The notes under the pieces: model-generated | The model's database searches: none | The model's input: only the letters and a program-made list of their open reading frames with translations | What the model was told of the DNA's origin: nothing | Source: Octopus vulgaris | Lineage: Eukaryota | DNA: 64,000 nt | Reading direction: 5' to 3' | Assembly (NCBI GenBank): GCA_951406725.2 | Contig: OX597817.1 | Location: 103,106,001-103,170,000, forward strand | Translations under genes and position numbers: made by a program | Part shown: piece after piece, positions 1 to 64,000 of the stretch | How the letters are laid out: each line of letters starts with the position of its first letter | Position numbering within the stretch: position 1 is the first letter of the stretch

Positions 1-220
1 TCATAATATTGCAAATACTAAACAAAAAGGTGTAGAAAAACAATGCAAAAAAGTCTCCCAAAAATTGTGATTCAAAAAAGTCTTACTGAAACAAAAGAAA
101 AATTGTGAAGATAAAGAAATTGTTTACCAAAAATATCTATCACATTCCAGTGATACAATTTCTCTTTCAGCTTCAAAGTTTAAAGTAATTTCCAAGTCAG
201 TGGGAAAAAGAAAACAATAA
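1..220 (+). pseudogene. 3' end of an inverted paralog of the 20116-21059 orphan exon; premature stop
   Basis: Frame 2 reads HNIANTKQKGVEKQCKKVSQKL*FKKVLLKQKKNCEDKEIVYQKYLSHSSDTISLSASKFKVISKSVGKRKQ*, matching the C-terminus of the 311-aa minus ORF. A 7-nt deletion creates TGA at 68-70 and a 20-nt deletion restores the frame. Confidence 0.8.
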
Positions 221-898
221 AATAAAAATAACAGGTCTGACAGTTGAAAGGTTTATTGTTGTTTTGTGATATTTTATTTTTTCATATTGTCTATGCTTTT
301 ATTGGCTGGGATATTTTAATAAATTCAATTACTTACATGTAATTTCAAAGTTAATATTTTTTTTCATTTTTTGAAAAAAATTTAATTAAATTGTGAAACA
401 AAATCAGTGCCTAATTTTCATTTTGATGGACTATTGTTAGGGAAGTAATACATGCACTTTGGATGTAATAAGCATGAGTTGCATCATAACACAATCACTC
501 AGCTTTTATATCTCTGTGAGGCTATTTGAACTATTGACATGTCAGTTGGTCTGTAGAAGAAAGTGCCAATGGCATGGATAAGTGGATCTCAACTGTTGAC
601 TCTCCACTCAAGGCCTTCTACTGTGTATACTTGAGTTACATATACTAAAAGCGACCAAAGAATCGGTGAAAGGAATCTATGCTGATATATCCAAGATTTA
701 AATTTGCCAGGAAGACTACACTATGCATGTGTGTGTGTGTAAACTGACAGACGACACACATAAAACTAAATGTAAATGAAGATGAATGATTTTATAAAGA
801 TGATCAAGCACATATAGACATATAGAATGAGACATGGGATCCAGTTATGAATGTGTATATATATGTGTGTGTTTGTATATATATATATATGTGGATGA

Positions 899-946
<48 letters not shown>

Positions 947-1029
947 GCGAAATCTTTATTACAATCATGCGATCTTACATAGATGGGGACATAATAAGAC
1001 AGACAAATACAAAGAATGTTATATGTTCG

Positions 1030-1525
1030 CATGCACTGGACAGTGTGACCAGAACTGGCAAGATGGGGTCTGCACCAGACTCCAGTTTGATTTGGCATGG
1101 TTTCTACAGCTGGATGCCATTCCTAAAACCAACCACTTTATAATAATAATAATAATAATATATATATATGATCGATGCCAGGGACACTTGACAGGCTCCT
1201 GTGATGGTGGTACATAAAGAGTACTATTTGAATGTGGTTGATGCCAGTGCCCCCTGACTGGCTCCTGTGCTTGTAGCGCATAAAAAGCACTATCCGAATG
1301 TGATTGATGCCAGGATCGCTTGACAGGCTCCCGTGCTGGTGGCATGTAAAAACCACCCATTACACTCTCGGAGTGGTTGGCATTAGGAAGGGCATCCAGC
1401 TGTAGAAACATTGCCAGATCAGATTGGAGTCTGGTGCAGCCACTGACTTTCCAGACCTCAGTCAAACTGTCCAACCCATGCCAGCATGGAAAGCAAATGT
1501 TAAACGATGATGATGATGATGATAT
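1030..1525. mobile_element. Two opposed copies of an abundant SINE-like repeat with (GAT)n tail
   Basis: Shared core catgctggcatgggttggacagttt...ctggatgcccttcctaatgccaaccac. Further copies near 19260, 22030, 24460, 40985, 46950, 49000, 56640, 61730 and 63600. Confidence 0.7.
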
Positions 1526-1546
1526 ATATATATATGTGTGTGTGTG

Positions 1547-1810
1547 CAGGAGTGGCTGTGTGGTAGATGGAAACTGAAAGAAGCCCATATATATGTGTGT
1601 GTATGTGTATATGTTTGTGTGTCTGTCCTCCCACCATTTCTTGACAACTGATGCTGGTGTGTTTACACCCCTGTAACTTAGCGGTACGGCAAAAGAGACC
1701 AAGAGAATAAGTACTAGGCTTACAAAGAATAACTCCTGGGGGTTGATTTGTTTAACTAAATGGCAGTGCTCCAGCATGGCCGCAGTCAGATGACAAACAA
1801 ATAAAAGAAT
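1547..1810 (+). mobile_element. tRNA-derived SINE, family B (internally deleted)
   Basis: gcaggagtggctgtgtggtag...ggaaactgaaagaagccc...ccagcatggccgcagtc plus A-rich tail. Related copies near 19560(-), 21170, 22435(-), 23683, 25262 and 37668/38490. Confidence 0.7.
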
Positions 1811-2993
1811 ATAGACAAGGTGATTCAGAAGTCCCTTTTTCTTTCATATAAAGTAACTGACAGCCAAGCTGAGCATTTTTATGTACATCATTTCTTCCAA
1901 TCTCTTTATCCTACCTCAACTTTCCCCACTCCTCACTACTGTAATCATTTTCATTCTCTCTGCATTCGTTAATTATCCTGATCCCAGTTTTCACATTGAC
2001 TGTCTTGGCTCAGGAATTCCAGTATAGCTGGTTTACTTCTTTGCCATCAATACAGCCTACTGTCTGAACCAGCCTAAACAACTGGGCTAAGATTATTGTA
2101 ATATTGTGTCATTTATACAACAAAGACAATGAATATTCTCTCATCTTTTGATAATGACATTTTTATAAAATATATAAGGCAATATGTGTGAGTGTGTGCA
2201 CATGCACACACACACACACATGCATTTATAGGATTTTATAAGTAAGAAGCTGAAACTGGTATTTAACAAATATATTAATATAACAAACATTTCATATATT
2301 TGATATAGACTTATATAATAAAAATAATTAAATTTTTTATTGAAAATACTTTGGAGGATTGAATCCAAAGAACTTGAAAACTTTACTCTGTTCATTAGTT
2401 CTACAAGTGATAAACAATTATATAAAAAATAAATATAGATAATTTAGCAGAATAGAAAACATAGGCACAACTGCACAGTTGTTATGGCTACCTCAGGTTA
2501 TGAAATTTCATACTTACAGAAATTGCAAAGTATGACCACTAATTTCAAGGTATAGTCTAATTTTACTCTTACAAAATTCAGAAAAATTTCAAGAATTTAA
2601 TAACTACTCTTTCTTCTGAGCCAAAAGATTGCTTCTTGATACTTTCTAAATTGTTAACTACTTTGATCTTAGTTTAACTAAGATCAAAGTAGATAACAAT
2701 TTGGAATATTTCTATGTGTGTGAGTGTGTGTGTGGGGGTATATGTGTAAGCAAGTGTTTGTATATGCATCACTATAAATACCTACAGAATGTGAAGTGGA
2801 ATTTTTTTACTGTGAATATTTTCTTTGGTTGTAGTATCTCTCTGTTTGTCTGCTTCTCTCATGTATGTATGTACATATGTATCTCTTTCTATCTCTCTCT
2901 GGTACCAAAAGGTTTTTGATGTCATTCACGAACTCTCTCACCCTTGTACGAGAGTCACACAGTGCCTGCTGTCATGCAAAATTGTCTGGTACA

Positions 2994-3210
2994 AAGGCAG
3001 TGAGCTGGCAGAAACTTAAGCACATCAGGTGAAATGCTTAGCAGTATTAAATCTGTCTTTACTTCTGAGTTCAAATTCCACTGAGGTCAACTTTGCCTTT
3101 CATCCTTTTGGGGTCAATAAATTAAGTACCAGTTACATATTGGGTTCGATCTAATTGACTGGTCCCCTCCCCCAAAATTTCAGTCCTTGTGCCTAGAGTA
3201 GAAAAAGAAA
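2994..3210 (+). mobile_element. tRNA-derived SINE, family A (Nin-type central domain)
   Basis: B-box-like gagttcaaattcc followed by gcctttcatccttttggggtcaataaa...gtaccag. Related copies near 23420(-), 26590(-), 26845(-), 46655(-), 48003 and 54786. Confidence 0.75.
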
Positions 3211-3229
3211 ATTGTCTGGTAAGGTATGG

Positions 3230-4484
3230 CCAAACAAACTGGGGAGTGGACCAAAATCTGTATCTGCTGCCAACAAACCAAAATCCATTGGCACACCAAA
3301 GCATCTCTTGGCAGCCATGAATCCCCTACAGGCCCGTTTTGGCCCTGTCAACATTGACTTAGTAATCCCCCTACCACCTTCATTTAAATGCTGTGGACCA
3401 CTTCACTCATTACCCTAAGGCCATACCTCACTGCAGTATAGAAAGAGGAAATCACCTGTACCTTCATCACAGACAGCATCTCATCTGACTGCTGACCTCA
3501 AGTCACCCTGAAAGTTGTGGAATGATATGAACCTTTTGGCATTAACATGAAACACACAACAGCCAACTATCCTGAAGCCAATGGCTTAGTGGAGAGATTT
3601 CACTGTCGCTTGAAGGAATCCCTCTTAACCAAATGTAACTGGCTGAATTGGATCAACTTCCAAGGATCATGCCAGGAATCTGCACTGTCCTAAAGGAAGG
3701 CCTCAACACGTATAGCATAGAAATAATGTACGGTACTCCGTTTACAGTGCTGGGGTAATTAATTTTGAACATGAAGTTAGACCCGGATGCCAAAAGGTAT
3801 CTTGAACAACTGAGAGACAACACGGGCCAGTTACACTCGACCCCCATGTCAACATATGGTGCACCTAAGTCCTCTGTACCTAATGGCCTCCACAAGGTGA
3901 AGTTTGTTATCATACATCACGATGCATCTCGAAAACCCCTTCAGTCACCCTATGATGGACCATACAAAGTGATTCAACCAGGAGACAAGTCATACAACCC
4001 CTGATTGGAGGACAACAGTACACGGTTTCCATCCATTGATTGAAACCAGCCTATCTTGACATTGATAGCCCCATTCTAATAGCTCAACCACCAAACAGAG
4101 GCTGTCCCGAGCAAGTCACGCTGACCCCTGATGACAAACATTTGTCAAAGAGCCAAGTAAGTACACACGGATTGGGTGGTACAAACGCCTTATTGGTTCT
4201 AATGACAGTCAACAGTTCTGAGGGGGAGCTATGTAGAGCATTACCCATGAACTCATAAGAGACAAACTGTGGACAAGGACTAGTTATTGATCTAATTGGC
4301 TGAAGAGACACTTCCAATGAAGCAGATAGCACACCCCTAGGATTTAATGGTGGGTTGCTCTTTCTCATGTTCGTAATTGTTTGACACGCAATATAAATAA
4401 CAGTTCAAAAAACCACTGTTGTTTGTTATTTTAAGTACAGCTTAACTAAAGCTATACTCGCTTCTATTTCTATGAAACTCTACA
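3230..4484 (+). mobile_element. Gypsy LTR retrotransposon remnant: degenerate integrase, PPT and 3' LTR
   Basis: RFGPVNIDLVIPLPPS, HTTANYPEANGLVERFH and the GPY/F motif PLQSPYDGPYKV. PPT gagggggag precedes an LTR at 4232-4484 bounded by TGTAGAG...CTCTACA. Confidence 0.85.
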
Positions 4485-4732
4485 ATTGTTCTCTGATTAA
4501 CTGTCTCTCTACTTCTCTCTCGCTTTCTAACAGATTTTAGAAAGACTTCCTCTCCGCCACCATTTTCTCGCAAATTATTGCTTTAAAAAATTTTTTTTGC
4601 CAAAATCCCACTTTTTTGGATACGGAAATTCCGGAAAATTGCCAAAAATCGGAATTTTAAAATTTCTTTGCTCCCCCTCTTACTCCCTTAACCCTGAACC
4701 CCACAATTTCTTCATTTTTCAATTTTTTTCCG

Positions 4733-4834
4733 TAACCCTAACCCTAAAACCCTAATCTTAAACCCTAATCCTAAAACCCTAACCCTAAAATCCTAACCCT
4801 AATCTTAACCCTAAAACCCTAACCCTAACCCTAG
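4733..4834. repeat. Degenerate interstitial telomere-like (CCCTAA)n array
   Basis: taaccctaaccctaaaaccctaatcttaaaccctaatcctaaaaccctaaccctaa... Confidence 0.85.
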
Positions 4835-5102
4835 CCGTAAATAGAAACATTTTTGGAAATTTTTATTCAGAATCATATTTTGACCCCCCCCCCCCAAAAA
4901 AAGGGGTGTTTGTGGGGGTGGGGGACTACAAAAGGAAGTCTTGCCCAGATTTTTATCTTAATAGAAACAATTTATAGTAACAGTAATCTTTCTTATAATC
5001 ATCCTGTCACTTTCCGCATACCAAAAATCAAGGAGGCAATCACAGCACCTGTATATCACCTCGAGCCTTTCCCTCTTCCTAGTAACCTGCAATATAGTTT
5101 CC

Positions 5103-5281
5103 TATTTATTTACTGTCCACAAGGGGCTACACACAGAGGGGACAAACAAGAACAGACAAACGGATTAAGTCGATTATATCGACTCCAGTGCGTAACTGGT
5201 ACTTATTTAATCGACCCCGAAAGGATGAAAGGCAAAGTCGACCTCGGCGGAATTTGAACTCAGAACGTAACGGCAGGCGAA
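5103..5281 (-). mobile_element. Young 5'-truncated family-A-related SINE with 16-bp TSD
   Basis: TSD CTGCAATATAGTTTCC at 5087-5102 and 5282-5297; CpGs retained. Confidence 0.85.
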
Positions 5282-6452
5282 CTGCAATATAGTTTCCATG
5301 GAGTCACATAATCGGAAGTCAGCTTCTCTCCACCCATACACTTGTCCTTCTTTTCTTTGAAACATTCTTACCTTTGACAACAAAGCTTTCATCTATTTCT
5401 GTCATGACAACCTCCCATTTTATATCACAAGTTTACTTTATCTCATGTGCTGACAGGCCTCTCGCTATTTTACTCTATCGATTTTATTGAACCCCAGTTA
5501 TACTTATATTTCCAGCCCTATTTCTACTGAACAAATGATACCAATCTTTCATTCTCTTTCATTTTCTGCCAAAATTCTAGGCTCTTTTCACCAAACAACC
5601 TTTTGTTTTCTTAAAATCTTAAAAGGAGGAGGAGGAGGAATTATTAGTGCATTTTTATAGTTAAAAGTTGTGTTATTTAATTCAAGGATTACATTGGATC
5701 GAGAAGATGTGAAGATGTATGACCTTCCAGCTATGGCCATCTCTTCTTTTTTCAGACAATGTATCCAGGATTACATTATCCAATGTGTTCATTATTTTAA
5801 GATGGCAGAGTGTTGTTCGCGGGGAAGATTTGTCTTATTTTGGGCAGGTCGCGCAACGGCATAATAGCGCCTTCGTTGCCTCGCTTAATAGTGTTCAATG
5901 GATAATATATAGTTACTTTCCCTAAAATTAGTGTAGTTATTAACAAATGTTTTGTTTTGTGCAGGAGATTTTGTAAAATAATGATCATGGATCCTCCGTT
6001 ACTTTCAACGACGAACATGTAGTTGTTCGATCAACAGATGTGTAGCGGGAATATTCAGCAATCGTTAAATTAACGTTCTGTAAGTAGCCGAGTAGTCCAA
6101 AGACATGTATTCTTAATATAATTCTGATAGAATTATGATTCAGTGTGTGACAAGGCTTCACCTTTCGGTTTCACTGTATCCGATGAACTACCATATAATT
6201 TTTGCTGACCCCATTTTCCTGTGAAGGTCGGATCGAATTGAAGCACTAGTAAAAATCATTTGATACGAAGTAAGGATTGAACTTGAGATCTCATGATCGC
6301 GAAGCTAGTTTCTAGACGCCACTGGCGTGCTCGTGTCAACTTCCAAAAGTAGAGAGTCAGAAAAGTTTTAAATCATAAGATAAATAAAATGTAATACAAC
6401 TTATGTATTTAATATTTCTAGAATACGAGCTACAGAAATAACGCGAAAACTT

Positions 6453-7259
6453 TTAATAAATAAATGAAAAATCAACCAAAGCAACGTGATTAAATTCTTT
6501 TCTGCTGTATCTCGTGTATACTGACCTATATATGTATGGAGAAGCGACTTTTAATAATTTCAACATTCGACGATGAACAATTTTTAATTCGTATTCCCTT
6601 CCAGTATACGGTGTTAAAATAGACAAGTCAGAGATCCATTCAACAGTGAGTCTCAAAGCTACTAATCCTGTGTAAAGAGCAGCTGTTGCTATAAGACTCG
6701 GTCTAAACCTATTTGTTACACAAATATCCGCATCGTATTGCGCTAGCTCCAGTATATAACGTGACATCCAGGTCAGATTGTGATGACGTTCCAAACGGAG
6801 AATAAAAATGAAGCTCATTAGAAAATTATACGGTGTTATTAAATACGTTTTGTAGTGGAATCGATTCATAATATGACTAAACATGTCATAAAGATCCTTT
6901 TCACTAGAGTGAGGGTCTGTGACCGATACCATATCCAGAAAATTTTCCAGTTTATCCTGGTCTTGAGATAACTGAGTAAAAGCAATCCAAAGACATGAGG
7001 CTCCGAGACATTGCAGCTTAGAGGAAGTAATTAGTTTTGTGTCTTTTCCAGACATGTATATATCAAAATAAGAAACTGCAAGATAAAAGACTTCGAAAGA
7101 AACTACATAATGATCTACACAAGCTACCATCCAGTCGATCACTGCCGCACGATCTTCTGCAGTAAATGATTGGTTTTCCAAATAATTCCTTACTTTTTTC
7201 TGCTGCTGTTCTCGTTCATAAAACCCACTTAAATTATTCATAACATCTTTCCACGACAT
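6453..7259 (-). CDS. Intronless, divergent A/B-type cyclin (cyclin B3-like; cyclin N- and C-boxes only), 268 aa
   Basis: DRAAVIDW resembles MRAILVDW; FEVFYLAVSYFDIYM; KLQCLGASCLWIA; SRYILEL; FRPSLIATAAL; C-terminal RSVYTRYSRKEFNHVA resembles the cyclin B3/B KAVYxKYSxxxFxxVA. The ORF is open with an upstream in-frame TAG and no earlier ATG. ATTAAA polyA-signal variant at 6408-6413. Confidence 0.88.
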   Translation of the reverse strand: MSWKDVMNNLSGFYEREQQQKKVRNYLENQSFTAEDRAAVIDWMVACVDHYVVSFEVFYLAVSYFDIYMSGKDTKLITSSKLQCLGASCLWIAFTQLSQDQDKLENFLDMVSVTDPHSSEKDLYDMFSHIMNRFHYKTYLITPYNFLMSFIFILRLERHHNLTWMSRYILELAQYDADICVTNRFRPSLIATAALYTGLVALRLTVEWISDLSILTPYTGREYELKIVHRRMLKLLKVASPYIYRSVYTRYSRKEFNHVALVDFSFIY

Positions 7260-7914
7260 GATTATCCTTGAGAAATTTGACGAAACTTCTGGCCTGTTTT
7301 GTGACGTTAAATGGGGAAAAACTATATTCCAATTTCTTATGACATACTTCTAATTATGACATATTATTGCGTAATTATCGAATAACTAGCATACCTGTCT
7401 CGTCAAAAATGCCGAGAGGGTTATTAATGAAAGAAAAGGGCATTATGATAATAAGAGAAACCATTTATAAATGTCAGCAATCGAGTATATGAATATATAC
7501 AGAATTAAAGCGCTTGAAGAATTAGATTCGGTTGTAACGTCTCGATAGAAAATAACGGCCACAGAGAACACAATTGAAAAAATTAAAAGAAAAAAAGAAA
7601 GAAAAAAGAAAAAAACCAAAACAATTCACCACCTTGGGTTGAAAAGTTGGGGTGCTGGGAAACCTCTTTAATTGCTATTGAGACACGCCAGCACGCCTGC
7701 AGCATTGCTGCGGGTGATGGCGAGGCTTGATGCGCTGGAACAGCCAAGCGCCCTCACGAGCCTCATCAGTTACCTCTGCAAGGCGAGTTGCAAGTGAAGA
7801 CAGGAATCTCGCAGTTAGTGCTCTGACCCCACCAAACGTCTCGAAGGCCACAGATGAGGAATTATGTACATAATTTACAATTGACGGATATTTGTCCTCA
7901 TCTTGTTTGTTGTT

Positions 7915-7960
7915 GACACAACGTTTCTTCTGATATACCCTCCAGCCTTCATCAGGTGTC
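7915..7960 (-). ncRNA. Minimal type-I hammerhead ribozyme (stem II partly mismatched)
   Basis: GACAC-CTGATGA-AGGCTG...CAGAA-GAAA-CGTT-GTGTC. Confidence 0.65.
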
Positions 7961-8201
7961 TTGGGGAAATTTCGAACCTGGGTTCTCATTCCTAAGGTAT
8001 TTTTCGATGTTGTTGTTGTTGTTATTATTCAGGTCACTGCCTGGAATCGAACTCGGAATTCTGGGATTAAGAGCGCGGGCTACTAACCCCAAGATTCCGA
8101 GTTCGATTCCAGACAGTGACCTGCATAATGATGATGATGATAATAACAACACCACCACCAACAACAACATCGAAAAATACCCAGGTTCGAAATTTCCTCA
8201 A

Positions 8202-8247
8202 GACACCTGATGAGGCCTGGAGGGTATATCAGCCGAAACGTTGTGTC
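8202..8247 (+). ncRNA. Minimal type-I hammerhead ribozyme
   Basis: Stem I GACAC/GTGTC, core CTGATGA, stem II GGC(C)TG/CAGCC, GAAA, palindromic AACGTT in place of stem III. Confidence 0.75.
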
Positions 8248-9169
8248 AACAACAAACAAGATGAGGACAAATATCCATCAATTGTAAATAATGGCCACAG
8301 AATGGAAAATATAGTTGGCCGACAGATCGCGAAATTTCAGGATTTTATTCCGCACGGCGCAGAAGTTGTGGATCTTGCCCGCAGCATCCAGGATGTGAGA
8401 AACAAAGGAGTCGTTATCTGTGACATCCCAGACAAGGCATCTGCCTTGCAACCAAGGGTACAGGGTGAGACCGTTATGTCACTTCCCATCACATCTGGAC
8501 AATCCAGATGGTTCCACGATGGAGGGGATGTTTGACCGGGCTAAGCTTCTCTTGAATATCAGGTTCAAACTCTGTATGACGCGCGAAGCGACCAGACGGC
8601 AAGAACGGCCACGGAGGCCTGTGGAGTCGAGGAGCCTGTCACGACAGATCAGACCCATGGATACGTCATCTCCCACTCTGAGGGCAATGGGGACACGGAG
8701 TTCGTCCAAGCTGAGTAGGCTGCCAACATCAATCCAGTCACCTGAGTATTTTGCGCTAGCTGACAGTAAGCGGCGCCTTAAAAACTGGTCCGACTGGATG
8801 AAGAGGGAGTCGAAGGTGGATTTCGAAATTATGTTGTCCCAAGCTCTCTGACACCGACAGTCCTCCACCTCCTGAGGAGCAGGAAAGCCTAATTCCCTCC
8901 AGTGTTGGAGAGCTTCATCCAACTCCCTGTTGGAACTGGTCCACGTTGGAGAGGAGAGGATGTTGCTCACCAGGGTGGAGCAGGCGTGGGTGGAGGAAAG
9001 GAAGAGGGACGAACACTTACGAAGACCAAGACCTCCAAATCGCTTGGGCAATGCAGCCTGATCGCGGGACGTTGGAGAGAGTCTGACATTGACTAAGCAT
9101 TCGAGTCTCTCAAAGATTAGGTTGTCGAAGCGTTAGAGGCATGATGGGAATCGATAAGATGAGCTGACT

Positions 9170-9600
9170 CTAGAAGCTTTGGTCTAAATCTTAAACTCTG
9201 TGTTTAGTAGAGTTATGGGCCGAAAACTCCCTAGCACGTCCTCATTGTCGACGTCTTTTCTCAGCAGTTTTACAATAGCCCAGCTAACAGCACTGGGAAT
9301 TCTTCCGTTTTGTTACCAGTTACTGTAGACATCTGACAAGAGGCTGCGAAACAAATCTGGCATGAATACATAGAATTCGTAGGGCAGACCATTTCAAACT
9401 GGACGATTTGCGACTTGTGCAACCACTCATCACCTCCCGTATTTCAGTGGCTGTATCGGCTTTTCACAGTCTCGCGTCCGTTACCGAGAGCCTTGGTAGG
9501 CAGTCTAAGTTTGAAGTAAAGTCCGCTACCGTCGTCGACCCATCACCCTCCCCCAAACAGCTGCGCAAAGTACTGCCGGGAAGCCGCACACATCTACTCA
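9170..9600 (-). mobile_element. L1/Tx1-type LINE RT N-terminal fragment
   Basis: GRIPSAVSWAIVKLLRKDVDNEDVLGSFRPITLLNTEFKI*. Confidence 0.75.
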
Positions 9601-9624
9601 GAACCGAATAGCACATCAAAGATT

Positions 9625-10320
9625 TGATCGTGGTTTTGTTTCCACGAGTGTGGATGGGCATATGCATATAAGCACATGTGCGTGTGCGTGTGCGCATGCG
9701 CGATTGCTTTGAGCATTTTTACTCCTTTACTTTTTATATCTTTATTGCTTTATATATCTTTACACATTTTTTCTCGTTTTACCTTTCACCCAGGGTTTTT
9801 TCCTGTGCATGTGCGTATATAGACGTGTATATGAACCTTTTTTGTGCGCGTGTGTGTGTGTGAGCGTGTGTGCGGGTATATATAAATTTTGTTTGGCGAA
9901 TGTGTGGGTGCGCATGTGTGTGTTTCAAGCGAGTGTGGATGAGCATATGCATATAGGCACATGTATGTGGGTGTGCGCGCGTGCATGTGTATGTATGGAC
10001 ATGCGCGCATACGCGATTGCTATGAGCGTGTTTACTCCTTTACCTTTTACACCCACCCCTTATTTAGCGGTCATTCTAATAGCTCTTTTGTCTTAATAAC
10101 AGTCAATCACACAGTAATTTCCCTTTGTTTAACGGTCATTTTCATAGCATTTTTTGATGGCCCGATATCTGAAGAGATGTTGGTGCGGGTTTCTGCCCCG
10201 ACACCCGAAACTCGGAGTTTTATCATGGCTACCGAATAATTGTCACATATTATATTTACAGATAAATTCCTCTATTTACATAATATCGAGGTCTCTTTCA
10301 TTCTTTTGTTGTCTTACCAT
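9625..10320 (+). mobile_element. Penelope-like terminal (pLTR) sequence with internal partial duplication and HHR
   Basis: (GT/GC)-rich blocks duplicated (about 9640-9740 and 9920-10050); ends with the HHR at 10164-10224. Confidence 0.55.
10164..10224 (+). ncRNA. Type-I hammerhead ribozyme
   Basis: GATA(T)-CTGAAGA-GATGTTGG...CCGACACC-CGAAA-CTCGGAG-TT-(T)TATC; stem III is the near-palindrome ACTCGGAGT. Confidence 0.65.
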
Positions 10321-10324
10321 TACT

Positions 10325-11420
10325 ATCAATATCGATAGCACGCTCTATAACCGTAGTTTCGAGAAGCTATTAGGAATTTTCCAAAGAATTCTAGGTATTA
10401 CTCGATTATCAACTTGCACAAGGTTAGGATTGGTTTTTCCAACGCAAAAAAATCTCTCACAAATTATCTTCTCACATAATATTAGTCTGTTAAATAAGAA
10501 TCCAATTACTAATACTGACATTAATTTAGCTAATACTAATCATCCCCCTAGAAATATTAATAGCAAGGTCATTGTCTCTGAAGTCAATTCAAACAGAATT
10601 AAATTTATATCTAGTAATTCTAAGATTAAAAACTCTATATACCAGTGTAAAATGACTTCAGGTACCAGTGTCTTTTTTTTTATATAGGTAGTTCTTCTCA
10701 GTTATCTAAAAGAATTTCTAATCGTTACTCTACATTTAGGGATAGCAATAAACGCAACAGTACAGGGTTTAGTAAATTAATTTGGTATCTAAAAGACCAT
10801 AATAAACAATTTAATTTAGATTGGTTGATTCTCTTCATTTCACTTCCATATGGTAAAGGCAAAGAATTCTGCCAACTCTGTAATAGTGAACTATTTTCTA
10901 TTCTATTTTCTAAGAATCTCCTTGTAAACACGGTTATAGAGCGTGCTTATCGATGTAAACATTGGCAGGAACATACCTTTAGTTCATATAAGTGATATCT
11001 ACCATTATATATAATTTGAACATTGATTTTCTTCTTACGTTTCACTTCCACTAAATATATCTTTTTCCATTCCTTTAAGCTTTTATTTTAGCTCACATTT
11101 CGCTCTATATTTCTCATTTATTAGTTTTCTACTTATGTCTTTCTTTTACCCCTCCTCTTTCTATAGGCTACCTTTGACGTTATATCTTCTAACGGTTTTT
11201 AAAACAAAACTTAATAGCGTTCCGTTCATCATTATACACATCTATCACATTCTTTTAAAATGCCTTATTGATGAGTTTGGTTTCTTTCTTTCTTTCTTCT
11301 CCTGATGAGAAGATTACATTGTTTTACACAATTTTATTCCTTTGGAATAATACCAATGTTGTCTTCAAAACATATGTCGGAAATAAAAGAATTTGATTAA
11401 CACCTGCGTTTAACTCCATT
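10325..11420 (+). mobile_element. Penelope-like element 3' end: degenerate GIY-YIG endonuclease, 3' UTR and HHR
   Basis: SIYQCKMTS...YIGSSSQ...RISNRYSTFRDSNKRNSTGFSKLIWYLKD...LPYGKGKEFCQLCNSELFSIL across frameshifts. Confidence 0.75.
11297..11383 (+). ncRNA. Hammerhead ribozyme with long stem II; G12>A, probably inactive
   Basis: CTGATGA-GAAGA...TCTTC-AAAA-CATATG-TC-GGAAA; palindromic ACATATGT stem III and GUC site. Confidence 0.65.
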
Positions 11421-11539
11421 TATTTATTTATATATATTATACAAAATATTTCACATCAACCTGGAGTTTCTACCTTTACAAACAGGGTATTACATCCATA
11501 TTACTTGTGTGATTTTTTGCTGCCCTGAACAAGGGAAAA

Positions 11540-11619
<80 letters not shown>

Positions 11620-11783
11620 GCACACATATATATGAATCATGCACTTTTCCACGCTCACATGGATCATTTTCTATGGCTATATGCTAATCCCGTCGTTAAA
11701 CTTCACCTATTTTGAAGTAATACTTCATCATGCCCATATATGTTATTACTAACTTGACAGGTTAATTATCTTACAGGTACATT

Positions 11784-12912
11784 TGTAGCGTAGCTAGGTG
11801 ATATCCTCACTGTTTGAGAGATATATAAGAAATGATCTCGTGTTAGATAGCAACCATCTTCGGCTATTTTGACCCTGTTGTGTCTACTGCTCTGATTGGT
11901 TGACGTTGATGCAGTTTGTCTCTTGACTTATTTCGCGCCAGTGTGTAAGCCAACCAATCACAGCCTTCGGATAAGGTCCCATGACACAGTCTTTTTGGGG
12001 TTTCACTGGAGCCCACCTCAGGTTATAAAAGGCGCCAGCAAATCACTATTTCTCGTCTTTGGTTCCAGTCCTTCTCAGGACTAACCTCTGACTACAGAGC
12101 GACTCAACCATGTTCCAGTCCTCAGGACTAACCTCTGACCACAGAGCGACTCAACCAGTTCCAGTTCTAGCCAGTCAGTCATGTTCCTGCTCCAGCCAAT
12201 GACGACGCTAACATACACCAGCAACACAGGACGTTTCCACCACCGACGCCTTCATCTCAACGACGCCTTTCTCTGCCGTCGCAATCACCATCGCCGTCCT
12301 TCAACTTCACGTCGTCTCCATCTCCGTCGCCTTCATCTCCAGCAACACTAATACGTACACAGCACTCACTCAGGTTTAGCTTTCTCGCTGTTATGATTTT
12401 CACCGAGGTTTACAGCACAGCACTACCTGCGAGATCTTCTGTACCAATGTAACCTGGCACAGCATTGAAGCCACAACCGCTACACGACATGTGTTCAACC
12501 GGCATCTGCACTTGTGATCCCAACATCCTGTTACAGAACGAACTGCTATTATGTACTTTACTACGAACTGGTAAATTAACTCCATCTTGTCTGAAATACC
12601 CTGAGAGACTTTTTTCTATGCGCTGTATTTTGTTTTGCCCGCATACACCTTGTTTGTACTTCTGTCGCACACACGAGCACACAGACACAAACACTTGTCG
12701 CATGCACACAGACACTCCACTTTGCAAGCACCCATACTTTATCTTATTGTACACATCTCAAACAGTTAAACGGTTGTCGTCCTCATTATTCCTTTTGGCA
12801 TTTATTCATTTATATCATGTATTTGGCTTTTTCTTTTGATACGGCAACCATGAGGCGTTAAAAAGGAGGCATTTCTGCCACCAACTCCTTACGTACGGTC
12901 GTTTTCCCTACA
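11784..12912 (+). mobile_element. Solo LTR (about 1.13 kb)
   Basis: TGTAG...CTACA termini; 4-bp TSD CATT at 11780-11783 and 12913-12916; CCAAT near 11954 and TATAAAA near 12024; internal tandem duplication at about 12062-12160. Confidence 0.85.
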
Positions 12913-13437
12913 CATTCTTTTTATACTTATAATATGCAAAATGTGAAAGTTATGAGAAAAGATTTGGCCTGTAATCAGTTTGTAGAGGGAAAAGTAAGAC
13001 AAGAGAAAAAGTAAAACCCTAGGATGTTACAAAAAAAATATTATCATATTTATATAATAATAAATATATTATATGAAAACAAAGAAATATATTTGTTTTC
13101 AATACACATATTATATGAAAACAAAGGGACACCTTTCAGCTTTTAGTTTACCCTCTGAATCTTTTCCCTCCTCTAAAAAACTACTGGTCCTGTGCCAAAT
13201 TTTGAGACCATTATTATCCAGCATCTTTCAAGGCTGTTTGCATAACATCTGTTTTGAGATAACCGCTAATGTCCCTCAAAATGCAGCCTGTTTCTCTTAA
13301 AGAAAAATGGAGCAATATTCGCTTAGAGCTGGAAAAGGGGTTGTTTTAAACTCTGCTTTTTCCTATTTTTTTCTCCCCTTCAGTCTCTCTTTAATCTTTG
13401 GTTTCTCTGGAATAATGAGAGAGAGAGAGAGAGAGAA

Positions 13438-13473
<36 letters not shown>

Positions 13474-13474
<1 letters not shown>

Positions 13475-13746
13475 AATTGCAGCGTGGGAGGTGTTTATAA
13501 GCCATTTAAGAAACACACAAAAGCCGTTCGATTCACTCCAACAAGATGCAGCACGGACTTTGTCAGTGAACAGGTCGCGGATTTTAGCGACGAAAATATT
13601 TTGACAAATTAAACTTAAATGTTGGAGTGAATCGAACGGCTTTTGTGTGTTTCTTAAATGGCTTATAAACACCTCCCACGCTGCAATTGTTTTCGTTTCA
13701 GCACACGATCTCAGATCAAATTACTTGCTATGCGAGTACATCTCCG

Positions 13747-13747
<1 letters not shown>
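13474..13747 (+). mobile_element. Young Penelope-type insertion in (TA)n: perfect 70-bp inverted repeat flanking an HHR
   Basis: 13474-13543 is the exact reverse complement of 13620-13689; (TA)n on both sides. Confidence 0.8.
13559..13608 (+). ncRNA. Variant hammerhead ribozyme with G3-C8 core
   Basis: Stem I TTTGTCA/TGACAAA, core GTGAACA, stem II GTCGC/GCGAC, GAAA, palindromic AATATT, then U17. Confidence 0.7.
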
Positions 13748-13787
<40 letters not shown>

Positions 13788-14390
13788 GCGACGTGGAGAG
13801 AGAATGATGGCTTCTGTTTGAGTTGGGGTTTAGGGTTAGGATTAAGGTTTAACTTGTCGTCAAAGAAAATACATTGGCTAAAACAGTGATTCCTAACTTT
13901 TTCGGACTGTTCCCAGACCACGTTTCAAGCGAACCACACACACACCACCACTACCTCCACATCACCATAAACCATAGATCTCGTTTTCAGCAAATTCAAA
14001 ACTGTATTTCACGAATTAAACTTAAGCTTATAGACCCATTATTTTGCTGTTTTTACAATATGGATGCAAATTTACATCTCAGTTGTAACTACGTTGTTTT
14101 CATAGTTTTCATGGATGTACATTGTGCAGGGACATCAACTTCCAAACATCAGGCTGAAAGACACTAAAACGCAGTCTTAGATCGCCGCGTTCAATAATTT
14201 TCAATCTGATTTTATTTTGCTTAGAAAGAAGCTAAGCAGCTGTACTGAAGTCCTGCACTACTGAATATGACGTTGGGAAGGCAGTAACATACATCTTCAC
14301 TGTGTTTAACAGTGTAGGGTAGCAGGCAGAAAAGTCGTTTTGCAATAAAAAAAAATCCTGAGATTATTTTTTGAACTTTTGCCTCAGCAT

Positions 14391-14765
14391 CCATAAGAGG
14401 CATCCATCATAGGACACCTGGCATGCTAGAAGGAACAGCCAAAATCCAAACTACTGAGGGACAAATTTCGATGGGAATGAAAAATAAAAACATTACCATC
14501 TATCTCCTGAACCATGGTTTCTGACTTTATATTAGCAAATAGATTGCTTCATATTTATATGTTTAATCTAGGCATACCTGTTGATGAAGACTTCGCCTAG
14601 CAAATTATTTTATTTTTGCTAATATAAAGTCAGAAACCATGGTCCAGGAGATAGATGGTAAATGTTTTTATTTTTCATTCCCTTTGAAATTTGTCCCTAA
14701 AAGTGGTTTGAATTTTGGGTGTTCCTTCTAGCGTGCTAGGTGTCCTATGATGGATGCCTCTTATG
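14391..14765. repeat. About 150-bp inverted repeat; the right arm is duplicated again at about 15430-15745
   Basis: 14391-14541 is close to the reverse complement of 14612-14765; about 14570-14890 is a direct copy of about 15430-15745. Confidence 0.8.
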
Positions 14766-14990
14766 TGTTCAAATATACACTGTATTTATATGAATAATAT
14801 ATAGTCTATTGACTAATTTTTCTACATGCTAGGCCACTGGTATTAAAAATTTTAAAAAATTTTTCTTACCTTGTTATTATTAATTATTGATAATTTTTTT
14901 GCCAAATTTTCGAAGTAACGCTGGCATTATTTCATTTGCTGCCAACAAAAAAACTGCGCTTGTGTAGTGGATTTGAAAAATTATAATATA

Positions 14991-15382
14991 CTTGCAGTAT
15001 CGCCCGGCGTTGCTCGGGTTTTTTTCGACTCTTTAGAATTGGAATTTTTGAAAAGTAAAAATTTTGCATTATGTAGCTTGTTATTCTCTTTAAGTGAACA
15101 TTTTTCTGGTTGAAATACACCGAAAGATGGCGACGCAGCAGTCAAAAAATCGTAAAAAATAGGGATTTTCATAGAAAAAAAGCACCTTTTTGATGTAAAT
15201 AATTTTTGATGTTAACATGATCCGATTTGAATTTTTTCTTCTACAGAAGGAAGAGTAAGCCTTTTTCTATCATACTCTCAATTTTGGTCAACTTGCGCCG
15301 CAGGGTCTCGGAGGAGATAGTGTTAGTTGAAGGCTACCAAACCTGCCATACACAGACAACTTCAGCTTTATATATATAGAGA
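14991..15382 (-). mobile_element. Non-autonomous Helitron
   Basis: 5' TC(TC)TATATATATAAAG; 3' hairpin CCCGAGCAACGCCGGG followed by CAAG (CTAG variant); inserted at A|T. Confidence 0.8.
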
Positions 15383-15737
15383 TAAGCATGGTGCACATGC
15401 TGGATTCTCTGGTATTCATATATTTAAAATAGGCGTACCTGTTGATGAAGACTTCTCCTAACAAATTATTTTATTTGCTAATATAAAGTCAGAAACCATG
15501 GTCCAGGAGATAGATGGTAAATGTTTTTATTTTTCATTCCCTTTGAAATTTGTCCTAATAGTGGTTTGGATTTTGGGTGTTCCTTCTAGCGTGCCAGGTG
15601 TCCTATGATGGATGCTTCTTATGTGTTTAAATGTACATTATATTTATATGAATAATATATAGTCTATTAACTAATTTTTCTACATGCTAGGCCACTGGTA
15701 TTAAAAAAATTCTAAAATTTTTCTTACCTTGATACTA

Positions 15738-15811
<74 letters not shown>

Positions 15812-15822
15812 ATATATATATA

Positions 15823-15863
<41 letters not shown>

Positions 15864-15879
15864 AAATATATATATATGT

Positions 15880-17010
15880 AGAAGTTTGAAAAGGAACATA
15901 TAAGTTGATATGTGTATGGTAAACAAAACAAGGTAGAAAATGCTAAAATAATTTTATCGTGAAGAACATTTCAGTACTGGTTTCAGTCTTTGAGATTTTT
16001 TCATAAGTAAAGTATGAAATACAAATTAAAATGTGGAAAAATTAAATGAAATTTTAAAAAAATATTTCCATAGTTTTCAAATACAAGGGGCATTTTTCTT
16101 TTTCTCTGTCTGTATGTCTCTCTTTTTCATTCTTGTGGAGGCTTGGTAGTAGGTAGTAGGTAGGAGCAGTCCTAAAAGAATATTTGATATGAGTTCTTGG
16201 TTTTGATTGTTTGAGCAGCAGTAGCCGAGGAGGAGGAGGAAGAAGAAGAAGAAGAAGAAGAAGAAGAAGAGGGAGTAGGAAAAAAGAGAAAGAATAATAA
16301 GAGGGAGTAGGAAAAAAAAGAGAAAGAATAAGAAAAATACAGGAGTGGTATGACAGCAGTAGGATGTTGGTGGAATCATCTTAAATGGTCAAGTGACCTG
16401 TTGTCTTTGTAATAGTAGTGATTGGAAATATTCTGAATAAATTCATGGGTAGTGACTGTTCTGAATATATCATTTAAAATATTTTTATGGGTATTATTGT
16501 AAGGCCCTTGTAGTATTGTCATTTGTGGTGGATGCATTCAAAAGAGATTTATATTTTGTGATAAAATATGACTCTTTGCTAATGTGCTGATTATAGATTG
16601 CATCATCACTAAATTTATAGAGGGGAAAAGTTCTGAAGCTGGGTTCATTAGTGGAGCAAATGTCAATGTGTTTGCTGAATGCTATTTTTCTGTATTCCTG
16701 AATATTGATTTGGGATCTATGTAGAGTCACCTTTTGATGTAGTTTGTTTTTGGTTTGGACTATGTATTGCTCTTGACACCCTGAGCAAGTTAATACATAC
16801 ATTAGGTTTTCTGAAGAACATGTGAAGTTGTTTTTCACTGTAAAACATTGACCCTGTTTGATAGAGAACTCCGATCCCTCAATTAGGTTGACACATATAC
16901 CACAGTTAGGTCTTCTGCATTTCTGTACTGACGGTTTCAGTGTTGTTGTCAAAGGCATTATTATTAAGGGGGTTGTGTGCTTAGACAATCAAAACCAAGA
17001 ACTCATAATA
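15880..17010 (-). mobile_element. Penelope-like element (Neptune-type GIY-YIG) with 5' inversion
   Basis: ORF 16494-16988: CRRPNCGIC...FTCSSENLMYVLTCSGCQEQYIVQT. 16983-17007 is an inverted copy of about 16189-16212. Confidence 0.8.
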
Positions 17011-17899
17011 CATGAAATTCTACAAATAGCAGGGCCCAAAAGCATGACCTCTAGTCTTAAAATAAAAGACAATTGAAATTCTAGCACTAAAATCATCTTA
17101 TAATGCTATAAAGACTACAAACCCAATTTTATGATTAGCGCTGCCACTAAGGGCTTGGTTTTGATAATAATTCAATAGTTTAATCAATTAATGTGACAAT
17201 TTCTCATAAGACTGTACTGAGATTATAGTAAAAGGCTCCTGTCTACATTCCATATAACAGGGTTCAGCTTAGTACTTCATGATTGAGAAGCAAATCTCTT
17301 AACCACACAATCATGCCTGCATCGACAGAATGAATAATAGTAGCTAGAATAAGAAGGGGATGGAAAAAGTTCAGGTAATTGTTATTGCTACAAGAAACAA
17401 AAGTTTTTTCTTTCCATGCTAGAAGTAGATTGTATGAAATATAAGTAAAAATTGATGATAAGAATAGAAGCACATTGGCTGAAGAATCAGTATGTTTTGT
17501 CAGGTGTGAATTTATGTGAAAGGGAGAGGGGCAAGTGACTGGTAAAAGAAATCATTAGATGTATTTGCTTGTTAATATAGAAGAAGCTATATTAGCATAA
17601 GTAGTAAGAAAATCCTTCTCAAATACCACTCTGTCTTCTTAAAAAAGAAAATCTTGTATGATGTAGTTGTAGATATCTATAACTAAAATGATGAGTTGGT
17701 TGTGGTTGGAATACCTTTCACTTCAAAACAATAAACTGATATGAACTAGAAATAGCAGCCAAATGTCTCTGAAATCACACTGTACATTCTTTAAAAATAC
17801 TTCCTGGGTAATGTAATGTTGGAGTGAGTTTGATTTTAGGCCTGCTTGATGAATGACATGAGGGTAAGCATCATCATCATCACCATCATCATCATCAAT

Positions 17900-17937
<38 letters not shown>

Positions 17938-18169
17938 CAACAACAACAACAACAACAACAACAATTACAACAACATGAATAATGAAAATTTTTATTGAGT
18001 TCACAGTTCTTTTAAATTATCAATGGTGGAAAAAATAAAAATGAAAATTAGCCCAAAGCAATAAATAATTAAATGCGACAACAAAAAGTAATGTCTAGGC
18101 AAGGAGACATGTTAACATTAAAAAGTTATGATATAATTTTGAAGGGAATTTTAAATAATAATAATAATT

Positions 18170-18777
18170 TGCAAAAGCCTGGACCTGCCCCATGATAAAA
18201 ACTGGTGGGAACACAAACCACCTCCAGTGCTTGAAAATGATCAAATCTCACTCCTCTGGAACTTCACCATTCAAACTGACAGAAAGATAGATGCGAATGG
18301 GCCAGACATTATATTGAAAGACTTCAGACAAAAATCATGCCTCCTCATTGATATGACTGTCCCAATCGATATAAATATATCTGTCAAGACCTACCAAAAA
18401 CTGAGCAAGCATACAGATCTTGAAATAGAAATTGGCAAAATGTGGGACCTCAAGACTAAAACAATACCTGTTGTCATAGGTGCCCTAGGAATGATAGCAA
18501 AAGGGACTAGCTCAGATACCAGGAAACCCCAAAATGGCAGAAATTCAGAAGATAGTGCTCATAGGAAATGCCCATATCCTACGTAAAATACTGTCTGTGT
18601 AATCTCAAAATTTAAAACAAATTCATAATTTTCTTGTTTTCTTAAACATTTGACACCCTAGGCATAAGACCAACATGAACTTCCAACTTGTTGTCTCTTG
18701 AGGTCTCTGCATGAGACTTGGAACCAACTTGTACAAATACAAAGCAAAAGTCAAACATAATAATAATAATAATAATG
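18170..18777 (+). mobile_element. R4/Dong-type non-LTR retrotransposon 3' end (RLE)
   Basis: LLWNFTIQTDRKIDANGPDIIL...LLIDMTVP...KTIPVVIGALG; (TAA)n on both sides. Confidence 0.85.
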
Positions 18778-20115
18778 TTGATGATCTGATGCAGTACCAG
18801 GGAGTAGTTCTCATGGCTTCTCAATTTAACTGATTGGAAGTATTATCATGTACATTGTATTCCACTCAATACCACAGATTATACTCATTTTACCAACTCA
18901 TTAACCTCAATAATAAGCTGAGTACATTTTTCAGTATTGATTAGAATACACACATTCACATAATTCCTCTAGAAAGAATGTTTTTATTTGAAACATGAAT
19001 AGATATTCAGCTTCCTCATTAATACAGATGAGATAATACTACTAAAGAAAAACAGATTTTAAACAAATAATACCAATTAGAATGACAATTTTTTAGTATG
19101 GTGTACATGTTTGTACTTTAAATAGCCTGAGAGATATAACAGCAGAGTGATTATACTATGATATCAACTCATTTTACTTTTATTTTGTCTAAATTGCATG
19201 CCTTACTTCCCTTGCAATAGTCCATCAAAATGAAAATTGGGCACTGATTCTATTTCACATCATCATCATCATCTTCATTTTGATGTTCACTTTTCCATAC
19301 TTGCATGGATTAGATAAATTTTTACTGCAGAAAATTTTTCTACAGCTGGATACTCTACCTGTTGCTAACCCTAACTTAAATCCAAGTGAGGTAATACCTT
19401 TCTTTGTTCTTCAAATAATGAAGAGTTCAATAGCTGGACATGCTTTTGTGAAAATTGTATTACACTAACTTTTGCTTACAATTAGCACACTCATATCAGC
19501 ACAGGAGGAAACACGTACATTCATCCACATCCAAAAAACACATATAAATTTATAAATATAGGATGGGATTCCTCTAGTTTCTCTACCAAATTTCATTCAC
19601 AAAGCATTGGTTAACCTGTGGCTAGAATAGATGTCAGCCAGCAGTGTACATGCAGTGGGAATGAACCATAAACCATGTGATTCTGAAGCAAACTTTTTAA
19701 CCATATGGCCATAGCTGTACTTCATTGAATAAAATTGTTTCTAATTTAGGCACTATTCTAAAGAGGCAGTTAACTGATGCCATTGACCTCAGTATTTGAT
19801 CAGTGAATAAAATAAAAAATTAAAAATATTTACTTCAAAATTTTGTGGAAGTATTTGAATTTATGGACACTATAAAAAAAATGAAATATCACAGAACATA
19901 TATGAGTATATCTGAAAAAGTAGCACTAATAACTGAAACACTTAAAAGTTAAAAGTCAAAGCAAACGATATAGTATACGACAAAGATAGTGGTATCTTTA
20001 ATTTATATCACATTTAAGAGATTTCAAAAATCTCTGAAAACCATTTACCATTACCAAATCTCATGATACTATCATTTTTCTTACATCTTTATTGTTAGAA
20101 CAGTAACAACAGTTT

Positions 20116-21059
20116 TTATTTTCTTTTTCCCACTGATTTGGAAATTACTTTAGATTTTGAAGCTGAAAGAGGAATTGCATCCATGGAATGTGATAGATAT
20201 TTTTGGTAAAAAATTTCTTCATCTTCACGATTTTTCTTTTGTTTCAAACAAAGTCTATATTCCTCACAAAGACTTTTTTGAATCACAAACTGCAATTTTT
20301 GGGAGACTTTTTTGCATTGTTTTTCTACACCTTTTTGTTTAGTATTTGCAACATGATGTTCCTTTTTTGGTTTCTCCTTCTTTGCAAAACGTTCCAGGAA
20401 AGATAACTCTGCCTTTTCAGCATTTTTCTTCCAGTTCATAAGACAATGCTCTTTTTTCAGAGCTTGTATTAATTCATTATGCTTACCACCACTTTTAACT
20501 AGTTTTGTATCAGTGTCTCCATGATGACAATCAGTTTTCTTCATACTGTTATTACGCTTCATTTTCACATCTTTACTGTCATTCACATTTACTTTATTAC
20601 TGTGATCTTTTACTTTTTGTTTTTGCTTCGTAGCATTATTTATATTTGTCTTATTCAGTTTATTTATGGAATTTAAGGTAATTATTTTGTATAAACCTTC
20701 TTTCAACTCACACTCACTCTTAGATTTCAAAACAGAAAACTCATTAGCCAGACTGTAATAAAGCAATCTGTTCTTGTTTATTTTATTATCATTGCCTATC
20801 TTTTGATTGTATTTACTATTGTTGTTTGTTACGTCACTATGTTTGCAATCCTGAGCATTTTCTTTTTCATTCTGGAGCTCATTAGAATTAATATTATTGA
20901 ATGAATTAGATGTAGTTTTATCGTTTTCCCCTTGTTTATTCAAAAATGTATAATATATTGCTTCAGCTGAAATCTGAGAAAATTTCATTTGCAAAACCTT
21001 ACTTTCTTCTTTCAAAGCAATATATAAATCTTGTTTCCTTTCTCCTATCATGATGATAC
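20116..21059 (-). CDS. Terminal coding exon of an unknown K/N-rich protein (open for more than 311 codons)
   Basis: Long ORF in very AT-rich DNA; strong acceptor ttattttctag at 21060-21070 (phase 1); the paralog at 1-220 retains the same frame. No recognisable domain. Confidence 0.6.
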
Positions 21060-21621
21060 CTAGAAAATAATATAAAATAAATGAAATGTTACACTTAAAT
21101 TGCTACTATTGGGAGAAAGAAAATGTATAAATCATTTCAAACAAAAATATTTTAAAGAAAGATATTTAGACATAGGTGCTGGTGTGGCTGTGTGGTAAGA
21201 AGTTTGCTTCCCTACTATATGGTTCCAGGTTCAGTCCCACTGTGTGGCACCTAAGGCTCTGGGCCAACCAATGCCTTGTGAGTGGATTTAGTAGACAGAA
21301 ACTGAAAAGAAGCCCATCATGTATTATATAGATATATAAATAGATACCTATTGTGCCTTTGTGTCTGTGTTTGTACCTCAGTACTGCTTAACAACTGGTG
21401 TTGGTGTGTTTATGTCCCCATAACTTAATGGATCAGCAAAAGAGACTGATAGAATAATTACCAGGCATAAAAAAAATAATAAGTACTGGGGGCAAATCAT
21501 TTGACTAAAAATTCTTCTAGGAGGTGCCCCAGCATGGCTGCAATCAACATAAAAGATAAAAAAATGATTATATAAAACTATTCTGTTTTTTTGAGGAACA
21601 GTTTAACCTTTTGATTCGTAC

Positions 21622-21674
21622 CATTCTTGGTTCTATGTATTTTTATCCCAAAGAGGAATGAAGACAGATGAAAC
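21622..21674 (-). CDS. Candidate upstream exon of the orphan gene
   Basis: ttatttaag|G TTT CAT...AAG AAT G|gtacga reads FHLSSFLFGIKIHRTKN and joins the 21059 acceptor in phase. Confidence 0.3.
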
Positions 21675-21762
21675 CTTAAATAATTATATGCTTAATAGAT
21701 ATAATTCACTCATTAACAGATGGCTTTCTTTTAAAAACTCTTTGTTTAGATTTACAATTAGT

Positions 21763-21805
<43 letters not shown>

Positions 21806-22334
21806 CTGATTTTTGTGGATAGGCGTGTTCAAAATCTCAAATGAGTTCACATATTTTTAAGAACTATAATTTCAAGATTTCACAATTTTAACCCCATAAT
21901 CTTATAAAGCATAAATAATAATGTAAAATAATGTTCATAGAAACACATTTAACAATAATGCTAAATTAAAACATAGTATTTATGAGATAGCTTTGGGAAT
22001 CAGAAATCACACAATAAAAAAGTAAGTCACCATGCCATTTAACATCTACTTCTCTATACTTGCATGAGTTAGATGGAGTTTATCGAGGTGGATGTTCTAT
22101 GGCTGCGTACCCTTCCTGCCACCAAAATTCACCTGTTTCCAAACAAGATAATGTTTCTCCATGGCCAAGCATGTTCTTGTAGAATTTTGGAAATGAATGA
22201 TGCTGCATCTACTCTGTCCTAGAAGCAGCATCAATTATTTGCAACTATCGTATGATGTCAAGATAAAAGGACACAAATGCACACATACATACACATATAT
22301 ATATATGTATGTATATACATACATACATATATAT

Positions 22335-22365
<31 letters not shown>

Positions 22366-22410
22366 ATAGTGTACATTTAATAGTGTACATTTAATACCCA
22401 CTCCTACACC

Positions 22411-22442
<32 letters not shown>

Positions 22443-23865
22443 GCTTCTTTCAATTTATGCCTGCAAAATCCATCAACAAGGCTTTGGTCAGCCTGGGGCT
22501 ACACCAGAAGTCAATTGTCCAAGGTGTCACACAGTAGGAGTGAACACAGAGCCATATTGTTGGGAAGCAAACTTCTTACCACACAGCTTTGCTGCACCTA
22601 TCCATGTCCGTGCTTCAGATAAGAAAATTCAAGCATCAAAAAAATAAAAAAATAAATTAAGCACAGTTCACCTATCATTTTACTAGTGTCAATCAAAATT
22701 GCTTTTTGATATTTTGTTATTATTTTCATGTTTCTAATAAGAAATAATGGTCTCAAATTTTGGCAAAAGGCCAGCAATTTGGGGGAAGGAAGAAAAGTTG
22801 ATTATATTGACTCCAGTGTCCAATTGGTATTTTATTGATGAGTTATAGGGACACTATTTCATTATGCAACCATAATATACTACAAAGTATATTTATCAGT
22901 TCATAGTGTTCTATTGTGTTAGCAGTGCTATTACATCACTTATTAAGGTAATGTCTACAGATTTTCTATAGAAATTACAGCTAGCACTCATTTTGCTACA
23001 GCATTTCGTATCCAAGACACCTGATGTAAACAAAAATGAAATTGAAGATGAAAATGGGTAATGGGCATATATGCCATATTTCAGGAGGTTTTGCTCCATC
23101 ATCAGCACCCAGCCAACCCACTGATCATCCATGAACACAGTGCTTAAATAGCCACTAAATATAGTGGTGTAACATTATTGGATATACCAATTTTACATAT
23201 CAAACATTTCTGGAAGCTGGAACATAAATATTACTGACCTGTAGGGACACTGTATTTTGTTAAGCAACCATGATATACTACAAAGTATATTAACACTGTG
23301 TTCTATAATGTTATATATAGCGGCTTCTATATACGTGTTCTATAATGTTATATTATAGTGGCTTCTTTACTGGCTGTCCACAAATCAGTTCTTTGCTAAG
23401 GGTTATCATTGTCTTGATATTCGTTTTAAATTTTGGTGCAAGGCTAGCAATTTTGGGTGAGAGAGTAAGTCAATTACATCTACCCTACCGTTCAACTGGT
23501 ACTTATTTCACTGACCCAGAAAGGATGAAAGACAAAGTCGTCCTCAGTAGAATTTGAACTCAGATTGTGAAGGTAGATGAAATGGTGCAAAGCATTTTGC
23601 TTATTATACGAACAATTTTGCCAGGTTGCTGCCTTATCATTGTCTTAATATTGATGTTTGGTGACTAATTTATTGAATTCATGCATAGCTGTGAAGTAAG
23701 AAGTTTGCTTCCTAACTACATGGCCCTGGCTTCAGTCCTGCTGTGCAGTACTGTGTACAAATGTCTTCTACTAAAGTCTGTGGCTGACCAAAGCCTTGTG
23801 AGTGGATTTGGTAAATGGAAACTGAAAGAAGCCTCTCATATACAGAAGTGTATATAGAGATATAT

Positions 23866-24213
23866 AAGAAAAAAATAACAACGCAAGGATGTAGTACATG
23901 CAAAGTATTAATGAGACGCTCAGAGAAGGAAAGAAAGAGTGGTTGTTTTATGTTTCGAGCATAGCTCTTCTTTGGAAACAGGAGACATAGGAAAGTCCAA
24001 AAGAACAGGAAGGAGGAAAAATAATCACCAACAGTCCATGTAACCACAAGTGGACTGTTGGTGATGTTTTTCCTCCTTCCTTTTCTTTTGGACTTTCCTG
24101 TCTCCTGTTTCTAAAGAAGAGCTATGCTTGAAATATAAAACAACCACTTTTTCTTTCCTTCTCTGAGCATCTCATTAATACTTTGCATGTCTTTGTGTTG
24201 TTGTTTTTTTCTT
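23866..24213. mobile_element. Fold-back element with degenerate HHR in both arms
   Basis: Arms of about 170 bp inverted around a 12-nt loop (24039-24050). HHR relics: tttccAAAGAAGAGCTATGCTCGAAACATAAAAC on -, and gtttCTAAAGAAGAGCTATGCTTGAAATATAAAAC on +. Confidence 0.75.
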
Positions 24214-24368
24214 GTCTTTTTTACTCCATGTTTTATATTAACTATTTACCGCATGCTCACACAGACCCTTGTCCTTCTGACTGGCTTTGGAAAACCTAAT
24301 TTGTGGATTTATTTTACCATTGGATTACATCACCTTATTCATTTGGAGTAAGCCATTTCTGCACCTTG

Positions 24369-24401
<33 letters not shown>

Positions 24402-25537
24402 TTACATGTGCATGCATGTGTGTGTGGTGGTGTCTCCTGACCCTGACATTGCATGTTAATTGTAAATGGGTGTCGCTATCTGACAAGTAATGTCATTTAT
24501 TTCCAATATTCCGTGAGAACATGTCTGGCCGTAGAGAAAATATTACCTTACTTGGAAACACGTGAAGGGTGGCAAAAAGAAGGGCAGCTTGGTTGTAGAA
24601 AATCTACCTCAAATAAATTCTGTCTGACCCATGCAAGCATGGAAAAGTAGACTTTAAATGAGTATGGTGATGATGATGGTGAGATGATGATGGTGATGAT
24701 GATGACGATGATGATGATCATTATCATGATGTTGAGAAATACATTTCAAAGATTGTAGTCTTAATATTAAAATTATTTTGAGCTTTTATTATTTTAATGA
24801 CTTATGCTGTATCATATAAGCAATCTGTTCTTCAAGTGTTCTTACTCATAAGTTTGAATGATCTTAGCATTCTTTGACTCATTGGATAAATGAAGGAATG
24901 ATTCTCTCTCTCTCTCCTTCACTCTCTGTCTGTATGCATGTGTGTGTGTTCATGTGTATGTACATGTAAAGCAAACACAATATCACTGTTTGTAAAGCAA
25001 CAGTAAATATTAAGAGTACAATCTTTGAAATGTATTTCTCAACATCATGATTATCACCATCATCATCACCATACTCATTTAAATTGTCACATTCAATTCC
25101 ATATCATTTATGGAAGAATTTTGCTTGATGGCCCATTCTGGACCAAAATTTACAGCCAGAAAAAGTTAGGTCAATTTGTACACCAAGATGACTTTGGAGG
25201 ACCAAAAATTCCATGTAAAATGCAGCAGAGTCGGAAAAGATAGTACGATGCTTGAATATAGAGGCACAGGCATGGCTGTGTGGTAAGAAGCTTGCTTCCT
25301 AACCACTTGATACTATGTTCAGTCCCACTGCATAGTACCTTGGGCAAGTGTCTTCTACTATAGTCTCAGGTTGACCAAGGCCTTGTAAGTTAATTTGGTA
25401 GTCAGAAGCTGAAAGAAGCCTGTCATGTGTGCATGTGTATGTGTGTGTGTGTTTTGTATCTGTGTTTGTCCCCCCCCCCCCCACTTGACAACTGATATTG
25501 ATTTGTTTACTGCTCGGTAACTTAGCAGTTTGACAAA

Positions 25538-26460
25538 AGTAGACCAATACTTATGTGCCAGGTTTGGAACAAAAATGTAGAGGTCGATTCATTTAACTGA
25601 AAGTTCAAGGCAGTGCCCCAGCATGGCCACAGTGTAATGACAGAAATAGGTAAGAGATATACCATATATACACTAAATACTTCATTGACTTGTACACCAG
25701 AAATTATGGCATGTTTAATTGACAGGAAAATGTGTTTGAATATTCTTTGCTTTCACACTTTCAGACATTCTAGAAACGATTCTGCTTTTTGTAGTCTTTA
25801 TATTCCATTCACATGGTTAAATCATTGTTACTATAAAGTTTAACAGTTTTTCTTTCTTGTAATGTTGGTAATAAAACAACATAGTCATTACACTTCATTG
25901 TCATTTTGTGTAGGTGTTCTAGTACTTAAAGATATATAATTTCTTTTGGCAATCTTACAATTCAGCGATTTTTCTGCAAGCAATGTCACATAATGACTAT
26001 AGACTTACATTAACTAAGATAAATAGCTAACTTAAAGAACAAGTAAAAAAAAAAATATTTAAAGTGGATCTTCTGAAGAGCTAGCTTAACCTGTTCTTTA
26101 TAATATGTTGCTTAGTTTCAGACCTGTGATCAAAAGCATTCCAGCCATGACTACACTGTTTGTTCAAAGTATTCCTAGAGCTACATTATTCAATGTAACC
26201 CTCCTTAATTTAAATTGGGATGTTATGAATTAAAGGAGATTTGGTTGCTATTTCTAGCAGAGTGAACAAGTAGACCAATACTTATGTGCCAGGTTTGGAA
26301 ACAAAAATGTAGAGGTCAATTCATTTAACTGAAAGTTCAAGGCAGTGCCCCAGCATGGCTACAGTGTAATGACAGAAATAGGTAAAAGATATACCATATA
26401 TACACTAAATACTTCATTGACTTGTACACCAGAAATTATGGCATGTTTAATTGACAGGAT
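25538..26460 (+). repeat. About 190-bp near-identical direct duplication (about 25538-25727 and 26268-26459)
   Basis: aagtagaccaatacttatgtgccagg...ggcatgtttaattgacagga occurs twice and includes unique flank beyond the SINE. Confidence 0.85.
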
Positions 26461-27099
26461 GCTTATTGACCCAAACTCCAAAGTTTGAGCAGTAACAAAT
26501 GTAAAATGCTTGTTTGCTGGGTTATAATACAAGAAAAAACAACAAAGTAAAGTACACTGAAATTACTATATATGGCAATGTGTATATATTCTTTTCTACT
26601 CTAGGCACAAGGCTCCAAATTTTGGGGGAGAGGGCCAGTCGATTAGATCAACCCCAGTATGCAACTGGTACTTAATTTATCGACCCCGAAAGGATGAAGT
26701 CCATGAGTTTGGGTAAGTATGTATGTGGTGGAAGAAGAGGGCTCCGGCATTTTTAGACACAATTATCACCTAAATGTTTTATATTTTTTGTTATTTGATC
26801 TCTCTTTTTTTTTCGTTTTTAGAGATCATTTTAAAGTCTATATGAATATTGCTTTCAAGTTTTGGCACATGGCTGGCAATTTCAGGGGAGGGATAGGTCA
26901 AATAGATTGATCCCAGAGCTCAACTGGTACTTATTTTATCGGCCCCAAAAGGATGAAAGGCAAAGTCAACTTTGGTAGAATTTGGACTCAGAATGTAAAG
27001 ATGGACAAAATGCCACTGAGCATCTTGCTCAGTCTGCTAGCAATTCTGCTGGCTTGCCGCCTTAAAGTGTATATCAATATGTTGAGATCTCTATAAAAG

Positions 27100-29580
27100 T
27101 TTCATGGCTCTTGTTCTGTAGATTTGGATAGAGGAGGGGAATTCCATTATTTGGATGTGGAATCAGCTATGATTGCACAGGCAGGGGTAGGAATACTCAC
27201 AATTCCTTGGTTGTTGTGTTATAAAGTGGAAGGTTTGTTTCTGAAGTTTAGGCTGCATGAAGGATCTCTGTGGCTGGTGCAGGTTTATGTGCGAAACAGA
27301 GAGTTCAAATAAAAGTTCTTCCATAATAATGTCAGAACAGTTTTAAACATAGTTATTTGTTCTGCTCTGAAATTTCAATGAACATGTTGGCAAAGATTAC
27401 TTGATATAGAAAAGAGTGATTGGGAAGAATAGTGAACATGATCTAAATACAAGAGAAGATTCATTAGAAAAGGGCTCTGTATTACAAGTACCTTCACTCA
27501 GAGATATCCATGAATATTAGAATTAGATATTAGAATACTTTTGAACAGAGGACACTGATTGATTTTTTTTTTTTTTTTTGTAATTATTGATGTCTTTGAT
27601 TCTGTGGATGTTTTTGATTCTGTAGGAGTGTAAAGAGAAGGGCTGAACTGTCAACTGATCACCACTTGGTTGTCTACAACTGGAGACTATCTACAGCTAA
27701 GAGAACCAACAGGATAAAGTAGAAGGTGTTGTCTGATGGTGATGTTAGAAGCAACTATGCAGAAACTATTGCATTTGAATTTGGAGAACTTACTGAACTG
27801 AAGATGTCAGAGTAGAGATTGTTCAATTCAGCAGTTACTTCTTCAACTGTTCAATGATACAGATGAAAATAGCATGATGAAATGCCAAGTAGCAGAAGTA
27901 TGTCCTGGTTTAGTCAAGAAGTTAAAGATTCCATCTGAGCAAAGAAGGAAGCTTAAAAAACTTAGCTTGAAAATAAATCTATTTTGTTCTTGTGGTACTA
28001 TGAAGCAGAAAAAGTTGCAGCAAATTCAATAAAAACATGGGAGGATTTTGGGGTTCAGCAAATAAAGTATTCAGGCAGACCATCTGTCAACTTTGTAACA
28101 AGGAGTACCACTCCACCCCTGCCACCAAGAACTTGTTTAGGGTTCTCTCCCCCAAGAAGTACCTCAAGGGTGGAGAGAAGAGTTTGCTGATCTCTTAAAT
28201 CTGATCATTGTAACATCTTCAATTATACATTAAGTGTGTTTGGAGGTGAAAGCAAACCTCACAGGCGAGTGAAGCTTTTAAATGTGGCAAAGCCACTGGA
28301 GATTGATGAAATCCAGTTTGAGATGTTAAAAGCTTTAAACAGAGAAAGTATTTTTGGGTTGACCTACATATGGCCTGAACCCCTGGAAAGGTACCAAAGT
28401 AATGGCAATCAGGAGTGGTAATCCCAATTTTTAAAAAAGAGCAACAAGAGAGAATGTTCTAATTATAGTGAAATTGCCTTGTTAATCTTTGTTGAGCCCA
28501 AACAAGCTGATGAACAGTGTGACTTTTGTTCCAAAATACAGTATGTCTGACCAAATATTTATATTACAGTAAGTCTTCAAAAAAATCACAGAAGTATTGT
28601 CAAGAAGTATGCACTTGTTTAGTAGATCTAGAAATAGTATATGACTGCATGTTATAGGTTTTGTTGCCTTGAAATCCCAGTGTAAATACTTTAAAGTTGG
28701 TGCTCATGTAAATGTTGCTAGGTCAAAACATTTACACAGGAGTTTGAATTTTGCCAGGTGTGTGTATTATCACCTTTTCTATTTATAATCTTTTTGAATT
28801 GGACTGTCATGCTGGAGTGGGAATGGTTTCAAAATTGGTAGAAGTAGGATCAGCTGGCTGATATTTTTGAACACCATAGTACAATTTAGCTTGTCAAAAG
28901 GTGGTCTTCAACATATACTAAATAGCTTTGCTGCAAAGTGCTGTAAGACAGGTATGAAAATCAGTTTATGAAGATAGACATTGGAAAGCCTGATCAGTGT
29001 GCTTTGCATATTAGTGGAGCTTCACTGAGGCACATGAAGAAGTTCAAGTATCTTGGAGTCATTTTTGTGAGTGATGTAAGGCTGCAAGAATTACTGGAAT
29101 TGGTGCAATAATGTACTAAATTCATCAATCAGAAGAAGAGATGTAATGAAAAAAAGCCTAACTTGTAATATTCAGATCTAGTGCCTACTTTTACTTAAGG
29201 TCATGAGCCTTGGGTAATGATTAAAAGAGTATAATCAAGAATATAAGTGGCTGAAGTGGGGTTCCCCCAAAGAGATGATGGAGTAACATTACTCTATGTA
29301 GTGATTATGGGGTTCCTCTAAGTTGGGTCATACTTTTTTCCCTAAGAGGACACAGGTACTGTGGGCACGTGATTCAAATACCTGAGCAAAGAATTACAGG
29401 AGAGTTTTACGAGCAAGGTCAACTTGTAGGAGGCCTAGGGTAGACTACAAGTTAGATGTGTGGGTAATAACTATAAACTTGGATGGGTAAGTAATAACTA
29501 TAACCTAGAAATCTAGCTGTAACATTTGTTGATAGATGTTTCAGACAGGAGTCTCTGGAGAGCATGTTTAAGGACTCAAG
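27100..29580 (+). mobile_element. Degenerate RTE-clade LINE (APE and RT)
   Basis: GVGILT, STDHHLVV, EIDEIQFEMLKAL, FKYLGVIF, GHEPWVM; many stops and frameshifts. Confidence 0.75.
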
Positions 29581-29799
29581 TCACCTTGACTCTCACAGGA
29601 AAACTGCGTTATGAAATTGGATGGATGGATGGATGAATCCTTGCTGTGTAAGTAATAGTAGTAGTTGTGGTAGTAGTAATTGTATTGATGGTAGGAGGAG
29701 GAGGAAATTCAGGCTAATCCAGTGTGTATGCATGAGGGTGAGGGGATAATATGAGATAAGTTTCAGATTATCAAGATGTATCTTCAAATGGGGATAGCG

Positions 29800-30070
29800 T
29801 GAAATTTTTATTCCGGTAAACACAGGAATTTTATCAACGTAGTCGGGACATGTAAAGGGCTAATCAGTCTCTTATATGCCCGACAGTTCTCTGCGTTAAT
29901 GTTAATGGATCGATGGGGCGTGGGGAGACGACAAAAATTGTAAACAGTAACAAATAAAGGTACTCTATTTTGTTATTCGTAAATCGAACATTTTATGTAC
30001 TCCCACCACCACAAAATAATTATCCATTAGGAAATGCTTGGATGATTAATCAGTATCAACGCCTAAATCG
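29800..30070. promoter_or_regulatory. CpG-retaining segment with GC box; possible promoter of the minus-strand orphan gene
   Basis: GGGGCGTGG and two GTAAACA forkhead-like sites; lies at the edge of the CpG-depleted 15.5-29.6 kb block. Confidence 0.25.
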
Positions 30071-30289
30071 CTGATGTATGGTAGTATTTCAGATACTTTG
30101 TAGTAAATAATGCTAGCAGAAAATAAAACAAGTCTATATACCACACTCTCAATGTAATTATTTGTTTTAACAGACGATCTTGAGTGAAGTCACTGGCCAG
30201 ATGATTCATTCAGTCTTTCATTGTATTACATGCATAGTAAGTGAATCTCTTCGTGGTCGTTCGATTTTCAAGAAATAACAGCCAGATAA

Positions 30290-30900
30290 AAAAAAAAAAA
30301 TGAAATTATTGTATACAGTGCTCATGTGCACCACAACTTGTCAAAAGTGCGTATAAAGCATATGCAGTAATGTACAAATGTCTGGGAAGTGAACAGTGTA
30401 TGAGTCAGATACATGCTTGCGTGTGTATGGAAGTGGGGGTGGGGGATCAGGTGTAGTGTTGGCGAATCATGGAAGTTTGGAAGGATGCAGTGCTCTGACA
30501 ACTAACAACTAATGCCGGCAGTTTGTTCCATACTTCAGCAACTCTTAGCGTGAAAAAAATGTTTCCGAAAGTCATGGGAGCTGTGCTGTTTTCTGACTTT
30601 GTAAACATGTCCACGAGTGTTAGACAGGTGGAGTTTGGAAAGGTACTCAGAGTTATTGTTAGTAAGATGGTCAATAATTTTATGGGTGTCTGCCAAGTCA
30701 GCTGTCAGACGTTGGAGTTTCAATGTATCCATGCTCAGGGAAGTAAGGCGTTCAGAATATGGCAAATGCCTGATGGAGGGTATTCTCTTGGTTACACGTC
30801 GCTGAACGGTTTCCAGACGATTAATATCCTGGGCAAGATAGGGGTTCCAGACTGGTGATGCAAATTCCAGGTGAGGCCGCACCATAGCTATATAAAACCT
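30290..30900 (-). mobile_element. CR1-clade LINE 3' end
   Basis: MVRPHLEFASPVWNPYLAQDINRLETVQRRVTKRIPSIRHLPYSERL...FFTLRVAEVWNKLP. Confidence 0.9.
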
Positions 30901-31958
30901 CAGATCTCTTAAACCATAGCTGAATGTCTTAAAAGAAGGATAATTGGATCACATCTGTGCGTGTGTGTAAAAATGGGGCATTTGAGGACTAAGCATCTCA
31001 TAATCCCCACATTAAACTGTCTGGACTAATTTCAACAGTTATTGTACATTACAACAACTATATGTTGAAGCCATTCTAGAGGACTTACGTCCAATGCAAT
31101 TGTATATATATATATATATTGCAATGTCATATTTTTTTTTACAAGTTATGCACAGTCAATCATTAATAAAAGATTTAATACTCTTAATTACTTCTTTTAT
31201 TATTTACGGTATTTAAATGAAAAACCGCATTTTTCTAAACCATAATTGTCATTTTCTTTTCTGTTCATCCACTGAGAGTAAATAAATTTAATATTAATTG
31301 ATTTGATATTCGCCATGTATAACATTTTCTTAGACTGCATTTAAATGGCCTTAAGGCCAAATATATTAAGCATGAACTCGAAGCTAACATTCTAGCCTGT
31401 ATATTTTTTATACTCGTATTGTTTAAAATTTATTAACGTTTGGCTCTTATAAATCTGTGCATCCATATATGCTGTACAATAAATTTCAGCCTTTAAAGTA
31501 AAATACATAAAAGCAGCTGACCAGGTAGTCTATTTGTGTGTGCTCCACATGTTAGAAATAGCAGTCAAATTCCCCGTAACCCGTAGTAAAACAACATTAA
31601 ATAATGTATTCATAATGCCCGAATAAAAGTATTTAGAGGGTTTTTGATCACAGATCTCTTCTATCAGAACAACATTAAACAGTTCATCAATGTTTGATTT
31701 ATTAAATATCCTGGATTCTCTGAATACTACAAAATCTTATAAAATGACAATGTTCTCAAAGATTTACATGCTTATATGTAAATTAATTATTACATATATA
31801 ATACATATATATCACATATATAATGCAAAAACACTCTGCAGACTCCGATTGTCAATAATATAGAGATATAATTTTTAAGTGTTTTCTTTCTATTTGAAAA
31901 TAAAAATTTATTTGCCTGAGTTTAAAAATATTAGACATTGTTTACATATATTTGTGCG

Positions 31959-32018
<60 letters not shown>

Positions 32019-35000
32019 TGTGTGTATTGTTATGGCTCCTCCCTGCTCATATTGTCTGGACATATCCGCATTTTAAATCTCCATCGCAGTACAGAACCAC
32101 ATTGCATATATTGATTCTGTTGTGAGTACAGACTCAGAACAACGTATTTAAATCAGTAGCTTCTGATCTCACACTAACAAAATGATGAAATTATACCATG
32201 CATTTACTGTAATCTCTTTTATATCAAAACATTCACAACCAAAAGAAACATATTTATTTGTTTAATAAATCGTTCGTCATCATTATCATTTGTCGGCTAC
32301 AATTTGTATTTACAGCGGGTAAGATGTGGGATACATTACATTTCCCATTCTATGAGTGCAGCACCACTATTCTCTGTAGCTGTCTTGGCATTGTTTTCCA
32401 GGGGATGCCTATGGTTTATCTTCTCATGGGTCGATTTCAGATAATGAATTGGCTGGTGGGCAACTTTGGTGTTTTAAACATTTCCCTGAAAGCTACATCC
32501 GTTTTCTTGCTGTTTTGGTCAAATGAAGGAAATTGCCTTAGAGATCCTCGTTAGTCATTTTCTACATTCAATTGACACTGAAGGCCATTTGAAGTATCTA
32601 AATGTAGCAGCTAAAGGGGTAATTGCAAGAGTTCAGTGAGAGTCTAGGTTTCGCACTCGAAAGGGGGATTGTTTCGATTACTATTACGAAGATTCTCCTC
32701 CCGAGTTAGACAGACAATTTGGAAATACAGATTTTCTGCTATTATTGAGCACTTTTCAGGAAAGCCCATCAACACCCCAACGTTCTTCTCCGAGCACCTT
32801 CAACAGTCTTCAACGGTTCGTGACCACCTATGATGTTGGCTATGTATTAATTTTTCCTGTCCCGACTTTGTCGCCCTCGGTTTTTATTTTTAACACAAGG
32901 ACTTCAGTATCTGTGATTTCATCCGGTAGGAAAGTCGACAAAACTTATTTCATGATCTGCAACTGCTTACCATCCTGGACGTAGTCCAGAACTATGACGA
33001 AACCTTGTAGGACCCCGTCCGGAACTCAAACACTCAATTTATGTATGTGCCTTAGAAGGATTGAAGAAAGGTGGAATTCTACACATCTGCAAGAGACTGA
33101 TAATCTCTTTCAGATGATTTGAATCAAATAAATGTTAAAACAATGGACAGACTGTTCTTTACGACTTCACATATTTCACAAAATATGTTCTCTAAAAACA
33201 ATCGCCAAATATACCATCTTCAAAATATGTAAAGAGTTTCAGCAAACTACAGCATTATTGAATACAAGTTGAACAACCACCATGAACGCCTTTTGTGTAA
33301 TCACCCGACCTGTGAGAAATAACAGCCAAATATCCTTTAGATCTTAAGACCCTGCCAATTTAAAGAAAATTACAACAAATACTATATTGGATAAAACATA
33401 ATGATACACGATGCGTGAAAAAATGCAAGACGGCCATGGCTGGAACTATTTTGATCATGTTTACACGAATCGATCCGACCTAGGGCTAAACAACGATTGT
33501 GTGTTGTTTAAGAAGAAAACTATAAAGAGTAATATACACATTTATGCAGGTCATGTTCAGTGTTACAATAATAGATGTGCAGATTATTAAATGTAGAGGC
33601 TTTTGTAGTTAGCTTTTGTAAACTAGGGTGAAACATGCTTAACTGAACAGTCAGGTCAACGTCAGAAACGTTTCTGCAGACGCCCAACAAGCTAGAAATA
33701 ACAGCAAATCTCATTCAAACTTTACTCTCATCGCCTTAACAATTGATGTACAATAGCTCGTGATGAAGACGAAGTATAGAATGAAAAACAATGAAACACT
33801 TGTGACCAAATCAAATGGACAAATGGAACCGACTTTCTTTTGTTTAGTTTTTTTCTTCTTTGTTTTGAATTGCTTTAAACATAAATTTACCTTTCCCTAT
33901 TTTGATTTAAGAAATTTATGTTATCAAAAAATTTTCATGATGCTTAAAGTAATTTCTAATTTATCTTTTTTTTTTATACAGAAATGTTTTATAAAATAAT
34001 CGTATTTCGGCCTGTTAGTAAGGAAGACACAGAAATAAGAAAGAAGAAAGCAAAGGACCACTGATGAGGTCACAGAAGTGTTTTATAAAATAATTTAGAC
34101 TAAAACGTCATTATTTTCATTGATTTCGATTTAAAAACAGAAATTACTAGGCGAACAAAATCAACTACTTACAAACGTTGTAAAATGTAAATGAAATCAG
34201 GAAAACATAAAAAGTATGTTTTTTAATATGTGCGCTTACCTTTCAATACAATTTTTGAAAAGATCGACTGCTGCAAACCTGATCTATGAGAACCTCTTGG
34301 CAGATGACGATTTCACTACCTTACTAAATTATGATATTTAGTTTAGTATTCATATAATTAAAGTCATTCCTAAAGTACATAATTTAAACCTGAAACGTAT
34401 TTACGTATAATTTTAATTAATTTTAAAATTGTTAATTATTATTATTATTATTTTGTTTACGAAAATTACGAAAATACTAACTAACCACGTGCATAATAAT
34501 GTCATAATTTGCTTACGAAGTAGATAGTTGGTGCGTATGTTCTCCATAATTTTCCGCATTATATCAACAAATATTTCCTTTTTCACATTAAATTGGTTGT
34601 TTTGTTTTTATAAGCAGCATGTATGATAATTACTCCTGTTCTTGTGAGTTATTGTAATACTACCATTAAGTTTAAACATTTATTGATTATTTTCAATTTC
34701 CTCTTGGAAAGACTTCCAAGTCTTGCCGAAATCTTCCGAAAACTACACTATTTATTTTCTAATGTAAATTCAGTAACCTTCAACAAAAGCGGCGTCTACA
34801 GTTATCTACCTAGAGACTTGTTTAAAATTTACTGTTAGCAGTTATTGTTTAAACATCTGCGGCACATAGAAACATCCTAGATTGCATCTAAAGGAAACCC
34901 ATTCAGCTGAATAGACTCACTACTCAAACTATTGTTTACCAAACTATTTCAAACTCTCGCCCACAGATGTGATGTTTCCTCACTCTTTATTTTCAGTTAT

Positions 35001-35269
35001 AACTACTACAACAACCTCTGTTCCTTGGAGCTAACTTGTTATATATCACTTTCAACGAAACCCTTCTGACATCCCTCTTTCTCTTGTCATCCGTTTTGTA
35101 TTCCTCCTACACTACCCGCTTTACCCAATCCCTCCTGAATGTCAACTCTTAGTATTTCCCTTCTTATGCGCATATTTCCTGCACAAGTCTAGTAGTCATT
35201 ACATATGTGTGCATTAAATATGTAATGCAGCTGTGTCTTGCACATATGTGCTAATATTTTCAATGGTTT

Positions 35270-35480
35270 AAGGCGGCAAACTGGTAGAATCGTTATCACG
35301 CCGTGCGAAATGCTTAGTGACATTTCGTCCGTCTTCATGTTCTAAGTTCAAATTCCGCCGTCATCGACTTTGCCTTTCATCCTTTCAGGGTCGATTAAAA
35401 AGGGCACTGGAGTCGATGTAAACGACTTACCCCCTCCCCCGATCTTGCTGGCCATGTATCAAAATTTGAAATCAATATTT
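35270..35480 (+). mobile_element. Family-A SINE, CpG-intact copy
   Basis: gcggcaaactggtagaatcgtt...gttcaaattccgccg...gcctttcatcctttcaggggtcg; flanked by an imperfect aatatttt...ttta duplication. Confidence 0.8.
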
Positions 35481-37334
35481 TCTATGATTTAGACTTTTCC
35501 TCCATCTCTTGTGCATAGCCTTGCATAAATTTTGAGATTTTTTCAACTAAATATTTTCAGATTCTTTTACTGCCTCTTAAACTTGGTTGGCAAGCTTATC
35601 ATCCCTGTAGTTTTTTCTGTCGTCTCTGTCAATCCTGTGTTCTGACTTTATTTTTTAGTTTTTCTGTGACATTGATGGCTTCCACTATTATTACATGACT
35701 TTTGCAACCCTGTAATTATTGTCATTCACTTTGCTTTTGTAAAACCAGTGCAGTTGTCTCTGCCGTACATATTAGTTGATACTTTAATATCCGTCTCTAC
35801 TGCTGTTGATTGCTAGTGATCATGGCCTTCATAGTAACTCAGCTATCGCCATCCTGGCATCCCATCAAAGATGCAGGTGTACATAATAAAACTGCTTGTA
35901 AGGCTTAAGAAAAATTCTTTTTGCTAGCTTTTGCAAGTTACGGCCTTCACTTCTGGAACTTATTTTCACCAGCAAGAAACAATCAAGGCAGGTGTTATTA
36001 CCTGGCATTTTTTGTGGGGTATTTTCTCTTAGTTCTCAGCTCTAATGTTAGTTTATGTTTAACTTCACAAAACTTGAGCATTCACTCCCCAAGGCCTACA
36101 TACATATACAACCGTTCTTTTAACACACAAAGCATTGGGATTTGCACTTACATAGAATGAACTGTTGAGCACATTTTATGAAAATGAGACTACAATGCAC
36201 ACGTAAAAAATAAAAAAATAGTTAAAATATCTTCTTAGTATATAATGGTGGCAAATTTTACATCATCTGAAAAGTCATTATCTCTTGACAGACGTTTCAA
36301 CAAACACCCATAAATTAAATGCATCTATCAGGGCCACGATCGTGGCCTGTCGAACTGTGCCTGACGGCCACGATTGTAGCTCGTTGTGCTTAAATGTATT
36401 AAGGTTACTTGTGCTCAGCCTCTCATATCTAACTTATTTCTCTTCAGTCTTTGTAGATCTACTTTCAGTGTCCAAGTTTCATCACCATGTAGCATCATAC
36501 ACATACTCCATTCAGTCTGTCTTTTCTATGGAGAGAGAAATTGCCTTTGTTGTTTAACCCCAGGTCACTCCTAATCAAGCAAACCTATGATCAATACCAT
36601 TCCAGCTGTGACCATTCTGTCATTTTAGAAGTGTGTGGGAATGCATCTATTCTATTTCAAATGGTGGTGTGTTAGTTTAGGAAAATTTGGTTGCCATTTC
36701 TAGCTGGCCGAATGATTACATAGACTTTTACTTCTTGGCTCATATATATATCAAGGCAATACAAAACCTTTTTAATTCCTATAGAGATAAAAAATAAAAC
36801 TTCTGAACTTCTCCCACTGATTCTTACTCTCTACTTCTATATTTTCCCTCAATCAGTGGTCGGTTACTACTATCTCACTCCTTCCAGAAGTGTCTAGGAA
36901 ATTGAAATTGAATCCTTGGAGTGGTTCCATTGTTATTGTAATAGAATAATTGATACAATCTACAGAAAGAAGTGATTTTTATTAAGAATAATGTTGTTTT
37001 GCCCCAGATTAGTTCTGATTCATTTTTCTTATAAAATATTTTCTGTCTTTTGTATATTAGAGACTACATTGCCCATATGTGTTCTCTTTTTAAAACCGTA
37101 GAACATGTCTGAAGAAATTTGGTTGCTGATTCTGGAAGATGAAGCACTTTCATAGAGGTTTCTTCATTGTCTCATAACAGTTATTATTTTTTTATTTTTT
37201 TAAAAATGATGATGAAAGTTTGCATGTTTTGTTAATGTTACTTAAATATTTGAAGTTGATAGCATCTTACAGAAAACTAATACTTTCTTTCCATATGAAA
37301 ATAAAAGGACACCACAAATTCTTTGGGAGCTATT

Positions 37335-37430
37335 ATGGAGGCAGTACACATATTCTTAAAAAGCAAACATATCCAAGTACCAATGGAATGGTTAGATGCT
37401 TGTATTGATTGGCTTAAGGAAGAACATCAG
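37335..37430 (+). CDS. RMI1: RMI1 coding exon 1
   Basis: MEAVHIFLKSKHIQVPMEWLDACIDWLKEEHQ|gtatgt. Confidence 0.9.
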
Positions 37431-38415
37431 GTATGTTATATTCATTATCTAAATGTTCATTAGTCTTTTTTGTTTTTAAATTATTTAATCAGAAGAAGCA
37501 GTGGTTGGTATCCATAAATTTTGAATGTCCTCCTTCACTGATGAAATCAATGTCCAGTTTGCTTGTCTGTAGCTTGATGTTTGCAAGGAAAATGTGTACA
37601 GGGAAATAATAATTGTAGAGGGCTGAAGTTCTGAAGATGATTACTTGAGAATCATAAATAAATAGGTACAGGTGTGGTTGTGTGGTTAGAAGCTTCCTTC
37701 CCAATCACATGGTTCCTAGTTCAGTCCCACTGCATGGCACCTACTATAGCCTTGGGCCAACCAAAGCCTTGCGAGTAGATTTGGTAGATGGAACTGAGAG
37801 AAGCCCATCATATATGTCGTCAGTGGATCATATATCCAAAAAAGAAGCACACTCTGAAAGTTAGAGCAGTAATGCATTTACATGAAGTTAAATATATGTC
37901 TGGTCACAGAGTGACCAATGGTTTCACATCCGTAATGCACTTAGCTTTATAGACAACTCATCAGGGTTAAATTCCAGTTTCTGACCCAGGCAAAAAAATA
38001 GTGTAGTAGGTGTAAACAACATTTAGTAAACGAATATGACAAAAAAAGGCATTCTGGCGAACAGGGAGTGGAGAGGAGAAAAAACTCTTGGAAAATTCAC
38101 ACAATCAAACTCACAGGATCTGAAAACTCAATGTTAACACCCTGTTACAAAAATGAAAAAAAAATTAGTGCCCTCTCCGCCCCCTCCCCCTGTTCGCCAG
38201 TGTGCATTTTTTTTCATATTCATTTACTACATGTTGTTTTACACCTATTATACTATTTCCCCCCCATTTTTTTGCCTAGATCAGAAACTGGAGTTTGACC
38301 CTCATTAGACTCCAATGGCCACCAATATTAGAGTCTGATGAGTTGTCTATAAAGCTAAGCATATTATGGATGCAAAACCACAAGTCACTCTATGACCAGA
38401 CATATATATATATAA

Positions 38416-38492
<77 letters not shown>

Positions 38493-41400
38493 CTGTGTGT
38501 CTGTGTTTGCTTCTCACTACCACTTGACAACTGGTGTTGGCATGTTCATGTCCCTGTAACTTAGGGGTTTGGCAAAAGAGACCGATAGACTAAACAAACC
38601 TAAAAGGAAAAAATAATAAGTACTGTCGTCGATTCATTTGACTAAAATTTCTTCAAGGCAATGCTCCAGCATGGCTGCAGTCTAATGTCTAAAGCAAGTA
38701 AAAGATAGAAGATAAATGCAGAAGTTGGAGAGGGGTGAGGCATAATAGGGATGATGATGAAATTTGAGATGAGGGCAGTGGATGGTCTTGGACAAGTTCA
38801 AAGATACCATGATGTCATCATGGAAGATGATATCAACAATGAGTTGATATAGATTTCCTCAATGCAGGACGACAGGTATTTGAACAGTGGAGTTGTTCAA
38901 AATGTGGAAGAGACAAAAGACTAATTTTGAAGAATACCTCATAAACACTAGGTATTGATGTTTTTGCTTTTGGTGAATGTGATTAAGATAGCATTTTTTT
39001 TTTATCTGTGTTCAGTTTCATTTATGGTGAGCCAAAATGTGATCAGATAAAAATACTCCCTCACAGAACTTTGTTGCTGCTAACATGGTGTAGGTGCATT
39101 ACACCTCTTGACAGCAGGTAAAGAAGCTGGCTATACAGATATAGAAAGTGTTACACATTAAGGTTCAGACACGTGACCTCATTTCTTCCTTTTTTTCTGC
39201 ACTGACATGCAAGCTATGAGAATGTAACTTGACTGGCTCTATCTTATGCCACAGGCCAGCTTGCAGAAGACCATGGCCTTTACACACCAACCATTTTATT
39301 TATCATTCCATATATGTGTGGCCACAATAAACGTGTTTAAAGTTACAACCTTGCTTGTATATGTTTTACATCTGTCTTTACTACCAGAGAGATTACAGCC
39401 TTCTGAGAGTCATATTAGGTGGCTCAATGACGACTTACAACATCTAAAATGGTGACCCGACGTGAACACAGACTTCTAAAATGGTGAACACCTGCAGAAT
39501 ACAGACTAGTGAATATGTATTCCCTTTTCTCCTTCGTGACTTTGGCTATGCAACCAAATTGCCTCTCGTCATATAGGAACACCACTGTCTTGTCACCATA
39601 TTGTCTTCTTCACCAGGAAAATTTTGGTGCTATTTTCAAGCGGGAAACTGCAAATCATTTTTCCTTGGGTTGTAACTCAATTTACAACTTGGTCATTTGA
39701 AGACACGGCATTACAGAGAATTTTGTTCTTGTTTATAATTTGTTCCTTATCAAATGGCAAGGATTTCTTCTATTTTCATCCTCTGCTATTGAAGAAAAAT
39801 CTTCCTAGTTTGCTGCTCGTCATGTCTTCTTTCAACAAGGGTGTTTTGATTGCTATTTCTAATGGTGTTTCTTCAACCAGCTTGTTCTTCGTGCTGTTCC
39901 CTTTCTATTATCATCCAAGATGAGTCATTTTCCTTTGCTTCAATATCATGGAGATACTAATATATAGTTTTCACAACTGGAATCGTTCTTCATTTCTTCT
40001 AACATTCAGTTGGCCCAGAGCAAACTCCACATCATTCTTGCTGGCATTCCTTCTCCCCTTGCACTTGCAGTGCGAGATATGATAACAGAAATGCCATCGG
40101 ATATGACCTGCGAAACCTTCAAAGCTGAGGTTCTCCAGTGTAACTCTCCCTCGCTTGAGAGTAAATTTCGCACACTCTTGCATCTCAGGGACCGCCCCCT
40201 CCCAGTTTTTGTGATGAATCCAAGAGTTGTCTGATAGCTAATATGAGGGATGACTATTTTTCTTGAGGATGCCTTCTAATGTCCAGTCGATTTTAGCTCC
40301 TATGATAGAACACAAGGCCTTTGAACCAACTTGCCACCTCCGCAGACAAGATTATGGAATTTTCTAGCTCACCATCCTCTGCAGATAACCTTGTCGCTTC
40401 TTCATCTTCCTCTTGAGATTCTACTTCTGCTCCAGTTGACATCTTGCGGGTTATAGCAGAACTGACCCATCAGGTTTCATGCATGTGTAGGAACTATTCG
40501 TCTTCAAGGGATCATTCCGCAGGAAGGACCAGGTGCCGTTCCTTCTTGCGCATACATGCACTTCCTGTTCCCTCAGTCTGCTGGTACCGCAGTAAGTTCA
40601 AGGACCAGGTCTAGAAATGTACACAGCCCTGCTCTTACTCTTCTCAGGGAAATTAGACAGGGAGACACTGGACACATCAGGCGTCTCCCCCATCAATTGA
40701 CCCTATCATGCATTCTTTATAAGAGACGCCAATTCTTCAAAGTCCTTTATAGTGGATATGGGTGCCAGCTTAAGTAGACCTCAACGGTTTACCTCCACCA
40801 CTCCTGGTCTTTCTGATATCCCTCTCTATGCAGTGAATCACTCCGCTGTCAAGACCTATGGACTAATATCCCTCACCCTAGATTTGTCACTCTGTAGGGA
40901 TTTCAAGTGGATCTTTGTCATTGCAGACTTGTTCTATCCTATTCTTGGTTATGGATGATTATACACTCATCTTTCTAGTGGCCATCATCATCAGCATATA
41001 ATGTTTATTTTCTATGCTGGCATGGGTTGGACAGTTTAACAGGAGCTGGGGAGCTAAAGAGCTGCACCAGTCTCCATTGTCAGTTTTGGCATGGTTTCTA
41101 TGGCTGGATGCCTTTCCTAATGCCAACTATTTTACAGAGTGCATTGTGTACTTTTTATGTGGCAACAACACCTGAAGAATCACCAAGTAACTTGCAAGAC
41201 AAAGACACCTGACTTGGAAGGGGAATAGTATTGAAGGAGGTGACTTTGTGCCAGGTGAGAGCTTCAAATATAATAGAGTTATAGAAATAGGTGTTTTGCT
41301 ATAGAGAAGATATTTGGTTACTCCAAATATCAGGATAAAATGCTCAAACAAATGATGGACTGATGTACATATTGCAGAGAAACAAAGGAAAGCATGCTTT

Positions 41401-44400
41401 CTCTTGCAGCAGTTATAATAGTTGTGTTCCTGAAGGAGTGATATTTTCAGAAGTTATCAGAATGATGATCTGCAGTGGACTACAATGATAGGAATGTTTT
41501 TGCATTAGTTAAACACATAACTCTACTTTCAGTTTGACATCAAAATTTCTTGTGTCATGTGGTTAGCAGTAGGAGGAATATATCCAGCTGTAAAATCTGT
41601 GTTTGCAACAGAATCCATCTGAATCCTGTTATGTTCTGTTGATTTAAGTACATACAAATCATTCTTCTTAAACACAACCTATTTGGAACCATCTTCCAGG
41701 AGAATTCATATAAAAATCAAATAAATTGAATCAAACTAATGTATCTCCTTGGTTACTAGAGTATATGCATTTCCAAAAGCATTTTTAATAGTTATTTTTT
41801 GGCCTTTGTAGTTAGCTCAAAGCCCTTTATATTTTGTATGTCTAATATTTAGGATTCTGTGGTTTGTTTTATTCAAATTTTGACAAATGTAAAATATTTA
41901 AATTTAATTTCGGATATCAGTTTGTGGTATTAATATTTTTTTCTTGGTTATCTTTTCAGGGTTCTACATTAAGTGCCGACCAACTTAAAAGTTTGGTGTA
42001 TGAACAGTGGTTAGCTGCTGACCTAACTGAGCTTGGATCTCAATGTTTACCACAACAAACTGCTACTTCCAATAAGTTTTTTCTCTCTGGATTTTATTGT
42101 TTACAGGTGAAGTATTATTGTAATATTTTGTTCTCTCTCTCTCACTCTCTTTCTTTCTCTCTCTCTCTCTTTCTTTCTCTCTCTCTCTCTCTTTCTTTCT
42201 CTCTCTCTCTCTTTCTTTCTCTCTCTCTCTCTTTCTTTCTCTCTCTCTCTCTTTCTTTCTCTCTCTCTCTCTCTTTCTTTCTCTCTCTCTCTTTCTTTCT
42301 CTCTCTCTCAAGGAATTTAGTGTATAGGTAGGAGTTTTCCAGGGATCGGTTCTCAGCCCTGTCTTGTTTATCATAGCCTTCCAGGCCACAACAGAGGAAT
42401 TTAAGACAAGCTGCTCTTGGAAGCTTCTCTACACTGATGACTTTGTTCTTATTGCTGAATTACTACCAGAACTAGAGAATAAATTTCACTGTGTAAGCAA
42501 TGTCTGGAATCAAAGGGCCTTAGAGTTAATTTAGCAAAGATCAAAGTCTGAGTAAGTAGGAAGACAGACAAATTACTGATCCCTTAGGGAAATGGCTCTG
42601 CTTGATAAATTCTACTAAATTTTACTGAATTCTTTGTTATTTTCAAAATTAATTGAAACAAAAGCAGTGTATTTCATTGAAAATATGGTAAAACAAGGTC
42701 AAATTATTTTATATTGTTCATGTTGTTTAGTCTTGTCAGCTTTGACTGAGACTGACAAAGGCATTCTAGTTGTGACCATTGCATCTTTTTTGTACGTCAA
42801 GGGCTTGATTGTTCAAAGAGTCCTTTGATGGAAAGGTGTGATTTGTGGGAGATTTTGCTGTTATTTCTAGTATGTCAGATGGGCATGTAAAAGTTACTTT
42901 GTTGACTTATTTTATTATTTGAGCAGTGAGAGTCTCAAATAAGTTGAATTGTACCTTGGAGCCTAAATCTCTGATGAAGCCACTTGTAAAGAAGAAATTA
43001 GGACACATAGCAAGGGTGTCTATGAAAAAACTTTACATCTGGATCAGCAATAGTGTCCTAACCAAGTTAAAAACAAGGCTAGTGTGTTCTACAGTTCTAT
43101 ATACCAGAGATGAGGAATTATGTACATTATTTACATTCGACAGATATTTGTCCTCATCTTGTTTGTTTTTAACACAACGTTTCAGCTGATATACCCTCCA
43201 GCCTTCTTCAGGTGTCTTGGGGAAATTTCAGGTGTTTTGGGGTAATTTCAGGTGTCTTGGGGAAAATACCTTAGGAATGAGAACCCAGGTTTGAAATTTC
43301 CCCAAAACACCTGATGATGGCTGGAGGGTATATCAGCCAAAATGTTGTGTTAACAACAAAAATAAGATGAGGACAAATATCCATTGAATGTAAATAAGGC
43401 TAGTGTGAGTACTTATGTGGCCAATAGGCATTTATGGTTGTAAATGTGGCCTCTAGACAAATCTGAAAAGAACATAATCAATGCATATGAATGTTACAAG
43501 TCTCATACAAGAATCATTGAACAAATGAATGGGTGTTACAACAAATGGGTGAAAGACAACTCCTGAACATTGTGAAAAAACGAAAGCTCATCTACGAGGT
43601 GGTATCAAAAAGTTCCTTGACTAGTTATGTTTAATAAAAAATAACTAATTTACTTAAGTTGTAACATCATCTCCTTTGAAATAGTCACTCTGTGCAGCAA
43701 CACACTAGTCCCAGTGTTCCTGCCACTTTTGGAATCTGATCTGGAAGTCATTTTACATAAGCGAATCGAAGACCTCCTGTGATTTGCTCTTGATCTCAAC
43801 AATGGTGTAAAAATGGCAGTCTTTGAGCTGCATTTTCATCTTGGGGAACAGATGGAAGTATGTAGGTGCTAAATCTGGTGATAGGGTGAGGGCGAGAAAC
43901 TCATGAGTGAGGAGAGCTCAGTAACAGAGCATTGTTGTGAAGAATCCAATTCTACATGCTCCACAGATCCAGTTGCTTTCACCAAATGTCCTCAAACACT
44001 TCAAAACATTGCAATAGATCTCTTGATTGACAATCTGGCCCTGGGGAATGAGTTCTTGATACAATACCACAGATGTCAAAAAAAGCAATGAGCATGCTCT
44101 TGATTGAGCTATGGCTCTGTCTTGCACCCGTGCCACTCGAAACTTTGTGTGCGACCCATTGCTTCATTGCCATCAGCTTACTGAAACATACTCAATGTTT
44201 CTGTAGCAGACTTCCCAAGTTTAATGCAAAAATTTCACTTTGGTACTTTGTTCCAATTTCCTGTCCCTGACAAAAATCATAGACTACAACATACACGCGA
44301 TTACAAAAACACAAATTTCTCAACTGGCAAAGTAAACACAGTGGTGTGACTCAGCACACTGCCTCATGAAGGTCACTTGTTAGCTCTCACTGTTGGTGCA

Positions 44401-47400
44401 CTGTAGAACCAGTTCAGGAATATTTAGATGCCACTTTGTGTTACGGCCATATTCAAAGAAGCAGAGGTTTGGAAAACATTATCATGGAATGAAGAGTAGA
44501 GGATAGTAGATCAAGAGGCAGACAAAGAATGCTGTGGATGGACAATAGCAAGAGATGTTTGGACAAGAATGGCAAGGCAGCTGGAGAACTTAATTGAGAA
44601 AACTTCCATTGTAGTGTCATAAATGTGCTACACATGTACAGTACATGATGACAAATCACTTTATAGTTTTAACCTGCTTTCCTTCTTATTTATAGTTAAC
44701 AGAACAATTTTAGTAAGGCAATTGAAAGCCCACTACTAATCTTCTTACTGAAAGTTTTCTAGAAATCTAGGATCTATTAGACCTCAATATTATGGCTCTT
44801 CTATTATGGCCAAAATGTGGCTATAATAGATGAACTTTTGTTTTTTCAGACTGTTCCAGAGTTGTCTTTTACCTACTTGTTGTAATATCCATTCATTTGT
44901 CCGATGGTTCTTGTGAGAGACTTGCAACATTCTCCTCTACACCCACATTTCAAATGCGTTGATTATGCTCACTTCAAACTTGTTCAGAGTTTGTGCTTCA
45001 CAACCATAAATACCTATTGACCAAATGAACACTAACGCTAGCTGTCTTTTTAACTTAGTTGGGACACATTTTGACAATGGCATTTGATAAAATGTCTTTG
45101 TCTTTTTCTACATTCAGGACTATATGTTTCTAATGTTTCCTCTCTTTAAGACAGGAAAGTGTCATTTGAGAGATTTAACTACTAAGTATAGCATTTCAAG
45201 CAGTCATACAGAGGCTTCTTCCTTGGCTCTTAACCCTTTCGTTTCCAACCTGGCTGAAACTGGCTCTGGTTCTGAGTACAAATGTCTTGTTTTCATAAGT
45301 TTTGAATTAAAATCTTCCACCAAACCATAGCCACAATTTATATTCCTAACACTAACTGAAGGATAACTAAGTTATTTTACTAAATTCTTTGTTATATTTG
45401 AAGTAATTGAAAGAAACATTGAACATCTCAAAATAAATACAGTAATGAAAAGGTTAATGTAGATAATTTGTGTCAAGGAATGAACTTTTGAATGTAAACA
45501 TCAATAAAGCTTCATTCATGTAAACAGTTTAATTTTGTAATTTCTAGGAATTCTTTATTTTACTTCGGATAAATTATGAAGTTTTGTTTCCCTTTTTTAA
45601 ATTTTTCATTGCAGGTAAATAATATTATAGATATTAGTACATCCTATTACACTCAACACTCAAAGTTAAAAGGAACAGACTCCTCAAACAGTCTAATATC
45701 AGCTGAAAATCCCAAACAATATACGGTAAATCTATTTTTTTTTGTCATTCTTTCTAATATTTCTTAAATTTTTCTTTCACTATTTCTGTTACTCTTTTAA
45801 AAACATAACAGCTTATTTATTTATAAAGTGCATTTTAAAGATAATCTTTCTTAATGTGTATGATGATCAGTACTTTTATAGTTTTAAAGAGACTATTTAA
45901 TATGACAAAGTCAAACTGGCGGTATTTGAACCTAAAACATAAAGACAGGCAAAATGTCACTAAGTATTTTGCCTGGCATGCTAATGATTCTGCCAGCTTG
46001 CCATGAACTAAGTGAATGTGAATGGTTCAATGGTTAGAGCATCAGGCTCACAATCACGAGGTAGTGAATTCAAATCCCAGACTGGTCTGTGTGTTATGTT
46101 TTTGAGCAAGACATTTTATTTCATGTTGCTCCATTTCACTTGGCTGTAGAATTGAGTTGCGATGTCACTGGTGCCAAGCTGTATTGGCCTTTGCCTTTCT
46201 CTTGGATAACATCAGTGGCATGTAGAGGGGAGGTTGGTATGCATGGGCACCTACTGGTCTTCCATAAACAACCTTGCCTGGAGTTGTGCCTTGGAGGGGA
46301 ACTTCCTAGGTGCAATCTTATAGTCATTCCCTTGGTCATTCAATATGAAGGAATCTCTAGTGCAATATTTAAAATCTATACCTGAAATTACTAGTAGCTG
46401 ATTATATGTCTCTATAAAAGAATGTTACTTTTCACTAAAATTCTATTAATTTTATTAATTTTTGAATTTAGTAAATGAAGACACAAAAAAATATAAACAT
46501 AAAGGTGGTGGGTGGCTGAATTGGTAGAGCATTGGATAAAGTACCTTGTGGTATTTAGTTTGCATCCCTTAATGTTCTGAATTCAAATCCTTTCCAAGTT
46601 AACTTTACTTTCCATGCTTCTGAGTTTGATAAAATAACTACTAGTGTAAAATTAGTTTTAAAGTTTGGCACAAGGCCAGCAAATTTGGGAGAGGGAGTAA
46701 ATTGATTACACTGATCCCAGTGTTCAACTGGTACTTATGTTGACCCTGAAAGGATGAAGGGCAAATTCAACACCAGCAGCATTGGAACCTTGAATGTAAA
46801 GACAGACAAAATGTCGCTAAGCATTTTGCCTGGCGTGCTAATGATTCTGCCAGCTTGCCATGAAATATTGAGGTTGATATAACTAATAATTCTCTTAAAG
46901 GCTGTGAGTTTCATCATGACCATGGTTGAATTAATGAAACCAGTAAAACATCATCATCATCGTTTAACATCCGCTTTCCATGCTGCCGTGGATGGGAAGG
47001 TTTGACAATAGCTGGCCAGGCTGAAGCCTGCACCAGACTTCTGTAACTGTTTTGACAAGAATTTTACAGCTGGATGCTCTTCTTGACACCAACCACTCAG
47101 CAGAGTGGACTTAGTGCTTTTTATGTGGTACAAGCACAGGCGAGGTACAGTGTGGACTGGATGCTTTTAAGTGGCACCTGCACTGACAGGGTCACCAAGT
47201 ACTTGCAAAACAAAAAAAATGCATTAAAGTTGTAAGCAAATATGAAAATTATTAAAAGTTTAGTATGGAATGTACTAGCAATGCTCTCTTGTCAAAGTTA
47301 AGCTGAAATCAGTTCAAGTGTAATGTTTATACTAGAAATAAACCACCTGAAGTACCTCAAATTAAGGATGTAACTCTAAAGATGGGAATAGCTTTTGAAT

Positions 47401-50400
47401 GTTTAACTCTTACTACAACCTAAGTAATGGAGCAATTTATTAGTTCCAACAAATGACACATTGAATTTTAGGATACTTAGAAGAAATAACATTATCTTCT
47501 TATAGTAATTAGAGGACACTCCTTTAGTGTTTGCATTTCTTGTGTTGCTTTATAGGGGGCATGGACAACTTTTTTTGAAAGGTGGACCGAATGAGACAAG
47601 GTTTATCATCAGGTGGGCTACACTACTAGAAAACAAAAATTTAACCCTTTAGCATTCATATTTCTTTGTCAAATGTATTGCTTATTTATTCACATTGTTT
47701 TGAATTAATCCTGTATTATCTCATAGCTTTGAGATTTTGATGATGTAATTGTTTATTTTTAGACTGACGTTGTCTGCTAAGTGTGAGAGGATGGATATGG
47801 CCAGTTTGAACATAAAACAAGTAGAATATTTGGGCCAGATAGGGCCAGTTTGAATGCTAAAGGGTTAAGGTAAATTTTTTGTTAGATGTGCTATTTAGAA
47901 AATCCTGTGGACCACAGTTTGCCTATGACTGCTCTACACTACTGATAACTGGCCAGTGAATGTTGGCAGAACAAACTGTTTGTAATACTTTTACCATGAT
48001 GAAGGTGCTGGTTGAATCGATAGCACATCAGGTAAAATGTTTAGTGGCATTTTGTCTGTCTTTATGTTCTGAGGTCAAATTCCACTGAGGTCGACTTTGC
48101 CATTCATCCTTTTGAGTTTAATGAAATAAGTACCAGTTGAGTGCTGGGGTTGATGTAATCAACCTATCCCCTCTCCCAAAATTACTGGCCTTAGGCCAAG
48201 ATTTGAAATCAATATGTATACCATGATGTGATGGCTCTTCCCAACAGAATTCTCAACTATAAAGCTTTTGTTAGAGTTAATATGAGGCCACATACATCTG
48301 AAAATAGCATTGGTCATCTATGAAGAAACCTCATTCATTTGTTAAGAGGCCTCACTCATATGTTTAGAAACCTTGCACATCAGTTAATGAATTTGTTACT
48401 TAAAATAATTCAGATTCTATTTTCTGCAAAGATTGCAAAATAAATGTTCAATAGACTACTTTTTCAACTTTGATGTTTGATTGACAACCTGGAATGAAGA
48501 AGAAAATAACAATGGTTACAGTTACAGCAAATTGACTTTAATAATGTCCAACTCTCATACATAAGAAGCTATTATGGATAGATAATTTTGGAATAGTAAT
48601 AATATGTAATGTCTTTGGGAGCTATTTAGACACTAGAAATTGAGTATATTTTATTTGTTCGAAGGAAATAATTTAGACTTGACAATTATATAATTATTAG
48701 AAACTGGAAGTGAACAGCTTCCTGAAAAAAGACAAGAGGGTATAATACTTAGAATTGATTAAAACAAATGACCTATAATAACCATTGATTTTTTTTTTTA
48801 TTATAGCCACAACCAGTCCATTGTCGAATGTTGAAAATGGAGATGACTGATGGGACAACTGTAGTTCATGGTATTGAATACAAAAGCATTCCGTCTCTCA
48901 ATGTTAATATAAATCCTGGTTTTAAGGTTGGTATAACTGATTTTGTAAGAGAGAGAAGGATTGTTTAGTTTTATCTTGCTGACTTAATATTCATCATCAT
49001 CATCCTCATCATGGGCTGGATAGTGTCATAGGAGATGTGGAGCCAGAGGACTGTGTCAAGCTCTGCCGTCCGCTTTAGCATGGTTTCAACAGCTGAATGC
49101 TCTTTCTAATACCAGCCACTTTACAGAGTGGACTGGGTGCTTTTTACATGGCACCAGCACCAGTGAAGTCCATCAAGTAACTTGCAAGACAAGACCCCTC
49201 AACAAAGTCGAGAGTAGTATTGTGTGGGAAGTGTCTATATTGTCAGGTGATGAGAGTTTAAAGTATGATAGAGGGAGAGGAATATTGCATAAATAATTCA
49301 AGTTGTGTCTATTAAATAATCTAAAAACTTGATGGGTCAAACAACAGAATATAGAAAATAAAATATAAGTTTTTAGTTGTATGATTTTAGATCTATTATT
49401 TTCTTTATTATTATCTCTTTACTTTCATCTTCATGGTATTGAAGAAAGTTGATGCTTTTTGAATGAATTCTTAGAGGTAATATCACATATTCTTGAAACC
49501 AAATTTTTGTCTCTAGCAAAGTAGAAAGAAAAAGTAAGTAGTTTGCTAAAGAATCAAATCACACTATTTTAATTATAACATTACTACAATGTTATAAAGG
49601 AAAAGAATAATTATGTGATCGAGCATTCTATCAGTTTTATATTAATTTTTCCATCACTGCATATATTCAGTGGGTCTGTAGTACAGCATATTCCTATATG
49701 TCTCTATCTTACTTTCTTACTTCAGAGAGTCTTAATGTTCTCAAGCCTAGCTTAACTGTTTCTTTCAAATTCCTTTATATTGTTCCCAGGTTAGCTCTGA
49801 CTGAGCTGACCTTTATGAAAGGTATTCCACCTATAACTACTGTATTTGCTAGTGTATAAACTGCACCCATGGTTTTTGGTCCCCAATGAGGGAAAAACGT
49901 GGGGGAAACCAGGAAATAACTAGGGCTAATCATTGATATTCATAATTATTAAGGGAAGAAGATAAAGTCCAGGTTTTAAATGCGAGAGATAATAAGAGAA
50001 TGTCTTTTTATTACATATGTTTATATGATTTATATTGTGCTCTTTATATTTTTTCTTGAAAATGTGTGGTCCTAAAAACTTTCTTTGTGTGCCCAGTCTT
50101 TGTCATCTCCTTTGCTGCATTGGCCATCCAATCCTTCCATCGGTGCTTGTGATGGTCCTTAAACGGTTTATTAATTGCAACATCATAGGGTTGAAGAAGA
50201 GATGTCATTCCCATTGGGATCATTGCCATGTCGATGTTCAGACAATATATCTTCGCCTTGGTTTCTTCTGACTTGTGGCATCTAAATGCATCCAGAACCA
50301 GGAGAATCCTTCTCTGATGCAGTCCACTGATGTGCTGCCCCCATGCTACTCAAAGCCAGTTCTTAATGAATGCCTGGTCCATCCAGCCTTTTGCTTCACC

Positions 50401-53400
50401 TCGAATGATGACCCCTTCCAGAAACTTGGCGTCTTTGGGTAGTGTCTCCCTCTTGTAGATGACGTACAGTGGTAGCTTTCCTCCGTCAGCCATGCAAGCA
50501 AGCATCACTGTAAAACGGTCCTTCTCATGACCCATCACGATGATTTTTCACTGTCTTCTCCCCCTTCTCAGCAACAGTTCTCGCCATCGGAATATTGAAG
50601 TGAGGGGAGTCTGGTCTGTATTGTCGATGTGGCTGCACGGCTTCCAAACTCCTCAGCAAACCTGGAAACTGAGAACTTGAAGGCAGCTGTGAATGCTCGT
50701 CTCAGCATGATGACTTTAACTTGAAGAGCGAAGTAGGTAAGTTGTCTGGAACTTGAGGCGGAGTAGACGAGTTAGACGACTAATTATGGTCCAAACAATA
50801 GGATGTAGCTTGAAAGCTTCCTTTGATCATTACCATTTTCTTTACGTATTTATGTAGATATATTACAAAAAGCAAACAAACCAATGCACTTATGAGTACT
50901 TTAAGGTATGGTAATGAAATTCCAGTTGACTTGATTTGTATTCCTTTGTAGCATTGGTGATGACAATGAAATTTACCTTTCCTAGTTCAAGATGTTTCTG
51001 AATAAATGCACTTATCTCCCCTTATATGAAATAAGTTTTCATATTCCATTTTAATTTACTTATTACCTAGTAAATACATTTCATCAATCACATTCAAGTA
51101 TAAATCACAGCCCCCCTCTCTCTCTCTCATTTCCCTATGCGGCGAGATAAGTTATACATCCAGATCACCAAACGATAGTTGTTTATGTCGTAGACCTGGG
51201 GACTACTGATCTTGTAGGTAATTCGCGGTAAATCAGAGAGTAAGTGGAAATTATGATCAGCTATCAATCATAGTGCATTTGTCAGACAAAAGTTAAGTCT
51301 TTACAGAAATTCTCACTACTTTTCTACCAGCACATGTCCCTCTGCTACAGGGCTGCAGCACCATCGAAGCGGAGGCTGCAAGTGAGATGACAACAGTGCA
51401 CATTGGCTTGAAATGCGTAATGTTATAAGAGCATATGACAGACAAAAATAGACAATATTTAAACAGCGTTTTTTTACTAGTTTTAACGGCAAGAATTGTA
51501 AAGGGAGCTAGTACTACATGAATCTTGGATAATTACATGAAATAATGTTCTGGTTTTAGACTGACTTTTCTTTGTACCCGTGTATAAACTGCACCCCACT
51601 TTTCTTGGATTTTCCTGTTGGAAAAAAAGTATGGTTAATACATTGGCAAATACAGTACCTCATGTGTTTTATATCTAAAACTGCATTGTCTAAAGTGTCC
51701 ATCCTTTTCTGAGACAGAAAAGTGTGAATTGAGAGATACTTGACTACTATTTGTAGCAGGTCAGTTGACTAATAGATCCTTCCTCATTGACTTAAACTTC
51801 TTTTGTTTGTCTCATTAATGGATATCTTCTGTTATTTCAAGGAACTCTCACCTTGATTGTCTCATTCCTTTGGCTCAAATCCAAATCAAGAATAATCTAT
51901 CTCTCTATATATAAACGGCAGTTTGTCTGTGTGTGTTTCTGTGTGTCTGTTAGGTTGTACCCTCACCCTGACCACGGCTTTCAACCAATTCTGATGAAAC
52001 TTGACACACACATAGCCCAATGTCATAATTCAAAACTAACACAGCGAAAATTTTGAAAAGTTCCCCCAGTTCTGAAAAAAATCGATAAATTCGACATGGG
52101 GTCGAGAATCAGAAACACAAACCACAGACTGTCTAGGGGACGCAACTCGACCTTTTTAACTAAAAAAAAATTTACCATAATTTTTTTTTCCATTTTTTGG
52201 CTATAACTCTCTAAAACTGCTTTATAGTTATTTCCCTTACAAACCCGAGCAACGCCGGGCGATACTGCTAGTATATATATAAAAGGGAGATCCTGTCTGA
52301 TTGTACCACAAAGTGAAACAAAAACTAGACACCATCCCTCTATAATTTTCTTTGTATGTCTCCTCTATTCTGTCTCCACCTCTATATTCTCTGTCTGGCT
52401 GCCTGTCTGTCTCTTTGTCCTGCAAAGTGAAACTAAAACTCTGCCATGCTACTTCAAAGAGATTCTGTCTCTGTTTGTCCTGTAAAGTGAAAATAAGACC
52501 AGACACTATCTCTTTGATTTTCTTTCTTCTTTATCTGTCTGTTTTCCCTCTCTTTTTTCTCTCTCTCTTCCTTTCTCCCTTTCTTATTACACATAGAGTA
52601 ATAATAAATGGAACAGACGCAAAACAGGTACAAAGGTTCAAGGCCACTCTGATATTAAGTTTTGAACAACAATTGGTAGATCCTGACCAAAATGAATGCT
52701 TTCACCTCAGAATGCTTCTTCATGTAAAAAGAGGACCAACTTCATGGGAAAGTTTGAAATAAGTTGATAGCGAGATTTACAGAACGTATCGTGAAATGTG
52801 TTTCAAGTTAGGTTTGCTTGCAAGTCATCAGTAATGGGAAGCTACATTAGAATGAGCTTCAATATCAAAAACACCTAAGACTTTAAGATGTCTTTTTGCT
52901 ATTATTCTCAAAAATTGTCAAGTAAGTAATTCTGTTCAACTCTGTTCAGAAATGATTTTGCTGAAGATTTCAAGCACCAACTTCAGTTCAATAATCCTGA
53001 GCAAGATATTGGTTTCACGGATGTGATATACAATGTGGTTTTGATTGAAATAGAAGATCAAATTATTTCCATGGGAGGAGAACCTATACAAAATTTAGGT
53101 CTTCCACTAACTAATAGAGGGGATCTTAACACTCTCTCCACTGAAATAATGAGAGAAATTTCCTAAGATAATGATGAACTGACCATGTACGTAAATGATA
53201 ATCTTCCCAAGCTTCTATCTGATCAATGTCATGCATATTCCACTGTCATAGAAAGTATTAACAATAACACAGGAGGACTTAATTTCTTAGATGCTTCAGG
53301 AGGTACTGGGAAAACATTTGTTATTAAACTCAGCCTGGCTAAAGTTTGGCAAAAATGTAATATAGCTTTAGCTACTGCTATTTCTGGGATTGTAGCAATG

Positions 53401-56400
53401 TTACTACCCGGAGGTCAGACTGCTCATTCAACATTCAAGTAACCTTTAGAATTATCTAACAAACAAGATCCAATTTTAATATATCTAAAAATTCTGCAAT
53501 GGGTGAATTAGTACAAAGATGTTACTTAACTGTTTGGGACAAATGTACCATGGCCCACAAAAAAGCTTTTGAAGCTGTTGACAAAATATTACCAGACATT
53601 AGACATTGCAATCCCATGATGGGAAATGTCACAGTATTATTGTCAGGAGACTTCCAACAAACACTACCAGTTATTCCAAGAGGAATAAAAGTGAATGAGC
53701 TCAATGCTTTAATAAAGTTTTCTGTATTATGGCATAATGTGAAAACACTTCAACTTTCAACAAATATGAGATCGAGGCTTTCAAGACATCAATCAGCTGA
53801 ACTATTTTCATGTAATGAACAAACAGAACTTTGTGTATAAAAATGATTTTTTTCTACCTTAATTTTATTACATGTTTTTCTCTTTTAAAAGTATTATATC
53901 ATTGCCATTACTGTATAGATAAATAAAATAACTCATAGAACTTACTTATAATTGCCATATCATAAACAAACACAAGTTCATGTATGATATTGATCTTTCT
54001 TCTACTTCAATTATTACATGGTTTTCTCTTCTAAAAATACACACATTCAGGAGGAGTAAATTATACATATAATAATACTTTCAATGTGGCTCCCGATAAA
54101 CAGTAAAAGTAATTACCCGATCAACGACGGGTTTTACTGCTAGTAAATATAATAAAACTAATGTAAATCTTTGAAGACTACAAAACATTGAATGTTTAAA
54201 AGAATGTGTTAAAACCTGTTTTTACAACAAGTTTGAATACTAATGACTAAAATTACCTATTGTAGTTAATTTTTACTGTTATGTTAACTATGGAATGGTT
54301 GTGTAAATTTGAGGTTTATCTTTGTTCTGTATCTTTCAGGTATTAATGAAAGGTAAAATTTTGTGTCGAAATGGTGTTTTGATGTTGAGCAATGAAAACA
54401 TAAGTGTACTTGGTGGAGAAGTAGATTCTTTAATAGAATCTAATGCTCAACTTCTCTTAATACCCAAAGTTATGTAAGTGTTACCCAACATTGTTGAATC
54501 TTATAAATACAATTTTTACTTTGATTTTTTTAATTCTTTATCTTTACAATTCATTGGTTGTTCATTCCTTTTAGGTTTCTGTTATTGTTTTTCTTATAAA
54601 ATTCAATGAGAAGCTAAAGTTTTCAGACTCTTCTAAACATTTGCTCAATAACTGATAGTCATCTAAAATCACAACTATTATTATGTTCTATACATAGACT
54701 GGAAATGGTACTTTATGTTGGATTAATGTGAAAACATTAATGACTATTGGATATAACTATCTAAACATTAGTATTTGGATAGTATAAGGTGGCAAGCTGG
54801 CAGACTCATAAGCATGCAAAATTCTTAGCATTTTTTTGATGTTACATTCTGAATTAAAATTCTACTGAAGTCAACTTTACTTTTCATCCTTTTGTGGTTG
54901 ATAAAATAAGTACCAGTTGTACTGGGTTTGATGTGAAATGACTTAACCCCCTCTGCTGAAGTTGCTGGCCTTGTGCCAAAATTTAAAATCAATATTGAAT
55001 AGAAATTAGCTGGGATATTTTGAAAATATCACATGGAATGATGACTGTGCCCTGCATAGTTATGGGTTACTCTTTAGCAAGACATAGCACCAGTTCAATC
55101 ACCCTGCCAGAGATATGTCAAAGCCATGGGGCTGCAACATGGTGGATTGTGAAAAGGCAGCAAAAGAGCTCAACAGAGTTGACAGTGCTTCTTATATTGA
55201 TGTTGAAGGGAGGAATCATAGAAGATCAATGGGCAGAATTTCTATCGAAAGTAACTGCAACACACACATAAGGGTGGAGTCCATGGTTGTGTAATCAGCT
55301 AATGAACTTATTTTTGAAAAATAAAGTAATTACTTCTCATATATAAAAAAATATATATACAGGGTGTGATGGGTAAATTGTCGGTATTTTATATTTTTAA
55401 TTTTGTGCATGCACATTGTTTGTTTTTGATTTTGATGACTACATATGTAGGACCTTCTCTGATCAGTTGAATAGTGCTTTATTTTCATTTTTAGGAAGGA
55501 AGTTGCATTGTTTGCTGGAAAGGACATGAGAAAAGATTTTGTAGATAGTGACAACAATAACAAGAATATATCTAACAGAAAGATGAAAGAACTCCATACT
55601 TCTAATGTCCAAAATAAGAAGCATGTTTATTCAGGTAAGTCTGTTGTTGGTCTGCTAAAATATCTTTTACTTATTTACCTAAATATTCTATAATTAATTA
55701 TGAGGTGGGAGTGCTAAGCAGTGATGTGTATAAATGCAATGCTATTTATTACTAGTTTGAATATGCCAGTGGCAAGTTCAAATTTGTAAACAAGGCATTC
55801 ATTGTGCTTTGTCATGGAGAATATTTCTCACTGTAAATACACTTAAATCAGCTCGCAGCATCACCTATTGGTGCTGTAACCTGATTTAGGTGCATTTATA
55901 CCATTTGTCTACAGCGAAAAAATTTTCTCCATGACTTAACACAGTGAATGGCTTGTTTACAAATTTGAACTTGCCACTGGCATATTTGAACTGGTAATAA
56001 CATTAATCTATAATTAATTTTCCATAACACTTTCCTGGCTTAACATGTCATTTTAATTATTTACTTAGACTCATCATATGACCAAGCCTGTATTCAGAAA
56101 AAATCAAGGTAAGATTTTCTGAAGAGTTACTTCCTAAAATTATGTTTTTTTATGTACTGATTTTTGAAATCTAGGAAGTTTCGTTAATTTTCTGAAATTG
56201 TTTGGATTGCAAATCATCCTAGAATATAGATTCATGTTTCAGGTTTTCTTTTTCCAAGTTTAAAGGCTTTTAAACTTCTGGTCTTTATGTTTAAATAAAT
56301 ACTGAAAAATTAGACCATATTGGTGATAATCTTAATAAACTGTGTAAATATTGAGAATACTATTTAAATTTTTGTGTTGTAGTAATTCTTAACAACTTAG

Positions 56401-59400
56401 TCAGAAACTCACTTTAAACATACATTTGGAGCTGGTCTATTTGTATTACTTGTTATCTTTGAAAGGTATCAACAACACATTATCTACAGTTTCCAACTTA
56501 AAAATGTTTATACAGATACATTTCAGATAAACTTTAGGTTAGGCATGAGTGACAATTTCCTAGTGGTGGGCTTTAAGAGATATCACTTATCATAAATTGG
56601 ATCACTCCATAAAAGGAATAATTAAGCAAACATCCTGTGCCTGTGGCTCCCCTGCTGGTGGCATATCAAAAGCACCATCTGAACGTGGTCGATGCCAGTG
56701 TCCCCTGACTGGCACTCATGTAAAAAGTGCTCACTACACTCTCAGAGTGGTTGGTATTAGGAAGGGCATCCAACTGTAGAAACCTTGCCAGATCAGATTT
56801 GAGCCTGGTACAGCCTACTGGCTTGCTAATCTGCAGTCAAACCGTCCAACCCATGCCAGCATGGAAAGCAGACATTAAACGATGATGATGATGATTGTAT
56901 ATCAAACCTTGATTAAGAGAGTGAAAGAAACAAAATTGTTTGAATTGACTGAGATGGATCTAAAGAATATGTTGTGACATATCATTATGCTTACGTAACC
57001 ATGACATTATACTAGATGTAAGAATAATGATGAAAGGCAGCTCAAGTGTTCCAGGTTACCCATGTCTGCTCTGGGTGATACATGCTGCATTTGTTGTTGT
57101 TTAACACCAGGTCTCATCCCTGATGAAGCAAACCCATGACCATCTCATCTTTTTAGCAGTATCTTGGATTACATTATCCAACAAAACCTTCTTTTTCTTA
57201 AAGGGTTAGGCGTGATTTGAGAGAAATTCTGCTGCTATATTTAGTAGAATGAGTGATTACATACAAGATTCCTCAGTGGCTTGTATTTATAAACTTATGA
57301 AATACAATTTTCCTTAGCTGAAAAGGTAAAATTTTGATTTCTCTAAAATCAGTATCTTTTTAATTTTACAGACTGTTTCTCTAAAATCAATATTTTTTTT
57401 ATTTTACAGACTCTACAAAGACACTTCAGAAGAAACATTTGACCCTCATTATAATAATATGAAAGGTAATAATCTGTTATTGTAACAAGTTTATATGAAA
57501 TATATATTTTGTATTCATAAAAACCATAAAATTTGAATAATTTGAATTAAGAAATACTTTGAAGATTGAAAAATGATAATATGGATATTTATATTAAATA
57601 AGCTATATCAGACCATCAATATTGAACATTTTTCTTTTATTTTGTACGTAAACTAGTTTTAAAATATTTTTACAATGGTATTAGAAATGGAAAAAAAAAA
57701 AGAAAAAATATCTATAAGAGAATTAAAATAATTTTATTTCACTTATTTAAAAGAGAAAACAAGTAATTTTAATGCTGTTATTGTCATGATTTATTTCAAC
57801 TATATAGGTTAAATGCTAAGCTGATATTGGGATTAATTTTCTTTTACAGATAATGCAACAAAAATGAGTACAAATTTAATAGATGAATTTGCTGATGAGG
57901 TATACAGACGTTGTTCACTTAAGATTACTTCTGCATTCATCTCTTTACAAACCAATAAGTATTTTTAGCATGATATTAAAAATTATATAATTTGAAAACA
58001 GACTCTTGGTTTCATAAACACTTCCTTAAGTAATTTCTTTAATCCTGTTTACTAATTCTACCAATTCTGTTGCTATTACAAAGGCCCCAGTTTGTCTGAT
58101 GTAGCTGGTTCCATATCACCTCCAACATGTTTTCTTCAGCATACTCTCCTCTCATCACTAACCAGGCCATGCACTAATCCTTTTACCTAGTCCTTCCTTT
58201 AGAGAACGTCAAATCTTAGGATTTTCATCTACACCCACATTTTCCCCTGTATATCCCCTGATATACAAATGTTTAAACTCAACATCAACCATATCAATCT
58301 CACCAGTCCCAGACAGCCTATAAATGTATGGGCATGGCTCCTTTTTTTTAAAGCCTATAAAAAAGAATGGGTAAAATGCTGCTAATATTTTATGAGAACA
58401 AGGTGGTGAGCTGGAAGAATCATTAGCACACCAGGCAAAATGCTTAACAGCATTTCATCCATCTTTACATTGTGAGTTCAAAATTCTGTCAAGGTTGACA
58501 TTGCCTTTTAATCCTTTCAGGGTCAATAAAATAAGTGCCAGTTGAAGACTGCGGTTGATGTAATCAACTTACCCATTTCCTGGAAATTGCTGGCCTCTTG
58601 CCAAAATTTGAAATCAATATTTTATGAGAACAGCTTCTCAGTGAGTGTGACATTAATGAGCTGGCCTGTTGGCTGCATGGTCAGATCTAAAATTCATTTG
58701 TCTCCTTCAGCAATTTTGCATGCTTCAGTTTGACATCACTTTTATATTTCATAGAAATAAAAATGAATTCAATCAGGATGGAGCAAGCAAAATTGTGTTA
58801 ATGTGGGCTCCTACCATTAGATAGAAGGATGTATCTAATGCTTATATGTGGGTATCATACAATAAAAGTTTTTTAGATATAGACCTAGTATTTAAGTTTG
58901 ATCATAGGTTTATCATTCTGAAGTGGAAACACAACTACAAAAAGTTATAAAACAACAAAAAGTAAAACAAACACACTTGACTGAAGAAAGAATGGTTTTT
59001 CTGCATCAGAGAATTGACACCATTCGCTGGTCAAACCTTTCTAGAGAGATTGTAGTGCTCTCTGATCTCAGGGCACAAAAAACATTCTCACACAACACAT
59101 ATAGTGTGTAGTTGTGCAGAGAGGGCACTAACTTCCTAGATACCAGCATAACCAAGAATCATCTCAACAACTTTCAAGGCAAGTAAGATGGAAAGAACGG
59201 AAGGCTATTTAAAAGAGAGGGTTATACTGGATTGGAGAGGCATTTATTGGAAGGCATTTATTGATGGGAAATGAAAAATTAAGAAGACTTCTAATTTATA
59301 GCTAAGTGATTACTGGTAAGAAGGGTACCCATTAGTGAAATCTACTGTTCTGAAAAGTAAAGTATTCTAGCTATGCAGACAAAGAAAATGGTTGTGAAAT

Positions 59401-61404
59401 AGGAATACGTTTTTAATTTGAAAAATATTAATATAAGTATAAAGAAAACTTCTTCAAACAATTTTATTAATATTCAAAACATCTTTCATTTTATTCCATT
59501 TTTCTTATTTTAATTTCAATTCTTTGTAAACTTTCTATTTTATTTTTTAAAGAAAAAGACTTACGATCCAAGTTATATTAATAAAAGTACTTTTTCCAGA
59601 TTAAATTAGAAATATTTTGTTTGAAAAGACCAAATATGTATTTTTTCTATTTTAGTGGGATGATCTTGATTTTATGCAAGAACTTGATGAAAATGCTGAC
59701 TTAAATATTCCAAAGAAATCAAATGAAAAACCAGTTTCACAGCCAAGCGAAATTTCCCACTTTGAGGAAAATTGGGATGAAGATGAAATGGAAGTTGCTA
59801 TGTTAAATGACATTGAATTTGAAAATGAAACGAAACCACAAAATTCTGACATTCACTCTTCTACATCCATGGCTCCATCAGTAACGCATGATGAAATAAG
59901 TACTTCTAGGTTAAAAGCACATCAAAAACCCACTTCTTCAGTAACATCTAAATATAACAAGCAGTTATCTACTCTTGATATAAACTCAAACAAAAAGAAG
60001 TCTGATGCTAGTCAGTTTGAATCCTACAATGATTCTTCAACATCCACTTCTAATAGCATAGAGCATTTAATGAACAAATGGACAAAACTGAGCACTCAAA
60101 GTCATATTCAGTCAAACATATTTCCTTGTCTTTCAAAAGGTAGGTGTTTAATAATTATTTGAATTATTTTATAAGGTATTTTTTTCATGTAATAATCAAA
60201 TAATCACATTAGAAAAAATTTTGATGATTATTCTAAGTCAGATTAGTTTTGTAATTGCAATATATATTTATTTAATACATGCAGGGATCTTGTAAAATGG
60301 AAACACAGAGTGAAATGATTTGATGCAGGTATTTGGATGTTGGTTTGGCATGGATGACTCGACATTCCACCTGTTTTGGTGCTGGAGGCAAACATGTGTG
60401 CGTGCGTGCACACACATACACACATACACACACACACGTTTGTTAATGCAGAAATATACACAGGCAGAGAGACACACACACATATTAAAATGTCTGATGT
60501 AAAATAAGTCAGCATTGAATCAGCAAATAAATGATGCCAAAATGGCTGTGCCAGAACATCTAATACCCCCCAAAATATTTACTAAATGTTGAGGAAGTTC
60601 ATGTAATTTGTTTAGTAGTGACAGTAGAAAGAAAAGCATGATAGTAGTTGTGAAATATGAATTTAGTGGTGCACCAAAATCAATCTATGGAAAATGAGAT
60701 TTGAGCTGCCTGAGTACAAAATTGGAAATGAGTTATAAAAAGTAGTGCTCCATGGCCTTAACTGTAATAGCTAAAATGAATTAAAGCTAAACAAGAAGTG
60801 AAATAGATTAAAGTCATATTTACAAAATTTATAGATTATTGAGCAATAAAACAGTATACCTGCTATTGATTTAAAATACGCATATAACATTATAAATTTA
60901 ATGTACAATATGTGGACTTATATAATCCAGCGGTAATCATGAAAAGGCTCTTTTAGTGGATCCAGCTACATACCACATAGTAAACACTACATAGGAATGT
61001 ACTGTTCAGTCCTCTGCAGTTGAAATCCAGTAAATCCAATCTGTGAAAATTATTTTGTGATGAGTGTATAAAATATAAAGGAAATCAGAAGGCATGAGCT
61101 GAATATATTTATTTCACCAGTTGATGTTCATAGGATATCCACTACGTCTAATGTGGACTTTTGTAACTAGTGTTTGAATATAAGAGAAATGTTGGTGATA
61201 TAGAAATATTTACTGATTGAAAATTCCTTGAATTCTTTATTGTAAATTTTATATTCTTGAATTATTAACGAACCTTTTTACTAAAACAGTATTGTAATCC
61301 TTTCCACAATATTTTCAGTTGATGTCCATAAAATTCCATTCACTTACCTATTTCTATTGAAAGCTTACAACTTACAAGCAGAATCAATTAAATTTTACAT
61401 TAAG
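37335..61404 (+). CDS. RMI1: RMI1, RecQ-mediated genome instability protein 1 (BTR dissolvasome subunit); 11 coding exons in window, 3'-partial
   Basis: join(37335-37430,41960-42106,45615-45725,48807-48926,54340-54473,55495-55634,56069-56108,57410-57465,57850-57899,59656-60139,61319-61404) = 1464 nt, open and all GT-AG. Motifs VPMEWLDACIDW, VYEQWLAADL, GFYCLQVNNIIDIS, RMLKMEMTDG..GIEY, NPGFK, RNGVLML..VLGGEVDSL, and C-terminal PFTYL. Confidence 0.93.
37892..38408. mobile_element. Fold-back HHR element inserted in a family-B SINE in RMI1 intron 1
   Basis: Inverted arms of about 180-230 bp; HHR relics at 37908-37964(-) and 38330-38391(+). Confidence 0.75.
38330..38391 (+). ncRNA. Hammerhead ribozyme relic (G12>A)
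   Basis: AGAGT-CTGATGA-gttgtctataa...ttatggatgc-AAAA-ccacaag-TC-ACTCT. The minus-arm copy keeps GAAA-CCATTGG-TC. Confidence 0.65.
39072..40958 (+). mobile_element. Gypsy remnant: 5' LTR, tRNA-Trp-like PBS, degenerate gag and protease
   Basis: LTR TGTTG...CAACA (39072-39442); PBS TGGTGACCCGACGTGA (39450-39465); gag LAVRDMI..FKAEVL; zinc knuckle CWYRSKF..KCTQPC; protease FIVDMGASLS...WIFVIADLFYPILG. Confidence 0.85.
41960..42106 (+). CDS. RMI1: RMI1 coding exon 2
   Basis: cag|GSTLSADQLKSLVYEQWLAADLTELGSQCLPQQTATSNKFFLSGFYCLQ|gt. Confidence 0.92.
43087..43395. mobile_element. Shorter fold-back of the 7855-8292 HHR family
   Basis: TSD AAGGCTAGTGTG at 43075-43086 and 43396-43407; HHRs at 43171-43216(-) and 43306-43351(+). 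Confidence 0.85.
43595..44438 (-). mobile_element. Mariner transposon, internally deleted
   Basis: TA then CGAGGTGGTATCAAAAAGTTCC, with a degenerate inverse at the right end; KSMLIAFFDICGIV and PQGQIVNQEIYCNVLKCLR. Confidence 0.85.
45234..45453. mobile_element. piggyBac-type MITE
   Basis: TTAA-CCCTTTC...GAAAAGG-TTAA. Confidence 0.65.
45615..45725 (+). CDS. RMI1: RMI1 coding exon 3
   Basis: cag|VNNIIDISTSYYTQHSKLKGTDSSNSLISAENPKQYT|gtaaat. Confidence 0.9.
47645..47864. mobile_element. piggyBac-type MITE, probably nested in an older hAT-like MITE (about 47553-47932)
   Basis: TTAA-CCCTTTAGCATTC...GAATGCTAAAGGG-TTAA. Confidence 0.8.
48807..48926 (+). CDS. RMI1: RMI1 coding exon 4 (OB1 fold)
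   Basis: tag|PQPVHCRMLKMEMTDGTTVVHGIEYKSIPSLNVNINPGFK|gt. Confidence 0.93.
49840..51655 (-). mobile_element. pogo/Tigger-type DNA transposon with degenerate DDE transposase
   Basis: TA-CTGTATTTGC...GCAAATACAG-TA; GHEKDRFTVMLACMADGGKLP..KGWMD, LDAFRCH, GMTSLLQPYDVAINKPFK. Confidence 0.9.
51896..52271 (+). mobile_element. Non-autonomous Helitron (same 3' end as the 14991 copy)
   Basis: 5' TC; 3' CCCGAGCAACGCCGGG hairpin then CTAG|T. Confidence 0.85.
52272..54143 (+). mobile_element. Helitron with degenerate RepHel (PIF1-like helicase)
   Basis: LRMLLHVKRGPTSWESLK, FLDASGGTGKTF, ISGIVAMLLPGGQTAHSTFK, LLSGDFQQTLPVIP, LSTNMR; 3' hairpin then CTAG|T at 54140-54143. Confidence 0.9.
54340..54473 (+). 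CDS. RMI1: RMI1 coding exon 5
   Basis: cag|VLMKGKILCRNGVLMLSNENISVLGGEVDSLIESNAQLLLIPKV|gtaagt. Confidence 0.93.
55495..55634 (+). CDS. RMI1: RMI1 coding exon 6
   Basis: ttttag|..KEVALFAGKDMRKDF...KKHVYS|gtaagt; phase 2 to 1. Confidence 0.82.
55746..56000. mobile_element. Hairpin MITE with about 95-bp inverted arms in RMI1 intron 6
   Basis: atatgccagtggcaagttcaaatttgtaaacaag pairs with cttgtttacaaatttgaacttgccactggcatat. Confidence 0.85.
56069..56108 (+). CDS. RMI1: RMI1 coding exon 7 (40 nt)
   Basis: cttag|DSSYDQACIQKKS|gtaaga; phase 1 to 2. Confidence 0.72.
57410..57465 (+). CDS. RMI1: RMI1 coding exon 8 (56 nt)
   Basis: ttttacag|RLYKDTSEETFDPHYNNMK|gtaata; phase 2 to 1. Confidence 0.75.
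57850..57899 (+). CDS. RMI1: RMI1 coding exon 9 (50 nt)
   Basis: ttttacag|DNATKMSTNLIDEFADE|gtatac; phase 1 to 0. Confidence 0.75.
58401..58620 (+). mobile_element. Family-A SINE with TSD, CpG-depleted
   Basis: aatatttt(t)atgagaaca flanks both ends. Confidence 0.8.
59656..60139 (+). CDS. RMI1: RMI1 coding exon 10 (acidic, Ser-rich linker)
   Basis: ttttag|WDDLDFMQELDEN...ENWDEDEMEVAMLNDIEF...FPCLSK|gtaggt; phase 0 to 1. Confidence 0.85.
61319..61404 (+). CDS. RMI1: RMI1 coding exon 11 (start of C-terminal OB fold)
   Basis: ttttcag|VDVHKIPFTYLFLLKAYNLQAESIKFYIK|gtaagg resembles the vertebrate PPFVYLS...VKVK segment. Confidence 0.85.
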
Positions 61405-63220
61405 GTAAGGCCTGTGCATAATTTTAGAGATTTTGGCAATTACACTGGTTTTTATTTCTAAAACATTAGGAATATTTGTTAGAATATACAGCCAAAACTA
61501 GTATCAAGTAATAGAAATATTAATGGCAGCTTGAAACAGATAGCAAATAGTTATGTTGAATTGTTAATAAGTTAAAATGGCTATAGATTGTGAATTTAGA
61601 GTACTGACCACAGATTCTGTATGTTACTTGAAAAAAGGTTGTTATAAAAATTTTTTTATTTGTATTTATTAATATCCAAATTTTCAGGCAACATGCTACC
61701 GTAGTAGAACAAAAAAAAATTATAGACTTGTTAAGCCGATGCCAATGTTTTGTAACTGGCACCCATGCTGGTGACATGTAAAAAGTACCCACTACACTCT
61801 TGGAGTGGTTGGCGTTAGGAGGAGCATTCAGCTGTAGAAACCGTGCCAAATCTGATTGGAACCTAGTGCAGCTTACCAGTTTTCAGTGAAACCATCCAAC
61901 CCATGGCAGCATGAAAAATGGATGTTAAATGATGATGATGATGGCTAATAAGATAGAGTTTTATTATCAGTTTGTTTAGCTTAATTTATTCATCTTTGTT
62001 ATTGAAATTTTGTGTTTGTGTTTCTTCTTTTTGGGAGGAGAACTGTAAATCTGGTTGTAAGTTTTTGATAAAATAATTGATTTAGTTTCAGTTCTTATTT
62101 GAAATAATATCATTTGATTTACATCTCTTATTTCCATGGGTAAAGTATAGATGTCATAATTTGCATTCTTTCTGATGGAAAGGGCTAAATCACCAATGGT
62201 TTCCACAAATCAGTCACAGGGTCAAATAAACTTTTGAAACTACTTTTTACTACAGACCTAGTTCTTCCTATTTGCTTTGAGATTGATCAATATACTGGAA
62301 TAGTATGCCTCTATGAGGAAGAGCAATTTCCATGATATACTAATTTGCCTGTTTGATACTTTACAGTAGCTGGTGATGCATAGGAATAGAAAGATGCAGG
62401 AAATTGTTGCAAAGTTTACAAATGCATTAAATGCATGTATGGAAGGTGGACATTAAATGATGACATGACGATTAACTGTGTACTATTGGAATTACCACTT
62501 GTATCTTAGGGCCTGTCAGTGTATAATAATTTGATCATTGTAACCAGACCAGAATGGAGACAACCTTACAGTACAGACATCTGTAAGCACAGTGGAAGTA
62601 CTATGGAAGAATAAGTGACAAATTTGCCACATATAGTTCTATCAAGCAAGTTCAGTCTTGTGGAAAATTTTTAGCATCTCGAATTATTGAAATTACATAA
62701 TAATAGCTAAGGCACAAAAAGTCCAGAACCAGCTTTGAAGAACTCGGCAGAAATGCTGTCTTCAACTGGTATTTTGTTTTCAATTTGGTGAACTGCACAC
62801 CATATTAAGGCATTATGGTTACACATCAAATATAATAGAGCATTATCTTGACATGTTCACATCTATTTAGTCAGTTTTCTGTCTTCATAGTATATTAAAT
62901 GAATTGTAACTAGTTTTGTTTAGAATAGTAAAATATAGTGAGCCCAAAATTTATAATTAATTAAAGTTATGCATGTAGTGAAGAAAAAAAAGTATAATAA
63001 TGATCGATTCTCTTAAAAAGGTAGGGGAGATAACCCTCCCATTGAGTATGAGTATTGACTAATTTTTGATAGTACAAGACATATTTTAGTCTTATTACAC
63101 ACTTCATTGTTTTTCTTACAGTGGAGTACTTTCTGCTCATCATTCTATAGAGATATATTGAAGTAGAGCCAGGTTGTAAATATGCAAATTAAACACTTCA
63201 ACATCTGATAATATATAATA

Positions 63221-63438
63221 TACAGTAATCCCTGCAGTTCACCTATTGCGGTTTATTATTTAAGCTAACATCGATTCCTCCGTGATGTTGTTTTGCATTT
63301 ATAATAAAATAAATATATACAAATTATAAAAATAATTTTAAAAAAGTATACAGTACAGTACTATTTCTACTTTGCAGATTTTCACCTATTGCAAAGGGTT
63401 TTGGAACGTAACACCTGTGATAGTCGAGGGATTGCTAT
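63221..63438. mobile_element. Tigger-like MITE
   Basis: TA-CAGTAATCCCT...AGGGATTGCTA-TA. Confidence 0.55.
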
Positions 63439-64000
63439 AATTACAAATTATTACATGAAAATAAAATTTAGCAAAACAGTTTGTGTGTTTCTAAAGGCTA
63501 CAATGATTCTATCACAATGCAAATGTTCTTCTCACTACATGTGTTCTAATCTTTGTTTCAAAGTAAATCATTTGCTTAGCTTCATCACCACCACCATGAA
63601 TATGTAAGATCCAGCCTCCATATTGGTGTGGTTGCATGGTTCAGCAGAATCTGTAAAGGTGAAGCACTTCAGTGTCTGCTTTAGCATGGTTTCTATGGTT
63701 GGCTGTCCTTAATGTCAACCACTTTACAAAAAGTACTAGGTACATTTTCTTTTGTAGCTCTAGCACTATTTAAGATTGCCTTGTGTGCTGTAAGATTAAG
63801 GGCTCATGAGTGGAGGTGAACAGAAGAGAAGAAAAGAGAGAGAGAGAGATAATTTTAGGTAATGTGATGAGGGAGTGTAAGGAAGATGAGAGGAACAGAT
63901 TAATAACTGAGACAGGGTGGTAGTGGAGTGTAGCAGTAGTAGAACAGGTACTAATTGGGGGAGTTGGCATAGCATGGAACAGGGGAAGGGAAGAGATTAT

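Follow-up and report, generated by a model that had tools for sequence, protein, structure and literature searches.

A family of intronless octopod pseudo-cyclins without the CDK-binding Lys-Glu pair, probably derived from cyclin A

The stretch of DNA analyzed here (the window) consists of 64,000 nucleotides of the Octopus vulgaris genome, contig OX597817.1, positions 103,106,001 to 103,170,000. On its reverse strand lies a gene that we call a pseudo-cyclin (Table 1). Above the Pfam cut-offs, its protein carries a Cyclin_N and a Cyclin_C domain only, with no F-box or other extra domain found; the score against PF00134 is 62.5 bits for a cut-off of 23, so that by domain content it has a cyclin box. 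A sequence-only reading of this DNA had described an intact frame of 268 amino acids without an N-terminal destruction box, and we confirm it. There is no stop or frameshift, and an in-frame stop lies 31 codons 5′ of the ATG with no in-frame ATG between. The protein begins at the equivalent of cyclin A2 residue 173, and the N-terminal degron region (D-box/KEN) is absent. Neither KEN nor RxxLxxxN occurs in the protein, and its bare RxxL matches (residues 24, 167, 186, and 230) are all inside the folded span.

The best solved relative of the pseudo-cyclin is cyclin A2 (49 bits; cyclins B1, E1, and D1 score 38, 36, and 33). An AlphaFold model based on a 131-sequence alignment reaches a pLDDT of 94, a value that depends on the many canonical cyclins in that alignment; a family-only model has a pLDDT of 47 and was left aside. 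The first model superposes on cyclin A2 173-430 with Z of 32 and rmsd of 2.1 Å, and predicts that this whole span, N-terminal helix included, is retained. Because cyclin B1 also scores Z of 30.9 against the same model, the fold leaves the ancestry undecided.

Table 1. Features of the pseudo-cyclin locus, in window coordinates; residue names such as K266 are those of cyclin A2 unless stated otherwise.
Feature	Position	Strand	Basis or remark
Pseudo-cyclin ORF	6453..7259	-	268 aa, one coding exon; ORF list and translation
First cyclin fold, Cyclin_N (residues 13-137)	6849..7223	-	Pfam, E 4e-17
Second cyclin fold, Cyclin_C (residues 141-262)	6474..6839	-	Pfam, E 4e-13
Docking-groove helix DRAAVIDWMVAC (cyclin A2 M210-V221)	7119..7154	-	R211, W217 invariant
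Q83 of the protein (cyclin A2 Q254, RXL backbone contact)	7011..7013	-	invariant in 18/18
AFTQLS, site of the missing K266	6966..6983	-	family aligned with a 2-residue gap at S265-K266
F127 of the protein, at the E295 position	6879..6881	-	alignment
Y136 of the protein, at the F304 position	6852..6854	-	varies in the family: Y, H, I, G, F
5′ UTR (likely)	7260..7335	-	X4 and X8 contigs, no joint; holds TGACGT 7302-7307 and the proposed acceptor 7267
3′ UTR (likely), ~780 nt	5668..6452	-	ATTAAA 5676-5681 beside contig ends 5668 (X4) and 5677 (X12)
Alternative last exon	2337..2400	-	database models P0003, P0008; GT donor 6525, AG acceptor 2401-2402
Core promoter (likely)	7337..7392	-	TTATGACATA twice (7337, 7354) and ATTGCGTAAT (7366-7375)

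The gene is not alone. Searches with Cyclin_N and Cyclin_C find at least six intronless pseudo-cyclin copies in the genome, the window gene among them: four in tandem on C4, 96-129 kb off on the opposite strand and 42-43% identical to it, one of which carries a TAG stop, and one further copy on C25, 48% identical. Relatives in the databases come from O. vulgaris, O. sinensis, O. bimaculoides, and Argonauta hians. The search for orthologs and paralogs in other cephalopods that the sequence-only reading had proposed thus succeeds in two other Octopus species and in Argonauta. The O. bimaculoides ortholog (P0002) is 86% identical and that of A. hians (P0004) 58%, both with 268 aa; another relative, P0012, has 265 aa and is 39% identical. 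In a search of 1.84 billion representatives, five proteins fall below E 1e-30, a 111-aa fragment follows at 2.5e-30, and the next match is an ordinary cyclin at E 2e-21. The ESM Atlas returned generic cyclin clusters only.

All 18 aligned members share the position of the start Met. The family alignment has 38 invariant columns, many of them in the second fold, and the stretch E17-x-x-Q20-K21-x4-Y26 is invariant as well. Three subfamilies are each retained in more than one species. The databases name these proteins 'cyclin-B2-1-like', 'G2/mitotic-specific cyclin-A', or 'uncharacterized', labels that the present assignment corrects, and some of their models are truncated or spliced.

Eight sequencing runs were mapped onto the window; they are RNA-like by presumption or unlabelled, and none is recorded as RNA. 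In five of them single contigs cover the gene (X3 6068-7199, X4 5668-7312, X8 5815-7335, X11 5766-7204, and X12 5677-7223), with almost no cover of its unique flanks. X1 and X2 give short low-depth pieces at the gene, and the genome-sized run X9 covers 30 of 30 bins. For runs that are RNA-like by presumption, the contig pattern fits an unspliced transcript of ~1.7 kb that ends near the ATTAAA at 5676-5681. An AATAAA/ATTAAA hexamer is also found at or directly past the stop codon in six of six copies (window 6450-6457, and L002-L006 elsewhere in the genome). Despite that hexamer, the contigs of the window copy extend ~780 nt further.

Is there an upstream exon? An acceptor near 7267 had been suggested as a way to find one. 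We reject an upstream coding exon at 7267 for the contigs seen, as X4 and X8 run through it without a joint, and the unspliced cover of ~5670-7335 by RNA-like contigs argues against it. The description of the gene as intronless stands for these contigs. It does not stand for two database models, P0003 and P0008, which splice the last 23 codons away from 6525 to the exon at 2337-2400; that exon has a depth of 0-0.35 in X4, X11, and X12, and no supporting joint among the joints listed. There may be a 5′ UTR intron or a minor isoform at the window gene, because the X1 contig begins at 7265, those of X3, X11, and X12 end at 7199-7223, and the tandem copies have an acceptor-like stretch. In those tandem paralogs (L003-L006) we see a branch-point-like CTAAAC and an acceptor-like TTTCGCAG 10 nt before the ATG, and a 5′ UTR intron is possible there. 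No expression values for individual cyclin genes are given in the supplements of PMC11202624 and PMC6341066.

Upstream of the gene, the sequence-only reading had reported four bZIP-like sites. All four are where they were said to be, but the TGACGT at 7302 is at chance level and inside the stretch covered by RNA-like contigs. This hexamer is seen 13 times in the window against 10.6 expected; it turns up in 1.5-3% of background windows of 130 nt, and of 10 other intronless frames checked, one has it upstream. The other two motifs, TTATGACATA (2 seen vs. 0.44 expected) and ATTGCGTAAT (1 seen vs. 0.12 expected), are each weak alone. The site at 7366-7375 aligns with a TACGTCAT/GACGTAAT element found upstream of five of five paralogs, as TACGTCAT on C25 and as GACGT/CAAT in all four tandem copies, ~100-130 nt before the ATG. 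The paralogs likely share a conserved promoter element, and this sharing indicates that they go back to one origin and were then duplicated at the DNA level.

In canonical cyclins, a Lys-Glu pair hydrogen-bonds the CDK loop before PSTAIRE (PMC3590450, in the part available), and the accessible text of PMC6971155 proposes that the pair is what defines a cyclin, cyclin F being the exception. Our alignment places DRAAV, AFTQLS, and YDMF of the window protein opposite MRAIL, ASKFEE, and LRME of cyclin A2, as the sequence-only reading had them, and its claim that Lys and Glu are near-invariant in CDK-activating cyclins and lost here is borne out. In alignment A3, all 115 canonical cyclins have Lys in the K266 column, where the 16 family members all show a gap; the E295 column has Glu in all 115 and in 0 of 16. 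None of the 16 family members thus has the pair by which the available part of PMC6971155 defines CDK-activating cyclins. If the K266 position is read without the gap, the family has T, I, D, E, or S there, never Lys. The loss was probably a two-codon deletion that took the neighbor S265 as well, since paralogs read IA--FDTIY where canonical cyclins read IASKFEEIY.

The consequences of such losses have been engineered. According to the accessible part of PMC12356897, changing K266, E295, and F304 to Ala disables CDK binding while RxL docking stays, and cyclin F, which naturally has no equivalents of these three residues, binds no CDK. Because K266 and E295, the grip of cyclins on the CDK, are missing, the pseudo-cyclin is likely kinase-independent. 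Moreover, 16 sites of the CDK face, a set that like the groove set below was chosen in part from general knowledge of the structure, evolve at a relative rate of 1.42 versus 0.99 for the rest (13 members, p=0.001); across 16 animal cyclin As, by contrast, these sites exceed average conservation (0.78 vs. 0.68).

The loss of the pair does not strictly bar CDK activation, since CDKs are also activated by p35 and Speedy, which have no cyclin box (PMC6971155, in the text available). A CDK could still be bound through a rebuilt interface, with an atypical CDK being activated or CDK1/2 being inhibited stoichiometrically. The retained span of cyclin A2 173-430 with its N-terminal helix, the invariant E17-to-Y26 stretch, and the existence of these non-cyclin activators would all agree with it. 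We consider it unlikely, because the CDK-face residues are among the fastest evolving and differ between paralogs, which is unlike an interface shared with so constant a kinase: three well-aligned exon matches of CDK2 show no difference between Argonauta and this genome (58/58, 45/45, and 26/26). Octopus CDK1 and CDK2 retain PSTAIRE. Nor is there a divergent intronless CDK among 30 of the 45 matches (132 of 250 candidates scored). A co-evolved CDK partner is unsupported; the intronless matches are, judging by their motifs, p38-like or other kinases. At G000:C10:83395259-83476866 (L072-L074) there are three intronless ORFs for kinases whose activation loop has TGY. From that motif we take them to be p38-like, and they are likely another retrogene cluster.

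How well is the frame protected? The sequence-only reading held that heavy divergence without a stop suggests selection, and it proposed a dN/dS measurement. Between old copies the ratio is below 1: nine deep paralog pairs at dS 0.8-1.1 have dN/dS of 0.43-0.70, with confidence intervals below 1 in all nine (Nei-Gojobori). The six young tandem pairs range over 0.30-0.91 by the same method, with intervals that reach 1 in five of them (0.66-0.91). Between two Octopus species the claim fares less well, with a dN/dS of ~1.2 (0.6-2.5) for the window gene against an O. bimaculoides-type X3 contig, a figure that assumes that the contig encodes P0002 throughout. In codons 182-268, the contig matches 11 of 11 P0002 amino-acid differences (11 non-synonymous and 5 synonymous changes). 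Over codons 21-268, the comparison of the window gene with P0002/X3 counts 36 or more non-synonymous changes and 9 or fewer synonymous ones, and the 3′ UTR diverges by 4.9% from the X3 contig. Chance alone is an improbable reason for the survival of the frame: of 1000 simulations with 0.2 substitutions/site, one kept it open. On these comparisons, the frame is protected in the long term, yet its sequence appears now to change at a nearly neutral rate, which would reflect either relaxation or a mixture of purifying and positive selection.

Taken to its end, relaxation would make these genes expressed but nearly dispensable retrogenes, in which the decay of the interface is loss of function and the groove is kept for folding. 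The recent ortholog pair, with its dN/dS of ~1 and a lack of stops that is unremarkable (P ~0.13), and the tandem copy with a stop fit that picture, as does the marginal slowing of the groove relative to the rest (p=0.08, below). We find it rather unlikely all the same. The Octopus and Argonauta proteins, 58% identical, have the same length of 268 aa, dN/dS stays below 1 in nine of nine deep pairs, the promoter element is conserved across three old lineages, and three subfamilies survive in more than one species.

If the CDK face has decayed, what remains is the docking groove. Cyclin A2 contacts the RXL motif of p27 through W217 and Q254 (bioRxiv 2021.02.04.429742, in the part available), and its E220 binds the RxL arginine, according to the accessible text of PMC3973122. 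In 18 of 18 family members the equivalents of R211, W217, Q254, and D283 are invariant. In the MRAILxDWxxE patch, M210 and E220 are kept in none of the 18; M210 has become D or N, and E220 has become A or S. The groove is half kept, and these two replacements have probably altered its docking specificity. The 14 groove sites evolve at a relative rate of 0.80 (13 members), slower than the CDK face (p=0.003) and only marginally slower than the rest (0.99; p=0.08), for a set that includes partly buried residues.

An alternative is that conservation marks a new binding surface, for example the invariant second-fold patch of I153, L154, H160, L162, W208-Y218, and Y251. Many of the 38 invariant columns are in the second fold, and the groove itself has lost M210 and E220. 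Set against this, W208, L212, T216, and Y218 are also features of cyclin A, and the patch is defined by sequence invariance. We regard a new surface as distinctly improbable.

Where did the family come from? The sequence-only reading saw a retro-derived B3/B-like cyclin. We read the octopus genes for cyclin A (C7), B (C17), and B3 (C5) exon by exon, and between the exon pieces recovered they have six, five, and five introns over this region, and the family has none. A retro-origin is plausible because octopus cyclins carry these 5-6 introns, so that this part of the claim holds up; no poly(A) tract is seen after the family stop codons, and the event is old. The B3/B ancestry is not supported. 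BLAST ranks cyclin A first for each of the 18 members, and a family HMM scores it at 106 bits versus 73 for B and 67 for B3. Trees were built with 54 rows, 10 of them from the 18-member family, and with 28 rows, 7 of them from the family. In the free trees the family members form a single clade, whose long branch lies outside A, B, and B3. The AU test (28 rows) rejects the family as sister to octopus B (p 0.013) or to octopus B3 (p 0.019), which goes against the proposed placement. The same test does not reject the family grouped with octopus A (p 0.29), or with that gene and the row nearest to it (p 0.34), or as sister to all B3 (p 0.22) or to four animal Bs (p 0.095). Sharing of exact residues with the family is even (A 10, B 12, B3 9) and does not separate the lineages. 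From these comparisons, we consider cyclin A the probable ancestor.

Viral cyclins are short and intronless, so the family could instead be a captured viral cyclin and not the copy of a host mRNA. Apart from this resemblance, the results point the other way. The best viral fold match has E 1e-6 and TM 0.69, versus E 4e-10 and TM 0.80 for cyclin A2; none of 83 pattern matches in viral contigs was confirmed as a relative; and a scan of 90 of the 202 long frames of the window finds no viral domain, only PIF1, DDE_1, and DUF7041. A viral origin is extremely improbable. The transposon-type remnants with those three domains are found at 53167-53837 (PIF1 helicase), 50047-50349 (DDE_1), and 39968-40231 (DUF7041).

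We can put forward a scenario. A single cyclin mRNA, probably that of cyclin A, would have been reverse-transcribed without its 5′ part before the split of Octopus and Argonauta. The retrocopy would have acquired a short bZIP-like promoter and then lost S265-K266 and E295, and copies would have spread by DNA-level duplication, carrying the promoter along. Without a D-box region, the protein would escape the normal APC/C timing. Through its groove it would recognize, with altered specificity, linear motifs in cell-cycle proteins, and these proteins would be held or competed for, not delivered to a kinase. We give about an even chance to the core of this scenario, namely a CDK-independent cyclin fold that meets its partners through a re-tuned groove, as an adaptor or a decoy. 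Expression in testis is a guess by analogy, made because of the type of gene: a retrogene, with fast evolution and birth and death of copies. The full picture of octopod kinase-dead cyclin A retrocopies with a re-tuned groove, under positive selection, as germline decoys or adaptors that reshape docking in the cell cycle, and possibly in genetic conflict, is tentative, and we would sooner doubt it than assert it.

How does the family compare with known systems? Cyclin A, as the A2 fragment 173-432 ('cyclin A3'), has the same span, fold (Z 32), and W217, Q254, D283, and R211. The family differs from it in that K266 and E295 are absent, F304 is variable, M210 is D/N, and E220 is A/S, and also in having no N-terminal degron region, no introns, ~25% identity, many copies, and fast evolution. 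A separate locus on C3, with introns, we take from a motif to be cyclin F. Like the family, cyclin F (FBXO1) is a cyclin fold without the Lys-Glu pair, and it binds RxL motifs without a CDK (PMC6971155 and PMC12356897, in the parts available). Its cyclin domain may be the best model, by analogy, of how the family works; the family itself is not cyclin F, as it has no F-box and no extra domains, and it has lost the acidic residue of the groove. The atypical cyclins (CCNO, CCNP/CNTD2, CCNI, CCNG, CCNY, CNTD1) share a divergent cyclin box, and some act in meiosis or spermatogenesis. According to the accessible text of PMC6971155, which reports both, they all keep Lys-Glu (Arg-Glu in CCNG2) and most have one box, whereas the family has two folds and neither residue. 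The divergent cyclin B duplicates of Daphnia pulex are likewise lineage-specific extra mitotic cyclins with long branches that are hard to place; they are B-type and of unrelated origin, and the part of PMC2680839 available does not mention a loss of Lys-Glu. Finally, the proposed role resembles that of free cyclin B1 in mouse oocytes, which is not CDK-bound and is proposed to be an APC/C decoy in meiosis. That decoy needs a D-box and a PM motif (PMC6416240, in the text available), and the octopus protein has no D-box region.

We found no description of this pseudo-cyclin family in the literature searched, which largely excludes subscription journals. According to the accessible part of PMC6971155, only cyclin F is accepted among animal proteins as having a cyclin fold but no Lys-Glu pair, and it needs its F-box. 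If our reading is true, here is a stand-alone cyclin fold that works with neither a CDK nor an F-box. These old, multi-copy, bare cyclin folds would be the natural counterpart of the CDK-dead cyclin A that docking screens have obtained by engineering, and kinase-independent functions of cyclins would become directly testable.

Other observations concern further intronless frames in the genome and the rest of the window. At G000:C8:72225048-72270113 (L041-L044) there are four near-identical tandem intronless cyclin-like ORFs of ~308 aa that keep both Lys and Glu, and which from their motifs we take to be cyclin T-like. An intronless ORF at G000:C21:32040078-32040398 (L049) is presumably TFIIB-like, by its sequence features. 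In the window, a Ser/Asn-rich open frame of 162 aa at 59674-60162 looks like an exon of another gene and has no Pfam match above cut-off. A 311-aa ORF at 20116-21051 has no Pfam match and a letter-for-letter entry in the ESM Atlas, and positions 1-550 are an inverted, decayed copy of 19100-20560, the region around that ORF.
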